A stretch of 64,000 bases of DNA, taken from positions 150,246 to 214,245 of the forward strand of contig JAEZQY010000067.1 of the NCBI GenBank assembly GCA_023441055.1, read 5' to 3'. The DNA is from Bacillota bacterium. GTDB lineage: Bacteria > Bacillota > Bacilli > Paenibacillales > UBA4045. Positions 1 to 64,000 of the stretch are shown here, piece after piece. How positions within the stretch are numbered: position 1 is the first letter of the stretch; the number at the start of each line of letters is the position of its first letter. The translations under genes were made by a program, and so were the position numbers. The notes beneath the pieces were generated by a model. The model had not been told where the DNA came from, searched no databases, and saw only the letters and a list, made by a program, of their open reading frames with translations.

Positions 1-84
1 TGTGAGCGGATAGCGCCGTAAGAAAATCAGGAGCATGCCGGTTAGCAGCGGCAGGATGATCGGATATACAATTAAATTAGTCAT
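1..84 (-). CDS. mrpD: Mrp/Mnh Na+/H+ antiporter subunit D, first 28 codons only (gene runs off left edge)
   Basis: The ATG at 84-82 overlaps the mrpC stop (ATGA). The reverse translation MTNLIVYPIILPLLTGMLLIFLRRYPLT is a hydrophobic MrpD-like N-terminus. The gene sits in the expected position after mrpA-B-C. Confidence 0.7.
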   Translation of the reverse strand, partial: MTNLIVYPIILPLLTGMLLIFLRRYPLT

Positions 85-419
85 GATGATTTCCTTTCAG
101 GCAACGCATCTTCAAACCCATACTCCACATACGTTCGATAGCCAAGCACGAGCATATAGGCCGTCAGCGCGAAGCTGATGACGATCGAGGTAAGAATGAG
201 CGCTTGCGGAACAGGGTCCGTGAAGCTCTCCGCTCCATCTCCTAGAATTGGCGCGGCTCCCTGCTTCAGGCCGCTGATCGCCATGAGCATAAGATGCGCG
301 CCATGCGTGAATAAGCCGAGTCCTAATATGATTCTAAGCAGATTCTTAGAGAGGATGAGGTAAGTGCCAATTGTGAATAGAATGCCTGCGATTAGAATTG
401 TGAACGTCTCCATAGTCAT
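81..419 (-). CDS. mrpC: Mrp/Mnh antiporter subunit C (NuoK-like)
   Basis: 112-aa protein with 3 TM segments. Stop/start overlaps on both sides with mrpB and mrpD. Confidence 0.9.
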   Translation of the reverse strand: MTMETFTILIAGILFTIGTYLILSKNLLRIILGLGLFTHGAHLMLMAISGLKQGAAPILGDGAESFTDPVPQALILTSIVISFALTAYMLVLGYRTYVEYGFEDALPERKSS

Positions 420-838
420 TCATCCTCGCTTATGCTTGTTATAATGGTCATCGTGGTGCCAATGACGGCGAAGTAAACGCCAATATCGAACGCCAGCGCC
501 GAGGCTACCTTCGTATCGCCCAACAACGGCAGGCGCATCTCGATCGCGCCATGCGTCAGGAAGGGAAGATCGAACAGCAGGGAGGCTGTGCCTGTGAGAA
601 CCGCCATCAATATGCCCAGAGCACCCAGCAGCTTATAGTCGATCGGAATAATCTGACTAACCGTCTCCGCATCGAAGGCGATGTAGAGTAGTACGAATGC
701 GGACGCGGTGGCTAATCCGCCTACAAATCCGCCGCCAGGATAATGGTGACCCGCGAACAGGACATAGATGGAGAAGGTCAGGATGATGAACACGAGCACC
801 TTAGTGGCCGTCTGCAGAATGACATCCGTAAACCTCAT
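416..838 (-). CDS. mrpB: Mrp/Mnh antiporter subunit B
   Basis: 140-aa polytopic membrane protein containing GHHYPGGGFVGGL. Overlapping stop/start with mrpA and mrpC. Confidence 0.9.
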   Translation of the reverse strand: MRFTDVILQTATKVLVFIILTFSIYVLFAGHHYPGGGFVGGLATASAFVLLYIAFDAETVSQIIPIDYKLLGALGILMAVLTGTASLLFDLPFLTHGAIEMRLPLLGDTKVASALAFDIGVYFAVIGTTMTIITSISEDE

Positions 839-3234
839 GCCTCATCCCTCCTTGTCTGACGCAGTTTAATTAACGTATAGACACCGATGCCCGCGCTGAA
901 CAACACGACGATCTCCAGCATCGTATCGAATCCGCGGAAGTCCACGAGAATCGTGTTCACGATATTCTTGCCTCCGGCAAGCTCATACGACCTCTCATAG
1001 AAGGACGCGATCGGCTCGAATATTCGATGCCCCTGGGTAGCCAATCCGATTAGCGTTAACGTCGCGCCGACACCGATCGCCACGATCATATTAGACAGTC
1101 GGAATGGGAGGGTCGATATATCCTTGCGCAGCTTCGGCAAGAAGTAGAAGCAGAGCAGGAACAGCGATGTGGATATCGTCTCAACCACTAGCTGCGTCAA
1201 TGCCAAATCCGGCGCGCGGAAATTGACATACATCAGTGCGACTAGGAAACCGATAGCGCTGAGCGCTATGATCGAAGTCAAGCGCGACTTGCTGAATAGA
1301 ATGCTGATTGTCGCAGCTATAATCGAGAACCCTAATGCATACTCATACAAGTGTATGGATGCGTTGTGGGAGAAGTCCAGCGTGAATGCCTGCAGCAGCA
1401 GCATGCCGCCGCCAAGCACAATGATCAGGAAGCCGAAGATATACATCAGGTAATGGCGCACGATGCCTGTCATATATCGGTTAGTTACCGCTAAGGACAA
1501 GCTCTCCATGCCATAAAGCAGCTCATCGAACACGCGGTTCAGCGTAAACCGCCGCGGCAGCAATTCATAGACACCAAGCACACGCGACAATCGCACGAAC
1601 AGCAGGCTGCCGACAATCACGATGCCGATCGTCATGTACAGCTCCACGCTCTTCCAGCCGTGCCATGCGGAGATATGCGCATCAAATCGCTCTCCTGATA
1701 ACAGCAGTCCAGGAATAACCGCGCGCATAGAAGGCTCCAATATGGTCGATGACAGCCAATTGGGTATGAAGAAGAACAAGATTACAGCAGCAGCCAGAAT
1801 AATCGGCGGAATCAGCATGCCGACCGGCGCTTCATGCGGTGTCTTATCCAGCGCGGCTGGATCGAACGTTCCAGTGAACGTCTTGAATACGAGAATCATG
1901 CAATAGATAAAGGTGAATACACTGGCCACCCATGCGATAATCGGCAGGAGCACCGCCCAATTGCCAGTCTCTCCATATACCGTTAACACGCCAGTTAGGA
2001 ACATCTCCTTACTGAGAAAGCCGCTGAACGGCGGCAGTCCCGCCATCGAGAAGGCGCCTACGATCGTCAGCGTGAAGGACACCGGCATGAAGCTCATTAG
2101 ACCGCCCAGCTTACGGATATCACGCGTTCCGAGCTCATGGTCCAGTATGCCGACGACCATGAACAGACTTCCCTTGAAGATCGAATGGTTCACAAGGTGG
2201 AAGATCGCAGCGAGAATCGCGCCTGCGTACAGCAGAGCCTGCTCCTGTCCGACATTCGGATTCAATGCCATAGAGCCGATCCCTAGCAGGCACATCATAA
2301 TGCCTAGTTGGCTGATTGTGGAGTAAGCAAGCATTGCCTTCAGATCCACCTGTCGAATCGCCATGAATGAGCCCCAGAATAACGTCACGATGCCCACAAT
2401 GGTGACCGTCCAGAACCACTCCAGATGGCCGCCGAATATCGGCGTCATGCGCAGCACCACATACACACCAGCCTTAACCATCGTCGCGGAGTGCAGATAG
2501 GCGCTGATTGGCGTTGGCGCCTCCATGGCATCAGGAAGCCAGATATGGAAGGGGAACTGGGCTGACTTCGTGAATGCGCCCAGCAGCACTAGCAGCATCG
2601 CTGGAAGGAACAGTGCATGATCAGTGACAACAGGCAGCTGCTCAATGATCCCCCGAATACTGTAGGTGCCTGCAGCCCGACTGAGCAGGATGAAACCGAG
2701 CAGCATGGCGAAGCCGCCCGACACAGTGATCAGCAGTGCCTTGATTGCGCCATAGCGCGATCTCTTACGCTGATACCAATAAGCAATTAACAGGAAGGAG
2801 GAGAAGCTGGTGATCTCCCAGAATGTATATAGCACCAATAAATTATCAGACAGCACAATCCCGAGCATCGCGCCCATGAAGCACAGCAGATAAATATAAA
2901 AATTATGCAGCGCTTCGCGTTCCTTCGACATGTAGAAGATCGAATAGAACACAACAAGCGCGCCGATCCCGGTTATGATTAGCGCGAACAGCAAAGCCAG
3001 ACTGTCGAGATAGACAACAAAGTGGATATCGAGCGTGGAAATCCATGGGACACTGTGGACAATCGCATCCTCTGGATGAATAATTGGATAATAACTAATT
3101 AAGTATAGGAATAACAGCAGCGGAACGAGCAATACGAACCAGCCTGTATGTATCCTGCGGAAATATTTATAGAGGAATGGAACGAATATTGCGAATAGGA
3201 ACGGTGCAAGTACAGCAAGATGCAATACGGACAA
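835..3234 (-). CDS. mrpA: Mrp/Mnh antiporter subunit A (NuoL-like plus MrpB-like C-terminal domain)
   Basis: Long polytopic ORF with NuoL/ND5-type motifs (WEITSFSSFLLI, HSATMVKAG). The likely start is the TTG at 3234, preceded by GGAGG 7 nt upstream and giving (M)SVLHLAVLAPFLF. The ORF track extends to 3324. Confidence 0.9.
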   Translation of the reverse strand: MSVLHLAVLAPFLFAIFVPFLYKYFRRIHTGWFVLLVPLLLFLYLISYYPIIHPEDAIVHSVPWISTLDIHFVVYLDSLALLFALIITGIGALVVFYSIFYMSKEREALHNFYIYLLCFMGAMLGIVLSDNLLVLYTFWEITSFSSFLLIAYWYQRKRSRYGAIKALLITVSGGFAMLLGFILLSRAAGTYSIRGIIEQLPVVTDHALFLPAMLLVLLGAFTKSAQFPFHIWLPDAMEAPTPISAYLHSATMVKAGVYVVLRMTPIFGGHLEWFWTVTIVGIVTLFWGSFMAIRQVDLKAMLAYSTISQLGIMMCLLGIGSMALNPNVGQEQALLYAGAILAAIFHLVNHSIFKGSLFMVVGILDHELGTRDIRKLGGLMSFMPVSFTLTIVGAFSMAGLPPFSGFLSKEMFLTGVLTVYGETGNWAVLLPIIAWVASVFTFIYCMILVFKTFTGTFDPAALDKTPHEAPVGMLIPPIILAAAVILFFFIPNWLSSTILEPSMRAVIPGLLLSGERFDAHISAWHGWKSVELYMTIGIVIVGSLLFVRLSRVLGVYELLPRRFTLNRVFDELLYGMESLSLAVTNRYMTGIVRHYLMYIFGFLIIVLGGGMLLLQAFTLDFSHNASIHLYEYALGFSIIAATISILFSKSRLTSIIALSAIGFLVALMYVNFRAPDLALTQLVVETISTSLFLLCFYFLPKLRKDISTLPFRLSNMIVAIGVGATLTLIGLATQGHRIFEPIASFYERSYELAGGKNIVNTILVDFRGFDTMLEIVVLFSAGIGVYTLIKLRQTRRDEA

Positions 3235-3362
3235 ATGACTACCTCCTAATGCGAATATCTGGGTGTGGAATGACATTGACAGTACCCAAGTTAAATTGTA
3301 CCCTATATGTGATCTTGCAATCAATGTTATCGAGGTTCAGATCACATTATTTATTGAGGTGA

Positions 3363-4028
3363 ATGTTCACATTGAAGAACACTAAGATGGATGAAGCCAT
3401 ACTCGTCTGCGTCTACTACGGTCCGAATGGAGAACGGCTCATCACAAGAGGCGGGAAGCTTGCGAACCTGCTGGAATGTCCTTTATATATACTAACCGTT
3501 GATCCTCAGCCCGAAGACGAGTGGGACATTGAGAAGATTCACTATGTAGAACGCTGGAAGACGCTCGCAGAGGAGCATGGCGCCAGAGAGTTCATCATTA
3601 AGTACAACGAGAAGCGCCAGGTAGCCAAGGTCATCGGCGAAGTCGCCAAGGAGAAGAGCATCACCCAATTGATCATTGGGCAGACAGCGCAGAGCCGCTG
3701 GGAGGAAATCACTAAGCGCTCCTTCACGAACGTGCTGCTAAGCGAAATTCCATTCGTTGATCTGCATATCATTTCGGTGTCTCGGGAGCTGAAGAGCCAG
3801 GACGGCTTCTATGAGAAGGGCATTCGCGCTTACTTGCAGAAGGACGATGAGGGGTATAAGCTATGCTTCAATCACACGCATGACGATGTTGCGGAGGGGA
3901 TCTTCTATAAGGAGATCGGAACTGACTTCAACAACGGTGTGTTCAAATTTATGAAGAGCGGTCAGATGATCGAGGTCAATGTGATAGACGATTATGTGAA
4001 GGAGCTCGGAGTCGGTGTCGATCAATGA
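3363..4028 (+). CDS. Universal-stress-protein / KdpD-N-terminal-like domain protein
   Basis: 221-aa protein with a Usp-like alpha/beta N-terminus (ILVCVYYGPNGERLI ... ITQLIIGQTAQSRWEE ... VDLHIIS). The start codon is uncertain (3363 or 3387). Confidence 0.55.
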   Translation: MFTLKNTKMDEAILVCVYYGPNGERLITRGGKLANLLECPLYILTVDPQPEDEWDIEKIHYVERWKTLAEEHGAREFIIKYNEKRQVAKVIGEVAKEKSITQLIIGQTAQSRWEEITKRSFTNVLLSEIPFVDLHIISVSRELKSQDGFYEKGIRAYLQKDDEGYKLCFNHTHDDVAEGIFYKEIGTDFNNGVFKFMKSGQMIEVNVIDDYVKELGVGVDQ

Positions 4029-4098
4029 TCGGCACTTTTTTATTTGCCAGGTGGATCAAGCTCGATCACGCGCGATGTCAACAGGAATGGATGCGGGG

Positions 4099-4180
4099 GA
4101 GATAACTGACATTCGTGGAGCTAACCGACATTCGTGCGGGGGGAGCTAACTGACATTCGTGGAGCTAACTGCAATTCATG
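4099..4180. repeat. Four tandem copies of a 19-bp unit (GAGCTAACTGACATTCGTG), one 6-nt interruption
   Basis: Copies at 4099-4117, 4118-4136, 4143-4161 and 4162-4180, read directly. Related CTAATTGCA motifs recur at 4218, 4280 and 4331. CTAGATTCTCTCT recurs at 4378 and 4411 (full 13-mer), with a 1-mismatch copy at 4555. Confidence 0.8.
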
Positions 4181-4554
4181 CCGTTAGTTTAGAGTGCCTC
4201 TTCCGTGTCTCGTGCATCTAATTGCATAACGTATCATTAGTTTCATCCAAAGTCGGCATTATCTCGTATTTATCCTAATCTAATTGCAGGTTTGGCACTT
4301 AGACAGGGGTAAAGCTACAATTTCAACAAACTAATTGCACGAAAGAACATTAGATACTCCCACTCGACGCTGTAATGCTAGATTCTCTCTGGTTGTTCAG
4401 CGCTGAGATACTAGATTCTCTCTATGAGCCGGTATAACTATAAACTTCCACGTTCTGCCTTCTGCTACTCTTATCTATGCACCTGCACCTTGACGCGGCA
4501 TCCCCTGATTGATCAACGCTGCGATGCTTCATTCTCTCAGTTAGCATTCCGATG

Positions 4555-5172
4555 CTAGATTCCCTCAATCAGACGCCACGACTGTCCGTCATACTCCGCC
4601 TGAATGCAGCTGCCTGGCTGCGGTGCCGAGGCCTCCCAGTAGGCGCTAGCATCTCCGCGTATATATTGGCTGAGGAACCACCGGATCGGCCCGCCATGCG
4701 AGATTACGATGATCGTATCCGCAGGATCGGCTGTCAGCAGCACGCTGTCCACCCAACTGTCAATCCGCGATCCAAGCTCGCGAAGCGTCTCTCCGCCTGG
4801 CGGCGCGACCTCCCACGCATTGTCATACCAATCCATGGCATGCTCACGATCTACCCGCATAATTCCCTCATATGTAAGCCCCTCCCACCGGCCAAAATAA
4901 AGCTCCCGCAGCGCCTCCACCTGCACAGGAACCACATTCAGACGAGCGCCAATACGAGTGGCTGTCTGTACGCATCTGCCTAAATCGCTAGTGTACAGCT
5001 TAATAGGGTTAGTCAGCTCACCTGTTGTATGAGTCAGAGTCTTGAGTAGCTGTTCGGCAGCCTGATCGATTTGGGCTTGCCCGCGAGGCGTCAATGGTGA
5101 ATCAGAATGGCCAAGATAGCGTCCCTGCGTGTTCGCTTCCGTCTCCCCGTGCCGCAGCCATATCCACCTCAA
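4555..5172 (-). CDS. cobC: Alpha-ribazole phosphatase (histidine phosphatase family)
   Basis: Carries the LRHGETEAN phosphohistidine motif. It is the last gene of the cob operon and overlaps the cobO stop. Confidence 0.8.
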   Translation of the reverse strand: MRWIWLRHGETEANTQGRYLGHSDSPLTPRGQAQIDQAAEQLLKTLTHTTGELTNPIKLYTSDLGRCVQTATRIGARLNVVPVQVEALRELYFGRWEGLTYEGIMRVDREHAMDWYDNAWEVAPPGGETLRELGSRIDSWVDSVLLTADPADTIIVISHGGPIRWFLSQYIRGDASAYWEASAPQPGSCIQAEYDGQSWRLIEGI

Positions 5173-5717
5173 AATTCGATCCCCAGGACGGCAGGAACGC
5201 CCTCTTCGTAGTAGTGCTTGATCACATTCACTTCAGAGACCAGATCAGCCGCTTCAATAATGCGCGGATCAGCGTCTCTGCCTGTCAGGACCAGATGCAT
5301 GCCGAATGGGCGATCCGCTATGACAGCTAGCACCTCATCAAGCGGCAGCACGTCATCAATCGGGAATCGGTCGATCGCCAGTGCGTTGTTGATCTCATCC
5401 AGAATGACGAGCTGATGCTCGCCTGCCATGATGCGCGACTTCGCGAAGGCCCAGGCGTCCCTCAGCGCTACGCGATGCTCCTCCGGCGTCTTAAGCCAGG
5501 TGAAGCCGATTCCCATCTGCACCATCTCGATCCCCAGCTTATCGAAGCTAAGCTTCTCTCCGTAAGTGCGTTCGGGCGATTTGATGAATTGTATGATGAG
5601 CACCTTAAAGCCTCGGCCGGAGGCTCGCGCCGCAAGCCCCATCGCTGCAGTTGTCTTGCCCTTACCATTGCCGGTATATACGAGCGTTAATCCGCGCTCT
5701 TTACTTGGACTGCTCAT
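5169..5717 (-). CDS. cobO: Cob(I)yrinic acid a,c-diamide adenosyltransferase
   Basis: GNGKGKTTAAMG P-loop and the family-typical sequence FIKSPERTYGE. The internal ATG at 5717 (MSSPSKERG...) is the preferred start. It overlaps the cobQ end. Confidence 0.9.
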   Translation of the reverse strand: MSSPSKERGLTLVYTGNGKGKTTAAMGLAARASGRGFKVLIIQFIKSPERTYGEKLSFDKLGIEMVQMGIGFTWLKTPEEHRVALRDAWAFAKSRIMAGEHQLVILDEINNALAIDRFPIDDVLPLDEVLAVIADRPFGMHLVLTGRDADPRIIEAADLVSEVNVIKHYYEEGVPAVLGIEF

Positions 5718-7446
5718 GGGTTGTCGCCCCTTCGTGAATAATTTGATAGATCCGCTCCATATCGATATGGGACCTGAAGTGATCAGCCAGACGATCGAAG
5801 GACGCCTCCCGCAGCGCGCCGAACGCAATAGGAGCCGCTTGCTGCGGTAGACCGCGCCGCGCTCGCAGCCGGTTCAGCCAAGCCAATCGCAGCTCATCAT
5901 TATGCAGAATGCCATGCACATAGGTGCCCCAGACGCTGCCATCTGGCGTGCTCGCGCCTTCAGCATAATAATTGGCAGCAGTGTCCTCTGCGGTCTGCAG
6001 CTTTATACGGAACGGATGGACAGCGTGGCCGGAGAAGGTCGTGACACCCATGTGAATTTCATAGCCTTGCACAGGCAGCTTGCCAGCTGCGGGCGCACCA
6101 TCTAGCGTTGATTGAGATGGGGCTGATGTCGCTTGCGCTTCGTTCAGGATGAAGCCGTCCGCTGTGCTGCCGCTCACTCGCACCGTTCGCTTGTCAGCCG
6201 TGAAGGTCGTCTCTATCGGGAGCAAGCCGAGTCCTGGCAGCTCACGATGACTGGACTCCACACCGTCAGGATCGAGCAACCGCTCACCCAACATCTGATA
6301 GCCGCCGCAGATCCCCACCAATTGCCCACCATCCACTACATGCCGCTGAATGCGATCTGCAAGACCGGAGGCCCTGAGAAATTGCAGATCAAGCGCGGTA
6401 TTCTTACTGCCAGGCACAATAATCACATCCGGTACTCCTAGCTCCACAGGCGTGGTGACATAACGGACACGCACATCTGGCTCGACTATTAATGGATCGA
6501 AATCAGAGAAATTCGAGATGCGCGGCAGGCGGATTACCGCAATATCGAGCTGATCCGTGTTTATTTGTTGATCTGCGTTTATTGGCTGATTAGCTGTCGC
6601 TTGCTGATTCGCGATGCCTCGCCGATCTATCGTCATCGCGACTGAAGACTGGATCCTGGCATCCAGCGATGCGGAGTCCTCGTCCTCCAGCGCTAGGTTC
6701 GGCAGATAGGGCAGAACACCTAATACCGGCTTGTTGATTCTGGCTTCCAGCCAGTCCAGACCCGGTTGCAGCAACGAGACATCACCGCGGAATTTATTGA
6801 TAATGATCCCCTTTACACGATCACGTTCATGCGGCTCCAGAATGTCCAGCGTGCCTACGATGGACGCGAATACACCGCCTCGGTCGATATCGGCAATCAG
6901 GATCACTGGCGCGTCTGCCCATGCCGCGAGTCGCATGTTGACGATGTCTCGATCCTTCAGGTTGATCTCCGCCGGGCTGCCCGCGCCTTCGATCACCACA
7001 ATCTCATACTCGGATCGTAATCGCTCCAGCGCATCCTTCACAATCCCCTCCGCCAGAGGCAGATAATGCTCTCTGTAGGCTCTAGCATCCAGTTCCTTAT
7101 AAGGCTTGCCATGGACGATCACCTGCGAGGCCATCTCACGGCTCGGCTTCAGCAGGATCGGATTCATATCAGTGGTTGCGGCAATTCCGCAAGCATCGGC
7201 CTGCATCCCCTGTGCGCGTCCAATCTCCTTGCCGTCAGGCGTTACATACGCATTAAGTGACATATTCTGCGACTTGAACGGTGCAACACGGCGGCCGTCC
7301 TGGGTCAGAATGCGGCATAACGCGGTCGTGAGCAGACTCTTCCCGACATCGGATGAAGTGCCCTGGAACATGATCGTGGTGCCGCGGATAGGAGTAGGGT
7401 TTACGGAGCTGCGCGTGTTAGACTGGCTGGAACGCTGGCTGCTCAT
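5701..7446 (-). CDS. cobQ: Cobyric acid synthase
   Basis: N-terminal MFQGTSSDVGKS P-loop and a C-terminal GATase (GICGGYQMLG). A low-complexity Q/N/A insertion (ANQQATANQPINADQQINTDQ) lies between the domains. Confidence 0.95.
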   Translation of the reverse strand: MSSQRSSQSNTRSSVNPTPIRGTTIMFQGTSSDVGKSLLTTALCRILTQDGRRVAPFKSQNMSLNAYVTPDGKEIGRAQGMQADACGIAATTDMNPILLKPSREMASQVIVHGKPYKELDARAYREHYLPLAEGIVKDALERLRSEYEIVVIEGAGSPAEINLKDRDIVNMRLAAWADAPVILIADIDRGGVFASIVGTLDILEPHERDRVKGIIINKFRGDVSLLQPGLDWLEARINKPVLGVLPYLPNLALEDEDSASLDARIQSSVAMTIDRRGIANQQATANQPINADQQINTDQLDIAVIRLPRISNFSDFDPLIVEPDVRVRYVTTPVELGVPDVIIVPGSKNTALDLQFLRASGLADRIQRHVVDGGQLVGICGGYQMLGERLLDPDGVESSHRELPGLGLLPIETTFTADKRTVRVSGSTADGFILNEAQATSAPSQSTLDGAPAAGKLPVQGYEIHMGVTTFSGHAVHPFRIKLQTAEDTAANYYAEGASTPDGSVWGTYVHGILHNDELRLAWLNRLRARRGLPQQAAPIAFGALREASFDRLADHFRSHIDMERIYQIIHEGATTHEQSK

Positions 7447-8540
7447 CGACTGAGTACCTCTTCGAGCTGCTGGACGAGCCGCTCGTTCTCATGGCGCAGA
7501 CGAATAGCCACGCGGAAGTAGGAGCTGCCCAGACCTGCGAACAGCGAGGCATCTCGAATCATAATTCCGCGCCTGGCCATCGCTTGCTGCAGCTGATTGA
7601 CGTCCATCGCGTGTTCGGGCGACAGCTGCACCAGCAAGAAGTTCACATCGCTCGGCGTAACGCGCAGCCCGAGCTGCTTCAGGCGGCCTGTCAGCCAAGG
7701 CCGCTCCTCCTGCAGCCAATTGCGCGTGCGATTGGCATAGGCGTCATCGCCCAGCACGGCTTCGCCGATCAGCTGGGCCAGGAAGTTAACGCTCCACTGC
7801 GTCTGGAGCGCAGCCATATCGCGCACCGTATCCGGATGCGCGACCAGGAAGCCGAGTCGGATGCCCGGCACGGCGAAGAATTTCGTCATCGAGCGGATCA
7901 CGATGACATGCCGTGAGCTGGCCGCCTCCCGCAGCAGCGAATGGCGGCCCTCATCCGGGACGAAGTCCATGAAGGCTTCGTCCACGATCAGCGGCGCGCC
8001 AGACGCTGTGAGCGCGCGCAATGTCTCGTCCGGAATCAGACGACCGGTCGGATTGTTCGGGTGGCCGAGGAAGAGTGTTCGACCCTGCTCAGCCGCGGAT
8101 AATGTCCATTCCTGCAGCGATGCCGGCAAGACGAACTCATTCTCCGCGGACAGCGGAAGCTCTAACACTGTGCCGCCCGCCTTGTGTACCGCCTCCTCAT
8201 ACTCGGAGAAGGAAGGACGGGCCAGCACGGTCTCAGCAGGCTTCTGCACGCGAATCACCAGCTCGATCAATTCAGCCGCCCCGTTGCCGACCAGAATACT
8301 CTCTGCTGGAATATCGTATACCTCTGACAGCTTCTTGCGCAGCCCGCGAACTGCCGGATCGGGATAACGCACAATCTCCCGCCAGCGTTCGCGCATGATC
8401 TCGCCTACCACCTCAGGCGGTCCCCATGGATTCATATTGGAGCTGAAGTCCAGCCACTGGTCCGCTGCGATTCCATACGCTTCCTCAGCCGTTCTCAGAT
8501 CCCCGCCATGTCCATAACGTTCAAGCTTCTTCATATACAC
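7443..8540 (-). CDS. cobD: Threonine-phosphate decarboxylase (class I/II aminotransferase fold)
   Basis: GHGGDL...DFSSNMNPWGPP N-terminus and a SMTKFFAVPGIRLGF PLP-lysine region. Lies within the cob operon. Confidence 0.85.
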   Translation of the reverse strand: MYMKKLERYGHGGDLRTAEEAYGIAADQWLDFSSNMNPWGPPEVVGEIMRERWREIVRYPDPAVRGLRKKLSEVYDIPAESILVGNGAAELIELVIRVQKPAETVLARPSFSEYEEAVHKAGGTVLELPLSAENEFVLPASLQEWTLSAAEQGRTLFLGHPNNPTGRLIPDETLRALTASGAPLIVDEAFMDFVPDEGRHSLLREAASSRHVIVIRSMTKFFAVPGIRLGFLVAHPDTVRDMAALQTQWSVNFLAQLIGEAVLGDDAYANRTRNWLQEERPWLTGRLKQLGLRVTPSDVNFLLVQLSPEHAMDVNQLQQAMARRGIMIRDASLFAGLGSSYFRVAIRLRHENERLVQQLEEVLSR

Positions 8541-8568
8541 CCTCCGTCTAAGACTTCTGCTGCGGTCT

Positions 8569-9513
8569 CTACGTCATCATAGTGACCGCTAGAACAACGC
8601 CCAGCAACAATATGAGTTCAATCAGCTCATTCAATGCGCCATAGATATCGCCCGTCAAGCCGCCCAGCTTCCGCGCGATTAGTGAAGCCAGGGTTACACC
8701 GCTTAGAAAAGTCACTGCCAAGAAGCCACAGCACCATACGAGCACCTCCGCCCCACTCAGCGAAGTCCATATGAGGATAAGAGCAGTCAGTCCCATAGCC
8801 ATCATCCAGGCACCAATCGCATGTCTGCGATGGACCGTGTGGAATAACTGGCCCATCCCCTGTCCGGGACGCGCATAGCGCCAGCCGATCATGGCCGTTC
8901 CCATAAATGCTCGACTCCATATGGGAATGACGGCTAACAGCCATATGGCATTGAGCAGCTGCGCAGATCGGTCCTGAATGCCTTGCAATAAGGCTACAAT
9001 CAACACCGTCTTCAGCATCAGATACAATGCGCACACGATTACACCCATCGCGCCGACACGGCTGTCCTTCATAATTTCCAGCATGCGTTCACGGGATCGA
9101 TGGCTGAGCAATCCGTCCGCCGTATCCATCAATCCATCCAGATGCAAGCCGCCGGAGAGCATCACCCACACCGCAAGCAGGAGCACCGCATTCACATAGG
9201 AGGGCAACAGCAGCTCCAGTACCCATGCGAGTGCTGCTACAATTCCGCCTATTGCGAGACCAGCCGCAGGGAAGTACACGACACTCCGCCCGAACATCTT
9301 ATCGATTCTGGCTTGTCTCACCTGCTCAGCGCTCACTGACTTCTCATTATCGCTGGCCGTATGATGCTGATCTGCAGATTTGGCTCCCTCTTCTACCGGG
9401 GCTGCCGTTCCATACACATCGATCGGGATTGGTAATCTAGTTAGAAATTGCAGCGCGGCAATTAACGGACTCAGCAAGCTTACAACAGACTGAACAGCAA
9501 TGCGCATAAGCAA
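8569..9513 (-). CDS. cobS: Adenosylcobinamide-GDP ribazoletransferase (cobalamin synthase)
   Basis: LQFLTRLPIP motif in a polytopic membrane protein. Carries a ~45-aa hydrophilic insertion after the first TM. Confidence 0.85.
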   Translation of the reverse strand: MLMRIAVQSVVSLLSPLIAALQFLTRLPIPIDVYGTAAPVEEGAKSADQHHTASDNEKSVSAEQVRQARIDKMFGRSVVYFPAAGLAIGGIVAALAWVLELLLPSYVNAVLLLAVWVMLSGGLHLDGLMDTADGLLSHRSRERMLEIMKDSRVGAMGVIVCALYLMLKTVLIVALLQGIQDRSAQLLNAIWLLAVIPIWSRAFMGTAMIGWRYARPGQGMGQLFHTVHRRHAIGAWMMAMGLTALILIWTSLSGAEVLVWCCGFLAVTFLSGVTLASLIARKLGGLTGDIYGALNELIELILLLGVVLAVTMMT

Positions 9514-10523
9514 CCCCCCACTATCGTGTAGCTGACGCTGTACAACAGCTTCACTGCACCCCGTATATCCTCTCGATTCAGCAGGCGCAGCGGCCAGCCC
9601 ATTCTGGCTCGTTCGCTGATCCGATCCCCATATCGATTCAGGCCGCCAAGCTCAATACCCAGCGCGCCTGCCACCACAGATTCTGGTATGCCGCTGTTCG
9701 GACTAGGATGCAGCCCAGCGAACTTCTTCATTGCGCGCCACGCCCTCGCAGCTGACATTCCGCCACGCAACAAGCTCGCCAGCACCAGCAGCAGACCGCC
9801 TATGCGCGCAGGAATGTAGTTCATGACATCATCCCACCGGGCCGATGCCCAGCCGAAATGGCGATACTTCTCATTCTTATAGCCAACCATGGAGTCCAGT
9901 GTATTCGTAGCGCGGTAGAACATGGCCAGCGGCGCACCGCCCAGCAGCGCGAACACAATTGGGGAGACGAATGCGTCTATCGTGTTCTCGGCTACTGTCT
10001 CCACAGCGGCACGAGAGACCTCCGCTTCATTCAGTTCAGCGGTATCTCGACCGACTATGTATCCTACATATCTGCGCGCTTCTGACAGGTCTCCTCTGGC
10101 TAGCGGCTCATACACCAGCATCGCCGCATCCTTCAAGCCCTTGACCGCGATCGTTGTGGAGATCAGCCAGATATGCGCCGCGTAGCCCAGCCAAGGGTGC
10201 AGCGATGCCAGTGCCGCGCAGCATCCCCAGACGATGATGAAGCTAGCGCCAGTTATAACGACTGTCAACCACACACCTCGTATGCGTTGCTTCCTCGCAT
10301 GCTCTTCAAGGCCGGGGTTGTCCCGATCGCCAATAGCCCCATCCACAGGCCGATCGGTGATCGCTGTACCGGGCAGCTTCAACCATAGGCGCTCCAGCCC
10401 GCTGATCCCTCGTCCAATCAGAATGACAGGATGAGGCAGCCAGCGCGGATCGCCTATGATCCAATCGATGATAATCGCGGCTGCGATTATGCTTATTATT
10501 TCGGGCCATGAATAGAAAATCAC
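9480..10523 (-). CDS. cbiB: Adenosylcobinamide-phosphate synthase
   Basis: DWIIGDPRWLPHPVILIGR N-terminus and the SPNSG motif in a membrane protein. Overlaps its neighbours on both sides. Confidence 0.9.
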   Translation of the reverse strand: MIFYSWPEIISIIAAAIIIDWIIGDPRWLPHPVILIGRGISGLERLWLKLPGTAITDRPVDGAIGDRDNPGLEEHARKQRIRGVWLTVVITGASFIIVWGCCAALASLHPWLGYAAHIWLISTTIAVKGLKDAAMLVYEPLARGDLSEARRYVGYIVGRDTAELNEAEVSRAAVETVAENTIDAFVSPIVFALLGGAPLAMFYRATNTLDSMVGYKNEKYRHFGWASARWDDVMNYIPARIGGLLLVLASLLRGGMSAARAWRAMKKFAGLHPSPNSGIPESVVAGALGIELGGLNRYGDRISERARMGWPLRLLNREDIRGAVKLLYSVSYTIVGGCLCALLFSLL

Positions 10524-11134
10524 TTCCCGCGCTCAGCTCCATCCGCCCATTGATATGCGATTCGCTTCAGTTCAACCGGTATGCCCGCCGTTACGAGGAA
10601 TACCTCCTCGCAAGCTGCGGCGATGCGCTGATTCATCCAGCCGGCCAGATCGCGGAATTGGCGTCCTAATCGGTATTCAGGCACAACGCTGTCTCCGACC
10701 TCATTCGTCACGAGGATGACACGCCGGTCCCGCTCCACTATCAGCTGCGCAAGCTGCTCAACCTTATCCATCACCTTAGTCTCGCAATCGGGCTCAGCCT
10801 CATAGCGCAGTAGCCAGTTCGTCAGCCACAGGGTCAGGCAGTCAACAAGCACGATCTCATCCGGGTATTGTCTGATCGCGTCAACAAGCTCGAACGGCTC
10901 TTCGATGGTACGCCAGGTGAAGGGAGCGGCATCTGACTGGGCTTGCTTATGCGCGAATGAGGATTCGGTCATCTCGGCGCGCCGCTTCTGATGATGCTCC
11001 ACACGCTCCCGCATCTCCTCATCGAGCACCTGCGACGTCGCGATATACATCCCGCCCGCACCCTGTCTCCTTGCATATTGCTCCGCGAATCGACTCTTCC
11101 CGCTCCTTGCTCCGCCTGTCACTAACACCGCCAT
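10520..11134 (-). CDS. cobU: Adenosylcobinamide kinase / adenosylcobinamide-phosphate guanylyltransferase
   Basis: LVTGGARSGKSRFAE P-loop. Preferred start is the ATG at 11134 (MAVLVTGG); the ORF track extends to 11188. Confidence 0.9.
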   Translation of the reverse strand: MAVLVTGGARSGKSRFAEQYARRQGAGGMYIATSQVLDEEMRERVEHHQKRRAEMTESSFAHKQAQSDAAPFTWRTIEEPFELVDAIRQYPDEIVLVDCLTLWLTNWLLRYEAEPDCETKVMDKVEQLAQLIVERDRRVILVTNEVGDSVVPEYRLGRQFRDLAGWMNQRIAAACEEVFLVTAGIPVELKRIAYQWADGAERGK

Positions 11135-11175
11135 CACGTTGCCCCCATTCCTCTCGTCAACATCGACTCTGAACC

Positions 11176-11310
11176 CATCCAGCTTCACTTTACAGCGTTA
11201 CGCGTACCAGTTACCTCGTATCGCATCATCCAGCTTCACTTTCCAGCGCTGCGCGCACCAGTTACCTCGTATCGCATCATCCAGCTTCACTTACCGGCGC
11301 TGCTGCGACC
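11176..11310. repeat. 51-bp tandem repeat, about 2.6 copies, in the cobT-cobU intergenic spacer
   Basis: Unit CATCCAGCTTCACTTTCCAGCGCTGCGCGCACCAGTTACCTCGTATCGCAT at 11176-11226 and 11227-11277, with a partial third copy. No minus-strand ORF is listed across it in the supplied track. Confidence 0.85.
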
Positions 11311-11314
11311 CGCA

Positions 11315-12373
11315 TCAGCCCTCCGAGATGCCTGCGCTCTCGAAGGTGGCCATCTCTTGCATGAGCTTAACCGCGGCATCGAGGATAGTCATGCCGATTG
11401 CCGCGCCAGTGCCTTCTCCGACCCGCATGCCCAGCGTAATCATCGGCTTCAGGCCGAGCTGCTCCAGCACCGCGCCATGACCTTTCTCATCCGACAGATG
11501 GGATGCGATCATATAGTCGCGCGTCAGCGGGGCAAGCCGATAAGCCACAAGCGCCGCCAGCGTTGCAATGAATCCATCGATCACGACCGGACAGCGGTTA
11601 GCCGCCGCACCTAATATAACGCCAGTCATCCCCGCGATTTCGAGCCCGCCCAGCTTGCTCAGTACATCGAGCGGATCATTCGCATCCGGCGCATTCACAG
11701 CAATCGCGAGATTAATCACAGCGCGCTTACGTTGCAGCCCTGCATCGTCCACGCCAGTTCCTCGCCCGACAGCCTGCTCGGAAGACACACCGCCGAGCAC
11801 TTGCAGCATGGCCGCGCTAGGCGTTGTATTGCCGATGCCCATCTCGCCTGTCGCGAACATCTGATAGCCGCGCTGCATCAACTCATCCACCACCGCGATC
11901 CCAACTTCAATTGCCGCAACTGCTTCTTCACGCGTCATCGCCGGTCCACGCGCAATATTCGCTGTTCCATAGCGCACCTTGCGTCTGAGCAGATCTGGAT
12001 GGTCGATGTCGCTCTTGACGCCGATATCGACACATATGACCTCAGCACCTGCGTGACGGCCCAGCACATTGACAGCCGCTCCGCCATTCAGGAAGTTCAA
12101 GACCATCTGCGGCGTCACCTCCTGCGGGAATGCGCTTACGCCCTCCTCGCATACGCCATGATCTCCCGCCATCACAATGATCGCTTTCTTCCGAATCTGT
12201 AACGGGAATTCGCGAGCGATGCCAGCCAATTGAGCCGCCAGCCCCTCCAATTGCCCCAGACTGCCGGGCGGCTTCGTCAGCCGATCCGAATGGGACTGCG
12301 CAGCCTGCATCGCGTTCTGATCCAATGCCTCAATGTTCTCCAATATCGCTTTAAGCCGATCCCCTATCGCCAT
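11315..12373 (-). CDS. cobT: Nicotinate-nucleotide--dimethylbenzimidazole phosphoribosyltransferase
   Basis: Typical CobT sequence (LTKPPGSLGQLE, GEMGIGNTT, GEGTGA). Confidence 0.95.
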   Translation of the reverse strand: MAIGDRLKAILENIEALDQNAMQAAQSHSDRLTKPPGSLGQLEGLAAQLAGIAREFPLQIRKKAIIVMAGDHGVCEEGVSAFPQEVTPQMVLNFLNGGAAVNVLGRHAGAEVICVDIGVKSDIDHPDLLRRKVRYGTANIARGPAMTREEAVAAIEVGIAVVDELMQRGYQMFATGEMGIGNTTPSAAMLQVLGGVSSEQAVGRGTGVDDAGLQRKRAVINLAIAVNAPDANDPLDVLSKLGGLEIAGMTGVILGAAANRCPVVIDGFIATLAALVAYRLAPLTRDYMIASHLSDEKGHGAVLEQLGLKPMITLGMRVGEGTGAAIGMTILDAAVKLMQEMATFESAGISEG

Positions 12374-12408
12374 ATCTCTTACTCACCCTTCTGATATGTA
12401 CTCGCGCA

Positions 12409-12447
12409 ATGCATCGAATTTATGCACCGAACTCATGCATCGAACGT
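12409..12447. repeat. 13-bp unit ATGCA(T/C)CGAA(T/C)NN in three exact tandem register copies, 36-74 nt upstream of the cobT start
   Basis: Copies at 12409-12421, 12422-12434 and 12435-12447, read directly. Confidence 0.7.
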
Positions 12448-12582
12448 TTGCTCCGCCTTATTACCTCTACCTAATGAAGCTTTGCTTATCTTACTCTCTC
12501 AATCAATCGGCTCATTTCTTGTACTTGCTATTTACACAAGCCCATCATTCTCCGATAGACAAGCTCGCCCTACAACCTCCAC

Positions 12583-13428
12583 TTACACGCTCGCCTTGCG
12601 GTTACGCATCATCCATTCCACGGCATAATCCACGATCGCGCGCTGTGGAATCATCATCGCGCGCGCCTTCGCGACATAACCAATCCGTACATCCGACGTC
12701 TCCATCAAGAAATCCTCGCCCAGCAGCTCGAAGTCATCGGAATCATAATCAATATCCTCGAATTCCACCCACACCCGCTGACCGTCCTGAAAGATCGGCG
12801 CAGCATTCACTCGCCCACGCTTACCGGCATAGGCCGCTCGATACTCTGCCAGATGGAGCGAGGTGTTGTTGCGATTGCCCACGCCCAGCAGCAGAATCCA
12901 GCCGTTCTGATCATATACGCGTGCTAATGGGGAGGCCTCACCTAATCCGTAGGCCAGACTATGATCCCCGATAATCGTGTCACGATGAGCGCCCCAGGCT
13001 GCGAAGGACACCTGAGGGTGACTGCTTCGCCTTACGCCCTGCTGCTTGCGGAAGCACTCGGGGATGCTGCCCATCCCGCTGGTCGGTGTCAGATCAGGCT
13101 CGTAAGCTGGCATGGTCGCTCTGATGGTATCCCACCAGGATGCTTGTACAGGCGGATACTGCCAGCCCGCTGGGTCCGACAGATCACCGCTGTGCGTCGG
13201 CATAACCAGTGTGCCGCTGGTCTCAAGCAGCGATTCCAGCGCATGTATGACGGCCACTGGTCCTCCGCACACCCATCCGCCGAGCGACTTCATGGAGGAA
13301 TGCAGCAGCAGCGTCATCCCCGCATGAACACCAAGCGATTGGAAATCCGCACGCAGCGTATCAACCGTGATCAGATCCCCTTCGATTACGGGCAGCATGC
13401 CCAACACCTCCTGAATATTCCTCACCAT
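12583..13428 (-). CDS. AAC(3)-family N-acetyltransferase-like protein
   Basis: 281 aa with family motifs (LLLHSSMKSLGGWVCGGPVAV, MPTHSGDLSDPAGW, NTSLHLAEYRA). Its start overlaps the stop of the upstream ABC ATPase. Confidence 0.8.
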   Translation of the reverse strand: MVRNIQEVLGMLPVIEGDLITVDTLRADFQSLGVHAGMTLLLHSSMKSLGGWVCGGPVAVIHALESLLETSGTLVMPTHSGDLSDPAGWQYPPVQASWWDTIRATMPAYEPDLTPTSGMGSIPECFRKQQGVRRSSHPQVSFAAWGAHRDTIIGDHSLAYGLGEASPLARVYDQNGWILLLGVGNRNNTSLHLAEYRAAYAGKRGRVNAAPIFQDGQRVWVEFEDIDYDSDDFELLGEDFLMETSDVRIGYVAKARAMMIPQRAIVDYAVEWMMRNRKASV

Positions 13429-14198
13429 TATCCCGGCAGTATGACCTGCGGCAGCCCGTTATCGGGATGCCCGACGATAAGCGGCAGAATGCCATACACC
13501 TCGCGGATCAACTCGCTGCGCATGATCTGCTCCGGCGTGCCAATATCAATAACCGAGCCAGCATGCAGCATCAGAATCCGATCACAATGCAAGGCCGCCA
13601 GGTTCAGATCATGCAGCACCGCGATAACCGTCATCTCCGACTCTCGCCGCCAACGCTTGATCTGCTCCATCAGCATCACCTGATGACCGATATCCAGATA
13701 CGTCGTCGGTTCATCGAGCATAAGCAGCCTCGGCTCCTGCGCCATCGTCTTGCCTAGTGCAACGCGCTGCCGCTCGCCGCCGCTAAGATGCTCCAGGCTG
13801 CGATCCTGCAAGTCGGTCAGACTCAGCTTCTCCAGCACCTGGTCGATGAACGCGTCGACATCGCGCGCCTCTTCGCCCAGCCAATTCTGATGCGGAAACC
13901 GCCCCATCTCCACCACCTCGCGAACCGTGAAGCTCACCGGCGGGAGCGTCTCCTGCTGCAGAACAGCAAGCCAGCGTGCCAGGTCCTTGCGGGCATGCCG
14001 TCCAATCTCTATCCCATCCAGCAAAATAGTGCCCCCATCCGCCCGTTCCACACCGGACAACAGCTTCAGCAGTGTGGACTTCCCACTGCCGTTAGGTCCA
14101 ATTATGCCGAGACATTCGCCTCGCGCGACGTTGAAGCTGACATCCTGGAGGATGATGTCAGTTTGGTACATTTTGCGTATATGGCTCACTTCAATCAT
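13428..14198 (-). CDS. ABC transporter ATP-binding protein (FecE/BtuD type)
   Basis: GPNGSGKST Walker A, LSGGERQRV signature and LLMLDEPT Walker B. Confidence 0.9.
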   Translation of the reverse strand: MIEVSHIRKMYQTDIILQDVSFNVARGECLGIIGPNGSGKSTLLKLLSGVERADGGTILLDGIEIGRHARKDLARWLAVLQQETLPPVSFTVREVVEMGRFPHQNWLGEEARDVDAFIDQVLEKLSLTDLQDRSLEHLSGGERQRVALGKTMAQEPRLLMLDEPTTYLDIGHQVMLMEQIKRWRRESEMTVIAVLHDLNLAALHCDRILMLHAGSVIDIGTPEQIMRSELIREVYGILPLIVGHPDNGLPQVILPG

Positions 14199-14204
14199 CC
14201 GGAT

Positions 14205-15242
14205 TCATCCCCTTGACAGTTGTTTGTTCTTGCGCAGCAGGTAGGCGAAGAACGGCGCTCCCAGGAAGGCCGTGACGACACCGAGCGGGATCTCGGTCGG
14301 ACTGAGCAGCGTACGCGCGAGTGTATCGGCCCAGAGCACATACACACCACCTAGTATGCCTGTAATCGGCATTAGGATGCGATAATCCGGACCGACAATG
14401 AGCCGGACCAGATGCGGCACGACGAGTCCGACGAATCCGATGGTGCCCACAATCGACACAGCCGCTGCGGTAATCAAGGTGGATACGATGAGCACGGTCA
14501 TGCGTGTCCGCTGCACATTCACACCTAGATGAGCCGCTTGTCGCTCACCCAGTGCGAACAGGTTCAGGATTCGACTATAAGCTAGAAGAATAATCAGACC
14601 TACAGCTAGATAGGGGATCAGCACAATGGTGAACGACCATCCGCGCAGCGATAGACTGCCCATTGTCCAGAATACGATCTCGTTGATAACGGAGTCGGAC
14701 ATCGAGACCATGAAGGATACGAATGAGCCCAGGAAGGCCGATACCACAACACCCGACAGAATTAAGGTCTCCAAGCGATACTTGCCATGTACATTCGCTA
14801 ATCGGATTACGAGGAATAAGCTCATTAATCCGGTTATGAAGGCAACGAGCGGAATAGCCCACTTGCCGATAAGCATCGTATGAAAGCCCATCAGGATCAT
14901 GAAGGCAGCGCCTACCGCTGAGCCTGATGCCACGCCTAGCGTATAGGGGTCTGCCAGCGGATTGCGAAGCACACCCTGGAAGCCTGCACCAGCCAGAGAC
15001 AGACAAGCGCCTACCAGAATGGCCAGCACCACACGCGGCAGACGCACCTTCAAGATGATCTGCTCTGACGAGCCTGCCCAGGTCGGCTCCACCCAGCTGC
15101 CAATCACTGGCAGCTGGTGCAGCAGGATGCCCCATACGTCGCTGAGCGGCATTCGTGCTGTACCAATTGACAGGCTTATAACGGCTGAGAGGAGAAGCAG
15201 CCCTAAGGCTGCTCCTCCCCATATGACAATCTTATGTGTCAT
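14205..15242 (-). CDS. FecCD/BtuC-type ABC permease
   Basis: 345-aa polytopic protein with a FecCD-family C-terminus (GVVTAFLGAPFFAYLL). Confidence 0.9.
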   Translation of the reverse strand: MTHKIVIWGGAALGLLLLSAVISLSIGTARMPLSDVWGILLHQLPVIGSWVEPTWAGSSEQIILKVRLPRVVLAILVGACLSLAGAGFQGVLRNPLADPYTLGVASGSAVGAAFMILMGFHTMLIGKWAIPLVAFITGLMSLFLVIRLANVHGKYRLETLILSGVVVSAFLGSFVSFMVSMSDSVINEIVFWTMGSLSLRGWSFTIVLIPYLAVGLIILLAYSRILNLFALGERQAAHLGVNVQRTRMTVLIVSTLITAAAVSIVGTIGFVGLVVPHLVRLIVGPDYRILMPITGILGGVYVLWADTLARTLLSPTEIPLGVVTAFLGAPFFAYLLRKNKQLSRG

Positions 15243-16285
15243 TGCCCAATCAATCCTGGATAGATACCTTCGAACATGAGCAGCAGCCCTTCCGTAATGC
15301 GAGGTCCTGGTCTTGCCAGGATATCATTATCGATTGCAATCAATTGGCTGTTCTGAATCGCCTGGATCTGTTCCCAGCCGCTTCTATTCTTAATCAGCTC
15401 CTCAAGTGATTTGCCAGAATCGTAGTCTACGAGATTAGCCGCATATAGGATCACATCCGGGTCGTCTTGGATGACCTTCTCTTCATTGACCTGGTTCCAG
15501 CCTGGCTGATCACCTGCGATATTGATGCCACCTGCCATTACAAGTAACTCATCTAGAAACTCGCCGCTTCCTACGGTCCAGCCCGGCGCAAACTCTAGAT
15601 AAACCTTCTTCTTATCCGATTCCTGAATCGTTGCGACCGCATCTGTCACCTTGGTGATATCGGCTCTAAGCTTCTCAACGAGTTCTTCGGCTTGCACCTG
15701 CGTATTCGTCACAACGCCGAGACGCAGGATATTATCCAGTACATCCTCTACTGTCTTAGGGTCAGTCTTATAGATCTTAATACCGAGTTCACGGAACTTT
15801 ACGGCCGCATCGTCAGGCAAGGAGATACCCCCGATTAACAGATCGGAATCAGCTGCGATAATCGCCTCGACATTCGGATTGAATACGCCGCCGACCTTGG
15901 GCTTGCTGAGCGCTTCCTCCGGATAATTATCATAATCCGACACACCCACAATCTTGTCGCCTAATCCCAGCGCGAAGAGAATTTCGGTCTCCGACGGCGA
16001 TGTAGATACAATGCGCTCTGGTGCCGCTTCGAAGGTGATTTCCTCGCCGCTGGCATCCGTTACGGTAATCGGATAAGCTGTCTCATTAGATGCTGCAGGT
16101 TCCTCAGGTTCATCGGCAGGCACTTCCTCGCCGCCTGCGCTTGTCCCTTCAGCGTGCGCTTCATTCGGAGCACTAATGGCGCTGTCAGGTGCCGCACCGC
16201 CTTGATTGTTCTCGCTGTTCCCAGCTCCGCAGCCTGCCAGCGCCACCATCATGACGACTAACAATAAACTTAGTAGCTTTCTCAT
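15239..16285 (-). CDS. Periplasmic-binding-protein type lipoprotein (BtuF / siderophore-binding class), probable cobalamin/cobinamide binder
   Basis: LAGCG lipobox, low-complexity linker and a class III SBP body. First gene behind a cobalamin riboswitch. Confidence 0.85.
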   Translation of the reverse strand: MRKLLSLLLVVMMVALAGCGAGNSENNQGGAAPDSAISAPNEAHAEGTSAGGEEVPADEPEEPAASNETAYPITVTDASGEEITFEAAPERIVSTSPSETEILFALGLGDKIVGVSDYDNYPEEALSKPKVGGVFNPNVEAIIAADSDLLIGGISLPDDAAVKFRELGIKIYKTDPKTVEDVLDNILRLGVVTNTQVQAEELVEKLRADITKVTDAVATIQESDKKKVYLEFAPGWTVGSGEFLDELLVMAGGINIAGDQPGWNQVNEEKVIQDDPDVILYAANLVDYDSGKSLEELIKNRSGWEQIQAIQNSQLIAIDNDILARPGPRITEGLLLMFEGIYPGLIGQ

Positions 16286-16357
16286 TCCTCACTCGTCCCT
16301 TCATCTCTGTACAATAATATCGAGAATTGCTTGATGACGGGCTTGATTAGCCATTAA

Positions 16358-16395
16358 CGAAAAGAAAACCTTGTACCCATATCGGATGCAAGGTT
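16358..16395 (-). terminator. Intrinsic terminator forming the expression platform of the upstream B12 riboswitch
   Basis: On the minus strand, AACCTTG-loop-CAAGGTT is followed by TTTCTTTTC. It lies between the riboswitch and the SBP start. Confidence 0.6.
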
Positions 16396-16459
16396 AGCAA
16401 ATCAGAATATAATCTGACTGCTGCCGTGTCCTTTTCCGCGAAGGATTTCGTTGGCGAGC

Positions 16460-16630
16460 GCTTATAGGCAGGTTTCCTGGCTTACGGGTTGCCGAGCTCC
16501 TCTCCTTCCCATTCCGCGCGCAGAACAGTGGTATTGCGAGGATCTCCCCGATTCACAGTGGCGGGACCGCGCCGGCATCGCACCGGCTTCCCTTTTAACC
16601 TTGTTAGCTAGACAAGGCACCTATCGGCTT
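16460..16630 (-). promoter_or_regulatory. Cobalamin (B12) riboswitch controlling the BtuFCD-like operon
   Basis: The minus strand reads ...ATAGGTGCC...AAAAGGGAAGCCGGTG...GCGCGGTCCCGCCACTGTGA...AGCCAGGAAACCTGCC. The B12 box is at 16467-16482. Confidence 0.85.
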
Positions 16631-16683
16631 CAAGTTCAATTGATCAAGCTAAATCTCTATCTAGTAGTATAGCTGATCTTGCC

Positions 16684-18969
16684 TCAAGAGACAATCAGCT
16701 TGCCTCTAGCGTCTCTCGCCGCATCGATCATATTCCTAAGGGACTGCTCGGTCTCTTCCCAGCCGCGCGTCTTCAACCCGCAATCCGGATTAATCCAGAA
16801 CAAGGCCGGATCGAGCACCCGAAGCGCGCGATCGATCATCTCGGACATCTCCTGCACGGAAGGCACGCGTGGGCTGTGGATATCATACACGCCAAGCCCT
16901 ATTCCGTGATCGTACCCCTGAAGCTCGAAGCTGGAGATCAGTTCGCCGTGGCTGCGCGAAGTCTCGATCGAGATCACATCCGCATCCAGTGCCTGGATGG
17001 AATCGATCATGTCGTGGAATTCGCAATAGCACATATGAGTGTGAATTTGAGTCGTATCCTTCACACTAGCTGTCGAGATGCGGAATGACCGGACCGCCCA
17101 ATCCAGATAATGGGCATGATCGCGATGCTTCAGCGGCAATCCCTCACGGAGCGCCGGTTCGTCCACCTGAATCATGGCGATCCCCGCCTGCTCCAGATGC
17201 TCAACCTCTTCGCGCAGCGCGAGCGCGATCTGATAAGCAACCTGCTCGCGGCTGCGATCATCGCGCACGAACGACCAGTTCAGAATCGTGATCGGACCGG
17301 TCAGCATTCCCTTAACCGGATGTGATGTTAGCGATTGCGCATAGGCGGTCTCTTCGACGGTCATCGGCTCCAAGAACGCCACGTCTCCATAGATGACCGG
17401 CGGCTTGACACAGCGCGAGCCATAGGATTGTACCCAGCCGTTCTGCGTGAACAGGAAGCCCGCCAGCTTCTCACCGAAGAACTCCACCATATCCGTTCGC
17501 TCGAATTCGCCGTGTACGAGCACGTCGATTCCGATCTCCTCCTGCAGTCGCACACAAGACTCAATCTGCTCACGTACGAACGCTTCATACTGTGCATGAT
17601 CCCATTCTCCTCTGCGCCACTTCAGCCTCGCCTGGCGAACCTCAGCCGTCTGCGGGAAGCTGCCAATGGTAGTCGTCGACAGCAACGGCAGCTGGAATCG
17701 TTCACGTTGCAGCTCGAAGCGGTGCTGGAACGGGGAGGTTCGCGTGTCGCTCACAGCGTTGATTGCGGAGCCCGCATCTGTGTCATTACCGCGACTGCGC
17801 TCCGGTAGCGAACGGAACGCTGCCAATGCGCGGCGGCTCTCCTCAGCGACATCGCTATCCGGGCTGGCGAGGAGCTGGGCAAGCTGGCCCAGTTCGTCCA
17901 GCTTCTCATTCGCATAGGCGAGCGCTCCCTTTATAACCGGATTCATTGCCTGTTCGCGCTCCAATGAGACAGGAACATGCAGCAAGCTGCACGACGGCTG
18001 CAGAATCAATCGTTCGGCAGACGCTTGCTTCAGCAGCTCGCCAACCAGGGCCAGCTTCTCATCCAGATCCGAGCGCCATATATTGCGTCCATCGATCACA
18101 CCGGCGCCGAGCACCTTGTCGGCAGGCCATCCATACTGCGAGACAGCTGCGAGATTGGCGCCTTGATCATGTACGAAGTCCAGGCCGATCCCCTGCACAG
18201 GCAGCTTGGCGATACGTTCATAGCTCTCTACCGCTTCGAAGAAGGTTTGCAGCATGATCTTCAGCTTCGGGACCCGCTCGGCAATGGCTTGATAGATCGA
18301 TTCTACAATTGCTAGCTCTTCCGGAGCGACATCCGTCGCCAGCGCAGGCTCGTCAACCTGCACCCATGCCACGCCCTCTTGCTCCAGCTGACTTAGCAGC
18401 TCCACATAGGCAGGCAGGAATTGCTCAACCTTGCCGGCCAACTCTGAAGCGGCGAATCCCTTGGACAGATTCAGGAAGGTGAATAGCCCTACGATGACCG
18501 GTCTGCCCTCGATCCCCGCACGCTGCTTGGCGAACCGGTAAGCCTCCAGCGGTTTGTTGCCTGTTAAGGCATAAGGACCCTCTCCAATCTCAGGGACGAT
18601 ATAATGATAGTTCGTATTGAACCACTTGGTCATCTCGCAAGCGATCGCCTGATCATTCCCCCGAGCCATGGCAAAATAAGTCTTCAACGGCACCGTACCG
18701 CCGCCATGTTGATACCGCGCAGGGATGACGCCCAGCATAACCGCCATATCGAGCATATGGTCATAGTACGTGAAGTCGCCCACTGGAATAATATCCAGTT
18801 GCTTTGACTTCTGTACCCGCAGATGCTCCAATTGAATCCGATCCATCTCAAGCTTGAATGTCTCCTCGTCGATTCGGCCTGCCCAGAACGCCTCGAGCGT
18901 CTTCTTCCATTGCCGCTCTTCTCCAATTCTTGGATAACCTAGATTGCCTGTTCTAATTTTGTCTAGCAT
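16684..18969 (-). CDS. metE: Cobalamin-independent methionine synthase
   Basis: 761-aa two-domain MetE with the C-terminal Zn site region (HTHMCYCEF ... NPDCGLKTR). Confidence 0.97.
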   Translation of the reverse strand: MLDKIRTGNLGYPRIGEERQWKKTLEAFWAGRIDEETFKLEMDRIQLEHLRVQKSKQLDIIPVGDFTYYDHMLDMAVMLGVIPARYQHGGGTVPLKTYFAMARGNDQAIACEMTKWFNTNYHYIVPEIGEGPYALTGNKPLEAYRFAKQRAGIEGRPVIVGLFTFLNLSKGFAASELAGKVEQFLPAYVELLSQLEQEGVAWVQVDEPALATDVAPEELAIVESIYQAIAERVPKLKIMLQTFFEAVESYERIAKLPVQGIGLDFVHDQGANLAAVSQYGWPADKVLGAGVIDGRNIWRSDLDEKLALVGELLKQASAERLILQPSCSLLHVPVSLEREQAMNPVIKGALAYANEKLDELGQLAQLLASPDSDVAEESRRALAAFRSLPERSRGNDTDAGSAINAVSDTRTSPFQHRFELQRERFQLPLLSTTTIGSFPQTAEVRQARLKWRRGEWDHAQYEAFVREQIESCVRLQEEIGIDVLVHGEFERTDMVEFFGEKLAGFLFTQNGWVQSYGSRCVKPPVIYGDVAFLEPMTVEETAYAQSLTSHPVKGMLTGPITILNWSFVRDDRSREQVAYQIALALREEVEHLEQAGIAMIQVDEPALREGLPLKHRDHAHYLDWAVRSFRISTASVKDTTQIHTHMCYCEFHDMIDSIQALDADVISIETSRSHGELISSFELQGYDHGIGLGVYDIHSPRVPSVQEMSEMIDRALRVLDPALFWINPDCGLKTRGWEETEQSLRNMIDAARDARGKLIVS

Positions 18970-19024
18970 GCTCTCTCATCTCCTCATTCTCATTTATATC
19001 CTTGCTCTTCCCGCTTGGATCAGC

Positions 19025-19074
19025 AAAAAAAAAGCGCGACCTCCCCTCAAAGAATGTACAGGGAAAGACGCGCT
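19025..19074 (-). terminator. Intrinsic terminator (expression platform) between the B12 riboswitch and metE
   Basis: The minus strand AGCGCGTCTTTCCC...GGGGAGGTCGCGCT hairpin is followed by a run of nine T. Confidence 0.65.
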
Positions 19075-19144
19075 ATTCGTCATCAAGCGATGGCTAATCG
19101 TCTAACACCTCCCTATCTCCCGTAGGTACTTGCAGTGCTGTCGG

Positions 19145-19325
19145 AACAGGCAGGTCTCCTGGCTCATGGATCATCATCTCCAGCTGCCTTCCCGGGGGCA
19201 ATCGCACCCAGTGGCGTTAAGCTGAAAACTCTCCATTTTACAGTGGCGGGACCGCGACGGATTTACACCGTGCTTCCCTATTAAGCTGATCCGCAGACTT
19301 GTCCGCAGATGAGCACCTATTCCCA
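19145..19325 (-). promoter_or_regulatory. Cobalamin (B12) riboswitch upstream of metE
   Basis: The minus strand reads AATAGGTGCTC...GGGAAGCACGGTG...CGCGGTCCCGCCACTGTAA...AGCCAGGAGACCTGCC. The B12 box is at 19149-19164. Confidence 0.85.
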
Positions 19326-19562
19326 ATATTCAGTTATTGCTTGCTGCAAATCTAGTACAGCATAATCCTAACCGATGCACTCGGATTTATCAAGTCGTGA
19401 ATTGTATTGAAATGTCAGTTCTATATGGTAATATTAGTTCAATGAAATACAGGAATGGCGAAGCACGCCTCTGAGTCCGATTGCGGATTGCGGGGGCGTG
19501 TTTTATTTTGTCGGGAGGAGTGGAGGTAGGTCACGAGTTATGAAGTCGAGCATACTAAATGG

Positions 19563-19898
19563 TTGCAGGGGCATCAGTCTAAGAGGACAGGTAGGCGATT
19601 AGAGGCGCTGAAGAGAGGGCATGGTTATGGGAATCAACTATTCCTTAAGGAGATCTGGTGGAAGCTGCTGGGACACTTCGAGGGACTTCATCCTGAATAC
19701 GAGGTGCTGGATTGGAGGGGGCAGCCGTTCTATGCGGACTTCATGTGGATCGTCGGATTCATCCGAATTGTGTTCGAGATCCAGGACTTCGGGTCGCATG
19801 TGCATAACATAGATCGCGCTGGCTACAGTCGAGAATTGAATCGCGGCATGCATTATACTAAAAAATTTTATCTTATCCGCACCAAGGCACGCGCATAA
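19563..19898 (+). pseudogene. Truncated DUF559/Vsr-like endonuclease-domain remnant
   Basis: No ATG start: the frame is open upstream only back to a stop at 19527. The sequence ...HTKWLQGHQSKRTG..LHPEYEVLDW..FYADFMW resembles the N-terminal part of a family common in Paenibacillus. The C-terminal part looks replaced or truncated. Confidence 0.35.
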
Positions 19899-19994
19899 TC
19901 CGAAAAAATAGGTATAATGATTTTTACCAACAAGATGAATACTCACACTGGTATACTACCAGTATTCACACACCCGTTAGGAGTCGATCTCACC

Positions 19995-21230
19995 ATGCAT
20001 ACCAATTGGAAGAGGAACATCATTCTATTCATGTCGAGCCAGACGATCACCATGTTCGGCACGATGCTCGTACAGTACGCCATAATGTGGCATATCACGA
20101 TGACCACACAGTCTGGCTTAATGATGACAATCTCTATCTTATGCGGCTTCGTGCCAACCTTCTTCCTATCCCCTTTTGCTGGCGTGTGGGCGGATCGTTA
20201 CAATCGTAAGCTGCTGATCATCTTGTCCGACAGCTTCATCGCAATCTCGACCTTAATTCTGGCCATCCTCTTCATGCTAGGCTATAACGAGCTCTGGCTG
20301 CTGTTCGTCATCTCAGCAATACGCGCCATTGGATCGGGGATACAGACGCCAGCGATCGGTGCCATTCTTCCACAGATCGTGCCCGAGGAGCATCTGACGA
20401 AGGTGAACGGGATCAACGGCAGTATCCAGGCCTGTATTATGCTGATTTCGCCAATGGTCAGCGCCGCGCTATTGTCAGTCTCTACAATTGAAGCGATCTT
20501 CTTCATCGATGTGGTTACAGCCGCAATCGCGATCTATATCTTGCTGGTGTTGCTGCCTATCGCCGCGCATCCTAGATCGCCCGAGGGCCTCACAGCAGGT
20601 TATCTGGAAGACTTCCGCAAGGGCATCCTCTATATCCGAGAGCATCCATTCCTGAAGCGCTTCTTCGCATTCTGCGCGCTGTTCATGCTGCTGGCCGCTC
20701 CTGCAGCGTTCCTGACGCCGCTGCAGGTAACGCGCAGCTTCGGTAATGATGTGTGGCGGCTGACAGCGATTGAGATCGCCTTCTCAATCGGGATGATGCT
20801 CGGAGGAGCGCTCATCGCCTCATGGGGCGGATTCCGCAATCGGGTCCACACGATGACGCTCGGCTGCCTCTTCTTCGGTATATGCACACTCGCGCTGGGC
20901 ATCGTTCCTAGCTTCTGGATCTATCTGGGTGTCATGGGGATCACGGGGCTCTCCATGCCACTGTTCAACACACCATCGATGGTTATGCTCCAAGAGAAGG
21001 TAGAGGGGGAATACCTCGGTCGCATATTCGGCGTCTTCGGGATGATATCCAGCTCGATGATGCCGCTGGGCATGCTCCTATTCGGTCCGATAGCGGATTT
21101 CATCGAAATCGAATGGATGCTTATCGCAACCGGCACGCTCATGTTCCTCCAAGCCTTCCTCCTGATCGGCAGCAAGACGTTGGTCGATGCGGGCAGGCCG
21201 AATGTGAGCGCAGAACAGCCCCAGCCCTAA
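19995..21230 (+). CDS. MFS transporter (Mef/MFS_3-like efflux family)
   Basis: 12-TM protein with FAGVWADRYNRK between TM2 and TM3. The ATG at 19995 (MHTNWKRN) is preferred over 19917. Confidence 0.85.
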   Translation: MHTNWKRNIILFMSSQTITMFGTMLVQYAIMWHITMTTQSGLMMTISILCGFVPTFFLSPFAGVWADRYNRKLLIILSDSFIAISTLILAILFMLGYNELWLLFVISAIRAIGSGIQTPAIGAILPQIVPEEHLTKVNGINGSIQACIMLISPMVSAALLSVSTIEAIFFIDVVTAAIAIYILLVLLPIAAHPRSPEGLTAGYLEDFRKGILYIREHPFLKRFFAFCALFMLLAAPAAFLTPLQVTRSFGNDVWRLTAIEIAFSIGMMLGGALIASWGGFRNRVHTMTLGCLFFGICTLALGIVPSFWIYLGVMGITGLSMPLFNTPSMVMLQEKVEGEYLGRIFGVFGMISSSMMPLGMLLFGPIADFIEIEWMLIATGTLMFLQAFLLIGSKTLVDAGRPNVSAEQPQP

Positions 21231-21268
21231 TCAGCAGCCTAGCATTCTCTCAGACAACGTTCCGTTTA

Positions 21269-22150
21269 TTATCCGCGCTCGGCGATATAGGCTGGGCGCG
21301 GCTTCTGCCCAGAGAACGGTTCAACCAATTTATTCTCCACGCTGTTGAATACTAGGAATACATTGCTGCGCGGCTTCGGTGTAATATTGCTATTGGAGCC
21401 GTGCATGATATTGCAATCGAAGAACACGATGGAGCCCGCTCTGCCGACAGGCGTATCAATCCCGCCTTCTTCGACTAGCTTAGTGATGCTGGCAGGATCC
21501 GGAACACCATATTCCTGGCGACGCAGCGACTGCTTGAAATGGTCATCCGGTGTGCGGCCGACACATGTGACATACTGCTTATGAGAGCCGGGGACGACCA
21601 TCAGCGGACCGTTATAGTGGTAGTTATCCTCCAGGGCAATGGAGCAGCTGAGCGCGCGCATTCTCGGCATCCCATCCTCAACATGCCAGGTCTCGAAATC
21701 GGAGTGCCAATAAAATTCCTTCCCCGTAAAGCCCGGCTTGAAATTGATACGTGATTGATGGACGTACACGCTGCCGCCTAGAATATGCTCGACCGCCTGT
21801 CTTAGCTTAGGATGCTTCGACAAGTCTCCGAACACCGGACTATCCCGATGCACCGCGAATATCGAGCGCACCTCTTGACTGGATGGCTCACGAATCACTT
21901 CATCTCGCTCAGCACTCTGACTATTACGCCACAGCCGGTTCATCTCCGCGCGATACTGCGTTAATTCCTCTGCCGAGAAGAAGTCTTCAATGAATAAGTA
22001 CCCCTTCTCATCATAATCACGAATCTGCTGGTCCGTTAATCCCGATGCATTGCCCCCATCTGTATGCACAACTGGATCCTGGCGTTCCAGCCACTGCGGT
22101 TCATGATGAACCCTAGATGGATACACATCCTGAGTTGATACAGTTTTCAT
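21269..22150 (-). CDS. ectD: Ectoine hydroxylase
   Basis: Contains the EctD signature stretch FYWHSDFETWHVEDGMP and has a PhyH-type dioxygenase length. Confidence 0.9.
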   Translation of the reverse strand: MKTVSTQDVYPSRVHHEPQWLERQDPVVHTDGGNASGLTDQQIRDYDEKGYLFIEDFFSAEELTQYRAEMNRLWRNSQSAERDEVIREPSSQEVRSIFAVHRDSPVFGDLSKHPKLRQAVEHILGGSVYVHQSRINFKPGFTGKEFYWHSDFETWHVEDGMPRMRALSCSIALEDNYHYNGPLMVVPGSHKQYVTCVGRTPDDHFKQSLRRQEYGVPDPASITKLVEEGGIDTPVGRAGSIVFFDCNIMHGSNSNITPKPRSNVFLVFNSVENKLVEPFSGQKPRPAYIAERG

Positions 22151-22334
22151 ATCGTCACAACCCTTCTTTATTTTAAAAATGGCTGAGTTCTGGGTGATTG
22201 TTGCTTAGATGACCCTTTCTGAATGTCACGCTTGCAATAGCCCGCCAAAGCCATGCCTATTGTTTTCATCGGCTGTCCAAACAAGTGATCAGGCCACGCA
22301 GCCCTTAAAGAGTTGGACGAGTCGCATCGAAGCA

Positions 22335-22597
22335 ATTAGTACGGTACGACTATTCGCGCGCCACGCACCAATCCAGCTAATTTAGTTCGATAGAACCGGA
22401 CTATTCGCGCGCCGCGCACCATCCCAGCTCATTTAGTACGATAGAACCGGACTATTCGCGCGACGCGCACCATCCCAACTCATTTAGTACGGTAGAACCG
22501 GACTATTCGCGCGCCACGCACCAAGCCAGCTCATTTAGTACGGTAGAACCGGACTATTCGCGCGCCGCGCACCAATCTAACTCATTTAGTACGGTGT
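22335..22597. repeat. 51-bp tandem repeat, about 5.3 copies, filling the ectC-ectD spacer
   Basis: Unit GACTATTCGCGCGCCACGCACCAATCCAGCTAATTTAGTTCGATAGAACCG starts at 22348, 22399, 22450, 22501 and 22552. Copies are about 90% identical by eye. No ORF is listed across it in the supplied track. Confidence 0.9.
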
Positions 22598-22648
22598 GCC
22601 TAAGCAACAACTATGCTGAACTGAGCCTTCAAAATAGACACCGAACGC

Positions 22649-23032
22649 TCAATCTTTCATGATCGGATACACGCCATCTTCATCATGCACTTCGGTACCG
22701 GTTAGAGGCGGATTAAACACGCATACCATTCGCAGCTGTGTTCTTGCTCGGAGCATATGCTTCTCATGCCCATTCAAGACATATAAGGTACCGGGGCGCA
22801 GCGGATAGACCTGATCGCCTTCCGGTTCAATCTCGCCTTCTCCTTCCAGACAATAGACGGCCTCAACATGATGCTTATACCAAATCAATGTTTCCGTATT
22901 CGGTCGAATAATCGTGTCGTGCATGGAGAAGCCCGCACCATCCTTCCGCAGCAGCAGCCTGCGGCTGTTCCAATTATCCGCTTGAATATCATTCTCTGTT
23001 CCAATGATGTCTGACAATTGCCTAACGATCAT
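22649..23032 (-). CDS. ectC: L-ectoine synthase
   Basis: Cupin-fold EctC sequence ([13 protein letters not shown]...WNSRRLLL...GxxYxLxxHxxH). The ATG at 23032 is preferred. Overlaps the ectB end. Confidence 0.9.
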
Positions 23033-24314
23033 GATTATCCTCCAATGCCATGCGATACGCGCGCTCCACAATCGCGAAGCCCTCGCTTAACTTCTCATCT
23101 CGAATCGTCAGCGGCGGCATCAGCTTCATCACTTCGCTCTCAGGACCTGACGTCTCCATAATGACCCCTTCTTCGAAGGCGAGTGAACAGACCTTCTCTG
23201 CAAATCCCCGCTCTTCACATGCGATTCCCTGTATAAGACCGCGACCGCGCCACTCCCCCTTCGCTTCAGGATAATCGCGCAGCAGTCCTTTCAGGAAGAG
23301 CTCAATTCGGACCGCCTTGCGGTCGATCTCTGACTCCAGCTTGTTGTCTGTCCAGTATTGCAGCGCCTCGGCAGCTGCAATGAAGCCTAGATTATTGCCC
23401 CGGAACGTGCCATTATGCTCGCCCGGCGACCATACATCCAGTTCAGGCTTAAACAGGGTCAACGCCAGCGGCAGGCCGAATCCGCCAATAGACTTGGATA
23501 AGCAGACGATATCCGGTTTAATGTCAGCGTGCTCGAAGCTGAAGAAGGGTCCCGTTCGTCCGCAGCCCATCTGGATATCATCAACGATCAGCAGTATACC
23601 GTACTGCCGACATATCGCTTCTATTCGCTTCAGCCAGTCTGCGCTGGCAGATTTCAAGCCGCCCTCACCCTGAACGGTCTCCAGAATGACTGCAGCCGGC
23701 ACATCGATACCAGATCCAGAATCCGCCAACACCCGCTCCATATAATTTGCCGAGCTCCACGCTTCGCCGAGATAGCCATCGTACGGGAGGAATACCGTGT
23801 TGGACAGGCTTATGCCAGCTCCCTGTCTCTTCATTCGATTGCCAGTCACCGCCAGGGAACCCGTCGTCATTCCGTGGAAAGCCCCGGTGAAGCAGAAGAT
23901 CGAGGTTCTGCCTGTCACCTTCCGAGCGAGCTTCAACGCGCTCTCCACTGCATTGGTCCCGGTCGGCCCTGGGAACATCATCTTGTAATCCAATCCGCGA
24001 GGCTTTAAGATAACCGACGTGAATCTCTCAAGAAATTGTTCCTTGGCGAATGTCGCCATATCCAAGCTGTGCGTTACACCATCAAGCATCAGGTAATCTA
24101 TAATCGGTTGTTTAAGCTTGGGGTTGTTATGACCATAATTTAGAGCCCCCGCTCCAGCGAAGAAATCAATATACGACTTCCCCCGTACATCCCACAGCAT
24201 CTCGTTCTTCGCTTTATCGAATACCGTAGGGAAGCTTCGACAATAGCTTCGGACATCAGATTCTAATTTCTCGAATGTCCTCAGATCAGATTTCTCAGCT
24301 ATCTCTGCCTTCAT
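23022..24314 (-). CDS. ectB: Diaminobutyrate--2-oxoglutarate transaminase
   Basis: Class III aminotransferase with [14 protein letters not shown] and CLSKSIGG (PLP Lys). Lies between ectA and ectC. Confidence 0.95.
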
Positions 24315-24332
24315 AAATACATGAACCTCCTA

Positions 24333-24878
24333 TTATTTTTTTGTAATGCCAAGCGGCCCGATTCGGAACAATCTCTCCTCCTCATGCGCATGTTGAAGAG
24401 GAAACCACCCCTGCGGATAGCCTTGATTCTCTTGCATATCCGCATGATATTGCTCAGCCAATCTAGTGAATAGGGCGCGCGATGGATGATTATTGGGACT
24501 AATGGTCACTTCGATGTACTGGATGGGATTATGGATTAATGGATCGACCAGCGCTTCGAGCATTCTGAGCCCAATTCGTTGTCCGCGAACATCTTCAGCC
24601 ACCGCGATCTGCCAGATGAATAAGGTACCAGGCTTCGACGGGTGGACAAAGGCGGAGACGAATCCCACCAGGCTGCCTTCTATCTCGGCCACCACACAAG
24701 TATCGCGGAAATAATCACACAACAATACATAGCAATAGGCAGAGTTGACATCCAGCGAGCCCGCCTGTTGGATAAGCGTCCACACCTTCGCGCCATCCTC
24801 TGGATGAGGCTTCCTGAATATAAGACATCCCTCCTTATTACGAATTCCTCCTGCGCCTGCCACACCAAAAAAAGGCAC
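24333..24878 (-). CDS. ectA: L-2,4-diaminobutyrate acetyltransferase
   Basis: GNAT fold with EctA-typical FRKPHPEDG...LDVNSAYCYVLL...LFIWQIAV...HEEERLFRIGP. GTG start at 24878; the exact start is uncertain. Confidence 0.85.
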   Translation of the reverse strand: MPFFGVAGAGGIRNKEGCLIFRKPHPEDGAKVWTLIQQAGSLDVNSAYCYVLLCDYFRDTCVVAEIEGSLVGFVSAFVHPSKPGTLFIWQIAVAEDVRGQRIGLRMLEALVDPLIHNPIQYIEVTISPNNHPSRALFTRLAEQYHADMQENQGYPQGWFPLQHAHEEERLFRIGPLGITKK

Positions 24879-25058
24879 TTCTTCATGCTACCAGACACTC
24901 CCGCCTCAGTCATTGTGTGTAATCAGCGCTTAGAAGGTCAGAGCCGGGCTCACATATGCTCAGTAGAGATGACCTGAAGATAACCCCCTTTTACTCCCCG
25001 ATCATCCCGATACAATATGGATCCAACGTTTTACTTCCGCATGAATGTATGGTATATG

Positions 25059-25103
25059 TTGGTAAATAAATAGGACTGCCACTCTTACTCATCGTAAGAA
25101 TGA
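25059..25103 (-). terminator. Hairpin downstream of htpG
   Basis: AATAGGACTG...CAGTCCTATT 10-bp arms with an inner TCTTAC/GTAAGA stem, 19 nt after the htpG stop. The trailing T-tract is only modest. Confidence 0.5.
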
Positions 25104-25121
25104 CAGTCCTATTCTCTTCAA

Positions 25122-27005
25122 TTACACCATGATCTTGCAGATACTGTTCGTGAACGAAACCGGATCCTGAACGGGCAATCCCTCGATCAACAGCGCTTGA
25201 TTATACAAGAGCTCCGTATACAGCGCGAGCTTCTCCTGATCAGTGCCTTGAGCAGCCTTCAGCGACTTGAACACATCATGCCCAACATTGATCTCCAGCA
25301 CCTTGTCCGCCTTCACGTCCTGGCTGCCAGGCATAGCCTTCAAGATCTTCTCCATCTCGATGGATAATTCACCCTCGGCTGTTAAGCAGACCGGATGGGA
25401 TCTCAGCCGCTTGGAAGCCTTGACCGCCTTGACCTTGTCGCCGAGAATGGTCTTCATCGCTTCGAATAGCTCCTTGTTCTCGCTCTCCTCAGCCTCTGAC
25501 GGCTTATCCTTCTCGTCCGCCTCGATGCCCAGATCCCCGCTGGACACGGACTTGAACTCCTTATCCTTATAACTGCGAATCATCTGCAGCGCGAATTCAT
25601 CAATATCATCCGTTAAGTAGAGAATTTCATAGCCCTTATCGAGTACGAGCTCCGACTGCGGCAGCTTCTCTAGCCGATCCACCGATTCCCCAGCCGCGTA
25701 ATAGATGTACTTCTGATCCTCAGGCATAGCCGTCACATACTCATCCAGCGTGACCTGCTTCTTCTCACGGGACGAGGTGAACAGCAAGAGATCCTGCAGC
25801 GTGTCCTTGTTCATACCGTAATCGCTGTATACGCCGAACTTCAACTGCCTGCCGAACGCTTCATAGAACTTCTCGTACTGCTCGCGCTCATCCTTCAGCA
25901 TGCTCTGAAGCTGGCTCTTAATCTTGCTATTAATGTTCTTCGCGATCAGCTTCAACTGACGATCATGCTGCAGCAATTCGCGAGAGATATTCAGCGACAG
26001 ATCCTCGGAATCGACCATCCCCTTCACGAAGCTGAAGTAGTCCGGCAAGAGGTCTGCGCACTTGTCCATAATCAGTACACCATTGGAGTATAGCTCCAAT
26101 CCCTTCTCATACTCCTTCGAATAATAATCGAACGGAGTCTTCTCGGGAATATATAGAATCGCGCGATACACGACAGCGCCATCTGCGCTAATATGCAGAT
26201 GCTTGAGCGGCTTGTCGAAGCCATACCGCTTCTCCTCATAGAAATTCACATAATCCTCATCTGTGAGCTCATTCTTATTCTTGCGCCAGATTGGGACCAT
26301 GCTATTGATAACTTGCTCCTCTTTGTATTCCTCCAGCTCGCCCTCTTCGCCGCCTTCCTTCGGACGCTGACCCTGCACATCCATCTTGATCGGGTAGCGA
26401 ATGAAGTCGGAGTACTTCTTAACAATCGCCTTCAGTCGGTATTCCTGCAGATACTCATCGTACTGCTCATCCTCGGTGTTCTCCTTAATCTTCAGGATGA
26501 TATCCGTACCAACCGTTTCCTTCTCACCGGCCGTAATCGAATAGCCATCAGCTCCGGCGGACTTCCATACATAAGCCTCGTCGCTGCCGATCGCCCGGCT
26601 AATGACGGTTACCGTATCCGCAACCATGAATGCCGAATAGAAGCCAACCCCGAATTGACCAATAATCGTATGTCCATCCTGAGCCTCATTCTCATTCTTG
26701 AATGCCAGAGAACCGCTCTTCGCGATAATGCCCAGATTGCTCTCCAGATCTTCCTTGGACATCCCGATTCCGGTATCAGAGATCGTCAGTGTGCGATTCT
26801 CTTTATCTGCGGTAATCTTAACGAAGTAATCCTCTTTATTGAACACAATTTGATCATCTGTCAGAGCCTTATAATACATCTTATCAATTGCATCGCTCGC
26901 ATTCGATATGAGCTCTCTTAGGAAGATCTCCTTCTGGGTGTAGATCGAATTGATCATCATCTCCAAGAGTCGCTTGGATTCTGCCTTGAACTGTTTCTTC
27001 GCCAT
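25122..27005 (-). CDS. htpG: Hsp90-family chaperone
   Basis: [12 protein letters not shown] and [15 protein letters not shown] motifs. The ATG at 27005 (MAKKQFKAE) is preferred over 27053. Confidence 0.95.
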
Positions 27006-27161
27006 CTTTGAATGAAACTCCCTTCCGATATCTGATTTAGCACTCATCAGCACAGAGCGCTAATATCTCTATTAAACACAACCTATTTTTCAATGTCAAT
27101 TCCAAGCAGGAATTCATAGCGCAAGCTAGAACTTGTTCCTGACAGAGAGGCGGCAGCGATT

Positions 27162-28220
27162 ATGGATGCATATGTCTTGACCAATACGGAAATCATAAAG
27201 CTCAGACACTATATTGAGCTGAAGTATCAGCAGCCGACATCCCGGAAGCGCGCATCTATACTTGCCAATGCCGTGCATCGCATTGTCGAATCTCGTCTGC
27301 CTGACTTCCCTCCTGAGGTGAAGAGGCAGATTCGCAGTGAGCTGCTGCTGACTCATAGCGATTCGTTGACCATTCAAGTCGATGATGTCTTGCAGCATTG
27401 CCTATCTCTTGATCTGAACAAGGAGGAACTTCTATTGCCCCTAGTTTCATGGGTGAGCAAGCAATCCGAGGACCCTCTCCCCGAGGAGCAGGTACGCGAC
27501 TCGATCGTTCGCGCCTATCGACAGTCGAGTTCCGTCATACGTCTTCAAGCAATAGAACTGGAAGTCAAGCAAGCACAACGTACGCCCCCACTTCAACGCA
27601 AGTACATCCTGGCCGCCATGGCGCTTACGGCTGTGCTTCTATTTACAATGCTTGTCTTTATGAATCGATCAACCGACACACAGGTGCTTCCGCCAGCACC
27701 AATGGCAGATGCGCATGATCCTGTTATAGCGCTTACCCCTGCCCCTCCCGCTCCGGCTCCAGCAGATGGCATGCCTGAGCAGCTCCGATATACGTCGGTA
27801 GACACAGAGCGGCTGCGGGACTATCTGCACCGTAAAAATTCCATCCTATCGGAAGAGACCTATATGAACGCGATTATTCGAGCAGGTGAGGAATTCGATG
27901 TGCATCCCCTGCTCTTATTCGCAATAACTGGACAGGAGCAATCCCTCGTCCCTAGAAGCCACAAGACCGCGAGCGCGATCGTTAATAATCCGTTTAATGT
28001 GTATGGCAGCTGGGAGCGTTACAACACGACCATCGATGAATCATCCAAGATTGCAGCGAAGACGGTGGCGAATGTGAGCAGCCGTCGCCCTGCTGAGATG
28101 CATCCGATTAAGTGGCTTAACGAAACATATGCCGAGGACCCCAATTGGTGGACAGGTGTCACCTGGTTCTTCGATACCATGCTTCGCGAAGTGGCCGATG
28201 ATACCTTTGAGTGGGAGTAA
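27162..28220 (+). CDS. Single-pass membrane protein with a possible C-terminal glucosaminidase/muramidase-like domain
   Basis: One TM (ILAAMALTAVLLFTMLVFM) followed by a P/A-rich linker. The C-terminal stretch FDVHPLLLFAITGQEQSLVPR...NNPFNVYGSW resembles peptidoglycan-hydrolase folds. The domain call is tentative. Confidence 0.45.
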   Translation: MDAYVLTNTEIIKLRHYIELKYQQPTSRKRASILANAVHRIVESRLPDFPPEVKRQIRSELLLTHSDSLTIQVDDVLQHCLSLDLNKEELLLPLVSWVSKQSEDPLPEEQVRDSIVRAYRQSSSVIRLQAIELEVKQAQRTPPLQRKYILAAMALTAVLLFTMLVFMNRSTDTQVLPPAPMADAHDPVIALTPAPPAPAPADGMPEQLRYTSVDTERLRDYLHRKNSILSEETYMNAIIRAGEEFDVHPLLLFAITGQEQSLVPRSHKTASAIVNNPFNVYGSWERYNTTIDESSKIAAKTVANVSSRRPAEMHPIKWLNETYAEDPNWWTGVTWFFDTMLREVADDTFEWE

Positions 28221-28286
28221 AAATTGATCATGTCGAAATAGAGGATATTATGTCGAACATATAGAATACCTACTCCAAACGACATC

Positions 28287-30050
28287 ATGAACCGTTCGGA
28301 GGAGATAGGTATGGTTATTCTGAACAAAATCAATGTTGCAAAGTCGATTCGCCCGCTTTCTAAGTCCAGTCTGTCCCAGAATGCAAATCTGGCGCAAAAG
28401 CTTTATTTTCAACAAATTCATCAGTCCGATGTAGATAACGTGCGCAAGTTGAGCCGGATTATGGCTATACATGCCCACAGTATTACGGAACGCCATTATG
28501 AAGTGCTCCGGCAATTGCCTGAATTGCAACGAATCATTGATGATCACAGCACATTAGACAGACTGAAGAAGACTTTCTTAACTTATCTTGACTCCATCCC
28601 CAGCGCCAAGTTTGACGATGACTACGTGAACACGCGAATTCGTATCGGTCAAATTCACAGTCATATCAACCTGCAGCCTGAATGGTTTATAGGCGGTTTT
28701 ACCCGCATCTACGAGTGGCTCGTGCCCGCTATCATGAATGAGTTCGGGAATCGTTCAGAAGCCGCTGCCGTCCTCGTGTCGCTCAACCGCATGCTGACAA
28801 TCGATGCTCAGCTCGTACTTGAGGCCTATCAGATTGCACATGAGTATCAATTTATTGAAACCAATAGCAGTATCATTGAGTCGATCATTCAGATGGATCA
28901 AATAAAACCACTGCTTGACACTGTCAACCAGTCTATGGATGAAGCGACCAACGTAAGCGCAGCAACTGAGCAATTGACAGCCTCTATCGAAGAGGTCGCC
29001 AATCACGCCGTTCAGGTTGCACATCGTACCGATGAGATGATCAGAGAGACCAGCGCTAGCCAGCGCATGATTACTGAAGCGCTGAATGACTTCCTCGAGA
29101 CAGCTCGGCAATTCAGCTCGGTGCGTAATCAGTTCGAGGAGCTCCGTCAGGCAATCGAGCATGTCACTGAGGTCGCCAGCTTCATCCGAGAGGTAGCAGA
29201 CCAGACGAATCTGCTCAGCCTTAATGCCGCAATCGAGGCAGCGAGGGCAGGTGAGGAGGGGCGCGGCTTCGCAATAGTAGCCAGCGAGGTTCGAAAGCTT
29301 GCTGAGCAGACGAGGAGCTCGGCTGACAATATCGCCAGTATGATCCAGCATGTCCATCAGACAGCCGAACAGGTTGGGAATCAGACAGAGCAGATGGGAG
29401 ACCTCATCAAATCACGTGTCGAGAACACACAGGAAGCCATTACACGCCTGAATCGAATTATTGATCAAGTATCTGAAATCGGTGATTCTACTTCTAATAT
29501 TGCAGCAATTGTAGAGCAACAGGCCGCCGCCACGGATGATATCTCATCGAGGTCTGTCGCAATGATGCATCATCAAGAGCAGGTTCAGCAGCACGCCAAC
29601 GCGACAGGTCGTGATTTGTATGAGATCAGTAAGAAGGTGAACGAGCTTCGCTTGAGCGGAATTCAGAACATAGCTTTAAGCGAAAAGCATATCCTCCGTG
29701 TCGTAAAGACGGATCATCTGCTCTGGCGCTGGTGGGTTTATAATAGTATTCTTGGCTACCATACGATGAATGTAGATGAGTTAGGCGATCATCATATGTG
29801 CCGCCTCGGAAAGTGGTATGATTCGAAGCAAGCCGATGACCAGATCAAGGATCGTTCCTCCTACCGTGGCATTGATGAGCCGCACTCGCAAATTCATCAG
29901 CTCGCCAAGGAGGCTGCCAACCTCATGGCATCCCATGCACATGAACAATTAGATGATCTCCTAATTTCGATGGAGCAAGCCTCTTCTCAGGTAGTTGCGC
30001 ATCTGGATCAGCTCCAGCAAGAGCTATTCGGCAATCTAGTAAGACGCTAA
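28287..30050 (+). CDS. Soluble methyl-accepting chemotaxis protein: globin-coupled sensor + MA signalling domain + C-terminal CZB zinc-binding module
   Basis: HemAT-like protoglobin region ([30 protein letters not shown]). MA hairpin ([39 protein letters not shown]). CZB motif (HLLWRWW...[10 protein letters not shown]...PHSQIHQL). No TM segments. Confidence 0.85.
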
Positions 30051-30160
30051 TACTCACCAGATAAACGGCTCAGCCGTCCTGCTTCGCAGGGTGTTTCCGT
30101 TTAGCGTCGATATATAAGCTCCTTTAAGTAAAAAACTTATAAAGTCTTATATATTAACTA

Positions 30161-30203
30161 AAGGCACTCCTAAGCGATCAATACTGATCCTCTGGAGTGC
30201 CTT
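30161..30203. terminator. Hairpin between convergent MCP and lipoprotein genes
   Basis: AAGGCACTCC ... GGAGTGCCTT 10-bp perfect arms with a 23-nt loop, flanked by AT-rich sequence. Confidence 0.45.
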
Positions 30204-30230
30204 ATTCTCTTGCTTGTTATTCCTTGCTCG

Positions 30231-31241
30231 TTATTCCAACACCCCTGCGGTCGTCTTCTCCTGGAAGGTCTCCACCTCTTCGGTCTGCTTACCGTCATTA
30301 CGTTCAACAACATCTAGGAATTCCTGCATCGTCTGCAGGTACTCACTGTCCTGGGTGCCGCCTTCTAGCGCCTTCAGATACGCTTCCTTCACCTCTGGAA
30401 CGATCGTCTTATCCCCATAGGCGAATAATGGAGCATTATCGATGCCACGGAAGGAGATATACTTGTAGCCGTTGAATAGGTTCCGCATATCGTCCTTCTT
30501 CACCGAGTCCGGATGGTCTCGCAGGAACTTCTCCATCGAACGCGAACGCTCCACCACCTCAGACCACGTGATGATCAGACCCGCATCCTTGACGGATGGC
30601 TTATTCGACTCAAGCGCCATAATATCAATATAGGCCTTCATGTCATCGGTCGTATGCGATTGGAATACACGATAACGCTCGTAATCAATAACAGGGAAGA
30701 AGGAGCCTTCCGCCGTCTCTACCTTATAACCCGCAGCTTCAGTATCCAGTAGAAGCTCCTTCAGTGCCTCATCCTCTACATCATTCGCGCTGGGCAATTC
30801 GAAGTCTTCGGATGCATATAGATCCATCAGCTTCTCCTGGACGCCCTCTTCCGTGTAGAAGCGTTCCTCCAACACCAGCGATTGGGCTTGCTGGGCCTTC
30901 TCGAGCTCCGCCAGCATCGTTGTCAAGCGCTCGGCCTTCACTTGTGTATAATGTTCATTCAGGTAATCCAGCATCTCTGCGCTGCTCGCGCCAGAAGCAA
31001 TCAGGTTGTCATATCCGCTCGCAATAGCTGTGTCATCTACATCTGCAGCATCATTCGAATCAGCAGGCTCCCCTTCGCCTTCACCCTTGTTCTCGTTCTC
31101 ACGCTCATTGTTATTCTCGCTGACATCCTGATCTCCGCCGACAGGCTTCTTATCCTTATCATCCTTGTCCGCGCAACCAGCTGCGATTACTGCGCAGAGC
31201 AGGATCGCCAGCGCGAACCCTAGCCACTTTTTCACCTTCAT
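30231..31241 (-). CDS. Lipoprotein of unknown function
   Basis: Signal peptide with an AAGCA lipobox, an acidic low-complexity linker and a ~260-aa body with no motif I recognise. Confidence 0.7.
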   Translation of the reverse strand: MKVKKWLGFALAILLCAVIAAGCADKDDKDKKPVGGDQDVSENNNERENENKGEGEGEPADSNDAADVDDTAIASGYDNLIASGASSAEMLDYLNEHYTQVKAERLTTMLAELEKAQQAQSLVLEERFYTEEGVQEKLMDLYASEDFELPSANDVEDEALKELLLDTEAAGYKVETAEGSFFPVIDYERYRVFQSHTTDDMKAYIDIMALESNKPSVKDAGLIITWSEVVERSRSMEKFLRDHPDSVKKDDMRNLFNGYKYISFRGIDNAPLFAYGDKTIVPEVKEAYLKALEGGTQDSEYLQTMQEFLDVVERNDGKQTEEVETFQEKTTAGVLE

Positions 31242-31336
31242 CTCTTCACGCCTCCTAATCCTATTATGTCCACTTTATGTTGGTTCTTTCACGAACCTTT
31301 CTATGTGGACTACATTTCTGACGAGGCGCCTTCCCT

Positions 31337-32965
31337 TTATGTTGCAGTTGATGAATTCTTCCGATATTGATTCGGCGACACACCAGCCGCCTTCTTGAAC
31401 ACCTTGCTGAAGTACTTGTCGTCCTGATAGCCGACCATCTCGGAGATCTGCGCAATCCGCAATTGCGGATTGCGCAGTAGCACCTTCGCGCGATCCATGC
31501 GGATACGCTCAATGTATTCCGAGATATTCTCCCCCATCTCCTGCTTGAACCTGCGCGAGATATATTCGCGGCTGAGGCTGCAGCGCTCCGCGATGTCCTG
31601 CAGCGACAGCTCCTCGGCGTAATGCTCGTCTATATAGGCCGCAATCTCTCGGATGACCGAAGTCTTCGATTGCTGGTCAGACAGCAATTGCGCCAGAGCC
31701 AGCATCTGCCGGGTGAAGTCCTCCTGCCACAGCGGCAGGGACAAGCTCCCCTCGTCATCGACCGGTGCGATGAACGTGCCAGGCTCTCTGGCGGACAGCG
31801 GCTCCGATTCCTGATGGAGCCGCTGCTCGCCGCTCAGACAGCGGGCGCGGAAGACAGTGAATTCATGCTGCCACAATTCCAGCTGCTCAATCGTAATGCG
31901 CTCAAGCCGCCGCACCTCATCGAACCATACCGCGACCGACGCGCTAATCTGCTCGGGCCGGCCGCTCAGCAGCGCCATCCGAATATCTTCTTGATGCCTG
32001 GCGAAGTTCAGCGCCGTCATGCTGCCGCCGGACTTCTCCGCGAATATATGAATGCGATTCCCGCGATGCAGCAAATTCCGCTGCCGAAGGGCGGCAGCCG
32101 CTTCCTGATACGTCTGCGGCAGCCCAGCCGGGAATTCGGTCGCCGAGCCAATCCCGAAGTCGAAGCGAACGCCGAACGTCTTATAGATGCCCTCATTTAT
32201 GCTGCGGATCAGCACGGGCAAGTCCTCGGTCTTGCGCCAAGCCACAATCACCAACTCCTGCCATCGGCTCCAGTTGCGATACGCGTATCCCGTTCGGTAC
32301 TGTCTCAGAAATTCATTCGCGATATTCGCCAGAGAATAGCTGAGCAGATCCAGGTTGGACGCGAACTTATCCTTGATGCGCTGCTGCATTGTCTCCAAGC
32401 TCAGAATGGCGATCCGCATACGCGGCGTTCCGGCCTCGATGGCGAACTCCATCTCCAGCTCATCGGCGAAGGAGGCATAAATCCCCGGCTCCTCCACGAG
32501 CGTCGAGAATACCTTGTCCCAGTAGATCGGCTTAATCTGGTTCAGCTTCATGCTCTGATCCTGCGATCTGTTGCGCATCAGCTCCTCCGAACGCCGCGCC
32601 ACAACCGCCTTGCGCAGCGCCTCATTCAGCTGCCCCTCGTCGATCGGCTTCAGAATATAGTCCATGCCGCCGTACTTGATCGTATGCCGCACATACCCGA
32701 AGTCATCATGTCCGCTGATCACGATCGTCTTGCTGCCCGGGGCATGCTCCTGTACCCATTCCAGCAGCGCCGCCCCGTTCATAACGGGCATCAGCATATC
32801 CGTGAAGATAATATCCGGCTGCTCGGATGCGATTAGGCCAATCGCGGTCTGCCCCTCCGGCGCCTCCAGAATCTCCTCAATGCCGAAGCTCTCCCAATCG
32901 ACCAGCATTCGAATCGCTTCACGCACATGCCGCTCGTCATCCACGATCAGAACCTTCATCCTCAT
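31337..32965 (-). CDS. Response regulator with AraC-type HTH output (YesN class)
   Basis: REC domain (VLIVDDE...DIIFTDMLMPVMNG) plus a C-terminal AraC HTH. Confidence 0.9.
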   Translation of the reverse strand: MRMKVLIVDDERHVREAIRMLVDWESFGIEEILEAPEGQTAIGLIASEQPDIIFTDMLMPVMNGAALLEWVQEHAPGSKTIVISGHDDFGYVRHTIKYGGMDYILKPIDEGQLNEALRKAVVARRSEELMRNRSQDQSMKLNQIKPIYWDKVFSTLVEEPGIYASFADELEMEFAIEAGTPRMRIAILSLETMQQRIKDKFASNLDLLSYSLANIANEFLRQYRTGYAYRNWSRWQELVIVAWRKTEDLPVLIRSINEGIYKTFGVRFDFGIGSATEFPAGLPQTYQEAAAALRQRNLLHRGNRIHIFAEKSGGSMTALNFARHQEDIRMALLSGRPEQISASVAVWFDEVRRLERITIEQLELWQHEFTVFRARCLSGEQRLHQESEPLSAREPGTFIAPVDDEGSLSLPLWQEDFTRQMLALAQLLSDQQSKTSVIREIAAYIDEHYAEELSLQDIAERCSLSREYISRRFKQEMGENISEYIERIRMDRAKVLLRNPQLRIAQISEMVGYQDDKYFSKVFKKAAGVSPNQYRKNSSTAT

Positions 32966-34757
32966 TCAGCGCCCCTTCCTCCAGCATAATCATGATGTTC
33001 ACCTTGAGCCCCTGCGGGTCTCTGGCTTCCAGACCAATCCGTGCATACCCGTCAAAATAAAGCAGCAATCGTGACTGGACGTTGAACAATCCGATGCTCC
33101 CCGCGCCTGTTCCCTCCTCCCACGCGTGCGGCAGATCCAGCCTGGCCTGAATCTCGTCCAGTTCCTCCGGCTCCATTCCGGCGCCGTTATCCGCCACGCT
33201 GATCAGCAATTGATTCGCGTCCATCCGCCTGGCGGCGATCCAGATCTCGCCGATATTATTCTGCTTCACAAAGCCGTGCTTGAAGCAGTTCTCGACGAGG
33301 GGCTGCACCGTCATCCGCGGCACCTTGATCCACCTGGTCTCCTCCTCGATATCCAGATGGAATTGCAGCTTCTCGTCGAATCGCTGGGCCTGCAGATCAA
33401 GATAAGCCTTCACATAATCAATCTCGGCCGATAAGGGGACCAGCGTCTCATTCGTATTCATCTGATAGCGCATCATCTTCCCGAGCGACGCGATAAGCGA
33501 ATAGATCTTCTTCTCCTTATTCTGCAGCGCCAGCGTGCCGATCGATTGCAGCGCGTTGTTCATGAAGTGCGGGTTCACCTGCGCCTGCAGCGCCTTCAAT
33601 TGATTCGTCTTGTTCGCGATCTCCAGCTTGTACTCCTTATTAATTAATTGATCCAGCCGCTCCATCATTTGATGGAAGCGTCGGGATAATATGCCGATCT
33701 CATCCGCTCGATACGTATCCGGCTTGGCATCGAGCTGTCCGGATTCAATGCGATTGATCGTCTGAATGAGCCGCTTGATCGGCAAGGTAAAGTGGAACGA
33801 GATGTAGAGAATGGCGATCACGGCAATAATCAGGAAGAAGGTGACGATCAGGCTGTTAATCAGCGTCAGCTGCCGGGCATTCTGATACAAGTGCTCGTAA
33901 GGAATTCGCTTCACGAGCGTCCACTCCGCGAACGGCGTGGTGATGTCGCGGTAGAGATGAATACCGTCGAAGACAGCATCGCGATATTCCAGATCGCCGA
34001 ATTCAGCGTCGGCCGCCAGAATCTCATCCAGCCATGGGACACTCCCGCCATCCAGCTGCTCGGAAGCATAGATCATCCCTCCGCTGTGATCGATCAGGTA
34101 CAGCTCCTCCGCCTCTTCAGCATAGAGCATCCGGCTGATCTCCCGAATGATATCGAGTTTGATATCGATTGACAGTGTGCCGAGCACTTCGTCCGTGGGT
34201 TGGTTTAGTATTTTGCGATGGATGGTGATGACTTGCTCTTGCTGCTCGAATGTAAATTTATTGACGCCGTAAGTGTGGCTCAGATGGGCCGGCTGCATAT
34301 ATACGTCTCTGTCCGCGCCGAAGTCCGGTATATAGGTAGCGCCCGGCGCACTGCGTCTTAAGTTGTATGCGAACCGATAAGAGGTGCTCGACTTATCCAT
34401 ATAGATGTGAATCTGCTTGGCCTCGGCCAGTGAATTCACCATATACTGCAGACTGACATACAGATCCTGTTCGTCCGCGAAGTCCAGCTCGCTCCTCTCG
34501 ATAAGGCGGTACAGGCTCTTCTCATTCCGAATGTCCTGATAGAGAAGCAGCGAGGTCTGATTGATCCGATTTAGATAGTTCTGCATATTGGTCGCGCCCT
34601 GATAGAGGAGCGTGGTGTTGTCCTGAATCGAGGAGGTCTTCACGGTCTCCTTGGTATATTGATAGGTCACCAGAATGGAGATGGAGATCGGAATAACGAT
34701 TGCGAACAACAGGAATACGATCAGCTTGCCCCGCAGGCTGCCGCGAATGACCCTCAT
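32937..34757 (-). CDS. Sensor histidine kinase (YesM class: 2 TM, HAMP, His_kinase, HATPase)
   Basis: NPHFMNNALQSI H-box of the PF06580 type and a C-terminal GxGxG ATP lid. Overlaps the regulator gene. Confidence 0.9.
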   Translation of the reverse strand: MRVIRGSLRGKLIVFLLFAIVIPISISILVTYQYTKETVKTSSIQDNTTLLYQGATNMQNYLNRINQTSLLLYQDIRNEKSLYRLIERSELDFADEQDLYVSLQYMVNSLAEAKQIHIYMDKSSTSYRFAYNLRRSAPGATYIPDFGADRDVYMQPAHLSHTYGVNKFTFEQQEQVITIHRKILNQPTDEVLGTLSIDIKLDIIREISRMLYAEEAEELYLIDHSGGMIYASEQLDGGSVPWLDEILAADAEFGDLEYRDAVFDGIHLYRDITTPFAEWTLVKRIPYEHLYQNARQLTLINSLIVTFFLIIAVIAILYISFHFTLPIKRLIQTINRIESGQLDAKPDTYRADEIGILSRRFHQMMERLDQLINKEYKLEIANKTNQLKALQAQVNPHFMNNALQSIGTLALQNKEKKIYSLIASLGKMMRYQMNTNETLVPLSAEIDYVKAYLDLQAQRFDEKLQFHLDIEEETRWIKVPRMTVQPLVENCFKHGFVKQNNIGEIWIAARRMDANQLLISVADNGAGMEPEELDEIQARLDLPHAWEEGTGAGSIGLFNVQSRLLLYFDGYARIGLEARDPQGLKVNIMIMLEEGALNEDEGSDRG

Positions 34758-34919
34758 CCACTTCGCTCTCCTCTCTTATGAACTTGAAGTTGGTAATAGT
34801 GTAGCAGGCCATATCAATAAATTCCACCTTATTCATCATCATCGTCTGTGTTCGATGCCGGGGAAGATTCCTATAATGAAGTCATAACTTATTGGATTGA
34901 CTCTGGAGGTGTATGCAAC

Positions 34920-35810
34920 ATGGGAGGCAAGCGTAAACGAGCGTTGCTGGCGGGCATCGAACAGCTCGTGTTCACAGGGCCGGCGGCGGCGTTCTTCATC
35001 CTGATTGTCACGATTCCGTTCCTGCTAAGCATCTATTATGGCTTCACAAGCTGGAACGGTGTCACTTCGTCGGTAACCTGGGTCGGCATCGACAATTACC
35101 GGACGATCCTCACGACGGATGACGGGTTCCGTACATCATTCTGGTTCACGGCCAGATACACCGCGGCCGCCGTCGTCCTGACGAATCTGATTGGATTCCT
35201 GCTGGCGCTGCTGCTGACACAGCCGCTGAAGACAAGCAACCTATTGCGGACCATCTTCTTCCTGCCGAATGTAATCGGTGGATTGCTGCTGGGCTTCATC
35301 TGGTCCTTCATCTTCGTCAAGGGCTTCGCGGCGGTTGGCGATGCGACGGGGATCGCCTTCTTCCAGCTGCCCTGGCTGGGCACGGCGGGGACCGCATTCT
35401 GGGGAATGGTGATCGTCAGTGTGTGGCAGCTCTCCGGCTATCTCATGGTCATCTACATCGCTGCCATCATGAATGTGCCCAGGGAGCTGGTTGAGGCCGC
35501 CCGGATCGACGGCGCCTCGCGGCTTAAGATGCTGCGCGGCATCATCGTGCCGCTGATTATGCCGGCTTTCACCGTCTGTCTGTTCCTGACAATCTCCTGG
35601 TCGTTCAAGGTGTTCGACCTCAATCTGGCGCTCACCAAGGGCGGACCGTTCGGCTCTACAGAATCCGTTGCGCTCAATATCTATAATGAAGCGTTCCGCA
35701 ACAACAGCTATGGACTCGGAACCGCCAAGGCGCTGATCTTCTTCGTCATCGTAGCCGTTATCACCATGCTGCAGGTGTATATCACCAAGCGGAAGGAGGT
35801 CGAAGCGTAA
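34920..35810 (+). CDS. ABC sugar transporter permease
   Basis: EAA loop (VEAARIDGASRLKM). The ATG at 34920, with GGAGG 8 nt upstream, is preferred over 34848. Confidence 0.85.
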   Translation: MGGKRKRALLAGIEQLVFTGPAAAFFILIVTIPFLLSIYYGFTSWNGVTSSVTWVGIDNYRTILTTDDGFRTSFWFTARYTAAAVVLTNLIGFLLALLLTQPLKTSNLLRTIFFLPNVIGGLLLGFIWSFIFVKGFAAVGDATGIAFFQLPWLGTAGTAFWGMVIVSVWQLSGYLMVIYIAAIMNVPRELVEAARIDGASRLKMLRGIIVPLIMPAFTVCLFLTISWSFKVFDLNLALTKGGPFGSTESVALNIYNEAFRNNSYGLGTAKALIFFVIVAVITMLQVYITKRKEVEA

Positions 35811-36637
35811 TGCGAGCTTACAGCATGCGATTGTTCGGAATCGAGCTGATCGGCTGCCTGCTGGCGCTGGTCTTCCTGATTCCCTTCTACTTCGTCGGCG
35901 TCAATTCGGTGAAGAGCTTCGGCGAGCTGCTGAATAATGCGGCTGGCTGGCCGCAGGCGCTGCAGTGGGACAACTACTCCCGCGTCTGGACGATCATGCG
36001 ATTCCCCAGCGCCATCAAGAACTCGCTGCTCATTACGGTATTCAGCAATCTCGGCTTAGTGCTCATCAGCGGGATGGCTGCCTATCATATGGTCAGGAAG
36101 CCCAATCGATTTAACAAGCTCATGCTGTTCCTGTATGTCGCTGCGATGGTCATTCCCTTCCAGTCGATTATGATCCCGCTGGTCAAGGTCGCCAGCGAGG
36201 TTCAGATTATGAACAGCGCATGGGGGCTTATGGTCGCCTACTTCGGATTCGGCGTCTCCCTCAACATCTTCCTGTATCACGGATTCATGAAGTCAATACC
36301 ACGCGAGATTGAGGAGTCGGCTGTCGTGGACGGCTGCAATCCCTATGGCGTGTTCTGGCGAATCGTGTTCCCGCTGTTGAAGCCGATGACCGTAACCATT
36401 ATACTATTGAACAGTCTGTGGATCTGGAATGACTTCCTGCTGCCGCTGCTGTTCCTGTATGATCCAGAGCTACGCACGATTCCGCTGGCCACCTACTCGT
36501 TCTTCGGACAATATACCAAGCAATGGGATCTGGCGCTTGCTGGACTCGTGCTAGGAGTCACGCCGATTATCATCTTCTTCCTGCTCATGCAGAAGCATAT
36601 TATTGCCGGTATTACCGCCGGATCTGTGAAGGGTTAG
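35810..36637 (+). CDS. ABC sugar transporter permease
   Basis: EAA loop (IEESAVVDGCNPYGVFWRI). The start abuts the previous stop. Confidence 0.9.
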   Translation: MRAYSMRLFGIELIGCLLALVFLIPFYFVGVNSVKSFGELLNNAAGWPQALQWDNYSRVWTIMRFPSAIKNSLLITVFSNLGLVLISGMAAYHMVRKPNRFNKLMLFLYVAAMVIPFQSIMIPLVKVASEVQIMNSAWGLMVAYFGFGVSLNIFLYHGFMKSIPREIEESAVVDGCNPYGVFWRIVFPLLKPMTVTIILLNSLWIWNDFLLPLLFLYDPELRTIPLATYSFFGQYTKQWDLALAGLVLGVTPIIIFFLLMQKHIIAGITAGSVKG

Positions 36638-36858
36638 GCATCGTTGCGGAATAACTTCCGTAACGAGCCCTGAGACAATCGGGAAGGCGATGACAACATG
36701 TTGCACCTAATTGTTCAATATTATCAGTTTTTCAATATTTTGATACGTTCTATAATAATCACAATCTCATTCCCCTGCTATTCGGCCTCCATCCTGTGCG
36801 GCGATAGACAGCTCGGAATGCGATCACGAATATAATTTCTTGGGAGGGTCAACGTACA

Positions 36859-38169
36859 ATGAGAAAATGGGGCTTCACGGCAATATCGATGGTATTGATG
36901 GTTGCGCTCGTACTGGCAGGCTGTTCTGCGAACTCGAATACGACCACCGGTAATGGATCGGGCAAGGACTCCGGCGCTTCATCAGGCAAGCAGGTCACCA
37001 TCAAGATGTTCCAATTCAAGGTAGAGATCGCGGAACAACTGACCAAGATGATTGAGGAATATGAGTCGCTGCATCCCGGTGTGAATATTGAGATTGAGAC
37101 AGTCGGCGGGGGCGCGGATTACGGCGCGGCGCTCAAGGCCAAGTTCAACTCCAACGATAAGCCGGATATCTTCAACAATGGCGGCTTCACGGATCTGGAC
37201 CTGTGGCTGGAGCATCTGGAGGATCTGTCCGACCAGCCTTGGGTAGAAAATCTGGTCGATGTGGCCAAGGAGCCGATGACTAAGGATGGCAAGCTGTACG
37301 GTCAAGCGCTCAATCTGGAAGGATACGGCTTCATCTATAATAAGGATCTGTTCGCGCAAGCTGGCATTTCCGAACTGCCCAAGACGATCGACCAATTGAA
37401 GACGGCGGCTGAGAAGCTGCAAGCAGCAGGCATTACACCGTTCGTGAATGGCTACGGAGAATGGTGGGTGCTGGGCAACCACTTCGTGAATATCCCGTTC
37501 GCTCAGCAAGCGGATCCGGACTCCTTCATCGCAGGTCTGAATGACGGCTCCGCCAAGATCAGCGGCAATGAAGCGTTCAACCAATGGGTCGATCTGTTCG
37601 ACCTGACGCTGCAGTACGGCGGCAAGAACCCCCTGCAGACGGACTACAATACGCAAGTAACGGATTTCGCGACAGGCAAGGCGGCTATGACGCAGCAAGG
37701 CAACTGGACACAGGTGCAGATCTCCGCGGCCAGCCCTGATATCAACATCGGCTTCCTCCCGATGCCGATCAACAATGACGCGGCGGCGATGGATAAGCTG
37801 CCGGTAGGCGTGCCGAACAACTGGGTCATTCATAAGAACTCCGCAGTGAAGGAAGAAGCGAAGGCGTTCCTGAACTGGATGGTCAGCTCGGATGTCGGGC
37901 AGCGTTACATCACGGAGGAATTCAAATTCATCCCGGCGTTCAAGAACATCGAGGCGGATGAATCCGTGCTGGGGCAGCTGGCAGCCGACATCATCGCCTA
38001 CAGCCAACAGGACAAGACGCTCAGCTGGAACTGGTTCAAGTTCCCTGGCGGCGAAGCGTCCAGCAATGAATTCGGCGACTCCATGCAAGCCTATGTCGGC
38101 GGACAGCTATCCAAGGAGCAGCTGCTCGAAGCGTTCCAGAAAACTTGGGACAGATTAAGCAAGAGATAA
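36859..38169 (+). CDS. Extracellular sugar-binding lipoprotein (family 1 SBP)
   Basis: LAGCS lipobox and an S/G/N/T linker on a 436-aa SBP body. Confidence 0.9.
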   Translation: MRKWGFTAISMVLMVALVLAGCSANSNTTTGNGSGKDSGASSGKQVTIKMFQFKVEIAEQLTKMIEEYESLHPGVNIEIETVGGGADYGAALKAKFNSNDKPDIFNNGGFTDLDLWLEHLEDLSDQPWVENLVDVAKEPMTKDGKLYGQALNLEGYGFIYNKDLFAQAGISELPKTIDQLKTAAEKLQAAGITPFVNGYGEWWVLGNHFVNIPFAQQADPDSFIAGLNDGSAKISGNEAFNQWVDLFDLTLQYGGKNPLQTDYNTQVTDFATGKAAMTQQGNWTQVQISAASPDINIGFLPMPINNDAAAMDKLPVGVPNNWVIHKNSAVKEEAKAFLNWMVSSDVGQRYITEEFKFIPAFKNIEADESVLGQLAADIIAYSQQDKTLSWNWFKFPGGEASSNEFGDSMQAYVGGQLSKEQLLEAFQKTWDRLSKR

Positions 38170-38177
38170 TCGGAATT

Positions 38178-38210
38178 AAACGGCCAGGAGACCCAGTCTC
38201 TTGGCCGTTT
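38178..38210. terminator. Bidirectional intrinsic terminator
   Basis: AAACGGCCAGGAGAC-cca-GTCTCTTGGCCGTTT stem (one G-U pair) between convergent genes. Confidence 0.7.
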
Positions 38211-38280
38211 GTCATACATGCCGTCTCATTATTGTGCTCCTCGGACTAGAACTAACTCGTGTTCTTTACCATACACGCAG

Positions 38281-39681
38281 TTACTTCCGTTTCTCCGCTA
38301 GATCAGCCGAGAGTTGAAGGGTGCGCTTCTTATTCAAGGGATACAAGAACACCATAATCAGCAGGATGAGAACGTACATAATCCCTGGAACCAAGGTTGC
38401 TAATGAATAGATGCCATCAAGCGTCTGGGAGCTCTGCACTTCTAATGCCGAATTATATCCAACGGCTCCCAACGCGAACCCGCCAACTCCCCCGGCAATG
38501 GCTTGACCTATTTTACGCGCCATCGAATAAATCGAATAAACGGTCGCATCTTCACGTAGATCCGTTAAATATTCATGATAATCAATCACATCTGTAACGA
38601 ATGCCCACACCACCAAATTAAAGAAGCCCATGGCGAACATACCGATCGCGGAGATAGCCACAAATTCAATAGCGCTTAAATCCTGGAAGATGTAGAGAAG
38701 CAGATAGACGCCGCCTGCTAGCGCCATCCCCACAGATGCGAGCTCTTTCTTACCATATCGGTGAACAAGAGGCTTGACGAGCGGAGTCGCCAGGAACACC
38801 GTTGCAGCTTGTACAAAACCAATGACACTCAACATCGCCGTGTTGTTGAAGAAGTCCTTGAACAGGTAAGCGTTAACGGTACCGATAAGCATCATATTAA
38901 TCATGAATATCAGCGATGCAGTAAGGATCCAGATTAATGGCTTGTTCTTGACCAATCCGATCATCGTTCTACCAATATTCTTCTTCTGATTAGCAGAGTC
39001 CGGCGCAACAATACGCTCCGTGGACAGCTTATAACAGGCTAAGTAACAGGCGATCGCTAATACGCCGAACATAGAAGCCGCCATGAACATACGATCGGCA
39101 TCCATCTTATTGTCCACGAATACGATTAACGGTCCGAGCACATTAATAATTAAACTGGCTAGCATAGCCCCCATCGTTCTCCACGTCGATAATGTCGTCC
39201 GCTCGACTGGATCAGCCGTAATGACGGATGCCATCGAGCCGTAAGGGATATTCACGGTGCTATATAAGGTTCCCCATACAATATAAGTGACGAAGGCCCA
39301 GGCCAGATAGAAGCCATCGGTCATGCCCGGAATCTTCACAAACATTAGTACACCGGACAACACCAGAGGGAAGGACATTCTCAGAATCCATGGCTTGAAT
39401 TTCCCATGTTTCGTAGATTTGCGCGTATCGATGAATCGCCCCCATGCGAAATCCGCTACAGCATCCCACAATCTGGCTACGAAGAACAGGATCCCCACCG
39501 TCTCAGCGCTGATATGAAAAATATCCGTGTAGTAGACCATTAAGAATGCGCTGACTAGTATAAAGAAGAAATCATTGCCGAAATCGCCGAATAAATAGCC
39601 AAACTTATCTCTCGCCCCGAAAGGTCGTGCCGTCTTAACGTCGTGTAATGGTGTCTCTAATGTGCGTTTAGAATGACCCAT
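38281..39681 (-). CDS. GPH-family glycoside/glucuronide:cation symporter
   Basis: 12-TM MelB/UidB-like protein with DxxGxxxxW-type N-terminal motifs (RLWDAVADFAWGRFID). The ATG at 39681 with GGAGG upstream is preferred. Lies immediately downstream of uidA. Confidence 0.85.
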   Translation of the reverse strand: MGHSKRTLETPLHDVKTARPFGARDKFGYLFGDFGNDFFFILVSAFLMVYYTDIFHISAETVGILFFVARLWDAVADFAWGRFIDTRKSTKHGKFKPWILRMSFPLVLSGVLMFVKIPGMTDGFYLAWAFVTYIVWGTLYSTVNIPYGSMASVITADPVERTTLSTWRTMGAMLASLIINVLGPLIVFVDNKMDADRMFMAASMFGVLAIACYLACYKLSTERIVAPDSANQKKNIGRTMIGLVKNKPLIWILTASLIFMINMMLIGTVNAYLFKDFFNNTAMLSVIGFVQAATVFLATPLVKPLVHRYGKKELASVGMALAGGVYLLLYIFQDLSAIEFVAISAIGMFAMGFFNLVVWAFVTDVIDYHEYLTDLREDATVYSIYSMARKIGQAIAGGVGGFALGAVGYNSALEVQSSQTLDGIYSLATLVPGIMYVLILLIMVFLYPLNKKRTLQLSADLAEKRK

Positions 39682-39819
39682 TTTATATTCCTCCAAACAT
39701 CTAGGGTTGAAAGCGCTTAAACACTACTTAACAAAATAAACCTAATTATAAACGACGTGGTGTTAAGTTGACTAGCTGCCCCTAGTCAATAAGTGAACAG
39801 GGGCAGCTCCAGCATATGA

Positions 39820-41634
39820 TTACTTCTTATAACCTAGGTGAGGAATGGCATTCCAGCGTTCACTCAAGTAGCGGACGACCATCTTCGGCTCTCTGGCTCT
39901 GGTGAAGACGCCCTTCTTATTACCTTGAACTCGGACAATCCCGAACTTCGTCTGGAAGTCGGCGAAATTCCACAATTGCTCACCGATAAAGTTAGGAATC
40001 TCATCGAACACCTTGCTGTTCATCCGGTAATAATCCTCTTGGTATTCTTCACTGAACGGTTCTCCATATGCGCTATGGAATCCGGCAACGGTATCGGCGC
40101 CATATTCCGTATACATGATCGGCTTATCCGGGTACATCGACTGCCATTCCAGCAGTTCTTGCCGCGTCTTGGTCTCAGCCGTCTTCAGATCACCCAGCTG
40201 CACATACCAGCCATAGTAGCGGTTCAATGCAATCACATCGACTAGTTCTGTACACTTGTCTGCCTTAGGCAGAGCCAGCATAATATTGACGAATGTACAA
40301 GGACGGTTTTGCGGGTCAAGCTCACGAGCCAGTGCGAACAAGGGTGCAAAATACTCATACGAGCCCTTGGAGAAGCTGGCAGGCTCATTGGCAATCGACC
40401 ACATGACTACACATGCATGGTTCTTGTCACGGGCGATTAATTCACGGATGACTTGTTCGTGTGCGTCCTTGGTCTTCATCGTCACCCAAGTGTCATCGTC
40501 AACGTCTCCGCCCTTCTCGAGAATCGACACATCAAAGTTGAAGCTTGAGAACAAGCCAACAGCTGGCGTCTCATCAATGACGACGATCCCTTCGCGGTCA
40601 CACAGGCGCATCATCTCCTCGGAATACGGATAATGCGAGGTGCGCAGTGAGTTCGCTCCCATCTTCTTCATCAATTTAATGTCATGCACATTATAGGCTT
40701 CATCCAGGCCGCGTCCACGGATATAGGAATCCTCATGCTTACCGAAGCCCTTGAAGTAGAAGGCCTCGCCGTTGAGCAGGAATTTGCCCCCTGTCACTTC
40801 AATCTTGCGGACACCGAATGGCTCCTCATAGACATCTAGCAGCTTCCCATCCTGATAGCCTTCCACTCTTGCCGTATACAGATAGGCATCAAGCGGCTGC
40901 CATAGGCGCGCGTTCTCGATCTTCACTTGTGCATCCGTACCTGAAGTCGAAGCAACAACCTGTCCTTGTTCATCGAGAATGGTCACCTTGACCTCATCGA
41001 ACGCGCCGACTGTGTCTACCTTCAAGCTGACATCAGCCTCTCCGTTAGCCAGATCCACCTGCGGTACGATGACAATGTCTTCGATATAGCTGCGCGGTGT
41101 GGTATACAGCTTCACTGGGCGATGCAGCCCTGCATAGTTGAAGAAATCAAAGTTCTCGTCCACTTTACGAACAAGCTTGCCGTCTTCATCGGTCTTCTCA
41201 CTATAATTGCCGACAGGCAGTGTCGTGTAATCTAGCAGATTGCTGACGCGTACCGTTAATCGATTCGAGCCTGCTGCCAGCACCTCATTAATCTCAGCCT
41301 CGAATGGGGTGAATCCGCCCTTATGATGCATGACGAATTTGCCATTCACATAGACCCATGCTTCATGGGTTGCCGAGCCGAAGCGCAATACAATTCGCTC
41401 TTCATGCAGGGGCTGAGCTACGGTAAAGTCTCTCTCATACCACACATATCCGTTATGCTGACGAATCTCGGCCAGCACTGCTTGATCATTGAATGATGCC
41501 GGCACCGCCATCAGCTCCTGGGTTGGCAGCGGCTTGCTTACATCGTGCTCCTTCGCCTCATCGTCAATCATGAACTTCCAAACACCGTTAAGATCGATCA
41601 CCACACGGCTATTCGTCGCAATTGGGTATAACAT
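39820..41634 (-). CDS. uidA: Beta-glucuronidase (GH2)
   Basis: 604 aa with WSIANEP (acid/base) and MYTEYGADT (nucleophile) motifs in UidA spacing. Confidence 0.93.
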   Translation of the reverse strand: MLYPIATNSRVVIDLNGVWKFMIDDEAKEHDVSKPLPTQELMAVPASFNDQAVLAEIRQHNGYVWYERDFTVAQPLHEERIVLRFGSATHEAWVYVNGKFVMHHKGGFTPFEAEINEVLAAGSNRLTVRVSNLLDYTTLPVGNYSEKTDEDGKLVRKVDENFDFFNYAGLHRPVKLYTTPRSYIEDIVIVPQVDLANGEADVSLKVDTVGAFDEVKVTILDEQGQVVASTSGTDAQVKIENARLWQPLDAYLYTARVEGYQDGKLLDVYEEPFGVRKIEVTGGKFLLNGEAFYFKGFGKHEDSYIRGRGLDEAYNVHDIKLMKKMGANSLRTSHYPYSEEMMRLCDREGIVVIDETPAVGLFSSFNFDVSILEKGGDVDDDTWVTMKTKDAHEQVIRELIARDKNHACVVMWSIANEPASFSKGSYEYFAPLFALARELDPQNRPCTFVNIMLALPKADKCTELVDVIALNRYYGWYVQLGDLKTAETKTRQELLEWQSMYPDKPIMYTEYGADTVAGFHSAYGEPFSEEYQEDYYRMNSKVFDEIPNFIGEQLWNFADFQTKFGIVRVQGNKKGVFTRAREPKMVVRYLSERWNAIPHLGYKK

Positions 41635-41816
41635 GTCTAATCTCCTCCATGTCGTTGAAGAGCATTCTCCCCAACTTTATTTTCTTCTATTCGTTAAGTA
41701 ATAGTAAAAAGTATGAAAGGGCTTTTATTTCATTATAAAGAATGTTGCTTTATAATAAGGGTAATATTATTACTCTATTCGTAGAATATTTGCGTTTTTT
41801 GGGGAGGGAGATTCAG

Positions 41817-43043
41817 GTGGATGATGATAGATACCAATCGTTCATTCCCATATTGGACATCCTGCATACGATCACTAAGATGGATATTCGACTTGCGGAT
41901 GAAACTGGCAGCTTGCTCGTTCAGATCGTCAACCACACACTTCCAGCCGCGCTCGTACATGCCGAAGATGACTACGTGTCGATTCATGACGTACTGAAGC
42001 GGCATAAACCCGGTCACTATTATCCCCAGACCAATTCTTACGGACTAGCCTATATTGCAGCGGGGTTATGGCAGGAGCAAACGTTCTGCGGCAGTATTCG
42101 AATCGGCCCCTTCCTATCGCATGCACCGGTTATGGATTTAGTGAAGGATGTCATTCTGAACAACAATCTCCCGATCAGCGAGCGCACACAGCTGGAGCAC
42201 TTCTATGAGTCGCTGCCGGTGATTAGCGAGATCGAGCATCAGCATCTAGGTCAGCTGCTCGGTCATCTATGTCTACATAGTCAAATTCAAGCCGAGCCGA
42301 TTATAATGAAGGCTGACAAGCCGCTGCCGAACACCACGCTGCTCAAGTCGGCCCTTCAAGAGAATAAGGCGGTCATCGAACAGCGGTACAAGCACCAGAA
42401 TGAGCTGATTCATGCGATTGCCAGCGGGGATAAGCAGACGGTCAATCGTCAGATCACACATTTTACCGCGGAGATGGTAGAGTTCTCTGATCGTGTGCCC
42501 GGAAGCCCCATTCGCTCCTCCAAGAATATCGGCTTCGTGCTGAATACAATGTGCAGAATGGCAGCTGAGCGCGCAGGCGTCCATCCGGTGTATCTGCACA
42601 ACATCTCTGAACGCTTCGCGATTCAAATCGAGAAAACGTCTACGATTCCCCAACTCAAATCCTTGTATCTGACGATGGCGAATGACTATTGTGATCTCGT
42701 GATTAGCGTGTCTACCGGACACTATAGTCCTGTTGTCAAGAAGGCGGTCGATTATATCCTGCTCAATCTGGGAAGTCCATTGCCATTGAAGCAGATTGCA
42801 GCGCATGTCCACCTGAACCCTGCGCATCTGTCACGGAAGTTTAAGGCTGATACCGGCATGACGATCACCGACTTTATTAATCGCAAGCGGGTCGAGGAAG
42901 CCGCCCAATACCTGCAGAGAGGTAATATATCGATTACCGAAGCTGCGTTCATGGTTGGATTTAATGACCTGAATTACTTTAGCAAGGTGTTCAAGAAGGT
43001 CATGTCCGAGACCCCATCTCATTACGCTAGAAGTAGAATGTAA
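41817..43043 (+). CDS. AraC-family transcriptional regulator, divergent from uidA
   Basis: C-terminal double HTH (LKQIAAHVHLNPAHLSRKFK ... ITEAAFMVGFNDLNYFSKVFKK). The GTG at 41817, preceded by GGGGAGGGAG, is preferred over 41742. Confidence 0.8.
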   Translation: MDDDRYQSFIPILDILHTITKMDIRLADETGSLLVQIVNHTLPAALVHAEDDYVSIHDVLKRHKPGHYYPQTNSYGLAYIAAGLWQEQTFCGSIRIGPFLSHAPVMDLVKDVILNNNLPISERTQLEHFYESLPVISEIEHQHLGQLLGHLCLHSQIQAEPIIMKADKPLPNTTLLKSALQENKAVIEQRYKHQNELIHAIASGDKQTVNRQITHFTAEMVEFSDRVPGSPIRSSKNIGFVLNTMCRMAAERAGVHPVYLHNISERFAIQIEKTSTIPQLKSLYLTMANDYCDLVISVSTGHYSPVVKKAVDYILLNLGSPLPLKQIAAHVHLNPAHLSRKFKADTGMTITDFINRKRVEEAAQYLQRGNISITEAAFMVGFNDLNYFSKVFKKVMSETPSHYARSRM

Positions 43044-43061
43044 CTAGAACGGAGCATAACG

Positions 43062-44447
43062 ATGAGCAAGCGGAATCTACCTGTTGAAATAAATTCGACC
43101 TACCACGCTGAAGTTGTCGGCTTGAACCATGACGGTGAAGGGGTAGCTCGTGTGAATGGCTTCACGCTGTTCGTCGAGGGTGCACTGCCCGGTGAGAAGA
43201 TTGAGGTTCAAGTCACTAAGCTGAAGAAGCAATACGGACATGGCAGGCTGAAGCGGATTGTGGCAGCCAGCCCAACCCGCGTGCAGCCGCGCTGTCCGAT
43301 CTATGACGCATGCGGCGGCTGCCAGCTGCAGCATCTGGATTATCCAGCTCAGCTGGAGGCTAAGCGGCAGCAGGTTGTAGATAGTCTCGCCAGGATTGGC
43401 AAGATCACTGATGTCATCGTGCATCCGACCATTGGCATGGAGGAGCCGTGGCGTTATCGCAATAAGACGCATGTACCTGTGGCCTTGGAGCAGGGGCGGT
43501 TAATCAGCGGATTCTACGCAGCGAGCAGTCACGATATTGTGGAGACCGATCAATGCTTGATCGGACATGAACGCGGGGATGAGATCATCGCGGTCGTGAA
43601 GAGACTGGCAGAGGAGCTGGGGATCTTGGCTTATAATCCGCAGACAGGTCGGGGCCTGCTCCGTCATGTCATCACGCGTGTCGGCTTCCATACCGGCGAG
43701 GTCATGGTTGTGCTCGTCGTGAACGGCGAGCGCCTGCCGAAGCAGGATGAATTTATTGGCCTGCTTACGATGGAGCTGTCCGGCCTCACTAGCGTATGCC
43801 TGAACGTGAACACTGATCCATCCAGTGTGGTCATGGGAGACCGCACTATCGTGCTGTGGGGCGAAGAAACGATCCGCGACTATATCGGCGGGATCGAATT
43901 CGCTATCTCCGCCCGTTCCTTCTATCAAGTGAACCCGCTTCAGACCGAACGGCTGTATGCGAAGGCGCTGGAATACGCTGGGCTAACTGGTGTAGAGACC
44001 GTGATCGATGCGTATTGCGGAATCGGCACCATCTCCTTGTTCCTCGCCCAGCAAGCGGATCATGTATATGGCGTGGAGATTGTGCGTGACGCCATTGAGG
44101 ATGCCAGGCGCAATGCCCGATTGAATGGGATGCGCAACGTCACATTCGAAGCCGGTAAGGCCGAGGTTGTCATCCCGCGCTGGCGCCAGCAGGGCATAGA
44201 AGCCGACGTCATCGTCGTCGATCCGCCACGCAAGGGCTGCGACGCGCAGCTGCTGCAGACCATCATCGAGATGCAGCCTGCGCGGGTCGTCTACGTCTCG
44301 TGCAATCCCGCAACGCTGGCGCGCGACCTGCGCGTGCTGGAAGATGGCGGGTACCGCACTGTCGAGGCGCAGCCGGTTGATATGTTCCCGCATACGGGGC
44401 ATGTAGAGGTTACAGTGAGACTTGAAAGAAAAGATACAGTCCAATAA
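43062..44447 (+). CDS. rlmD: 23S rRNA (uracil-C5)-methyltransferase RumA/RlmD family; last ~12 codons supplied by inserted DNA
   Basis: TRAM N-terminus, Fe-S Cys cluster (CPIYDACGGCQLQH), SAM motifs (DAYCGIGT, DPPRKG, YVSCNP). The C-terminus ...DMFPHTGHVE|VTVRLERKDTVQ deviates from the family tail after HVE. Confidence 0.9.
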   Translation: MSKRNLPVEINSTYHAEVVGLNHDGEGVARVNGFTLFVEGALPGEKIEVQVTKLKKQYGHGRLKRIVAASPTRVQPRCPIYDACGGCQLQHLDYPAQLEAKRQQVVDSLARIGKITDVIVHPTIGMEEPWRYRNKTHVPVALEQGRLISGFYAASSHDIVETDQCLIGHERGDEIIAVVKRLAEELGILAYNPQTGRGLLRHVITRVGFHTGEVMVVLVVNGERLPKQDEFIGLLTMELSGLTSVCLNVNTDPSSVVMGDRTIVLWGEETIRDYIGGIEFAISARSFYQVNPLQTERLYAKALEYAGLTGVETVIDAYCGIGTISLFLAQQADHVYGVEIVRDAIEDARRNARLNGMRNVTFEAGKAEVVIPRWRQQGIEADVIVVDPPRKGCDAQLLQTIIEMQPARVVYVSCNPATLARDLRVLEDGGYRTVEAQPVDMFPHTGHVEVTVRLERKDTVQ

Positions 44448-44455
44448 ACTGTATC

Positions 44456-45987
44456 TTAATTCGGGGGGGAGAGGATTGGAGAGATTGTAATTAATCTTAA
44501 TCTTTCCATCCTCGAATACTTCGATTGTTTGGATAAGCCTTTGGAGGAATTGCTTCTATACCTGTTCATCGCTAATGTCGAGGTCAATAAAGCGTTCAAC
44601 TTCCTTCTTAAAGGCTTCATTGCGTTCCGCGAGGTTATTTCCTTCATCTAAGGCTACAATTAGTTCTGCCTTCTTATTCAGATATTCTTGTTGTTGGTGG
44701 GCGTTACGCTCGTTCTGATGCTTGAACTGGTCTGAATTGATTGTCCCGTCAACATGTAAAGTCAGTAGCTTATCAAATCGAATATCGAGTTCTCTTAGTT
44801 GCTTCTCTACACGTTAAGTTCTCTTTGAACTTGAGACTGAACAGCCAAGGATTTTTCTTCTGCAATTCCGTAAAGAGTATCGATCTTCACAGTATCCTTT
44901 ATCAAGGCTTTCAGGTCATCTTTGACAACCTGTAATAGGACCTTTTCCTCAATGATGTGAGAAGAGCAATATGAGGAATTTTCACATAGCCGCCGCATAC
45001 ATATGCACCTTTCCGTCTATCCGGTTTAAAGTGCATACCGCTTCCACAGTCAGGGCATTTAAGGATATAAGAGAATAAGCTTTCATTGCCATTGCTCTTG
45101 TGTTTGCCTCTCTTTTTCATTTGTTCTTGAGCGGCAATAAAGTCATCCTCTGTTATAAGAGCAGGATGTGAGTTCTCAATGACAACTTGTTCTTCTTTAT
45201 TGATCTTACGTCTAATCTTGTAAGTCTCAGATGCGGCCAATAAACTCGTTGTTTCTTCTTGATGAAATACTTGTTTACCCGTATAGACTGAATTAGACAA
45301 GATACCTTTAATCGTGTTTTGATGCCATTTCTCCCCTGCGTTTGCCGCCCCTGAATGTGTTCTCGGTGTAGGAACACCTCTGCGCATAAGGAGATTACTA
45401 ATGTTAAACATACCCATACCGTCATACAAATAAAGCCTGAAAACCTCCTTTATGATGGGGGTGGCTGTCTCGTCAACTTCCAACTTTTTAGAAATGGGAT
45501 TGGTACGGTACCCGTAAGGAGGTACAGATACAATTCGGTTTCCTTGAGTTGCACTAGACTTAAGCCCCCATTTAATCTTGTTGGAGAGGCTTAAGTTATC
45601 CTCTTCAGCTAACACCGCTTTTAGATTAAACATCAATCTGCTCTTGCTTGTTTGGGTATCGTAGCCATCCTCAGGAAAAATAAGCCTTATATTATTTCTT
45701 TCCAAAGTGTCAGCAGTATTAAGGCTATTAACAGTATTTCTACCTAACCGTGAAACGGACTTTGCGATGACAACATCAAACTTCTTCTTTTTAGCATCAT
45801 CCATTAATCGCAAAATCTCAGCTCGATTCTTAATACCTGAACCACTTATTCCGTTGTCAATGTACCGTTCAATTACTGTAAAGCCCTGTTCCAAAGCAAT
45901 GCTTTCCGCTAAGGCAACTTGATTCTGAAAGCTGTTCCTCTGTTCATCTCTCTTCGTGCTTACTCTAGCATAGATAGCATACTTCAT
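44456..45987 (-). pseudogene. Large serine recombinase, disrupted by at least one frameshift and two stops
   Basis: The N-terminal resolvase domain is intact (YARVSTKRDEQ..., catalytic Ser), as are the recombinase domain and Zn ribbon (CPDCGSGMHF...YVCGGY). The reading frame then jumps near 44975 to the frame giving SSHIIEEKVLLQVVKDDL. It is stopped at 44807 and again by the TAG at 44567-44569. The remaining C-terminus (...LIQTIEVFEDGKIKINYN) lies in the same frame beyond that TAG. Confidence 0.8.
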
Positions 45988-46139
45988 TGTTTTGTCACTC
46001 CTTCCATGTGTGAAGGAATGACATTTGCTCTATCATCATCGTTCTTTTTGGCTTCAATAGTGTCAATCTGATGGTTTAGTAGTGAGGATAAAATTTCCTC
46101 TAAGGATGTTGTACCTTCGAATGTGCGTTCAACTTTCAT
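45984..46139 (-). CDS. Small hypothetical protein translationally coupled to the recombinase gene
   Basis: The ATG at 46139 is preceded by GGGGG. MKVERTFEGTTSLEEILSSLLNHQIDTIEA...; the stop overlaps the recombinase ATG (ATGA). No recognised domain. Confidence 0.4.
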   Translation of the reverse strand: MKVERTFEGTTSLEEILSSLLNHQIDTIEAKKNDDDRANVIPSHMEGVTKQ

Positions 46140-46757
46140 TGTTGATTCCCCCTCTCGGGCTAACAATCGCGCTATGGTGGGGAAACGTTGCGACACATTT
46201 TTATTCCTTTGAGGGTGGCGGAGAAGATAGTCTTAACCGATTCAGCCACATATTTATTTGAAATTTATCCGTTATGGTTTATCTATTGAGATTTAATTGA
46301 ATTGCTTTGCATCCTTTGATTTCCCACCCCTTCGGGGTGGGGTACGTCTTCATGTGGTCGCTCCGCTCGGGGGCTCCGCCTTGATTTTTTAGATTATTTA
46401 TTTCATGGAAACACAGGTGGGTAAGGAAACATAATTCCCCTTAGGGGAATAAGAAACACATGTGGGTTTAGGTTTCCTACATGACATCAAGCGTGCTCAG
46501 GTACGGCTTTACCACGCGCATGATAAACATGCTCTGTCATGAATCCCTCGCTTTAGGCCACCGTGACGGGGCTACAAATAATTGTAATATCTGAGGATGA
46601 AGCACAACTTCAAATCAAATACCTGTCCATTTAACGGGGCAACACCTACTTGTGAACGCAGGGGCGGTTATTTTAGGTGTGCTACCGCAAAGCCACGGGC
46701 AAAGCATTTTATGAGTTTGTAATAATCATCGTTATTAGTTTTTGAATTGTTGCGACA

Positions 46758-47016
46758 CTACAAGAAGATAGAATCGGTATTATAACCTTTGTCCTGCAAT
46801 ACTTCTTTTAAGTGGGCTTCATCAGTCCAATATGGATATTTGCCCCATGCTTGAATATGACTAGGAACTCGTTCAACTTCTAATTCCCCGTTCCTTACCC
46901 AATTCCATACGGTTTCCTCGGTAAGAAACCGCCCCGATTGCAGTATGGATAGTTTAAAGGTTCAAATAATAAGCCACTTCATCAATCCTCATCAGTCTGT
47001 CACTTCGGATAATCAT
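46758..47016 (-). pseudogene. Excisionase/HTH-like gene broken by a frameshift or stop
   Basis: MIIRSDRLMRIDEVAYYLNL* is followed in the +1 frame by ...GRFLTEETVWNWVRNGELEVERVP..., a typical Xis/MerR-like HTH. That frame has no usable start. Confidence 0.4.
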
Positions 47017-47398
47017 GTTATCACCTCTTTAGATTTGGTCTATGACATTATAAGAATAAAGGTGTCATGTCTTAACAAAGAGTGGGTAAAGATTTCAACC
47101 ACAAATATCTGTAAATAAATGCGAGAAAGCGAAGGTAACCAATTAGTCCATCTAAATGATGGTATCTTGTCATTTTTGATACAAGGTATTAATAGAGATT
47201 GCAAAAATCAGGTTAGAAGTGTCGACACATCAATATTGCAGAAGGGGAAATTCCACAAAATTTTATATGGAGCAACGAGGGTAAACCTTGTAATCTACAA
47301 AGAATGCAACTTACTAGGAACTGGGTAGGGGATTAATAATTTTAGTTGTGTGGTAAAATAAGTTAAGGTCGGCTAAATAAAGAGATGTTAAAGACGAA

Positions 47399-47739
47399 AT
47401 GAAAAAGCACAGGTGTCCTTGTTGTGGGTATCCCACTTTAGAAGAAAGACGTGCATGGGAAATATGTTGCTTATATAATTGGGAAGATGACGGGCAAGAT
47501 GACACAATGCGGATGAGATTTGGGGAGGTCCAAATGGAGACTATTCACTCACAGAGGCTAGAGAAAACTTCAAAAAGTTCCTAACCATGTATAGAGACAG
47601 GAGAAATATTTTAAGCCAAACAGATAAAGAGATTGAAACTAATAAAGCGATGATTGAAGCTTTTGTGAAGCTTAAAGCAGCCCCTGACGACTTAGAGTTT
47701 CAGTTTTGGCATGAGATAGAAAAGGGAAAGAGACATTAG
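47399..47739 (+). pseudogene. CPCC-family cysteine-rich protein gene with a frameshift near 47505
   Basis: MKKHRCPCCGYPTLEERRAWEIC..NWEDDGQDD continues in another frame as ADEIWGGPNGDYSLTEARENFKKF.... Confidence 0.5.
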
Positions 47740-47741
47740 AT

Positions 47742-48093
47742 GATCTAGTCCAAGAGAGCGCGGAACGCTATAGTATAAATGTAGAAAAATATCGTGAAAT
47801 ACTGAACCTTATTAACTCAGAAAAAACTGATGTAAAGGTGAAAGGACTTTTGTCATTAGCTTATAATGCTGATGATGGGGAGTTTGCTCAGGACTTAATG
47901 GTTCGATATAGTCAGCATTTAAACGAAACATCAGAGGGATAGCTATTCTATGTATTGGGCATATCGCAAGAATACATCGGAAAATTAACAAGCAGCTAGT
48001 TATGCCTATTATTACAGATGGTCTTAATGACAAAAGTCAGTTTGTTAGAGGACATTCACAATCAGCACTGGATGATATCAACATGTTCTGCTA
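47742..48093 (+). pseudogene. Start-less, frameshifted HEAT-repeat-like remnant
   Basis: Two consecutive frames read ...LSLAYNADDGEFAQDLMVRYSQHL...* and then IAILCIGHIARIH...ITDGLNDKSQFVRGHSQSALDDI. There is no start codon. Confidence 0.3.
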
Positions 48094-48138
48094 ATATGCG
48101 AATATTCCTGGTCTAAAGGCTAAGTAATCTTAAATACC

Positions 48139-49518
48139 ATGTGGGTGGTGACTTTTTTGAAACCAAAGAAATATTTAGATCAATTAAAGAAAGTTAATAC
48201 ACTTCCTAACTTAGTCAAAGCTATTAAATCAATATTTGAAAACTTCGAAGATAACAATTATATTCCGGCAATTATAGAAGAGGGGAACTTCACCCTAGAG
48301 CAGGGAGAAGATTTGTACTTAAAATTAGTTTTAAAACATCAGTCAATAAAACTAGAAAAAACTTGGTTAAAGGATAACATGGCATTTGGACTAGAAGAGC
48401 CTACAGATTATAAGGATAACTTAAACAATAGTGCGTTTGCTCATAATGTTATTACCCAAAGAAAATACAAATCGCGTAATTTGTATCAACTTAATCCATT
48501 ATTGATTTCGGATGAGATCAATGAGTATGAATATTCCAATTCGAACTATGTAAATGCATATTTGAACGATGAGTATTCAAATTTAAAGGGTTTACCAGTA
48601 TTGAAATCAACAAATGATCTTAAATTAATGGTATTGAAAAAGGTTTTTAATAACTTTATTCATGATCCCGAAAGTAATATTTACCCGAAATTTGAGTTAG
48701 TAGCTGAATTTGAATATCGAACACATAATAATAGCATTAAACATATTAAACCAAATGATTATCAATCGCCGGACTCGTTACTAAGAGTTGATATAAATAA
48801 GAGTGCAGTATTAATTCTTGGTAGTATCATACTCCCACCTTTTGAAAGCAAAAAACAAGAAACTAAAAGAAATATTCAGGTACTTGATTTAAATGATCTA
48901 AAGCCGCGGTCACATAACTCAAGTCATTATAACGGCGATACTATTGAAGGGTTCGTTTGCTTTAAACCTGAAGTAATAAACATTCTTAAAGGCTATTACT
49001 ATTTTTATGATTTGCAAATGGTCGATAAAAATAATATTGAGAACACTTATTTAGTCGATGTGCTTGGTGACAAAGTTGTCTTTTGGGAAGCTGAGTATAA
49101 TAAGTTGCCCGATTTCATAAAGGATCAAATAGATACTTATAACTTTGTTCCTATAGATAAAAAGGGAGTAATAAGTCAGGCAATGTCTGCAATGCAACTT
49201 GAAGTAGATTGGAATTGGGATAAGAAACTAACTCCCGAATACATCCTAGCAAACTTAATTAGAGAGAGATCATTCAAAAGGGCAATAGATATGGGATTAA
49301 CATTTATTGAGCCTAAAACCGAAGCTGAGTTAAGGGACTTTATATTAAAAGTTGAATCTTTAACAAGTGTTAGGTTAGAGAGGTTTAATCCCAACTCTGT
49401 TGATGTAAAACAGTTAATTATTATTCGCGATGGTGATAATTTCGAGGAATCGACAAACGATTTAAAGATTCTCTATCAAAAGTATTGTTATGCAATACAG
49501 ATGGAGTATAAAAAATGA
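48139..49518 (+). CDS. Orphan 459-aa protein, no recognisable domain; partner of the downstream ATPase-Toprim gene
   Basis: Long intact ORF in very AT-rich DNA with N/K/E/Y-rich composition. Its stop overlaps the next ATG (ATGA at 49515-49518). The start could instead be the TTG at 48157, behind GGTGGTG. Confidence 0.75.
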   Translation: MWVVTFLKPKKYLDQLKKVNTLPNLVKAIKSIFENFEDNNYIPAIIEEGNFTLEQGEDLYLKLVLKHQSIKLEKTWLKDNMAFGLEEPTDYKDNLNNSAFAHNVITQRKYKSRNLYQLNPLLISDEINEYEYSNSNYVNAYLNDEYSNLKGLPVLKSTNDLKLMVLKKVFNNFIHDPESNIYPKFELVAEFEYRTHNNSIKHIKPNDYQSPDSLLRVDINKSAVLILGSIILPPFESKKQETKRNIQVLDLNDLKPRSHNSSHYNGDTIEGFVCFKPEVINILKGYYYFYDLQMVDKNNIENTYLVDVLGDKVVFWEAEYNKLPDFIKDQIDTYNFVPIDKKGVISQAMSAMQLEVDWNWDKKLTPEYILANLIRERSFKRAIDMGLTFIEPKTEAELRDFILKVESLTSVRLERFNPNSVDVKQLIIIRDGDNFEESTNDLKILYQKYCYAIQMEYKK

Positions 49519-50768
49519 CTTATATTAATGATTTTACAACACCTATAAAGTTTCTAGTTGGTATGAATGGTTCGGGTAAAAGTTATGCATTAAACGAAGC
49601 ATTAAAAGAACAAGAACGATGGGCTGTTCTAATTACAGAGGACGGAATGCCTATAATACCAAGACATATGAATCAGGTTTCAATAAATTTAGACAGCATG
49701 TCATATAATTATTTAGATGAGGGTTCCCGTGGTCAGTTAGGGAGAGGAACTGAGGAAGAAAATATATCAGAAAGAGCTCTAAGGGTCATATTATTCTGTA
49801 ACGAAATCACAAGAAAGTTGAACTTATTCAAAACAAAGTCTAAAGGGCAAGAAAAGCTTTACAACATGATGTCAATCTTCACAAGTTATAATTTGAATAA
49901 TGTTAGAGTAATTTATTTCGATGAACCGGAGAACTTCTTAGATGAAGAGTTTTTAAAGGTTATTGCAGAATTTTTTGATGTGCTGATTAATAGTGGATAT
50001 ATAGTAAGGGTCGCTACTCATAATTCTCGATTACTCAATATTTTAAAGGTTAACTTAGAGGATGTAATCTTCTTTCATACCCATTCACAGTTTCTTGTGT
50101 CGGAGGATGAAATAAAGGAACTGTTTCAAAACTCATCCTATCAAATAGAGCGCATTAGAGAACAGCAGAGAATTCAAACTGATGCTTCTATACAATACAA
50201 ACTAGATTTATTAAATCATGAGCAAGCTTTTTGTAGCTTTATTGAACAAAATTTAAAAGGTGAAGAGTTTTATAGGTGCTTATTTTATAAAAAGATTATT
50301 ATTGTTGAGGGGATTTCTGATATTGTTGCTTTGGCGTCTATGAAAAATGACTTTGATAGCTCAATTGAAATATATAATCCGAATGGAAAAGCATTCATCC
50401 CCTATTTTGTAGAATTATTTCTAAAACTAAGAAAAGAAGTTGTTGTTATTATTGATGGTGATCTTCCTGTTCAAGGAGAAGATACCCCTTTAAAGCATGC
50501 AGTCGCGGTCACTCATCTTCTGAAGGAATATGAGGCTAGAAATGAAATTAAGCTAGTAATACACACTCCCGATTTGGAAGGATTCTACAATATTGATCTT
50601 GAACATACTGGTGATTTATTAGGGATGTCCAACACAGTGAGAAGGAATAATAAGGGGTGGCTTAAATTCTTAGCCGCATTTATTTTTTTCAGCGAAGAAG
50701 TAAATAAAGAACGACTGAGGGGACATGTATTAGGAAGAGCAGATGAAAATCAATTCGAATTTCAGTAA
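49515..50768 (+). CDS. Compact OLD-family-like protein: ABC-type ATPase fused to a Toprim nuclease domain (417 aa)
   Basis: ATPase motifs: Walker A GMNGSGKS (aa 16-23), signature-like SKGQEKL (aa 108-114), Walker B VIYFDEPE (aa 132-139), H-loop ATHN (aa 167-170). Toprim motifs: Glu in IIIVEGISD (aa 261-269), DxD in VVVIIDGDLP (aa 309-318), TPDLEGF (aa 351-357). Confidence 0.8.
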   Translation: MTYINDFTTPIKFLVGMNGSGKSYALNEALKEQERWAVLITEDGMPIIPRHMNQVSINLDSMSYNYLDEGSRGQLGRGTEEENISERALRVILFCNEITRKLNLFKTKSKGQEKLYNMMSIFTSYNLNNVRVIYFDEPENFLDEEFLKVIAEFFDVLINSGYIVRVATHNSRLLNILKVNLEDVIFFHTHSQFLVSEDEIKELFQNSSYQIERIREQQRIQTDASIQYKLDLLNHEQAFCSFIEQNLKGEEFYRCLFYKKIIIVEGISDIVALASMKNDFDSSIEIYNPNGKAFIPYFVELFLKLRKEVVVIIDGDLPVQGEDTPLKHAVAVTHLLKEYEARNEIKLVIHTPDLEGFYNIDLEHTGDLLGMSNTVRRNNKGWLKFLAAFIFFSEEVNKERLRGHVLGRADENQFEFQ

Positions 50769-50840
50769 TGAGACCCTCGCGATAAATAGAATGGAGATGC
50801 GACTCTTTCGAATCGCCCTTCCTAATTTGAGAGCAAATGT

Positions 50841-50925
50841 CATTCCTTTGTTTCGAGTTGTACTCCCTGTCACCTCTTCACATGTGGAGTGTGTGGTAAG
50901 GATGTCACGGGTGGAGAAGTGAGTG
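50841..50925 (+). other. Displaced RumA/RlmD-type 3' coding tail (attR-side scar)
   Basis: The frame reads ...SSHVECVVRMSRVEK*. This matches the conserved RumA C-terminus pattern (E. coli RumA ends ...FPHTGHLESMVLFSRVK, from memory). The tail starts exactly at the GTGGAG core. Sequence left of the core is unrelated to rlmD. Confidence 0.55.
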
Positions 50926-51214
50926 TGAGAAAACCCAAGTAGACATCGTGTTTTTCGTTTTGGGGGTAAGAAAGCAGACAATTGATAATCGTGATTTTCC
51001 ACTTTGTGGGAACAGGTCCATAATGCTGATTTTGATGCGTGCAAAGCAGGATAGATATCAGTCGTTCATGACAGATTAGGTTGGATGTTAGGTTCTCATG
51101 AGTGAGCAGATTAGATATTTATTAATTTTACGAGTTTGGAAGAGCGAGTTAGATGTTCCTATAATTGCATATTAATTAACAATGTTTTATGATTGACTTC
51201 AAGGAGGGAAGGTC

Positions 51215-52681
51215 GTGAAATTAAATATAGACATTACGAATATAAAATCGATAACATCTTTGAAGTTGGAATTACCTATTAATAAAGGTCTTTATGCGAT
51301 CACGGGTGAAAATGCCACAGGGAAAAGCACCTTAACAATGTGTGCTGCATTGTTATTTTATCGCTTCGATGTGAATCAATACTTCGGGAGATTAACTAAT
51401 GATAGCAAAATAAATTTTGAGCTCAGTGAGCAACAACAGTCCATAACCTTTAATGATGGTTCTGTTAATAAGAGTGGCAACATTAATATTAAAGGTTTTT
51501 ATGAAGGAAGCTTAATTTTCGGAAATAGATTCCGGAATACAACATATACTGCGCTTGGTAAATTAGATAGAATTATTGACGATGATATTGAGCCTGCTGA
51601 TAACTTTATACGAGAAAATTTAGGCTTAATATTAAGAAATGATAAACACTATTATAAAGATCTTTTTAAGCTAAAGACTGGCTTACAAAACAAATATAAA
51701 CTTGGAGGAACTCCATTTTTCTATATGAGAAATGGACGAAGAATTAACCAAGCTCATATGTCCACTGGTGAAAACTTAATGTTGAGTATCCTCCATTCTC
51801 TGAAATTACGCATTGATGATCGAGGAGATATTAATATTCCATGTGTAATTTTTCTTGATGAAATTGAACTAGCATTACACTCATCCTCCCTTAGAAGGCT
51901 GGTCAAATTATTAAGCGAGATTGCCGCTCAATTTAATTTTGCTATATATTTTTCTACGCATTCAATTGAACTTATCAGAGATATAAAACCCGAAAGAATA
52001 TTTTATGTTCAGAAATACATTAATAATTCAATTGATGTATTAAATCCTTGCTATCCGGCTTTTGCGACCAAAAATTTATATGATGGTAATATGGGCTACG
52101 ACACTGTTATATTGGTTGAAGACGACTTAGCTCGTTCAATAATTCTGAACTTACTGAAAAACCATAATTTATTGAATAACAAACTGGTATCAGTATTGCC
52201 CTGTGGGGGATGGCAAAATGTACTCCGGATGTCTCAAGACATACTCCAAAGCAATCTATTGGGTGATAAATCTAAAATTGTTGTTATATTAGACGGGGAC
52301 GTACAAAATAGTGTACCTGCCTTTCTGGAGGCAAATAATATTTCTCGGAGCATAGTTTTAAACTTCTTGCCAATATCTAGTTTGGAGAAGTACTTAAAAA
52401 ATAATCTTTATGATAATGTTAATCAACAATTATCTCAAGAACTTGATAACTATGTTTTTCATAAAGTAGGTCTTCGCACCATTTTACAAACTTATAAAAA
52501 TAATGGTCCTTATAGAAAAGATGATGCAAACGGAAAAGAGTTGTTTGATGATTTAGAACACGAATTAATTTCAAATGGAAAGAATAGGGATGACCTAATA
52601 GAAATTATTATTCGCTATATTAGTAACAATGATTCTATTCGACTCGAAAAAATAGTCTCTTTTCTCAATTCAAAAATATAA
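51215..52681 (+). CDS. Stand-alone ABC-type ATPase fused to a DUF4435/Toprim-like domain (488 aa), OLD/PARIS-like architecture
   Basis: GTG start behind AAGGAGGG. ATPase motifs: Walker A GENATGKST (aa 31-39), signature MSTGENL (aa 182-188), Walker B VIFLDEIE (aa 211-218), H-loop STHS (aa 247-250). Toprim-like motifs: Glu in ILVEDD (aa 299-304), GGW (aa 331-333), DxD in VVILDGDV (aa 356-363), PISSLEKYL (aa 386-394). Confidence 0.8.
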   Translation: MKLNIDITNIKSITSLKLELPINKGLYAITGENATGKSTLTMCAALLFYRFDVNQYFGRLTNDSKINFELSEQQQSITFNDGSVNKSGNINIKGFYEGSLIFGNRFRNTTYTALGKLDRIIDDDIEPADNFIRENLGLILRNDKHYYKDLFKLKTGLQNKYKLGGTPFFYMRNGRRINQAHMSTGENLMLSILHSLKLRIDDRGDINIPCVIFLDEIELALHSSSLRRLVKLLSEIAAQFNFAIYFSTHSIELIRDIKPERIFYVQKYINNSIDVLNPCYPAFATKNLYDGNMGYDTVILVEDDLARSIILNLLKNHNLLNNKLVSVLPCGGWQNVLRMSQDILQSNLLGDKSKIVVILDGDVQNSVPAFLEANNISRSIVLNFLPISSLEKYLKNNLYDNVNQQLSQELDNYVFHKVGLRTILQTYKNNGPYRKDDANGKELFDDLEHELISNGKNRDDLIEIIIRYISNNDSIRLEKIVSFLNSKI

Positions 52682-52809
52682 ACCTATTAAATATCAAGAT
52701 ATCAAAAATGAGACGTTGCCCAACTACCATTTATTAATTGTCTGCATTATTTGAAAACGAACAAGACACCCTACACTCAAATCTCGTAGAGTGCTTTGCT
52801 CGTTTTTCG

Positions 52810-53049
52810 TTATCCTTCCACATCCACCGTCACGCCTGAGTTGAACTCCACCGCAAATTTGTCCGCAAAGACCGTGACCTTCACAATCAGCCGCCTGACC
52901 AGTTGCACGTTGTACTCGGTGATGGTGATGGGCTGCTCCCGTAGGAATGCGCTCATATCAGCGATTCGTTTGAGCAGCTCATCCCGGCCTACATTTTCCA
53001 CCATGACCTTCTGCTTTTTTGCTGATAATAATGCCATCGGAAATAGCAA
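52810..53049 (-). pseudogene. C-terminal fragment of a second large serine recombinase (DUF4368-like tail)
   Basis: ...ITEYNVQLVRRLIVKVTVFADKFAVEFNSGVTVDVEG matches the conserved tail of TndX/TnpX-type recombinases. No catalytic domain lies upstream. Its G+C content is higher than its surroundings. Confidence 0.55.
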
Positions 53050-53111
53050 AGAGGGGCGATAAACCTCTCTTTTTTCACGCTATCCTTAATGATTACCGTG
53101 ACATTTGACCC

Positions 53112-54518
53112 TTAATCAGCAATGTTTGACCAAGCTCTGCTTAACAATTGCACACCTAGTTCCATCTCTTGTATGCTGATCCCTCCAAAGCCTAAATAAA
53201 CCTTTGAAGTTCCAGTGGTTGAAGTAACTTCAGTATCTTGACTACCATAGACCAGGACACCATTATTTCGAGCTAAAGTGATTAATTGCTCCGTGTCATA
53301 ACGACTTTTAATCGATAATTCGATATGTAAACCGGTTTTGCTGCCTTCGACATGAACATAGTTTGGCATATATCTGTGCAACATTTGGACTAAAGCTTGA
53401 TGTTTATAACGATATACTTTTCTAATTCGCCTTAAATGGCGGTACCAATGACCACGAGCAATAAATAACTCCATAGCCCATTGATCTATCCGAGAGGGTG
53501 GGGATAACATGTGATCCAATGTAAGCAATTTCTCCAACAAAGGTATAGGTAATATCATATAGTTCATCCTTAAAGCAGGTGTAAATACCTTTGAGAACGT
53601 TCCGATATAAATAACAACACCGTTGTGGTCCAGGCTTTGGAGTGAAGGAATCGGCTTACCGTAAAGACGCAGTTCTCCATCATAATCATCTTCAATCAGA
53701 TAACCTTCATTCTGCTGTGCCCATTGAAGCACCCGTAGTCTAAGAGGGTATGGCAATGGATCCCCCGAGGGACGATGTGAAGGTGTTACATATAGGCTGC
53801 GAATATTACTATCTTCAAGTTCTTGATCCAATAAGTTGATATCATTCATTGCTATTGGAATGAGATTAAATTTGTTTTGTTTAAAGATTTTTCTGACTTG
53901 AGCAATCCCAGATTTCTCAATACCTATATTGTGATCCTCCAATAATCTGAAGAGTAATTGAATACTATACGAGATACCAGTTCCAATCAGAATCTGGTCG
54001 GGCGAGCAGACTACTCCTCTAGATTTCTGTAAGTATTCAGTTAAGCTTTCCCGTAATCCATACTCTCCACGAGGATCTCCATAATGATGGATATATTGAT
54101 TATGAAGTGATATAGCCTCTGAAACGATTGACTTCCAAGTACGGATAGGAAAGATTTCTCCATCCACAGCTAAGAGATTGAAGTCAATATAGTTTTTCTC
54201 GTATGATCCGGTTAATGCCTTAAAATTCTGATCCGATGCCTGATTCAATATGGACGATGGATCGGGAGGTTTTATAACTGTGGGATTAATGACAATTAAC
54301 CCCACTCTCTCTTTGCTGCGTACATAACCTTCTTCCAGTAACATATGATAAGCAGTCTCAACAGTAGTTTTACTGATACTTAATTGTTGCATCAATGAAC
54401 GTATTGACGGGAGTTTAGTTCCGTCTTTAATGACACCATTCTGGATAAGAGACCGAATATGTATATATAATTGCCTATATAACGGTTCACCACCAATAAA
54501 GGAGACTGCTAGTTCCAT
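53112..54518 (-). CDS. MocR/PdxR-type regulator (GntR wHTH fused to an aminotransferase-fold domain)
   Basis: N-terminal LPSIRSLMQQLSISKTTVETAYHMLLEEGYV and a C-terminal fold-type I domain with TFSK (PLP Lys). Confidence 0.9.
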   Translation of the reverse strand: MELAVSFIGGEPLYRQLYIHIRSLIQNGVIKDGTKLPSIRSLMQQLSISKTTVETAYHMLLEEGYVRSKERVGLIVINPTVIKPPDPSSILNQASDQNFKALTGSYEKNYIDFNLLAVDGEIFPIRTWKSIVSEAISLHNQYIHHYGDPRGEYGLRESLTEYLQKSRGVVCSPDQILIGTGISYSIQLLFRLLEDHNIGIEKSGIAQVRKIFKQNKFNLIPIAMNDINLLDQELEDSNIRSLYVTPSHRPSGDPLPYPLRLRVLQWAQQNEGYLIEDDYDGELRLYGKPIPSLQSLDHNGVVIYIGTFSKVFTPALRMNYMILPIPLLEKLLTLDHMLSPPSRIDQWAMELFIARGHWYRHLRRIRKVYRYKHQALVQMLHRYMPNYVHVEGSKTGLHIELSIKSRYDTEQLITLARNNGVLVYGSQDTEVTSTTGTSKVYLGFGGISIQEMELGVQLLSRAWSNIAD

Positions 54519-54633
54519 ATTCCTTCTCCCAACTGACCTCTAAAAATAATTCATAACTGATACTTATTATCGGGTCATTCTCAGTATAAACTTTGGTTAC
54601 GGTTTCAACAAATGATAACTGGGGTGACTGCTT

Positions 54634-55680
54634 ATGAAGATGGCTTTTATTTTTTTTGACAATATGACAATGCTGGACTTTGCAGGCTTTCATAATGCGA
54701 TTACATGGTTAAAAAAGCGGAATATACTTGAGGACTTATCTTGGGACTTTTGCGGAAATAAAGAAGAAGTAACAGATGATCGGGGAATGATCATCAGAAT
54801 GAATCGTGTTATGCCTAATTTAGGTGAATATGACTTACTATTTGTTCCTGGAGGTCAAGCGACGAGACAGCTCATTCACGACCAAGAATTCGTTCGTTGG
54901 ATTCAGACAGCACAAGATGTTAAATATAAGGTTTCGGTATGTACGGGAGCACTTATATTGGGTGCCGCGGGATTTACAAAGGATAAGATCATAACAACGA
55001 ATCCGCTTGCCTTGGCTGAATTAATACCTTACTGCAAAGAAGTGGTCAAAGTTCGAGCAATTCGTGATGGTGACTTATTTACTGGAGGCGGAATAACTGC
55101 TTCGGTCGATCTAGGTTTGTATTTTATCGAGACAATTACAGACCAAGAAACAGCTGTCGAAATTCAAAAGCTTATGGATTATCCATACTATAGACCTCAA
55201 TCCTTAGATCTGAAAGAGTCAGCAGATTCTATTGAAAGTCGATTGCATAATTTAGGTATAACATTGCCAGAGGCAAGCGATCCAGCGGCTAGATATGCAA
55301 ATTGTGTGCAAGTTAATAATCTATTATTTGTTTCAGGAAAAGGACCTTCAAAAAGTCCAAGTGGTAGACTTGGACAGGAGTTTAATGTATATGAAGGTTA
55401 TCAATTTGCCCGAGATGTTGGAATTGAAATATTATCTGTTATAAGATCTACTCTCGGGTCTCTCGAAAAAGTTAAAAGAGTTGTGAAAATTCAAGGGTTT
55501 GTTAATGCAGTCCCTGATTTTGAAGAACATCATAAAGTATTGAATGGATGCTCAGAATTAATGTTAGATGTGTTCGGTGCTAAGGGTGAACACGCTCGGT
55601 CAGTATTTGGCGCTGTATCGTTAAGGGATAACCTTCCAGTAATTATTGATTCCATCTTTGAAGTTGACACATTACGCTAA
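54634..55680 (+). CDS. Fusion protein: DJ-1/PfpI-family domain + RidA/YjgF-family domain
   Basis: The N-terminal half has the nucleophile elbow VSVCTGALILGAAG. The C-terminal half is RidA-like (VNNLLFVSGKGP ... VKIQGFVN ... RSVFGAVSL). Confidence 0.8.
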   Translation: MKMAFIFFDNMTMLDFAGFHNAITWLKKRNILEDLSWDFCGNKEEVTDDRGMIIRMNRVMPNLGEYDLLFVPGGQATRQLIHDQEFVRWIQTAQDVKYKVSVCTGALILGAAGFTKDKIITTNPLALAELIPYCKEVVKVRAIRDGDLFTGGGITASVDLGLYFIETITDQETAVEIQKLMDYPYYRPQSLDLKESADSIESRLHNLGITLPEASDPAARYANCVQVNNLLFVSGKGPSKSPSGRLGQEFNVYEGYQFARDVGIEILSVIRSTLGSLEKVKRVVKIQGFVNAVPDFEEHHKVLNGCSELMLDVFGAKGEHARSVFGAVSLRDNLPVIIDSIFEVDTLR

Positions 55681-56373
55681 GAATTGCGCCTTCTGCTCCT
55701 CATGCTTATCGAGCATGATTTGGTCAGAAGCTATGCCGCTCTCACGCAGCAGCGCGATGTTCTGTGTGAGGAATTCATCGCTGCCCACGACATAGAATAG
55801 CCCTTCCTTATCTGCGGCCAGCTTCTTCACTTCCTCATAGTACGTTTGGCGATTATCCACAAATTGTGCGGTAAAGTTTCTGTCCGCTGCAGATTGCACA
55901 ACATCGGGAAACAGAAATTGCTTCGAGGATTCGATATTCAAGGAATGCATGGACTTGATACCATCTGGACGATCGAGATAAGTAAGGATGATCGAACGGA
56001 ATGTCGCAAGACCGACACCAGAAGACAGCAGGTACACGCTTCTCCCCATTCGCTTTAACGGAATACTGGTGTACGTTTTGAAGAGGGCGACTTCGTCTCC
56101 GATGTTGAGCTGCCTCAGAATCGATTTGAATTCAGAGCATTGCTCCTGAATACGGGTTGTGATGCCAACCGCATCTTCGGACGGTATAGTTGAGATGGAC
56201 ATATGGCGAATGAGACTGCGATTCGGGCCGTTGCCTGTATTGAATCCCTTCAATGCGAAGTGCGTGTGCGCACCTTCATCCCATGTAAAATCGCTCGGGC
56301 GTTCCAGAAGGTAGGTTTTGATTTCATCCGATTCCTCAACAATGTTCTTGATCTTAAGCCAGTAGATTTGCAC
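55672..56373 (-). CDS. Ferredoxin-NADP reductase-like FAD/NAD(P)-binding oxidoreductase
   Basis: RHMSIS (RxYS-type FAD motif) followed by LLSSGVGLATF (NAD(P) GxGxxP-like motif). 233 aa. Confidence 0.6.
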   Translation of the reverse strand: MQIYWLKIKNIVEESDEIKTYLLERPSDFTWDEGAHTHFALKGFNTGNGPNRSLIRHMSISTIPSEDAVGITTRIQEQCSEFKSILRQLNIGDEVALFKTYTSIPLKRMGRSVYLLSSGVGLATFRSIILTYLDRPDGIKSMHSLNIESSKQFLFPDVVQSAADRNFTAQFVDNRQTYYEEVKKLAADKEGLFYVVGSDEFLTQNIALLRESGIASDQIMLDKHEEQKAQFLA

Positions 56374-56446
56374 AGTTTATCGTCTCCCACTAATAGATTG
56401 CGATCGGGCCATACGGACATTCGCAGCTTTGCCAGCTATTATTAAT

Positions 56447-57304
56447 TTAACCACGTATGATCTCGGCCAAGGCATCCTTGATTGGTGTAGTCGGGCGACC
56501 GAGCAATGTTGCAAAATCTGAACGATCCACATCGAGCTCGCCTTCCCGAATGCCTTGTTGGATAGCAACAAGCATTGGAATGATGAAGTCCGGCACACCC
56601 GCGCCTTTCATAATATCAGCATAAGCAGCGTCATCAACCTGCTGCAGCAGCACTTCCTTGCCAAGAACTGCGCTGAGTTCTGCTGCAAATTGTTCTTGCG
56701 TCAGCGGAGGTCCAGAAAGCTCATAGCTCTTATTCTCATGGCCGCTGCCCGTAAGCGCCGCTGCGGCCGCCGCTGCATAATCTTGCTGTGCAGCCCAGCC
56801 CACTCTGCCGGATCCAGCAGAAGTTATCCAAGGAGCGCCAGCCATTACAGCCTGTATGCTGGGGGCTTCATTTTCCAAGTACCAGTTGTTGCGCAGGAAG
56901 GTGTATGGCATACCCGCACTCCTAATCGCTTCTTCTGTGAATTTATGAACAGGTGCCAGCATCAGCTTGCTGTCGCTTGCTCTAGCCAAGGAGGTATAGA
57001 CAATACGCTGTACCCCTGCGCGCTTAGCAGCTTCTACTGCATGGCCGTGCTGCCGTATTCTTGTATCATTGTCGCCATCCGTTGATATCAAGAGCAGGCG
57101 CTCAACACCAGCAAAGGCGTTATCCAGCGTTTCCGGTCTGTCGAAGTCACCATGTCGAACCTCCACTCCCCGAGCGCGCAGCCCCTCCGCTTTGTTCGGG
57201 TCGCGAACACTGACCGCCAGTTGGTCCGCGGATACGGATTTCAACAGATGCTCCACCACTTTCGATCCCAATTTGCCTGTCGCTCCCGTGACTAACATGC
57301 TCAT
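56447..57304 (-). CDS. NmrA-like / atypical SDR NAD(P)H-binding protein
   Basis: MSMLVTGATGKLGSKV Rossmann N-terminus. The ATG at 57304 behind AGGGAGGAA is preferred over 57379. Confidence 0.85.
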   Translation of the reverse strand: MSMLVTGATGKLGSKVVEHLLKSVSADQLAVSVRDPNKAEGLRARGVEVRHGDFDRPETLDNAFAGVERLLLISTDGDNDTRIRQHGHAVEAAKRAGVQRIVYTSLARASDSKLMLAPVHKFTEEAIRSAGMPYTFLRNNWYLENEAPSIQAVMAGAPWITSAGSGRVGWAAQQDYAAAAAAALTGSGHENKSYELSGPPLTQEQFAAELSAVLGKEVLLQQVDDAAYADIMKGAGVPDFIIPMLVAIQQGIREGELDVDRSDFATLLGRPTTPIKDALAEIIRG

Positions 57305-57332
57305 CTTACATTCCTCCCTTGGTAACGGATTG

Positions 57333-58946
57333 CTAAGCTCCTTCAACCATATCACGTTTACGATATCCAATAAAGCCAATAACCATCAAGGCCATACTCA
57401 CCACTGTCATCGCGATAAAGGTTGCCCCATCAAACGGATCTATCGGCAGCCGGGGAACCCAGCTTTGAACGGCTGTTTTCGAGAACCACTCCGGTAATTC
57501 TAGAATACCGCCAAAATAGTTTAAGACAAAAGAATAAGAAAGATAAACATAAACCGCTTTACCCAATCTAGGTGCCCAGCCTAGCGCTAAAGCAGCAAGA
57601 CCGGTAAAGAATAATACGGATGGCAAGAAGTTATAGGCTGCGGCGATAAAAACACCCATATGCATGGTAGAGCTGTCACCCATTGCAGCAATGGCCGTCA
57701 AGCCTAGTCCGCCTGCCGCCAGCAAAATGCCCACGGCTCCGGCAGCAATGGCCATCATGACACTCGTCCAATAAAGCCTGGCTCGAGTCACTTTAGTAGA
57801 ATAAAGCTGACTCAGATGCAACCGCGTTTCTTCCGTGAACAGCTTATTCACGATGGCTATCGGCAAAATGGAAACCAAGCACATCATGACCATCATAATG
57901 GTCCCGGTAAATGCTGCTTCTAGCGAAATGCCAGTTATCGTAAACATTTGGCTCATCATTTCATTACTTTCAAGGAAGGTCTGCATATCTCCATAAATCG
58001 AACCATAGGCTGCTCCCATAATAACGAAAGCAATCATCCAGCTGGTGATTACGCCTTTGTTAAGCCTGGTGAACAAGCCATGTACGGATAGCAATGATTG
58101 CTTCGCCATCCCGCGGCCTTCTCTTTCGGGTAAATAACCGGCGCCCATATCCCGACCGCCTTCAAGAGCAAAAGCGATGATCAAGATAAGGATGCTGAAG
58201 ATGGCTGCCAGAGCCAGAGGCCACCCCTTGTTCTCCGTAAACGGATAAGTCAGATAAATCCAGCCCATCGGATTGAGCATGGAGATATCAACATTCGATA
58301 TATCTGTGCCGGCGCGAATAATATATAACATGCCTATAATTCCTAGGGATGATCCCGTTGCGGCGGATGAAGATGGCATAATTTGTGCCATGACTAATGC
58401 GATCACAGATCCCAAGATTCCTGCCATCCCGATAGAAGCGCCAAACAAGAATGATCCCTCAGCCGAAATGGTTTCTGCGCCATAGCTATTCAGAACCACG
58501 CCGATAACCAGCGCTAATAAAAGATTGATACTGATGACTTCGATAATCACCGCAAACGAATTGGCTTGGCGACCAACTTGAAAAGAGCGCACCAGTTCAG
58601 TCAGTCCTAGATCCTCCTCTTTACGAGTATGGCCTATGACGTGCAATGCAGCGATAATCATCGCGAACAAACCACAGAATAACAACATTTCCTGCGAATA
58701 CATGGCACCCAACGTATACTCGGCTGCCGTGTCAATCGGTGTCGGGCCAACCATGGATATCATGGCAGGATTCTGCATGGTTTCATTCATCCCCTGCAAT
58801 CCTTGATCCTTTCCGATTTCTTCAAAAGCCGGAACAAAGCCGGAGGAAAACAAGCCTATACCAAAAATCCAGATGATGATTTTTTTCCAATCGCGTTTCA
58901 AATAGAGAACAAGCAGTGTACCCCATTGCGCAAATTTCTCTTGCAT
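57333..58946 (-). CDS. ABC-2 type exporter permease (12 TM)
   Basis: Large polytopic protein downstream of its ATPase gene. The ATG at 58946 behind GGAGGAAAC is preferred over 59024. Confidence 0.8.
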   Translation of the reverse strand: MQEKFAQWGTLLVLYLKRDWKKIIIWIFGIGLFSSGFVPAFEEIGKDQGLQGMNETMQNPAMISMVGPTPIDTAAEYTLGAMYSQEMLLFCGLFAMIIAALHVIGHTRKEEDLGLTELVRSFQVGRQANSFAVIIEVISINLLLALVIGVVLNSYGAETISAEGSFLFGASIGMAGILGSVIALVMAQIMPSSSAATGSSLGIIGMLYIIRAGTDISNVDISMLNPMGWIYLTYPFTENKGWPLALAAIFSILILIIAFALEGGRDMGAGYLPEREGRGMAKQSLLSVHGLFTRLNKGVITSWMIAFVIMGAAYGSIYGDMQTFLESNEMMSQMFTITGISLEAAFTGTIMMVMMCLVSILPIAIVNKLFTEETRLHLSQLYSTKVTRARLYWTSVMMAIAAGAVGILLAAGGLGLTAIAAMGDSSTMHMGVFIAAAYNFLPSVLFFTGLAALALGWAPRLGKAVYVYLSYSFVLNYFGGILELPEWFSKTAVQSWVPRLPIDPFDGATFIAMTVVSMALMVIGFIGYRKRDMVEGA

Positions 58947-58968
58947 CTTCGTTTCCTCCTTCCTGCTC

Positions 58969-59850
58969 TTAGACTTCATAGTGGCGCATGAATAAGTCTT
59001 CAAGCGTAGGCGGAACCGCTTCAAATTTCTTAACGCCCAACTTTACCGCTTCGGATAAGATGATATTGATACAAGCATTATCCACGGAGAAGGTCGCTTG
59101 ATTCCCTGTTTGCTTGAAATCATAGACACCATCGACAGAGGCCATTCTAACCACGTCACCTTCCGTTACTAAAGTAACCGTAGATCGTGATAAGTGACGC
59201 AATTCATCCAATGTCCCGGTTTCTACCACTTTACCTTGACGAATGATTACCACCTTATCGGCCAGACGTTCCACTTCGCTCAAAATATGAGAGGACAGCA
59301 AGATGGCTTTGCCGGCATTCTTGATCTTTTCAACTTCATCCTGGAAGACAGCTTCCATCAATGGATCAAGACCGGAAGTCGGTTCGTCGAAAATATACAA
59401 ATCGGAATGAACGGATAAAGCTGCAATCAAGCCGACTTTTTGTCGATTCCCTTTGGAGTAGCCTTTGGCTCTCTTCTTAGGATCCAGTTCAAAACGTTTA
59501 ATCAAATAGTCACGTTTATTGTTGTCACCGCCGCCATGCAACTTGATGAATAAATCGATAATTTCGCCGCCCGTTAAGCTGCCCCATAGAGCAACGTCAC
59601 CTGGAACATAAGAAATTCGTTTATGAATCTCAAGGCTATCCTTCCATACATCCTTGCCGAAGATCGTCGCATCTCCAGCATCTCGTTTAATAATTCCGAG
59701 CAAGATACGGATCGTTGTTGACTTCCCAGCGCCATTCGGCCCGATAAAGCCGACAACTTCCCCGGCATTTATCGAAAATGATACATCATGCAACGCTTTA
59801 GCTTTCCCGAAGCTTTTCTGCAAACCTCTAACGTTCAAAATTTCTGTCAT
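58969..59850 (-). CDS. ABC transporter ATP-binding protein
   Basis: GPNGAGKST Walker A, YSKGNRQKVGL signature and LYIFDEPTSGLD Walker B. Confidence 0.9.
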   Translation of the reverse strand: MTEILNVRGLQKSFGKAKALHDVSFSINAGEVVGFIGPNGAGKSTTIRILLGIIKRDAGDATIFGKDVWKDSLEIHKRISYVPGDVALWGSLTGGEIIDLFIKLHGGGDNNKRDYLIKRFELDPKKRAKGYSKGNRQKVGLIAALSVHSDLYIFDEPTSGLDPLMEAVFQDEVEKIKNAGKAILLSSHILSEVERLADKVVIIRQGKVVETGTLDELRHLSRSTVTLVTEGDVVRMASVDGVYDFKQTGNQATFSVDNACINIILSEAVKLGVKKFEAVPPTLEDLFMRHYEV

Positions 59851-59925
59851 GGCACTAAAACTCCTTTTTAACCAGTTTTAGTAACTTGCTTTCCAGTTTA
59901 AAAGCAAAGATTTACTCGGAAAATA

Positions 59926-59953
59926 ATGAACTACAATATAAGTAATAGTTCAT
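59926..59953. promoter_or_regulatory. Inverted repeat ATGAACTA-N12-TAGTTCAT in the TetR/ABC divergent region (candidate TetR operator)
   Basis: Perfect 8-bp arms. GAACTA / AAGTTCA half-sites recur at about 59987, 60038, 60050 and 60113. Confidence 0.3.
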
Positions 59954-60140
59954 ATCCATGTCCCTCCATGCTTTGTTATAAACCAAAGTTCATTTACAAT
60001 TCCAGTTATACATCTATCGACCGTTATAGTCAACCGAAAGTTCAATAAACGAACTATTTCGTGTTTGATAATTCGTAACTATACGATATAATAAATTCGA
60101 AAGCTATAATACGAACTAGATTAGAGAGCAGGAATATGAA

Positions 60141-60740
60141 ATGAATGGTTTTGAGAAGAGAACGCAACAGAAGAGACAGCAAGTTCTAGATGCAACCTTC
60201 CACTTGATCAATTCCGATGCCGGTATCGAACATGTGACGATGGATGATATTGCACAGCAATCCAATGTTGGTAAGACAACGATATTTAAGTATTTTGGAA
60301 GCAAAGAGAACCTTATTCATGAGGTTTTTACATCTTTTCTAACTCAAATGGGGGATACTGCTCAAAAAATCATGGCAGAAAATAAATCGTTCGAAGAAAC
60401 GCTCATTGCTATAAGTCAGAATAAGATTAATTATCTGGAGAAAATCAATAAACAATTTTATTTGAATTTAATGGAGTATATGACAAAGAAGGATGACGAG
60501 GGTCTAACGTTAATCATGCGGCAATATACCGAGTCAAGCTTTAGTCTTATGATGGATTTATTCCACAGAGGGCGTAAAGAAGGCAAGGTTGATTTGAAAT
60601 ATTCGGATGAATTTCTTTTGGTTTATTTTCAAGCCATAGTTGAAGGAATCTCCAGCCCGCACATCTATCCCAAATTACTCCCTTACACCGCCCAGTGGAC
60701 AGAATTGCTGATTAAAGGTCTTGCGCCAAATAAGTCATGA
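60141..60740 (+). CDS. TetR-family transcriptional regulator
   Basis: N-terminal HTH TMDDIAQQSNVGKTTIFKYFGSKENL. Divergent from the ABC exporter operon. Confidence 0.85.
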   Translation: MNGFEKRTQQKRQQVLDATFHLINSDAGIEHVTMDDIAQQSNVGKTTIFKYFGSKENLIHEVFTSFLTQMGDTAQKIMAENKSFEETLIAISQNKINYLEKINKQFYLNLMEYMTKKDDEGLTLIMRQYTESSFSLMMDLFHRGRKEGKVDLKYSDEFLLVYFQAIVEGISSPHIYPKLLPYTAQWTELLIKGLAPNKS

Positions 60741-60781
60741 ACGATGGCTTCCGAACGGTTGTGATCGGATAGCTTCCCCTT

Positions 60782-60819
60782 CGCAAAGTGCCTACTCCAT
60801 AAGGGGTAGGCACTTTGCG
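60782..60819. terminator. Strong hairpin between convergent TetR and SLH-protein genes
   Basis: CGCAAAGTGCCTAC-loop-GTAGGCACTTTGCG 14-bp perfect stem. It has no clear U-tract. Confidence 0.5.
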
Positions 60820-60843
60820 CTTAAACGTTGCGATCTTGTAGAT

Positions 60844-63800
60844 TCAATCGTTGATTAATTCAACCATCCTCAATAGGATCACTGTCGCCTCAGCTCGCTT
60901 AGCTGCGTCCATCGGGAAGAACTGTCTATTACCACGCCCTTGGACAATGGCTAACTCACTCACGGCCTGGACCGCGCCCTTCGCCCAAGCAGGTATATCC
61001 TGGTCATCTCTGAAAGACGTTGATGAACTAGCATTCCAGTTAAGCTTGAGCGCTCTGGCAACCATCATAGCCATCTCTGCTCGATTGATGATGTTGTCCG
61101 GCCTGAAGGTGTGATCATCGTATCCGTTAATAATTCCAGCTTGCACCATAAGCTGCACCTGTGTGATGGCCCATGTCGGGATATCCGCATGATCCATGAA
61201 TCCCAGCGGGGCCAACTCGCCTTCAAGCTTTAATACCCGTGCCAGCATTACAGCGAATTCGGCTCGACTCACCAGCTGTTCTGGTCGGAATGACCCATCC
61301 GGATAACCACTGATGATACCTTCATCTGCGGCAAGAATAATGTCTGTTTCAGCCCAATGTCCTTGAATATCCGTGAATGGGGTCTGAGGGATGGCGAACA
61401 CAGCAAACTTCGTAAAATGATCAACCTTCACAACGATGCGATCGTCTTCGACGATACCACCTATGTGGACCCATTCCAGCGCTTGCTCATCGTAATAGAA
61501 TACTGCAGGAATTTCGTGTAATCCGAGCTTCTCCGTATCCCATCTGAACGTTAGTGTGATGGGCGTTAGGAAGTTGTGCGTCATATTCTTCAACACTTCG
61601 AAGATCGGGCTCAGCAAGGTCTCTGTATCCCCAACCAACGAATGGTCATCCAACCATTTATCAATGGTTATCCATAGGCTTTGATCCGTTGACCCGGCAG
61701 GTATGAACACCGTGAGCTCATCGTCATATTTATACTGACCTGTGCCGCCTGCTGGTATTACCTTCCGATGGTCATCGTCTCTTGATCCAGCATCAGACGT
61801 TGGCGGGAACTCTGATCCCGATTCCGGATCTGGTTCTGGTTCCGGCTCAATGCTAAATCGAATCGTCACGAGTTCTGTCTCGAGTGCTAATTCATTCTTC
61901 ACGATTAACTTCAATAGGAAGCTTCCATCTTCCTCAGGCACACCTTCAATAATGCCTTCCGATGTCAATGTTAATCCAATTGGCCATACCCCCTCCGCAA
62001 CCTCCCAGGAATAATGACCTTCACCGTCGGCAGCAGCTAACACTTCTCGATAAGGTGAACCGACCCTACCATTCGGTATTGTTCGTTCACTTACGATAGG
62101 CGGTGCAAGATGAATCGTTAACTGAAACAGCTTCCTCGCAGGCATCCCTCCACCGGCTCCTGATCCTGCGACTTGTACCATGAAGGAATAGTCGCCAGGC
62201 ATGACAGGCAGGCCCGTTAATACTCCATCCTCACTTAACTGCCAATGCGCTGGAAGCTCACCGCTGACAACAGACCATTCGTAAGGCAACATACCGCCAC
62301 TGGCTGCAAACTGTATCCTGTACGGTTCACCCCCTGCAAGTGCGCCAGGCAATTGCAGCTCATTGCTAATTTCTAAGGCAGCAGGATGAATGTATATGAT
62401 TCGTTGTGTGGTGGCCGTCGCATCACCGTCAACTATTACCCTGATCGTCACTTGCGAAGCATATAAGGCTACAGGTATGCGAAGTGTGGTCTCATATACA
62501 CCTGTCTCATTACTCACGACTTCGGTCGCGATGGTCCCTTGCGATGTGGTAAGCAGCAACCGTTGTCCGCTGAGCGGCTCGTTATGCTCATCATACACAC
62601 TGCCTATAAGCGTAATGAGCTGACCGGGCTGCACGATGGCAATATCAGGATCCGACAGGTCTGAGCCTGCCAGCTTAGCATGCAATGTAAGACGAAGTGT
62701 CGGAGCTGATCCGGTATACGTGTACCGACTCTCGGCTGTCTCTGCGCTGAGGCCATATGGACTAGCTACACGCACTTCCACTGTACCGCTGCCTGGGATG
62801 AGGAACGCCCGCAATAAGGATTCACTCACATATTCAGTCTGCAGCGGGTTATCATCGAACATGATGAAGGAATCCTGTGTGAAGTGTGCGCCGCGAACCT
62901 CAACTTCGGTTCCTCCCGATCCTGTGCCTTCAGCTAAGCTAACGTCAGTAATGATCGGAGCAGGTAACAGCGGTGACCCGACGCCGAATTCCGTCCCATA
63001 CATCTGTTGCAAGTTAGGTGACGAATACGTATCGATCGTTACTGTCGTAGAACGAGTTTCCGCATGATATATTTGATTAGATACCTGCTTCCATGCTTGA
63101 TCCTCTGGCTGCCACCAATAAATCGTATGCTGAGCTGGCAGCATATTCTCTACAATGAAGCGGAGTTGATCGAAGCGATGCCCCGGCTCGGCCTTAACAT
63201 CGAAGTAGCGATCTGCAGACCGGAACACGCTAGATGTGTCTCCAGCAGGGTTGTTATCGAAGATCGCCGTCGTGACCGTACCCTGACCATATCCAGTAGC
63301 CGTAACATCACCGGAGGAGGCTAGTGCTATGCCATCTGGATCATCGCTCGTGCCTGAATGGACATAGTCGAGCGGCCGCGCGGCGACACGGATGGACAAC
63401 GTGGCCGATTGAACGGAACCCGCATCGTCGATCACCGAGATATCGAACACATAATCACCTGCGCTAAGCGGTACCCCATGAATGATTCCAGTCTCCCCGT
63501 CCAAAATAACCCCTTGCGGCAACGCCCCCTGTGTTACTAACCAGGTATAGGGTGCTGCTCCGCCTCGTGCTTGTAAGGGGATGGCTAGGCGATCCCCAAC
63601 CGAATAGAAGTTATTCACCTCGAGTCCGGGTTTCAATTCACCATCTATATATTCGCTTATATCGAAGATTAGATCTTCTGGCGCAACCTGAATGGATAGT
63701 TGCTGGCTCACGATTTGCTTGTCCGATGCAGCATCCTCCACTTGAATCGTGAATATATACGTGTCAGATCCACGTACAGCACTGGCGGGAATTATTCCGC

Positions 63801-64000
63801 TTATGACCCCTGTGTGAGCATCAAGCGTTAAGCCCTCAGGTAGATCCCCATCTATTAAGGACCATACGTATGGGGCAATTCCCCCAGCGGCGTTAAGTGT
63901 TTCATGATAGGCTGCACCTAATCTTCCATCCAATAATGATGCTGTCACGATCGACATCGGGTTTGGCAGAACGACATCTAGGCTAGCCCCACCGATGACT
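60844..64000 (-). CDS. Large cell-surface protein: repeated Ig-like (putative-Ig / cadherin-like) domains + three C-terminal SLH domains; N-terminus beyond the window
   Basis: The frame stays open upstream of the listed ATG to position 64000. The repeated motif LP.G..G..Y...L.A.GG..PY.W occurs at least 5 times. C-terminal SLH repeats are present (FTDIQGHWAE..., FMDHADIPTWA..., FRDDQDIPAWA...). Confidence 0.85.
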   Translation of the reverse strand, partial: VIGGASLDVVLPNPMSIVTASLLDGRLGAAYHETLNAAGGIAPYVWSLIDGDLPEGLTLDAHTGVISGIIPASAVRGSDTYIFTIQVEDAASDKQIVSQQLSIQVAPEDLIFDISEYIDGELKPGLEVNNFYSVGDRLAIPLQARGGAAPYTWLVTQGALPQGVILDGETGIIHGVPLSAGDYVFDISVIDDAGSVQSATLSIRVAARPLDYVHSGTSDDPDGIALASSGDVTATGYGQGTVTTAIFDNNPAGDTSSVFRSADRYFDVKAEPGHRFDQLRFIVENMLPAQHTIYWWQPEDQAWKQVSNQIYHAETRSTTVTIDTYSSPNLQQMYGTEFGVGSPLLPAPIITDVSLAEGTGSGGTEVEVRGAHFTQDSFIMFDDNPLQTEYVSESLLRAFLIPGSGTVEVRVASPYGLSAETAESRYTYTGSAPTLRLTLHAKLAGSDLSDPDIAIVQPGQLITLIGSVYDEHNEPLSGQRLLLTTSQGTIATEVVSNETGVYETTLRIPVALYASQVTIRVIVDGDATATTQRIIYIHPAALEISNELQLPGALAGGEPYRIQFAASGGMLPYEWSVVSGELPAHWQLSEDGVLTGLPVMPGDYSFMVQVAGSGAGGGMPARKLFQLTIHLAPPIVSERTIPNGRVGSPYREVLAAADGEGHYSWEVAEGVWPIGLTLTSEGIIEGVPEEDGSFLLKLIVKNELALETELVTIRFSIEPEPEPDPESGSEFPPTSDAGSRDDDHRKVIPAGGTGQYKYDDELTVFIPAGSTDQSLWITIDKWLDDHSLVGDTETLLSPIFEVLKNMTHNFLTPITLTFRWDTEKLGLHEIPAVFYYDEQALEWVHIGGIVEDDRIVVKVDHFTKFAVFAIPQTPFTDIQGHWAETDIILAADEGIISGYPDGSFRPEQLVSRAEFAVMLARVLKLEGELAPLGFMDHADIPTWAITQVQLMVQAGIINGYDDHTFRPDNIINRAEMAMMVARALKLNWNASSSTSFRDDQDIPAWAKGAVQAVSELAIVQGRGNRQFFPMDAAKRAEATVILLRMVELIND

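Follow-up and report, generated by a model that had tools for sequence, protein, structure and literature searches.

The interval from 44400/44402 to 50880/50889 (6,481 bp) of the window, by which we mean the whole 64-kb stretch of DNA analyzed, is very probably an island that has decayed and that belongs to a hitherto undescribed family of small Bacillales chromosomal islands inserted in rlmD. Both junctions, the lesions in the island genes and the homology with intact elements at this site are observed directly. Insertion of serine-recombinase elements at the rumA/rlmD 3' end is already established, but the family itself is new, and the presence in it of EGFOA RNA as a conserved module is an unexpected new lead. 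An earlier note on this DNA had read the two RlmD-like ends as attL and attR of an immobilized element of about 6.5 kb, and our comparisons bear this out: at least eight other loci carry homologous elements whose recombinases are intact, inserted at the same codons of rlmD. Features are collected in Table 1.

Table 1. Features of the rlmD island and its flanks in window coordinates
Feature	Position	Strand	Basis or remark
rlmD ORF	43062-44447	+	Ends ...GHVE+VTVRLERKDTVQ; full ending ...DMFPHTGHVEVTVRLERKDTVQ
Host part of rlmD	43062..44401	+	Up to CA of the His codon, catalytic HVE motif; B arm of former attB
attL core CATGTAGAG (His-Val-Glu codons)	44400..44408	+	Putative crossover at CA, 44400-44401
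Element-encoded replacement C-terminus VTVRLERKDTVQ and stop	44409..44447	+	P' arm of attP
Intrinsic-terminator-like hairpin of recombinase gene	44431..44457	-	10-12 bp stem, then TTTTCTTTC; terminator scan match
Large serine recombinase (LSR) pseudogene	44456..45987	-	Pfam Resolvase, Recombinase and Zn_ribbon_recom; tblastn
Small conserved ORF (family '50-aa ORF')	45984..46196	-	Upstream of and overlapping recombinase start
Left copy of perfect 19-bp inverted repeat, AGAGCAAATGTCATTCCTT	46013..46031	.	Repeat search
Terminator-like hairpin 3' of EGFOA	46434-46450		Terminator scan
EGFOA RNA, Rfam RF02955	46479..46600	-	Covariance model 63.1 bits vs gathering 37.7, model positions 1-108
HTH_17 remnant fused by deletion to 77-aa ORF	46764..47016	-	tblastn with L084 and L085 proteins
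Promoter-like site	47047-47075		Promoter scan 10/12
Cargo, overlapping gene pair, both intact	48139..50768	+	459-aa protein and predicted 417-aa ABC-ATPase/OLD-like TOPRIM protein
Right copy of 19-bp inverted repeat	50830-50848		Repeat search
Element right end, P arm of attP	50830..50880	+	Includes right inverted-repeat copy; ends ...TGTACTCCCTGTCACCTCTTCA
attR core CATGTGGAG	50881..50889	+	Junction alignment, core search
Pre-insertion rlmD tail CVVRMSRVEK and stop	50890..50925	+	B' arm of former attB

Junctions and attachment sites

The rlmD product has Pfam TRAM and tRNA_U5-meth_tr domains and is a 23S rRNA m5U methyltransferase of the RumA/RlmCD family; among solved structures its closest relative is RlmCD of S. 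pneumoniae (5XJ1, E 8e-102), with an alignment that runs through the tail. At 44400 the GC content steps from ~0.57-0.62 to ~0.40. On the + strand of the window just two frames made up of H-V-E, a tail and a stop resemble RlmD. One is the end of rlmD; the other lies in an ORF at 50743-50922 (+) that ends ...VLPVTSSHVECVVRMSRVEK, the frame at 50881-50925 reading HVECVVRMSRVEK. When the window was searched with RlmD by tblastn, the sole match outside rlmD itself was SSHVECVVRMSRVEK at 50875-50919. As the earlier note had described for these two ends, the RlmD similarity at 50.88 kb begins exactly at HVE, with the conserved element end before it. The same search found no methyltransferase remnant upstream of this tail, of the kind that would be left by the truncated paralog raised in the note as another source.

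The core reported at the junctions is present at both, with its left copy at 44400-44408 rather than one nucleotide further on (44401-44409). By itself the 9-bp core is not significant (2 matches against 1.1 expected; 31/100 shuffles reach 2). The junctions are significant because of their context, these being the two sole RlmD-like frames and the same junctions recurring in other genomes. Alignment of the window junctions with those of L084, L085, L088-L093, L098 and L099 gave a short shared core with conserved element arms and variable host arms. Taken together, attL and attR depart from the family consensus at a single synonymous position; the A at 44405 in the attL core, a synonymous change, is found in the window copy alone. 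The element right end is kept in L084, L085, L088 and L089, immediately 5' of CATGTGGAG.

The reconstructed attP is an imperfect palindrome centered on the non-palindromic CA of the His codon, with 12-15/24 positions complementary about CA (n=5; ~6 by chance, P ~5e-4), and strand exchange probably takes place at this CA. Because clear dyad symmetry was not found in attB, the crossover position is taken from attP by itself. A same-species empty attB, proposed as a check, was not found, every contig with the flanking genes carrying the insertion in a form identical to the window; the reconstructed attB had no match in JGI metagenome contigs, nor was the reconstructed attP found in viral contigs.

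The pre-insertion tail matches a widespread ending of uninterrupted RlmD, HVECVVLMSRVEK (P0124, L051), in proteins of 51-71% identity. A rather unlikely alternative keeps the same element and junctions but has the 50881-50925 tail donated by an older element at the same site, through tandem accretion in which the latest arrival lies nearest to rlmD; equally doubtful is the corollary that the older element's remains are the low-GC DNA from 50926 to ~53.1 kb, possibly 56.4 kb. Tandem arrays do exist in relatives (two elements in L091, two successive tails in L089, four successive HVE junctions in L098), GC stays at 0.31-0.41 up to ~56.4 kb, and this DNA holds an LSR C-terminal remnant at 52810-53049 (-) and a defense-type ATPase-Toprim gene at 51215-52681. 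However, 1.9 kb lie between the tail and the recombinase remnant, which do not adjoin, and downstream in the window there is neither another HVE-type tail nor another CATGTRGAG core. Moreover, CVVRMSRVEK is one residue from CVVLMSRVEK, the ending of uninterrupted RlmD in diverse Bacillota, and in L051, which has the latter ending, there is no recombinase within 10 kb.

Related elements at rlmD

The database search for an intact recombinase that the earlier note had advised yielded 511-aa relatives adjoining rlmD in Paenibacillus, Brevibacillus, Parageobacillus and Heyndrickxia: Paenibacillus sp. GYB004 (L085), Brevibacillus (L088), P. xerothermodurans (L089), Parageobacillus (L090 and L091), Paenibacillus sp. 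JCM 10914 (L098) and Heyndrickxia oleronia (L099). The family is rlmD-specific at every locus examined. The recombinase homologs are convergent with rlmD and end within 18 bp of its stop: 7 nt from the chimeric stop in L085, L088, L089 and L099, 17 nt in L090, and with a 4-bp overlap in L098, the LSR ORF ending well outside the core in every intact relative examined. Metagenome contigs L092 and L093 have the element left junction fused to the rlmD 3' end. Displaced host-specific tails are found 5.7-8.8 kb downstream, after a conserved right end ...VLPVTSS that directly precedes HVE. The replacement tail VTVRLERKDTVQ is the same in L084, L085 and L092 and near-identical in L088, L089, L093, L098 and L099.

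These relatives bear on whether there was an insertion at all. If rlmD natively ended ...VTVRLERKDTVQ, the 50.88-kb frame would be a chance ORF or a methyltransferase paralog remnant; the core alone, being compatible with chance, would allow this, but we consider it exceedingly improbable. The DNA coding for VTVRLERKDTVQ travels with the recombinase across genera, which already contradicts such a reading, and in L084 it is joined to another element rather than to rlmD. Between hosts it is also 83-88% identical, far closer than their rlmD sequences are to one another, and the start of RlmD similarity at HVE, directly after a conserved element end, is equally at odds with a chance frame.

The recombinase gene and its probable terminator

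Insertion by a large serine recombinase is the preferred reading, and the recombinase gene in the window is a pseudogene. Its 358-aa N-terminal ORF matches PF00239 (1.3e-31), PF07508 (1.7e-23) and PF13408 (4.8e-05; 24.1 bits, slightly below the curated 25.3-bit cut-off), and the homologous full-length 511-aa proteins, 60-87% identical, carry all three domains. Comparison by tblastn with the intact 511-aa protein P0001 gave three pieces in three frames. Two of its three frameshifts lie near 44980-45004 and 44813-44816. The third is a +1 insertion in the G run at 44463-44469, through which the ancestral stop (44456-44458) is no longer in frame, and the single nonsense codon is a TAG at 44556-44558. 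Identity of the recombinase to the phage- and plasmid-borne LSRs searched, among them streptococcal phage LSRs of unknown target, does not exceed 29%; TndX, at 28% identity, is among its nearest named relatives.

With these LSR lesions and an HTH_17 gene cut to 20 codons, the island presumably cannot excise by itself, in agreement with the immobilization claimed for it. It might still be mobilized in trans by a related recombinase and directionality factor encoded elsewhere, because its att sites are intact (one synonymous difference from the consensus in attL/attR) and several family elements coexist in single genomes (L091, L084). Nevertheless, no intact LSR was found in the 64-kb window and all recovered contigs are in the integrated state, and we judge such mobilization improbable.

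The inverted repeat that the earlier note had placed across the rlmD stop is real, and the stop lies in its loop, but its arms are of 10 bp rather than 9 (AAGATACAGT at 44431-44440, ACTGTATCTT at 44448-44457). It folds as RNA at -13.7 kcal/mol (z = -3.3), lies antisense to the rlmD replacement tail, and is best read as the recombinase terminator rather than an att feature.

The chimeric C-terminus of RlmD

The rlmD reading frame is intact in the window. An AlphaFold2 (AF2) model of the chimeric RlmD (pLDDT 88) predicts the element-encoded residues 449-456 as its last beta strand, although the model lends a substitute strand weak support, since the rows of its alignment have native tails. The chimeric RlmD is probably functional. 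The suggestion that the element tail mimics the native one and keeps rlmD open holds in that the frame is full length (461 aa versus 459 aa); the likeness itself could be partly a by-product of constraints on the attP arm and the terminator.

Backbone, repeats and cargo

Several interior features recur in related elements. The small ORF next to the recombinase is 66-80% identical to ORFs at the same position in L085 and L084, and both positions of the 19-bp inverted repeat are kept in L084, L085, L088 and L089. The HTH_17 remnant consists of the first 20 codons (47016-46957), fused to the 77-aa ORF (46955-46764); HTH_17 was presumably a directionality or regulatory factor. In none of the ORFs of 44.4-50.9 kb did we find a relaxase, coupling protein or T4SS domain.

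The AF2 model of the 459-aa cargo protein (pLDDT 87) had no fold match in PDB or BFVD. The second cargo gene (49515-50768) matches PF20469 OLD-like_TOPRIM (33.5 bits, cut-off 23.2) and, below threshold, PF13304 AAA_21 (23.9 bits, cut-off 27) and PF02463 SMC_N. Its predicted product has an N-terminal ABC-type ATPase and a C-terminal TOPRIM domain, as in the OLD family, and PADLOC gave weak matches to Old (5.9e-08), GajA, AriA and PtuA. The pair is kept in other contexts in Brevibacillus laterosporus and Bacillus cereus. On these similarities it is a candidate defense cassette, in effect domesticated.

EGFOA RNA

EGFOA is an orphan class of structured RNA for which oligomeric structures have been solved; we know of no biology for it. 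L084, L085, L097 and L099 have it in the corresponding position, and it is present in 5/9 family elements with a readable interior. Among the five element-borne copies, 6 of the 28 predicted pairs show compensatory double changes. We tentatively propose that EGFOA belongs to the functional core of rlmD-targeting islands and is not a host sRNA. In sister elements its slot is filled by an HTH_36/DnaD-like 'replisome organiser' gene, and EGFOA may therefore serve to maintain or replicate the circle after excision, or to control excision/integration.

Proposed history of the island

In the history that we favor, the LSR would have integrated the element into rlmD at the catalytic His-Val-Glu codons, 13 codons before the stop, by recombining a circular attP (…TGTACTCCCTGTCACCTCTTCA-CATGTGGAG-GTTACAGTGAGACTTGAAAG…) with attB (…TTCCCGCATACGGGG-CATGTGGAG-TGTGTGGTAAGG…), with exchange within the shared 9 bp. 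The left arm carries the rlmD frame on into VTVRLER, which is predicted to replace the last beta strand, and then to a stop placed in the loop of the convergent recombinase terminator; since this arm supplies both strand and stop in frame, RlmD stays full length. The family backbone runs in the order LSR, 50-aa ORF, cargo slot, EGFOA RNA (or HTH_36/DnaD-like gene), 77-aa ORF, HTH_17, second cargo slot and right end. The mobility genes would have been lost later, while rlmD, EGFOA RNA and the two OLD-like cargo genes have stayed intact.

Comparison with known systems

The rumA 3' end is a serine-integrase target (PMC4701971, PMC5357655, PMC5704250, PMC11578063), as the earlier note had correctly stated. 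In streptococci, ICEs, IMEs and prophages that use one serine integrase to target rumA include ICE_Spy2096_rumA, ICESp2905 and IME_SpnAP200_rumA (Ambroset 2016, PMC4701971; Coluzzi 2017, PMC5357655). Like the window island, the streptococcal elements are site-specific LSR insertions in the 3' part of a 23S rRNA m5U methyltransferase gene, with short identical cores at both junctions and a replaced methyltransferase C-terminus. In the streptococcal elements, however, att lies inside the integrase gene and the rumA and integrase 3' ends are swapped reciprocally with frame changes, whereas in the window family the core is ~48 bp past the end of the recombinase ORF and rlmD keeps its reading frame across the junction; in addition, the 6.5 kb of the window island hold no conjugation or mobilization genes. 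The window family thus departs from the Ser_4 cluster in lacking an att site inside the integrase gene; that cluster has a threshold of at least 40% integrase identity, and the best streptococcal phage LSR matches, of unknown target, reach 28-29%.

CTn5 of Clostridioides difficile and the Dehalobacter rumA hotspot share the recurrent rumA 3' landing site, with nested or tandem islands (PMC4701971, PMC11578063). Those elements are tens of kb in size and conjugative or composite, in contrast to a 6.5-kb island with defense-like cargo and a structured RNA. Tn4451/Tn4453 (TnpX) and Tn5397 (TndX) resemble the window family as compact elements with a single large serine recombinase and a circular intermediate. 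TnpX and TndX elements are only loosely specific in their targets, using GA dinucleotide sites, and carry mob or conjugation functions, unlike the rlmD-specific family described here. Islands of tyrosine integrases that target tRNA and tmRNA genes also supply a surrogate 3' end, so that the target gene stays functional; they use another recombinase class, and their surrogate is a near-exact duplicate, whereas that of the window island is a non-identical peptide (3/10 residues identical).

Two RlmD tails and the junctions between them

The rlmD ORF (43062-44447, plus strand) has the C-terminal reading ...VDMFPHTGHVEVTVRLERKDTVQ*, and the GC content steps down from ~0.57-0.62 to ~0.40 at 44400. 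A 59-codon ORF downstream (50743-50922) ends with the reading ...VLPVTSSHVECVVRMSRVEK*. When RlmD was searched against the window with tblastn, the sole match outside rlmD was to the last 15 residues of this ORF, and a regex search of all frames found no further RlmD-like H-V-E, tail and stop on the plus strand. The ORF reading and both searches thus confirm the earlier note's claim of a second RlmD-like tail downstream of the rlmD end; the restriction of the similarity to 15 residues argues against an origin from another methyltransferase paralogue. The core proposed to be shared by both junctions is also present, but its left copy had been placed one base off and lies at 44400-44408. The A/G difference between the cores is a synonymous change private to the window copy. 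As stand-alone evidence the 9-bp core was rejected, since it is not significant against shuffles: the 9-mer pair had 2 matches in the window, where 1.1 would be expected, and a count of 2 or more arose in 31 of 100 shuffles.

Support for the junctions comes from related genomes. Homologous elements with intact recombinases were found in Paenibacillus sp. GYB004 (locus L085), Brevibacillus (L088), P. xerothermodurans (L089), Parageobacillus thermoglucosidasius (L090, L091), Paenibacillus sp. JCM 10914 (L098) and Heyndrickxia oleronia (L099); two metagenome contigs (L092, L093) carry homologous elements joined to the rlmD 3' end by the same left junction as in the window. In L085-L091, L098 and L099 the recombinase gene is convergent with rlmD and ends 18 nt or less from the rlmD stop, with a 4-bp overlap of the two genes in L098. 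In all the listed loci rlmD ends with HVE, the His-Val-Glu motif at the insertion point, followed by VTVRLERKDTVQ or a near variant (VIVRLERKDTVN, CMVRLELKDIVQ, VTVKLVLKGTVD), and the tail-coding DNA is 83-88% identical to that of the window. The relatives keep an element end 5.7-8.8 kb downstream, ...GAGCAAATGYCATTCC...TGTACTCCCTGTCACCTCNTCA (reading ...VLPVTSS), followed immediately by CATGTGGAG and then by displaced tails that are host-specific (CCVSLACNK, CCVLLVRTQ, SVALLVRNDTGA, CVSLIEWRGEPN, CCSLLVRKDN). Element arms conserved between copies and variable host arms are what attL and attR should show. These comparisons of sequence therefore support the proposal that the two junctions are the attL and attR of a ~6.5-kb element. 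The VTVRLER tail is the element's own, because the left junction in L084 adjoins another element and not rlmD, and because L091 carries two elements in tandem.

A same-species empty site was not found: exact-protein look-ups with the upstream regulator and RlmD led to no contigs other than ones identical to the window, all metagenomic. The nearest RlmD homologue, at 80% identity, lacks synteny with the window and has another tail. The reconstructed attB had no match among JGI metagenome contigs. Of the database searches proposed in the earlier note, that for an intact recombinase succeeded, while the reconstructed attP had no match among IMG/VR viral contigs.

The recombinase gene and its terminator

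The gene for the large serine recombinase (LSR) of the island lies on the minus strand, starts at 45987, and encodes Resolvase, Recombinase and Zn-ribbon domains. Intact homologues have 511 aa; against the closest, P0001 (87% identity), the alignment of the window gene is broken into three parts, each in a different frame (aa 1-336, 337-392 and 394-509). There is a nonsense codon, TAG, at 44556-44558, and because of a 1-base insertion in the G run at 44463-44469 the ancestral stop (44456-44458) is no longer in frame. Because of these lesions the gene is dead, in agreement with the description of the element as immobilised.

The inverted repeat reported around the rlmD stop is real, with the stop in its loop, but its arms are 10 bp (44431-44440 and 44448-44457), not 9 bp. 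On the minus strand, 44431-44457 forms a terminator-like hairpin followed by TTTTCTTTC (-13.7 kcal/mol, z = -3.3). From the terminator scan and RNA fold, the repeat is the LSR terminator, read in antisense as the 'ERKDTVQ*' portion of the tail, and its interpretation as an att feature was rejected. Since the terminator and the tail end are the same DNA, conservation of the tail may stem not only from selection on RlmD but also from constraints on the attP arm and the terminator.

Probable crossover point and the chimeric RlmD

Reconstruction of attP from five copies gives an imperfect palindrome around the CA of CATGTGGAG, with 12-15 complementary positions among the 24 that flank it; ~6 are expected by chance (P ~5e-4). 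Because CA is the centre of symmetry, strand exchange is placed at the His codon, presumably at 44400-44401 and 50881-50882. Exchange at CA would make element DNA of the entire attL tail and of the Val-Glu codons, the Glu being the catalytic base. At the position of this Glu, one deposited RlmCD sequence has Gln (HVQ; example chain 5xj2_A), and alignment of the window tail extends to the end of RlmCD structure 5XJ1. The AF2 model of the chimeric RlmD (pLDDT 88) has residues 449-456 (EVTVRLER) as the last beta strand, which weakly supports a retained function. Stronger, if indirect, support for a functional chimera is that rlmD has stayed intact while the neighbouring 1.5-kb recombinase gene gained four disabling lesions.

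Origin of the displaced tail

Low GC persists beyond the second tail to ~56.4 kb. The ATPase-Toprim gene in this region (see table) is flanked by imperfect inverted repeats of ~40 bp (50945-50988 and 52731-52771), and no reverse transcriptase was found near it. Genes for a PdxR/MocR-like regulator, a DJ-1/RidA fusion and a flavoprotein-like ORF occupy the low-GC DNA from 53.1 to 56.4 kb. An LSR remnant at 52810-53049 and the low-GC genes to 56.4 kb are possibly an older island.

Right after HVE, RlmD C-termini fall into dozens of tail types across Paenibacillaceae and further Bacillota (L001-L080, P0121-P0240); this hypervariability is due at least partly to their repeated replacement by elements. 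Breaks in several MAG contigs lie at the His/HVE codons or within a few codons of them. Some relatives have arrays of successive HVE junctions, with four in L098 (flipped coordinates 9957, 16432, 18557 and 20509). These observations suggest that elements supplied many of the RlmD tails now annotated and that islands accumulate at the site. Given such arrays, an older element might likewise be the donor of the tail at 50.88 kb. We regard this as rather unlikely, as CVVRMSRVEK is one residue off the widespread uninterrupted ending CVVLMSRVEK and no additional tail lies downstream in the window. The displaced tail is presumably the native end of rlmD; under either reading it is the tail that was used before this insertion.

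Contents of the island

Features of the island and adjoining DNA, with EGFOA copies in comparison loci
Feature	Location	Strand	Remarks
attL core	44400-44408		CATGTAGAG
Small ORF, intact	45984-46196	-	upstream side of LSR
19-bp perfect inverted repeat	46013-46031, 50830-50848		AGAGCAAATGTCATTCCTT
EGFOA RNA	46479-46600	-	Rfam scan
77-aa ORF remnant	46764-46955	-	deletion-fused to HTH_17 start
HTH_17 gene, first 20 codons only	46957-47016	-	joined to 77-aa ORF by deletion
Short Cys_rich_CPCC ORF	47399-47584	+	9.4e-10; first 43 of 75 profile positions
Overlapping cargo pair	48139-50768	+	459-aa protein; 417-aa ABC-ATPase/OLD-like TOPRIM
attR core	50881-50889		CATGTGGAG
ATPase-Toprim gene, 488 aa	51215-52681		PADLOC ATPase-Toprim_I-B (retron type I-B effector) model, 5.7e-39
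LSR C-terminal remnant, last ~80 codons	52810-53049	-	unrelated to island LSR; 72% identical to L060 fragment
EGFOA copy	L084 5400-5525		
EGFOA copy	L085 7783-7905		
EGFOA copy	L097 2601-2720		
EGFOA copy	L099 9357-9461		

The island contains an EGFOA RNA (RF02955; 63.1 bits, gathering score 37.7), followed by a terminator-like hairpin. All five copies lie in the same slot: the HTH_17 gene and the 77-aa ORF precede the RNA, and the cargo slot and the recombinase follow it. L097, from an IMG/VR contig, is a more distant element in which the recombinase runs in the same direction as the rlmD tail HVESVACLIYKGF*. The three closest EGFOA copies share 95% DNA identity, with only 45% protein identity in the adjoining 77/79-aa ORF, and compensatory changes are seen in 6 of 28 pairs. 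L088, L089, L091 and L098 lack EGFOA and have an HTH_36/DnaD_N gene in the corresponding region; no EGFOA was detected in L088 even at E <= 1, and no HTH_36 gene remnant was found in the window. EGFOA was also not found in seven other LSR-bearing rlmD loci (L019, L030, L031, L042, L056, L060, L068), nor by blastn in plasmid and phage collections. EGFOA, an orphan structured RNA, is a conserved module of the island family, mutually exclusive with the HTH_36/DnaD-like gene of sister elements. It has been described only as a putative sRNA of large intergenic regions, with recent cryo-EM structures of oligomers (bioRxiv 10.64898/2026.07.01.735769); a literature search, apart from the discovery paper's supplement, turned up nothing in print that ties it to mobile elements. 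With a genetic context, its function becomes testable in culturable strains.

The short Cys_rich_CPCC ORF is probably a truncated cargo gene. In the overlapping cargo pair, the 459-aa protein has no Pfam domain; its AF2 model is confident, and no fold relatives were found in PDB or BFVD at E <= 0.001. The pair recurs in L094 (743-3360) and L096 (8001-10617), in Brevibacillus laterosporus and Bacillus cereus, beside other mobility genes, and the cassette may be an uncharacterised defence system of the OLD family. The left copy of the 19-bp inverted repeat is within the small ORF immediately upstream of the LSR start and the right copy ~35 bp inside the right end of the island; both are kept, with 0-3 mismatches, in L084, L085, L088 and L089. 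In a circular form they would flank the recombinase gene and attP, and the repeat may be an operator or accessory site.

Comparison with known rumA/rlmD insertions

Cargo in L085, L088, L089, L091 and L099 is mostly of defence or resistance type; sister elements carry HinfI-like and SacI-like restriction-modification genes, genes for Cap4-nuclease and DUF4365, a TIR/SEFIR protein, MazG and an ANT(6)-type adenylyltransferase. Such defence-type cargo (restriction-modification, Cap4-like nuclease, TIR/SEFIR, OLD-like pairs) points to rlmD as an accretion site for defence islands. The attP and attB of the family address FPHTxHVE, an almost universally conserved coding motif, and cultured Paenibacillus, Brevibacillus, Parageobacillus and Heyndrickxia have intact members. 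The LSR family is compact and strictly site-specific, and its att sites can be read; it could serve as an integration tool and could also help annotation of RlmD C-termini.

As the earlier note stated for streptococci, the rumA/rlmD 3' end is an established serine-integrase target, used by ICEs, IMEs and prophages in streptococci, C. difficile and Dehalobacter (PMC4701971, PMC5357655, PMC5704250, PMC11578063). The ends of the streptococcal prophage Javan639 were dropped as a proxy for a rumA att site, the record being cut at gene boundaries. No phage or plasmid LSR searched, TndX included, exceeded 29% identity to the island LSR, and a phage or plasmid origin was rejected on this ground. The island family inserts in the same way as the streptococcal rumA class but does not belong to it by several criteria besides this low LSR identity: its att site lies outside the integrase gene, it continues the rlmD frame, and the island has no transfer genes. 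The interest therefore lies in family-level features (att sites, cargo and EGFOA) rather than in the ordinary insertion itself: the island is a decayed LSR element of a new family, inserted in a manner already known.

Follow-up and report, generated by a model that had tools for sequence, protein, structure and literature searches.

Results

Gene organization and translation signals

Within the window analyzed here, a DNA stretch of 64,000 nt to whose positions all coordinates refer, two long open reading frames on the + strand (48139–49518 and 49515–50768) are joined by a 4-nt ATGA stop/start overlap (Table 1). As stated in a preliminary description of this DNA, both frames are intact and reside in AT-rich sequence: the GC content is 0.31–0.32 in the region of the pair versus 0.50–0.58 in its flanks, and at the local base composition runs of 459 and 417 stop-free codons have probabilities of 2e-18 and 7e-17, respectively. 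The first of the two genes, hereafter A, had been taken to encode 459 aa. Most likely, however, its true start is not the ATG at 48139 but the downstream TTG, yielding a protein of 453 aa, because a ribosome-binding site motif, GG(T/C)GGTGA, is kept before the start codon of A in two related loci (L001 and L002), the ATG is not kept in relatives and the database gene call is likewise 453 aa. At the junction to the second gene, B, the motif ATGGAGTATAA(A/C)AAATGA is kept in L001–L005, and A and B overlap by 1–38 nt or directly abut in 18 of 18 other loci with both genes complete. Promoter-consensus matches were no commoner than in shuffled sequence and no terminator-like site was found between B and the following ORF C, so that no transcription signals can be claimed.

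Table 1. Positions of the genes, signals and neighboring reading frames of the A-B locus
Feature	Position	Strand	Description and basis
Conserved mobile unit	48030–50771		blastn of the island against L001–L010
Ribosome-binding site of A, GGGTGGTGA	48143–48151	+	5 nt before the TTG start; read from the sequence
Gene A	48157–49518	+	453-aa acidic, soluble protein without known domain or fold, TTG start (most likely); open reading frame, conservation of start and ribosome-binding site, homologues
Coupling junction	49503–49518	+	GGAG ribosome-binding site for B (49503–49506) inside the 3' end of A; ATGA at 49515–49518
Gene B	49515–50768	+	417-aa compact OLD-family protein
ORF C	51215–52681		488-aa ATPase-Toprim protein, intact
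Further open reading frame	53112–54518		intact, in low-GC DNA
Further open reading frame	54634–55680		intact, in low-GC DNA

Protein B

By its motifs, its Toprim domain and the overall fold of its predicted structure (pLDDT 89.4, pTM 0.87), B is a member of the OLD family, in agreement with the architecture proposed for it in the preliminary description. A transporter-like ABC ATPase (residues ~1–195) is followed by a helical linker, an OLD-type Toprim domain (~256–360) and a C-terminal helical region. The ABC motifs and the Toprim triad pointed out earlier turned out to be invariant in 35 homologues, the former comprising Walker A (G16, N18, G19, G21, K22), a signature-like motif (S109, G111, Q112), Walker B (D136, E137) and the H-loop (H169), the latter E265-G266, D314/D316 and E355; D353 is at least 90% conserved in the 35 sequences. 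This complete, invariant set of Toprim metal-binding residues predicts that B itself is a competent nuclease. Pfam PF20469 (OLD-like_TOPRIM) matched B with 33.5 bits at a cut-off of 23.2, the AAA_21 and SMC_N matches staying below their cut-offs, and PADLOC gave only weak matches of generic ATPase/Toprim type, the best of them to Old (5.9e-8 over 140 residues). In a Foldseek search of the PDB, the model was best matched by the Thermus scotoductus OLD protein (TsOLD, 6p74; E 3.7e-8), with an alignment across the whole protein, while the GajA chains 8jqb_A, 8sm3_A and 8tk0_A were found at ~1e-4. TM-scores relative to solved OLD proteins reached only ~0.4, which could reflect a different domain arrangement and a missing insertion: the helical dimerization domain inserted in the ATPase of other OLD proteins is absent from B. 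Here, the ~90 residues between Walker A and signature are modeled as four short strands and one helix (86–102), consistent with the earlier view of a compact ATPase lacking a long helical insertion. The profile of B aligned with the whole ABC domains of ArtP and FtsE and with the TsOLD Toprim domain.

Protein A

Protein A (pI 5.6) has neither a P-loop nor a transmembrane segment (maximum Kyte–Doolittle 19-residue score 1.57), and it matched nothing in Pfam, PADLOC or NCBIfam (PADLOC-DB v2.0.0, 0 hits at E ≤ 0.1), which bears out its initial characterization as a protein without assignable domain. A Pfam scan of 38 A-family members gave no recurrent family, the family profile found no match in the PDB, and neither the PDB nor BFVD held anything resembling the confident structural model (pLDDT 87.8) at E ≤ 1e-3. 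Resemblances of the model to RseB, sliding clamps and lipoate ligases were treated as noise, as TM-scores were ≤ 0.2 and probabilities ≤ 0.3. In its fold, the model resembles neither RecO nor any other repair protein, a DNA-binding domain was not recognizable, and an internal duplication was ruled out (hhalign probabilities < 1%).

The N-terminal half of A (residues ~1–238) is beta-rich, and its C-terminal module (~239–459) consists of a beta region, which holds the invariant D307 and the near-invariant E317, followed by a helical bundle. The N-terminal half, with the motifs YIPAIIEEG, LYQLNPLL and AEFEYR, is conserved at least as strongly as the C-terminal half. Such conservation would be atypical for fast-evolving phage sensors and could instead point to an enzyme or a structural interface. 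Four acidic residues are invariant in A, namely D267, D307, E317 and E319 (E317 near-invariant once the short forms described below are included), and, judged by this pattern, they could be catalytic. Homologues of A form ~53 clusters in Bacillota, every one annotated "hypothetical", such that A is not the orphan it had been taken for. It is rare nonetheless: a set of 1.84 billion proteins contained 93 representatives, and none of 50,697 phage records carried it.

Linkage, mobility and selection

In all 15 other distinct loci examined, a homologue of A directly precedes a B-type gene, and this linkage holds in distant members recognized by profile only (E 4e-39 and 1e-18). The two families are of similar size (53 versus 47 clusters) and occur in the same taxa, and from genome to genome the identity of A to its counterpart in the window rises and falls with that of B (r = 0.98). 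A-B thus appears to be a conserved, obligate pair, as suspected at the outset. As a pair, it matches no named system in PADLOC-DB v2.0.0, and the family accessions of A and B were not mentioned in the literature searched by accession, in keeping with the proposal of an undescribed module.

DNA similarity with related genomes begins at most ~110–130 nt 5' of A and ends at the stop codon of B. By blastn, L001 aligns over 48030–50771, whereas the alignments of L002–L005 run from 48144/48168 to 50718–50768; the flanks of the pair differ in every genome (L001–L010). Members of the family occur patchily in bacteria, where islands carry them; one copy resides on a conjugative plasmid among IS elements. 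Judged by dN/dS values of 0.15 (A) and 0.08 (B), both genes are under purifying selection. The preliminary description had come to the same conclusion by another argument, namely that A and B were the only intact large reading frames of an otherwise broken element. That premise is wrong, as three further frames in the low-GC DNA are intact (ORF C and two more; Table 1), which weakens the argument from broken neighbors but leaves continued selection supported by the substitution rates. The L003 copy looks degraded, and in L001 gene A has no internal stop, with only the start codon differing (CTG); the pair thus seems to be dispensable, a feature that fits defense but equally any accessory function.

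Genomic neighborhood

Homologues of A were consistently found beside an ATPase-Toprim gene, with known defense genes nearby in many genomes. A true AriA + AriB pair (PARIS) lies directly upstream of A-B in L009, GmrSD downstream in L007, a caspase-domain gene upstream in L001 and an AbiL-like pair after A-B in L015, and the surroundings in L025 comprise type III CRISPR, PARG and McrBC genes. Beside mutS-mutL in the B. cereus group, A-B is flanked by genes for a STAND NTPase and an AAA_15/21 ATPase. In the window itself, the pair sits next to a serine recombinase gene and between the arms of a perfect 19-nt inverted repeat; homologues of this recombinase occur in only two of ten genome loci (L003, L005). 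ORF C, an OLD-like gene that follows the pair in the window, is hit by the PADLOC retron I-B effector model (5.7e-39), is not co-conserved with A-B and is not a paralogue of B. A retron context was rejected for it: there is no reverse transcriptase within the window, with no YxDD motif in open frames of at least 120 aa and no retron RNA in an Rfam scan. As candidate third components of A-B, we also discarded an ~810-aa SEC-C-motif protein, encoded upstream of A only in L002 and L004, and the EGFOA RNA, the latter because it is absent from seven other loci.

A short form of the C-terminal module of A

The A profile also matched standalone proteins of ~220 aa, at positions 237–451 only. In every locus read, the gene of this short form overlaps the start of a large gene. 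The products of these large genes form a single family with long C-terminal regions of their own and measure 1266–1496 aa where the reading frame is entire or almost entire. Two of these giants were scanned and gave STAND-type NTPase matches plus weak Avs1b hits (E ~1e-8 over the NTPase), and a Cap4 nuclease domain lies at the N terminus of the L017 giant. Even among the short forms, D307 never varies and E317 hardly does. On the strength of these profile matches, the C-terminal module of A is common to two systems, A-B and short form plus giant; its occurrence as a standalone protein coupled to giant STAND NTPases is a new finding of this study. A profile of the module itself, searched for more distant relatives or fusions, revealed only these two architectures. 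Comparison of B with the giants for a shared docking region yielded nothing beyond the P-loop, and a 446-aa gene upstream of some short forms, considered as a third gene, showed no relationship to SIR2 or to A's N-terminal half.

Discussion

OLD-family nucleases recur in bacterial immunity, as in P2 Old, Gabija, retrons and PARIS. They are sorted into classes according to partner, and work on the control of the nuclease by the ATPase is still under way. The ATPase-Toprim proteins of this family act in phage defense alone or together with partners (PMC10568477, PMC12796447, PMC12445682, PMC11464382). The archaeal OLD class Cran1 is not defensive (PMC12796447), and OLD membership alone is therefore no proof of defense. 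A-B is a new gene context for OLD-based putative defense. We favor the interpretation, with a rough probability of 0.55, that it constitutes a self-contained two-gene conflict cassette, most likely anti-phage, that moves between defense islands of Bacillota, with B as the executing component and A sensing and gating. Given its presence in defense islands of Bacillus-like bacteria, this mobile cassette is probably an anti-phage system that has yet to be named, and not an ordinary system or one listed in existing catalogues.

By analogy with other OLD proteins, the ABC ATPase of B would probably form ATP-dependent head-to-tail dimers and control a two-metal Toprim nuclease, the target of which would be DNA, as for GajA, TsOLD and Vibrio OLD, or tRNA, as for P2 Old and PARIS AriB. 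As B lacks the dimerization insertion and the sensor domain of other OLD proteins, A may supply dimerization and sensing. Its beta-rich N-terminal half would confer the infection sensing or specificity that is missing in B, its C-terminal module would bind to the NTPase-nuclease and act as its gate, and translational coupling would set the A:B ratio. In the short-form systems, the long C-terminal regions of the giants could themselves serve as sensors. The role of A is thereby deduced from gene architecture, and the anti-phage phenotype, the substrate, a physical A–B interaction and the tasks assigned to each half of A are likewise inferred.

Among known systems, class 1 OLD proteins (P2 Old, Thermus scotoductus OLD 6P74, Vibrio cholerae OLD) are related to B through TsOLD, its best structural match, and through the Toprim domain, which aligns by sequence profile. 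Yet class 1 genes stand alone, whereas the B-type gene is preceded by A in the window and in the 15 other distinct loci, and B is shorter (417 aa versus 528 aa for the TsOLD chain and 586 aa for P2 Old), without the helical dimerization insertion and with an ATPase resembling a transporter-type ABC domain. Gabija shares with A-B the two-gene layout of an OLD-family ATPase-Toprim protein plus obligate partner and the frequent occurrence in Bacillus, and GajA folds matched B at ~1e-4. However, A has no P-loop and does not belong to the UvrD-like helicases, no helicase gene lies beside B in any locus, the helical insertion of class 2 Toprim domains is missing from B, and the GajA PADLOC models hit B with only 7e-6. 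The gene order is reversed as well: in Gabija, the helicase gene immediately follows the OLD gene, according to PMC7049728, while A lies upstream of B.

With PARIS (class 4; ABC ATPase AriA and Toprim/DUF4435 protein AriB), A-B has in common the two-gene ABC-ATPase/Toprim composition and, as presumed for A, the scheme of one protein scaffolding and restraining a nuclease until triggered, which would make PARIS the nearest mechanistic analogy for a gating of B by A. ATPase and Toprim are, however, on separate proteins in PARIS but fused in B, and A matches neither AriA nor AriB; that a true PARIS pair lies directly beside A-B in L009 indicates two distinct systems. As is presumed of B, retron type I-B effectors (class 3 OLD, e.g., Retron-Eco8) are ATPase-Toprim effectors working only with partner components, but no reverse transcriptase or ncRNA accompanies A-B and the corresponding model hits ORF C instead of B. 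The short-form systems, not A-B, are reminiscent of Avs/AVAST in having a giant STAND NTPase with a long C-terminal region, a Cap4-type domain in L017 and weak Avs1b hits; they differ in that the giants come with an upstream 220-aa partner, of which typical single-gene Avs proteins have no need. Cran1 (OLD class 5) is archaeal (Sulfolobales), vertically inherited and in an operon with a membrane protein, unlike A-B, which is bacterial, patchy, located on islands and includes an A protein devoid of a transmembrane segment.

The same gene order can be read in terms of a safety catch. A might mainly be an antitoxin-like inhibitor of the B nuclease that senses nothing directly, its loss or titration, through phage host shut-off or loss of the element, freeing B to kill and resulting in addiction or abortive infection. 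A partner encoded upstream of, and translationally coupled to, a nuclease gene follows the usual antitoxin-then-toxin order and is compatible with a type II toxin-antitoxin arrangement; in addition, A is acidic (pI 5.6), and the cassette travels as cargo on islands, on a plasmid and on ICE-like elements. The C-terminal module also precedes an unrelated NTPase-nuclease that is itself equipped with a long C-terminal region, and the module therefore need not be a sensor. Nonetheless, we regard this explanation as rather unlikely, as A, being as large as B (453 aa) and conserved over its full length, is unlike the typical small and labile antitoxins, offers no recognizable DNA-binding domain for autoregulation and would be left with a 240-aa N-terminal half without a role.

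An inverted assignment, with A as the enzymatic effector and B as sensor or motor, strikes us as improbable. In that case, residues E192, R194, D267, D307, E317, E319 and K322 of A would make up the catalytic center of an enzyme with a new hydrolase or nuclease fold, which the ATPase-Toprim of B, on recognizing nucleic acid, would recruit or activate. In line with this idea are the invariant charged residues of A, the persistence of D307 and, nearly so, of E317 in the short forms, and the description of the ABC ATPase as the sensor in OLD-type systems (10.64898/2026.07.10.737580). However, B keeps its complete invariant Toprim metal-binding set, the A model matches no known hydrolase fold, and a second effector would be superfluous alongside at least one of the short form's giant partners, since that giant carries a Cap4 nuclease domain itself. 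A function outside defense, whether within a mobile element or in the metabolism of DNA, e.g., as a RecF/RecR-like accessory of recombination and repair or as a helper of island transfer, would be suggested by the adjacent serine recombinase, by the perfect inverted repeat around the pair in the window, by the vicinity of mutS-mutL in the B. cereus group and by the precedent of Cran1 (PMC12796447). We consider it very improbable, given that the recombinase linkage is not conserved, that the flanks differ in every genome, that the recurrent neighbors are recognized defense genes, that the pair is patchy and rare, and that A bears no similarity to repair proteins in its fold.

A further-reaching interpretation may be considered, which we put forward tentatively and would not presently expect to hold in full. 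A-B could represent a sixth, bacterial context class of OLD nucleases whose partner has an undescribed fold, and the C-terminal module of A a portable gate or adaptor used on two unrelated NTPase-nuclease effectors. One of these would be the compact OLD protein of Bacillales-type genomes, the other an Avs-like STAND protein that is encoded on mobile elements of gut Bacillota and that at least once includes a Cap4-type nuclease domain. If true, the module would be a new regulatory component common to bacterial immune systems. A-B adds to the family a minimal OLD enzyme that lacks the dimerization insertion and has a partner of unrecognized fold, and such a small, tractable system could reveal what the partner contributes. 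The coupling of the same module to unrelated STAND giants points to a control module that may be reused between immune systems, an idea directly testable by co-expression, pull-down and structure determination. As the cassette measures only 2.7 kb and stems from relatives of Bacillus and Paenibacillus, its cloning into B. subtilis for phage challenge should be straightforward.

Coupling, linkage and mobility of the gene pair

The preliminary description had portrayed genes A and B as a translationally coupled pair, an orphan 459-aa protein followed by a miniature OLD-type ATPase-Toprim protein. It was largely right as to the coupling and the type of B, the exceptions being the word 'orphan', the claim that these are the only intact large ORFs, and the start coordinate of A. 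The two long ORFs overlap by 4 nt in an ATGA (49515–49518), and their DNA has a GC content of 0.31–0.32, within a stretch from ~45 to 56 kb at 0.31–0.42 in a genome of ~0.50–0.58. The local base composition predicts one stop in about 12 codons, so that open frames of 459 and 417 codons would arise by chance with probabilities of ~2e-18 and ~7e-17. Translation of A most likely starts at the TTG at 48157 rather than at ATG 48139, because a conserved ribosome binding site, GG(T/C)GGTGA, immediately precedes the TTG, the ATG is not kept among relatives, and the database gene call gives 453 aa; the A copy in L001, a locus from another genome, has CTG at the start position. The ribosome binding site of B (GGAG, 49503–49506) lies inside the 3' end of A.

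The neighbourhood analysis of A homologues proposed earlier bore out the linkage: a B homologue lay directly 3' of A in 10 of the 10 genome loci recovered by the A profile, across B identities from 90% down to 37%. The same order was seen in the B. cereus group, on a B. mycoides plasmid, and in three very distant members (28% A identity, or profile-only matches at E 4e-39 and 1e-18). Wherever both genes are complete (18 other loci), A and B overlap by 1–38 nt or abut. The two families are about equal in size and occur in the same taxa, identity to the window proteins varies in step between A and B (r = 0.98), and dN/dS relative to the closest relative is 0.15 for A and 0.08 for B. Similarity of the window DNA to related genomes begins at most ~110–130 nt 5' of A and ends at the B stop codon, which, together with the linkage, makes the pair a 2.7-kb cassette that has moved among unrelated contexts. 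One copy, in L003, is degraded, with a frameshifted B and a shortened annotated A product. A occurred in none of 50,697 phage records and on one of 72,556 plasmids.

Features of the window and of loci in other genomes (L001 to L026); positions refer to the window unless a locus is named
Feature	Position	Strand	Remarks
Gene A	ORF 48139–49518, likely start 48157	+	ORF scan, start conservation
Gene B	49515–50768	+	ORF scan
ORF C	51215–52681	+	488 aa, intact ATPase-Toprim; PADLOC retron I-B effector model, 5.7e-39
Complete PARIS pair	L009, directly 5' of A-B
GmrSD type IV restriction enzyme	L007, directly 3' of A-B
Caspase-domain protein	L001, 5' of A-B
STAND NTPase and AAA_15/21 ATPase	B. cereus group, near A-B		beside mutS-mutL
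AbiL-like pair	L015, after A-B
Type III CRISPR, PARG and McrBC genes	L025, neighbours of A-B
SEC-C protein gene	L002 7417–9858; L004 7549–9978		directly 5' of A
Short form and giant	L017 2206–7316; L018 3640–8497; L021 8001–12889; L026 10001–15143
Perfect 19-nt inverted repeat	46013–46031 and 50830–50848		AAGGAATGACATTTGCTCT
EGFOA RNA (Rfam RF02955)	46479–46600	-	63.1 bits, gathering score 37.7
Truncated large serine recombinase	44911–45987	-	358 aa; Resolvase, Recombinase, zinc-ribbon; beside rlmD
Short ORF beyond ORF C	52810–53049	-	recombinase C-terminal fragment by sequence look; no Pfam match
Further low-GC DNA	53112–55680		two intact genes
Cobalamin riboswitches	16450–16637; 19132–19335	-; -	114 and 112 bits

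Protein B is a compact OLD protein

B matches Pfam OLD-like_TOPRIM with 33.5 bits (cut-off 23.2), and its catalytic positions, read from an alignment of 35 homologues, are invariant in the Walker A (G16, N18, G19, G21, K22), the signature-like motif (S109, G111, Q112), the Walker B (D136, E137), the H-loop (H169) and the Toprim domain (E265-G266, D314 and D316, E355). AlphaFold modelled B with confidence (pLDDT 89.4, pTM 0.87), and the top PDB match of the model in Foldseek is 6p74, the full-length class 1 OLD of Thermus scotoductus (TsOLD; E 3.7e-8), followed by Gabija GajA chains at ~1e-4; the remaining matches listed are either ABC-type ATPase domains, whose alignment is confined to the N-terminal part, or full-length ABC transporters that match through such domains. 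The ATPase profile aligns across the entire transporter-type ABC domain (ArtP, FtsE) and the Toprim profile with TsOLD. Walker A and signature motif are only ~90 residues apart, with a single helix between them in the model, so that B is devoid of the helical dimerisation insertion of OLD proteins studied to date. Motifs, fold, profiles and spacer thus justify the designation 'miniature OLD-type ATPase-Toprim'.

Protein A and the sister system of its C-terminal module

A is no orphan: its homologues form 53 clusters at 90% identity, and an exhaustive profile search found 93 representatives among 1.84 billion proteins, in Paenibacillus, Brevibacillus, Peribacillus, the B. cereus group (including a conjugative plasmid), Salinicoccus, Salipaludibacillus and Clostridia MAGs, all named members being annotated as 'hypothetical protein'. 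A matched nothing in Pfam, PADLOC or NCBIfam, a Pfam scan of 38 members gave no recurrent family, and a profile search of the PDB gave no relative. The model is confident (pLDDT 87.8), with a pTM of 0.59 that suggests flexible domains; it is beta-rich to about residue 316, followed by a helical bundle, and the structural search proposed earlier (Foldseek, PDB and BFVD) returned no match at E <= 1e-3. The protein is acidic (pI 5.6) and has no transmembrane segment; internal duplication was ruled out. Invariant residues include E192, R194, D267, D307, E317, E319 and K322.

Many matches to the A profile are ~220-aa proteins that cover only profile positions 237–451. In the joint alignment of these short forms with the long ones, D307 is invariant and V248, G271, E317 and S346 are nearly so. 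At all of the loci read, a large gene begins within the short-form gene; where this large gene is complete or nearly so, its product comprises 1266–1496 aa. These giants form one family (30–57% identity along their length) and have no homology to B except the P-loop. The two that were scanned gave STAND-type NTPase matches (NPHP3_N or AAA_22), weak Avs1b matches and long C-terminal regions, the L017 giant carrying an N-terminal Cap4-type nuclease domain as well. This second two-gene system was found in gut metagenomes and one Erysipelotrichaceae MAG; it is often carried by ICE-like elements that also encode ArdA and a serine recombinase, and at one locus a SIR2 gene lies 5' of the pair. As a profile search with the C-terminal module recovered only the long and the short architecture, and the giants are unrelated to B, one and the same module is coupled, in an identical arrangement, to two NTPase partners that are unrelated to each other: B, with its Toprim nuclease, and the STAND giants, of which at least one has a Cap4-type nuclease.

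Classification, mechanism and alternative readings

Gene context is what separates the published OLD classes: class 1 stands alone, class 2 is accompanied by the GajB helicase, class 3 by a retron RT and ncRNA, class 4 is split into AriA and AriB (PARIS), and class 5 pairs archaeal Cran1 with a membrane protein (PMC10568477, PMC12796447). The A-B pair shares motifs, Toprim type and fold with the OLD family, but the defining context of each of the five classes is lacking, as is the ATPase insertion. Eleven uncharacterised OLD clades have been reported (PMC12796447); B-family accessions are absent from the supplements of that paper and from the searchable literature, and the pair matches no named system in PADLOC v2.0.0, one of the checks proposed earlier. 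A-B is well supported by comparative genomics as a candidate two-gene defence module. The most fitting description is a variant of OLD-based defence set apart by its new gene context, in which the partner has a novel fold and shares its C-terminal module with an Avs-like STAND system.

B is most likely the executing nuclease: its ABC domain retains the signature motif that ATP-sandwich dimers require, and the two-metal site of the Toprim domain is kept. GajA, TsOLD and V. cholerae OLD nick or degrade DNA, and P2 Old and PARIS AriB cut tRNA (PMC10568477, PMC12392090, PMC12445682, PMC11464382), so that, by its OLD relatives, B may act on DNA or tRNA. Since B has neither a sensor domain nor the dimerisation insertion, and the giants have long C-terminal regions of their own, we infer from the architecture that the C-terminal module of A docks on and gates the NTPase-nuclease, while the extra N-terminal half would supply sensing or specificity. 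Alternatively, A might be an antitoxin-like inhibitor, or itself an enzyme, a reading compatible with its invariant acidic residues and the high conservation of its N-terminal half. A role of the pair outside defence, in a mobile element or DNA repair, is conceivable as well, but the pair's patchy distribution, its variable flanks and the defence genes beside it speak against this.

Genomic neighbourhood and the surrounding island

Recognised defence genes recur beside the pair (table). In the window, ORF C, a third intact OLD-like gene, follows B after 450 nt, with AAA_21 and AAA_15 above Pfam cut-offs. B and ORF C are not close paralogues, ORF C is not co-conserved with A-B, and neither a reverse transcriptase (YxDD motif) nor a retron RNA was found anywhere in the window. 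The gene may be what remains of a retron, or an OLD-like defence gene that stands alone. The low-GC DNA extends beyond the defence genes with two intact genes, which, by sequence look, we take to encode a GntR/MocR-type regulator (468 aa, minus strand) and a DJ-1/PfpI-RidA-like fusion (348 aa, plus strand). This makes the island larger and less decayed than the preliminary description has it.

In two loci, A is preceded by the gene for a ~810-aa protein whose only motif is a C-terminal SEC-C, the gap in L004 being 26 nt. The window has no copy of this gene, which may be a defence gene unrelated to the pair or a third component that is optional. L001 and L003 carry A-B downstream of rlmD too, suggesting a shared insertion hotspot. 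The 19-nt inverted repeat encloses the EGFOA RNA, a CPCC gene fragment, A and B, and two matches occurred in 0 of 100 shuffles. Its left arm lies just 5' of the ribosome binding site of the truncated recombinase gene, and its right arm, with ~100 nt around it, recurs 3' of B in L001. The repeat may serve as a recombinase site or delimit a segment that is invertible or mobile. EGFOA, an RNA without assigned function recently shown to assemble into trimers and dimers (bioRxiv 10.64898/2026.07.01.735769), lies within the island 1.5 kb 5' of A and was ruled out as part of the pair because it is missing from 7 other A-B loci. The host part of the window contains two strong cobalamin riboswitches.
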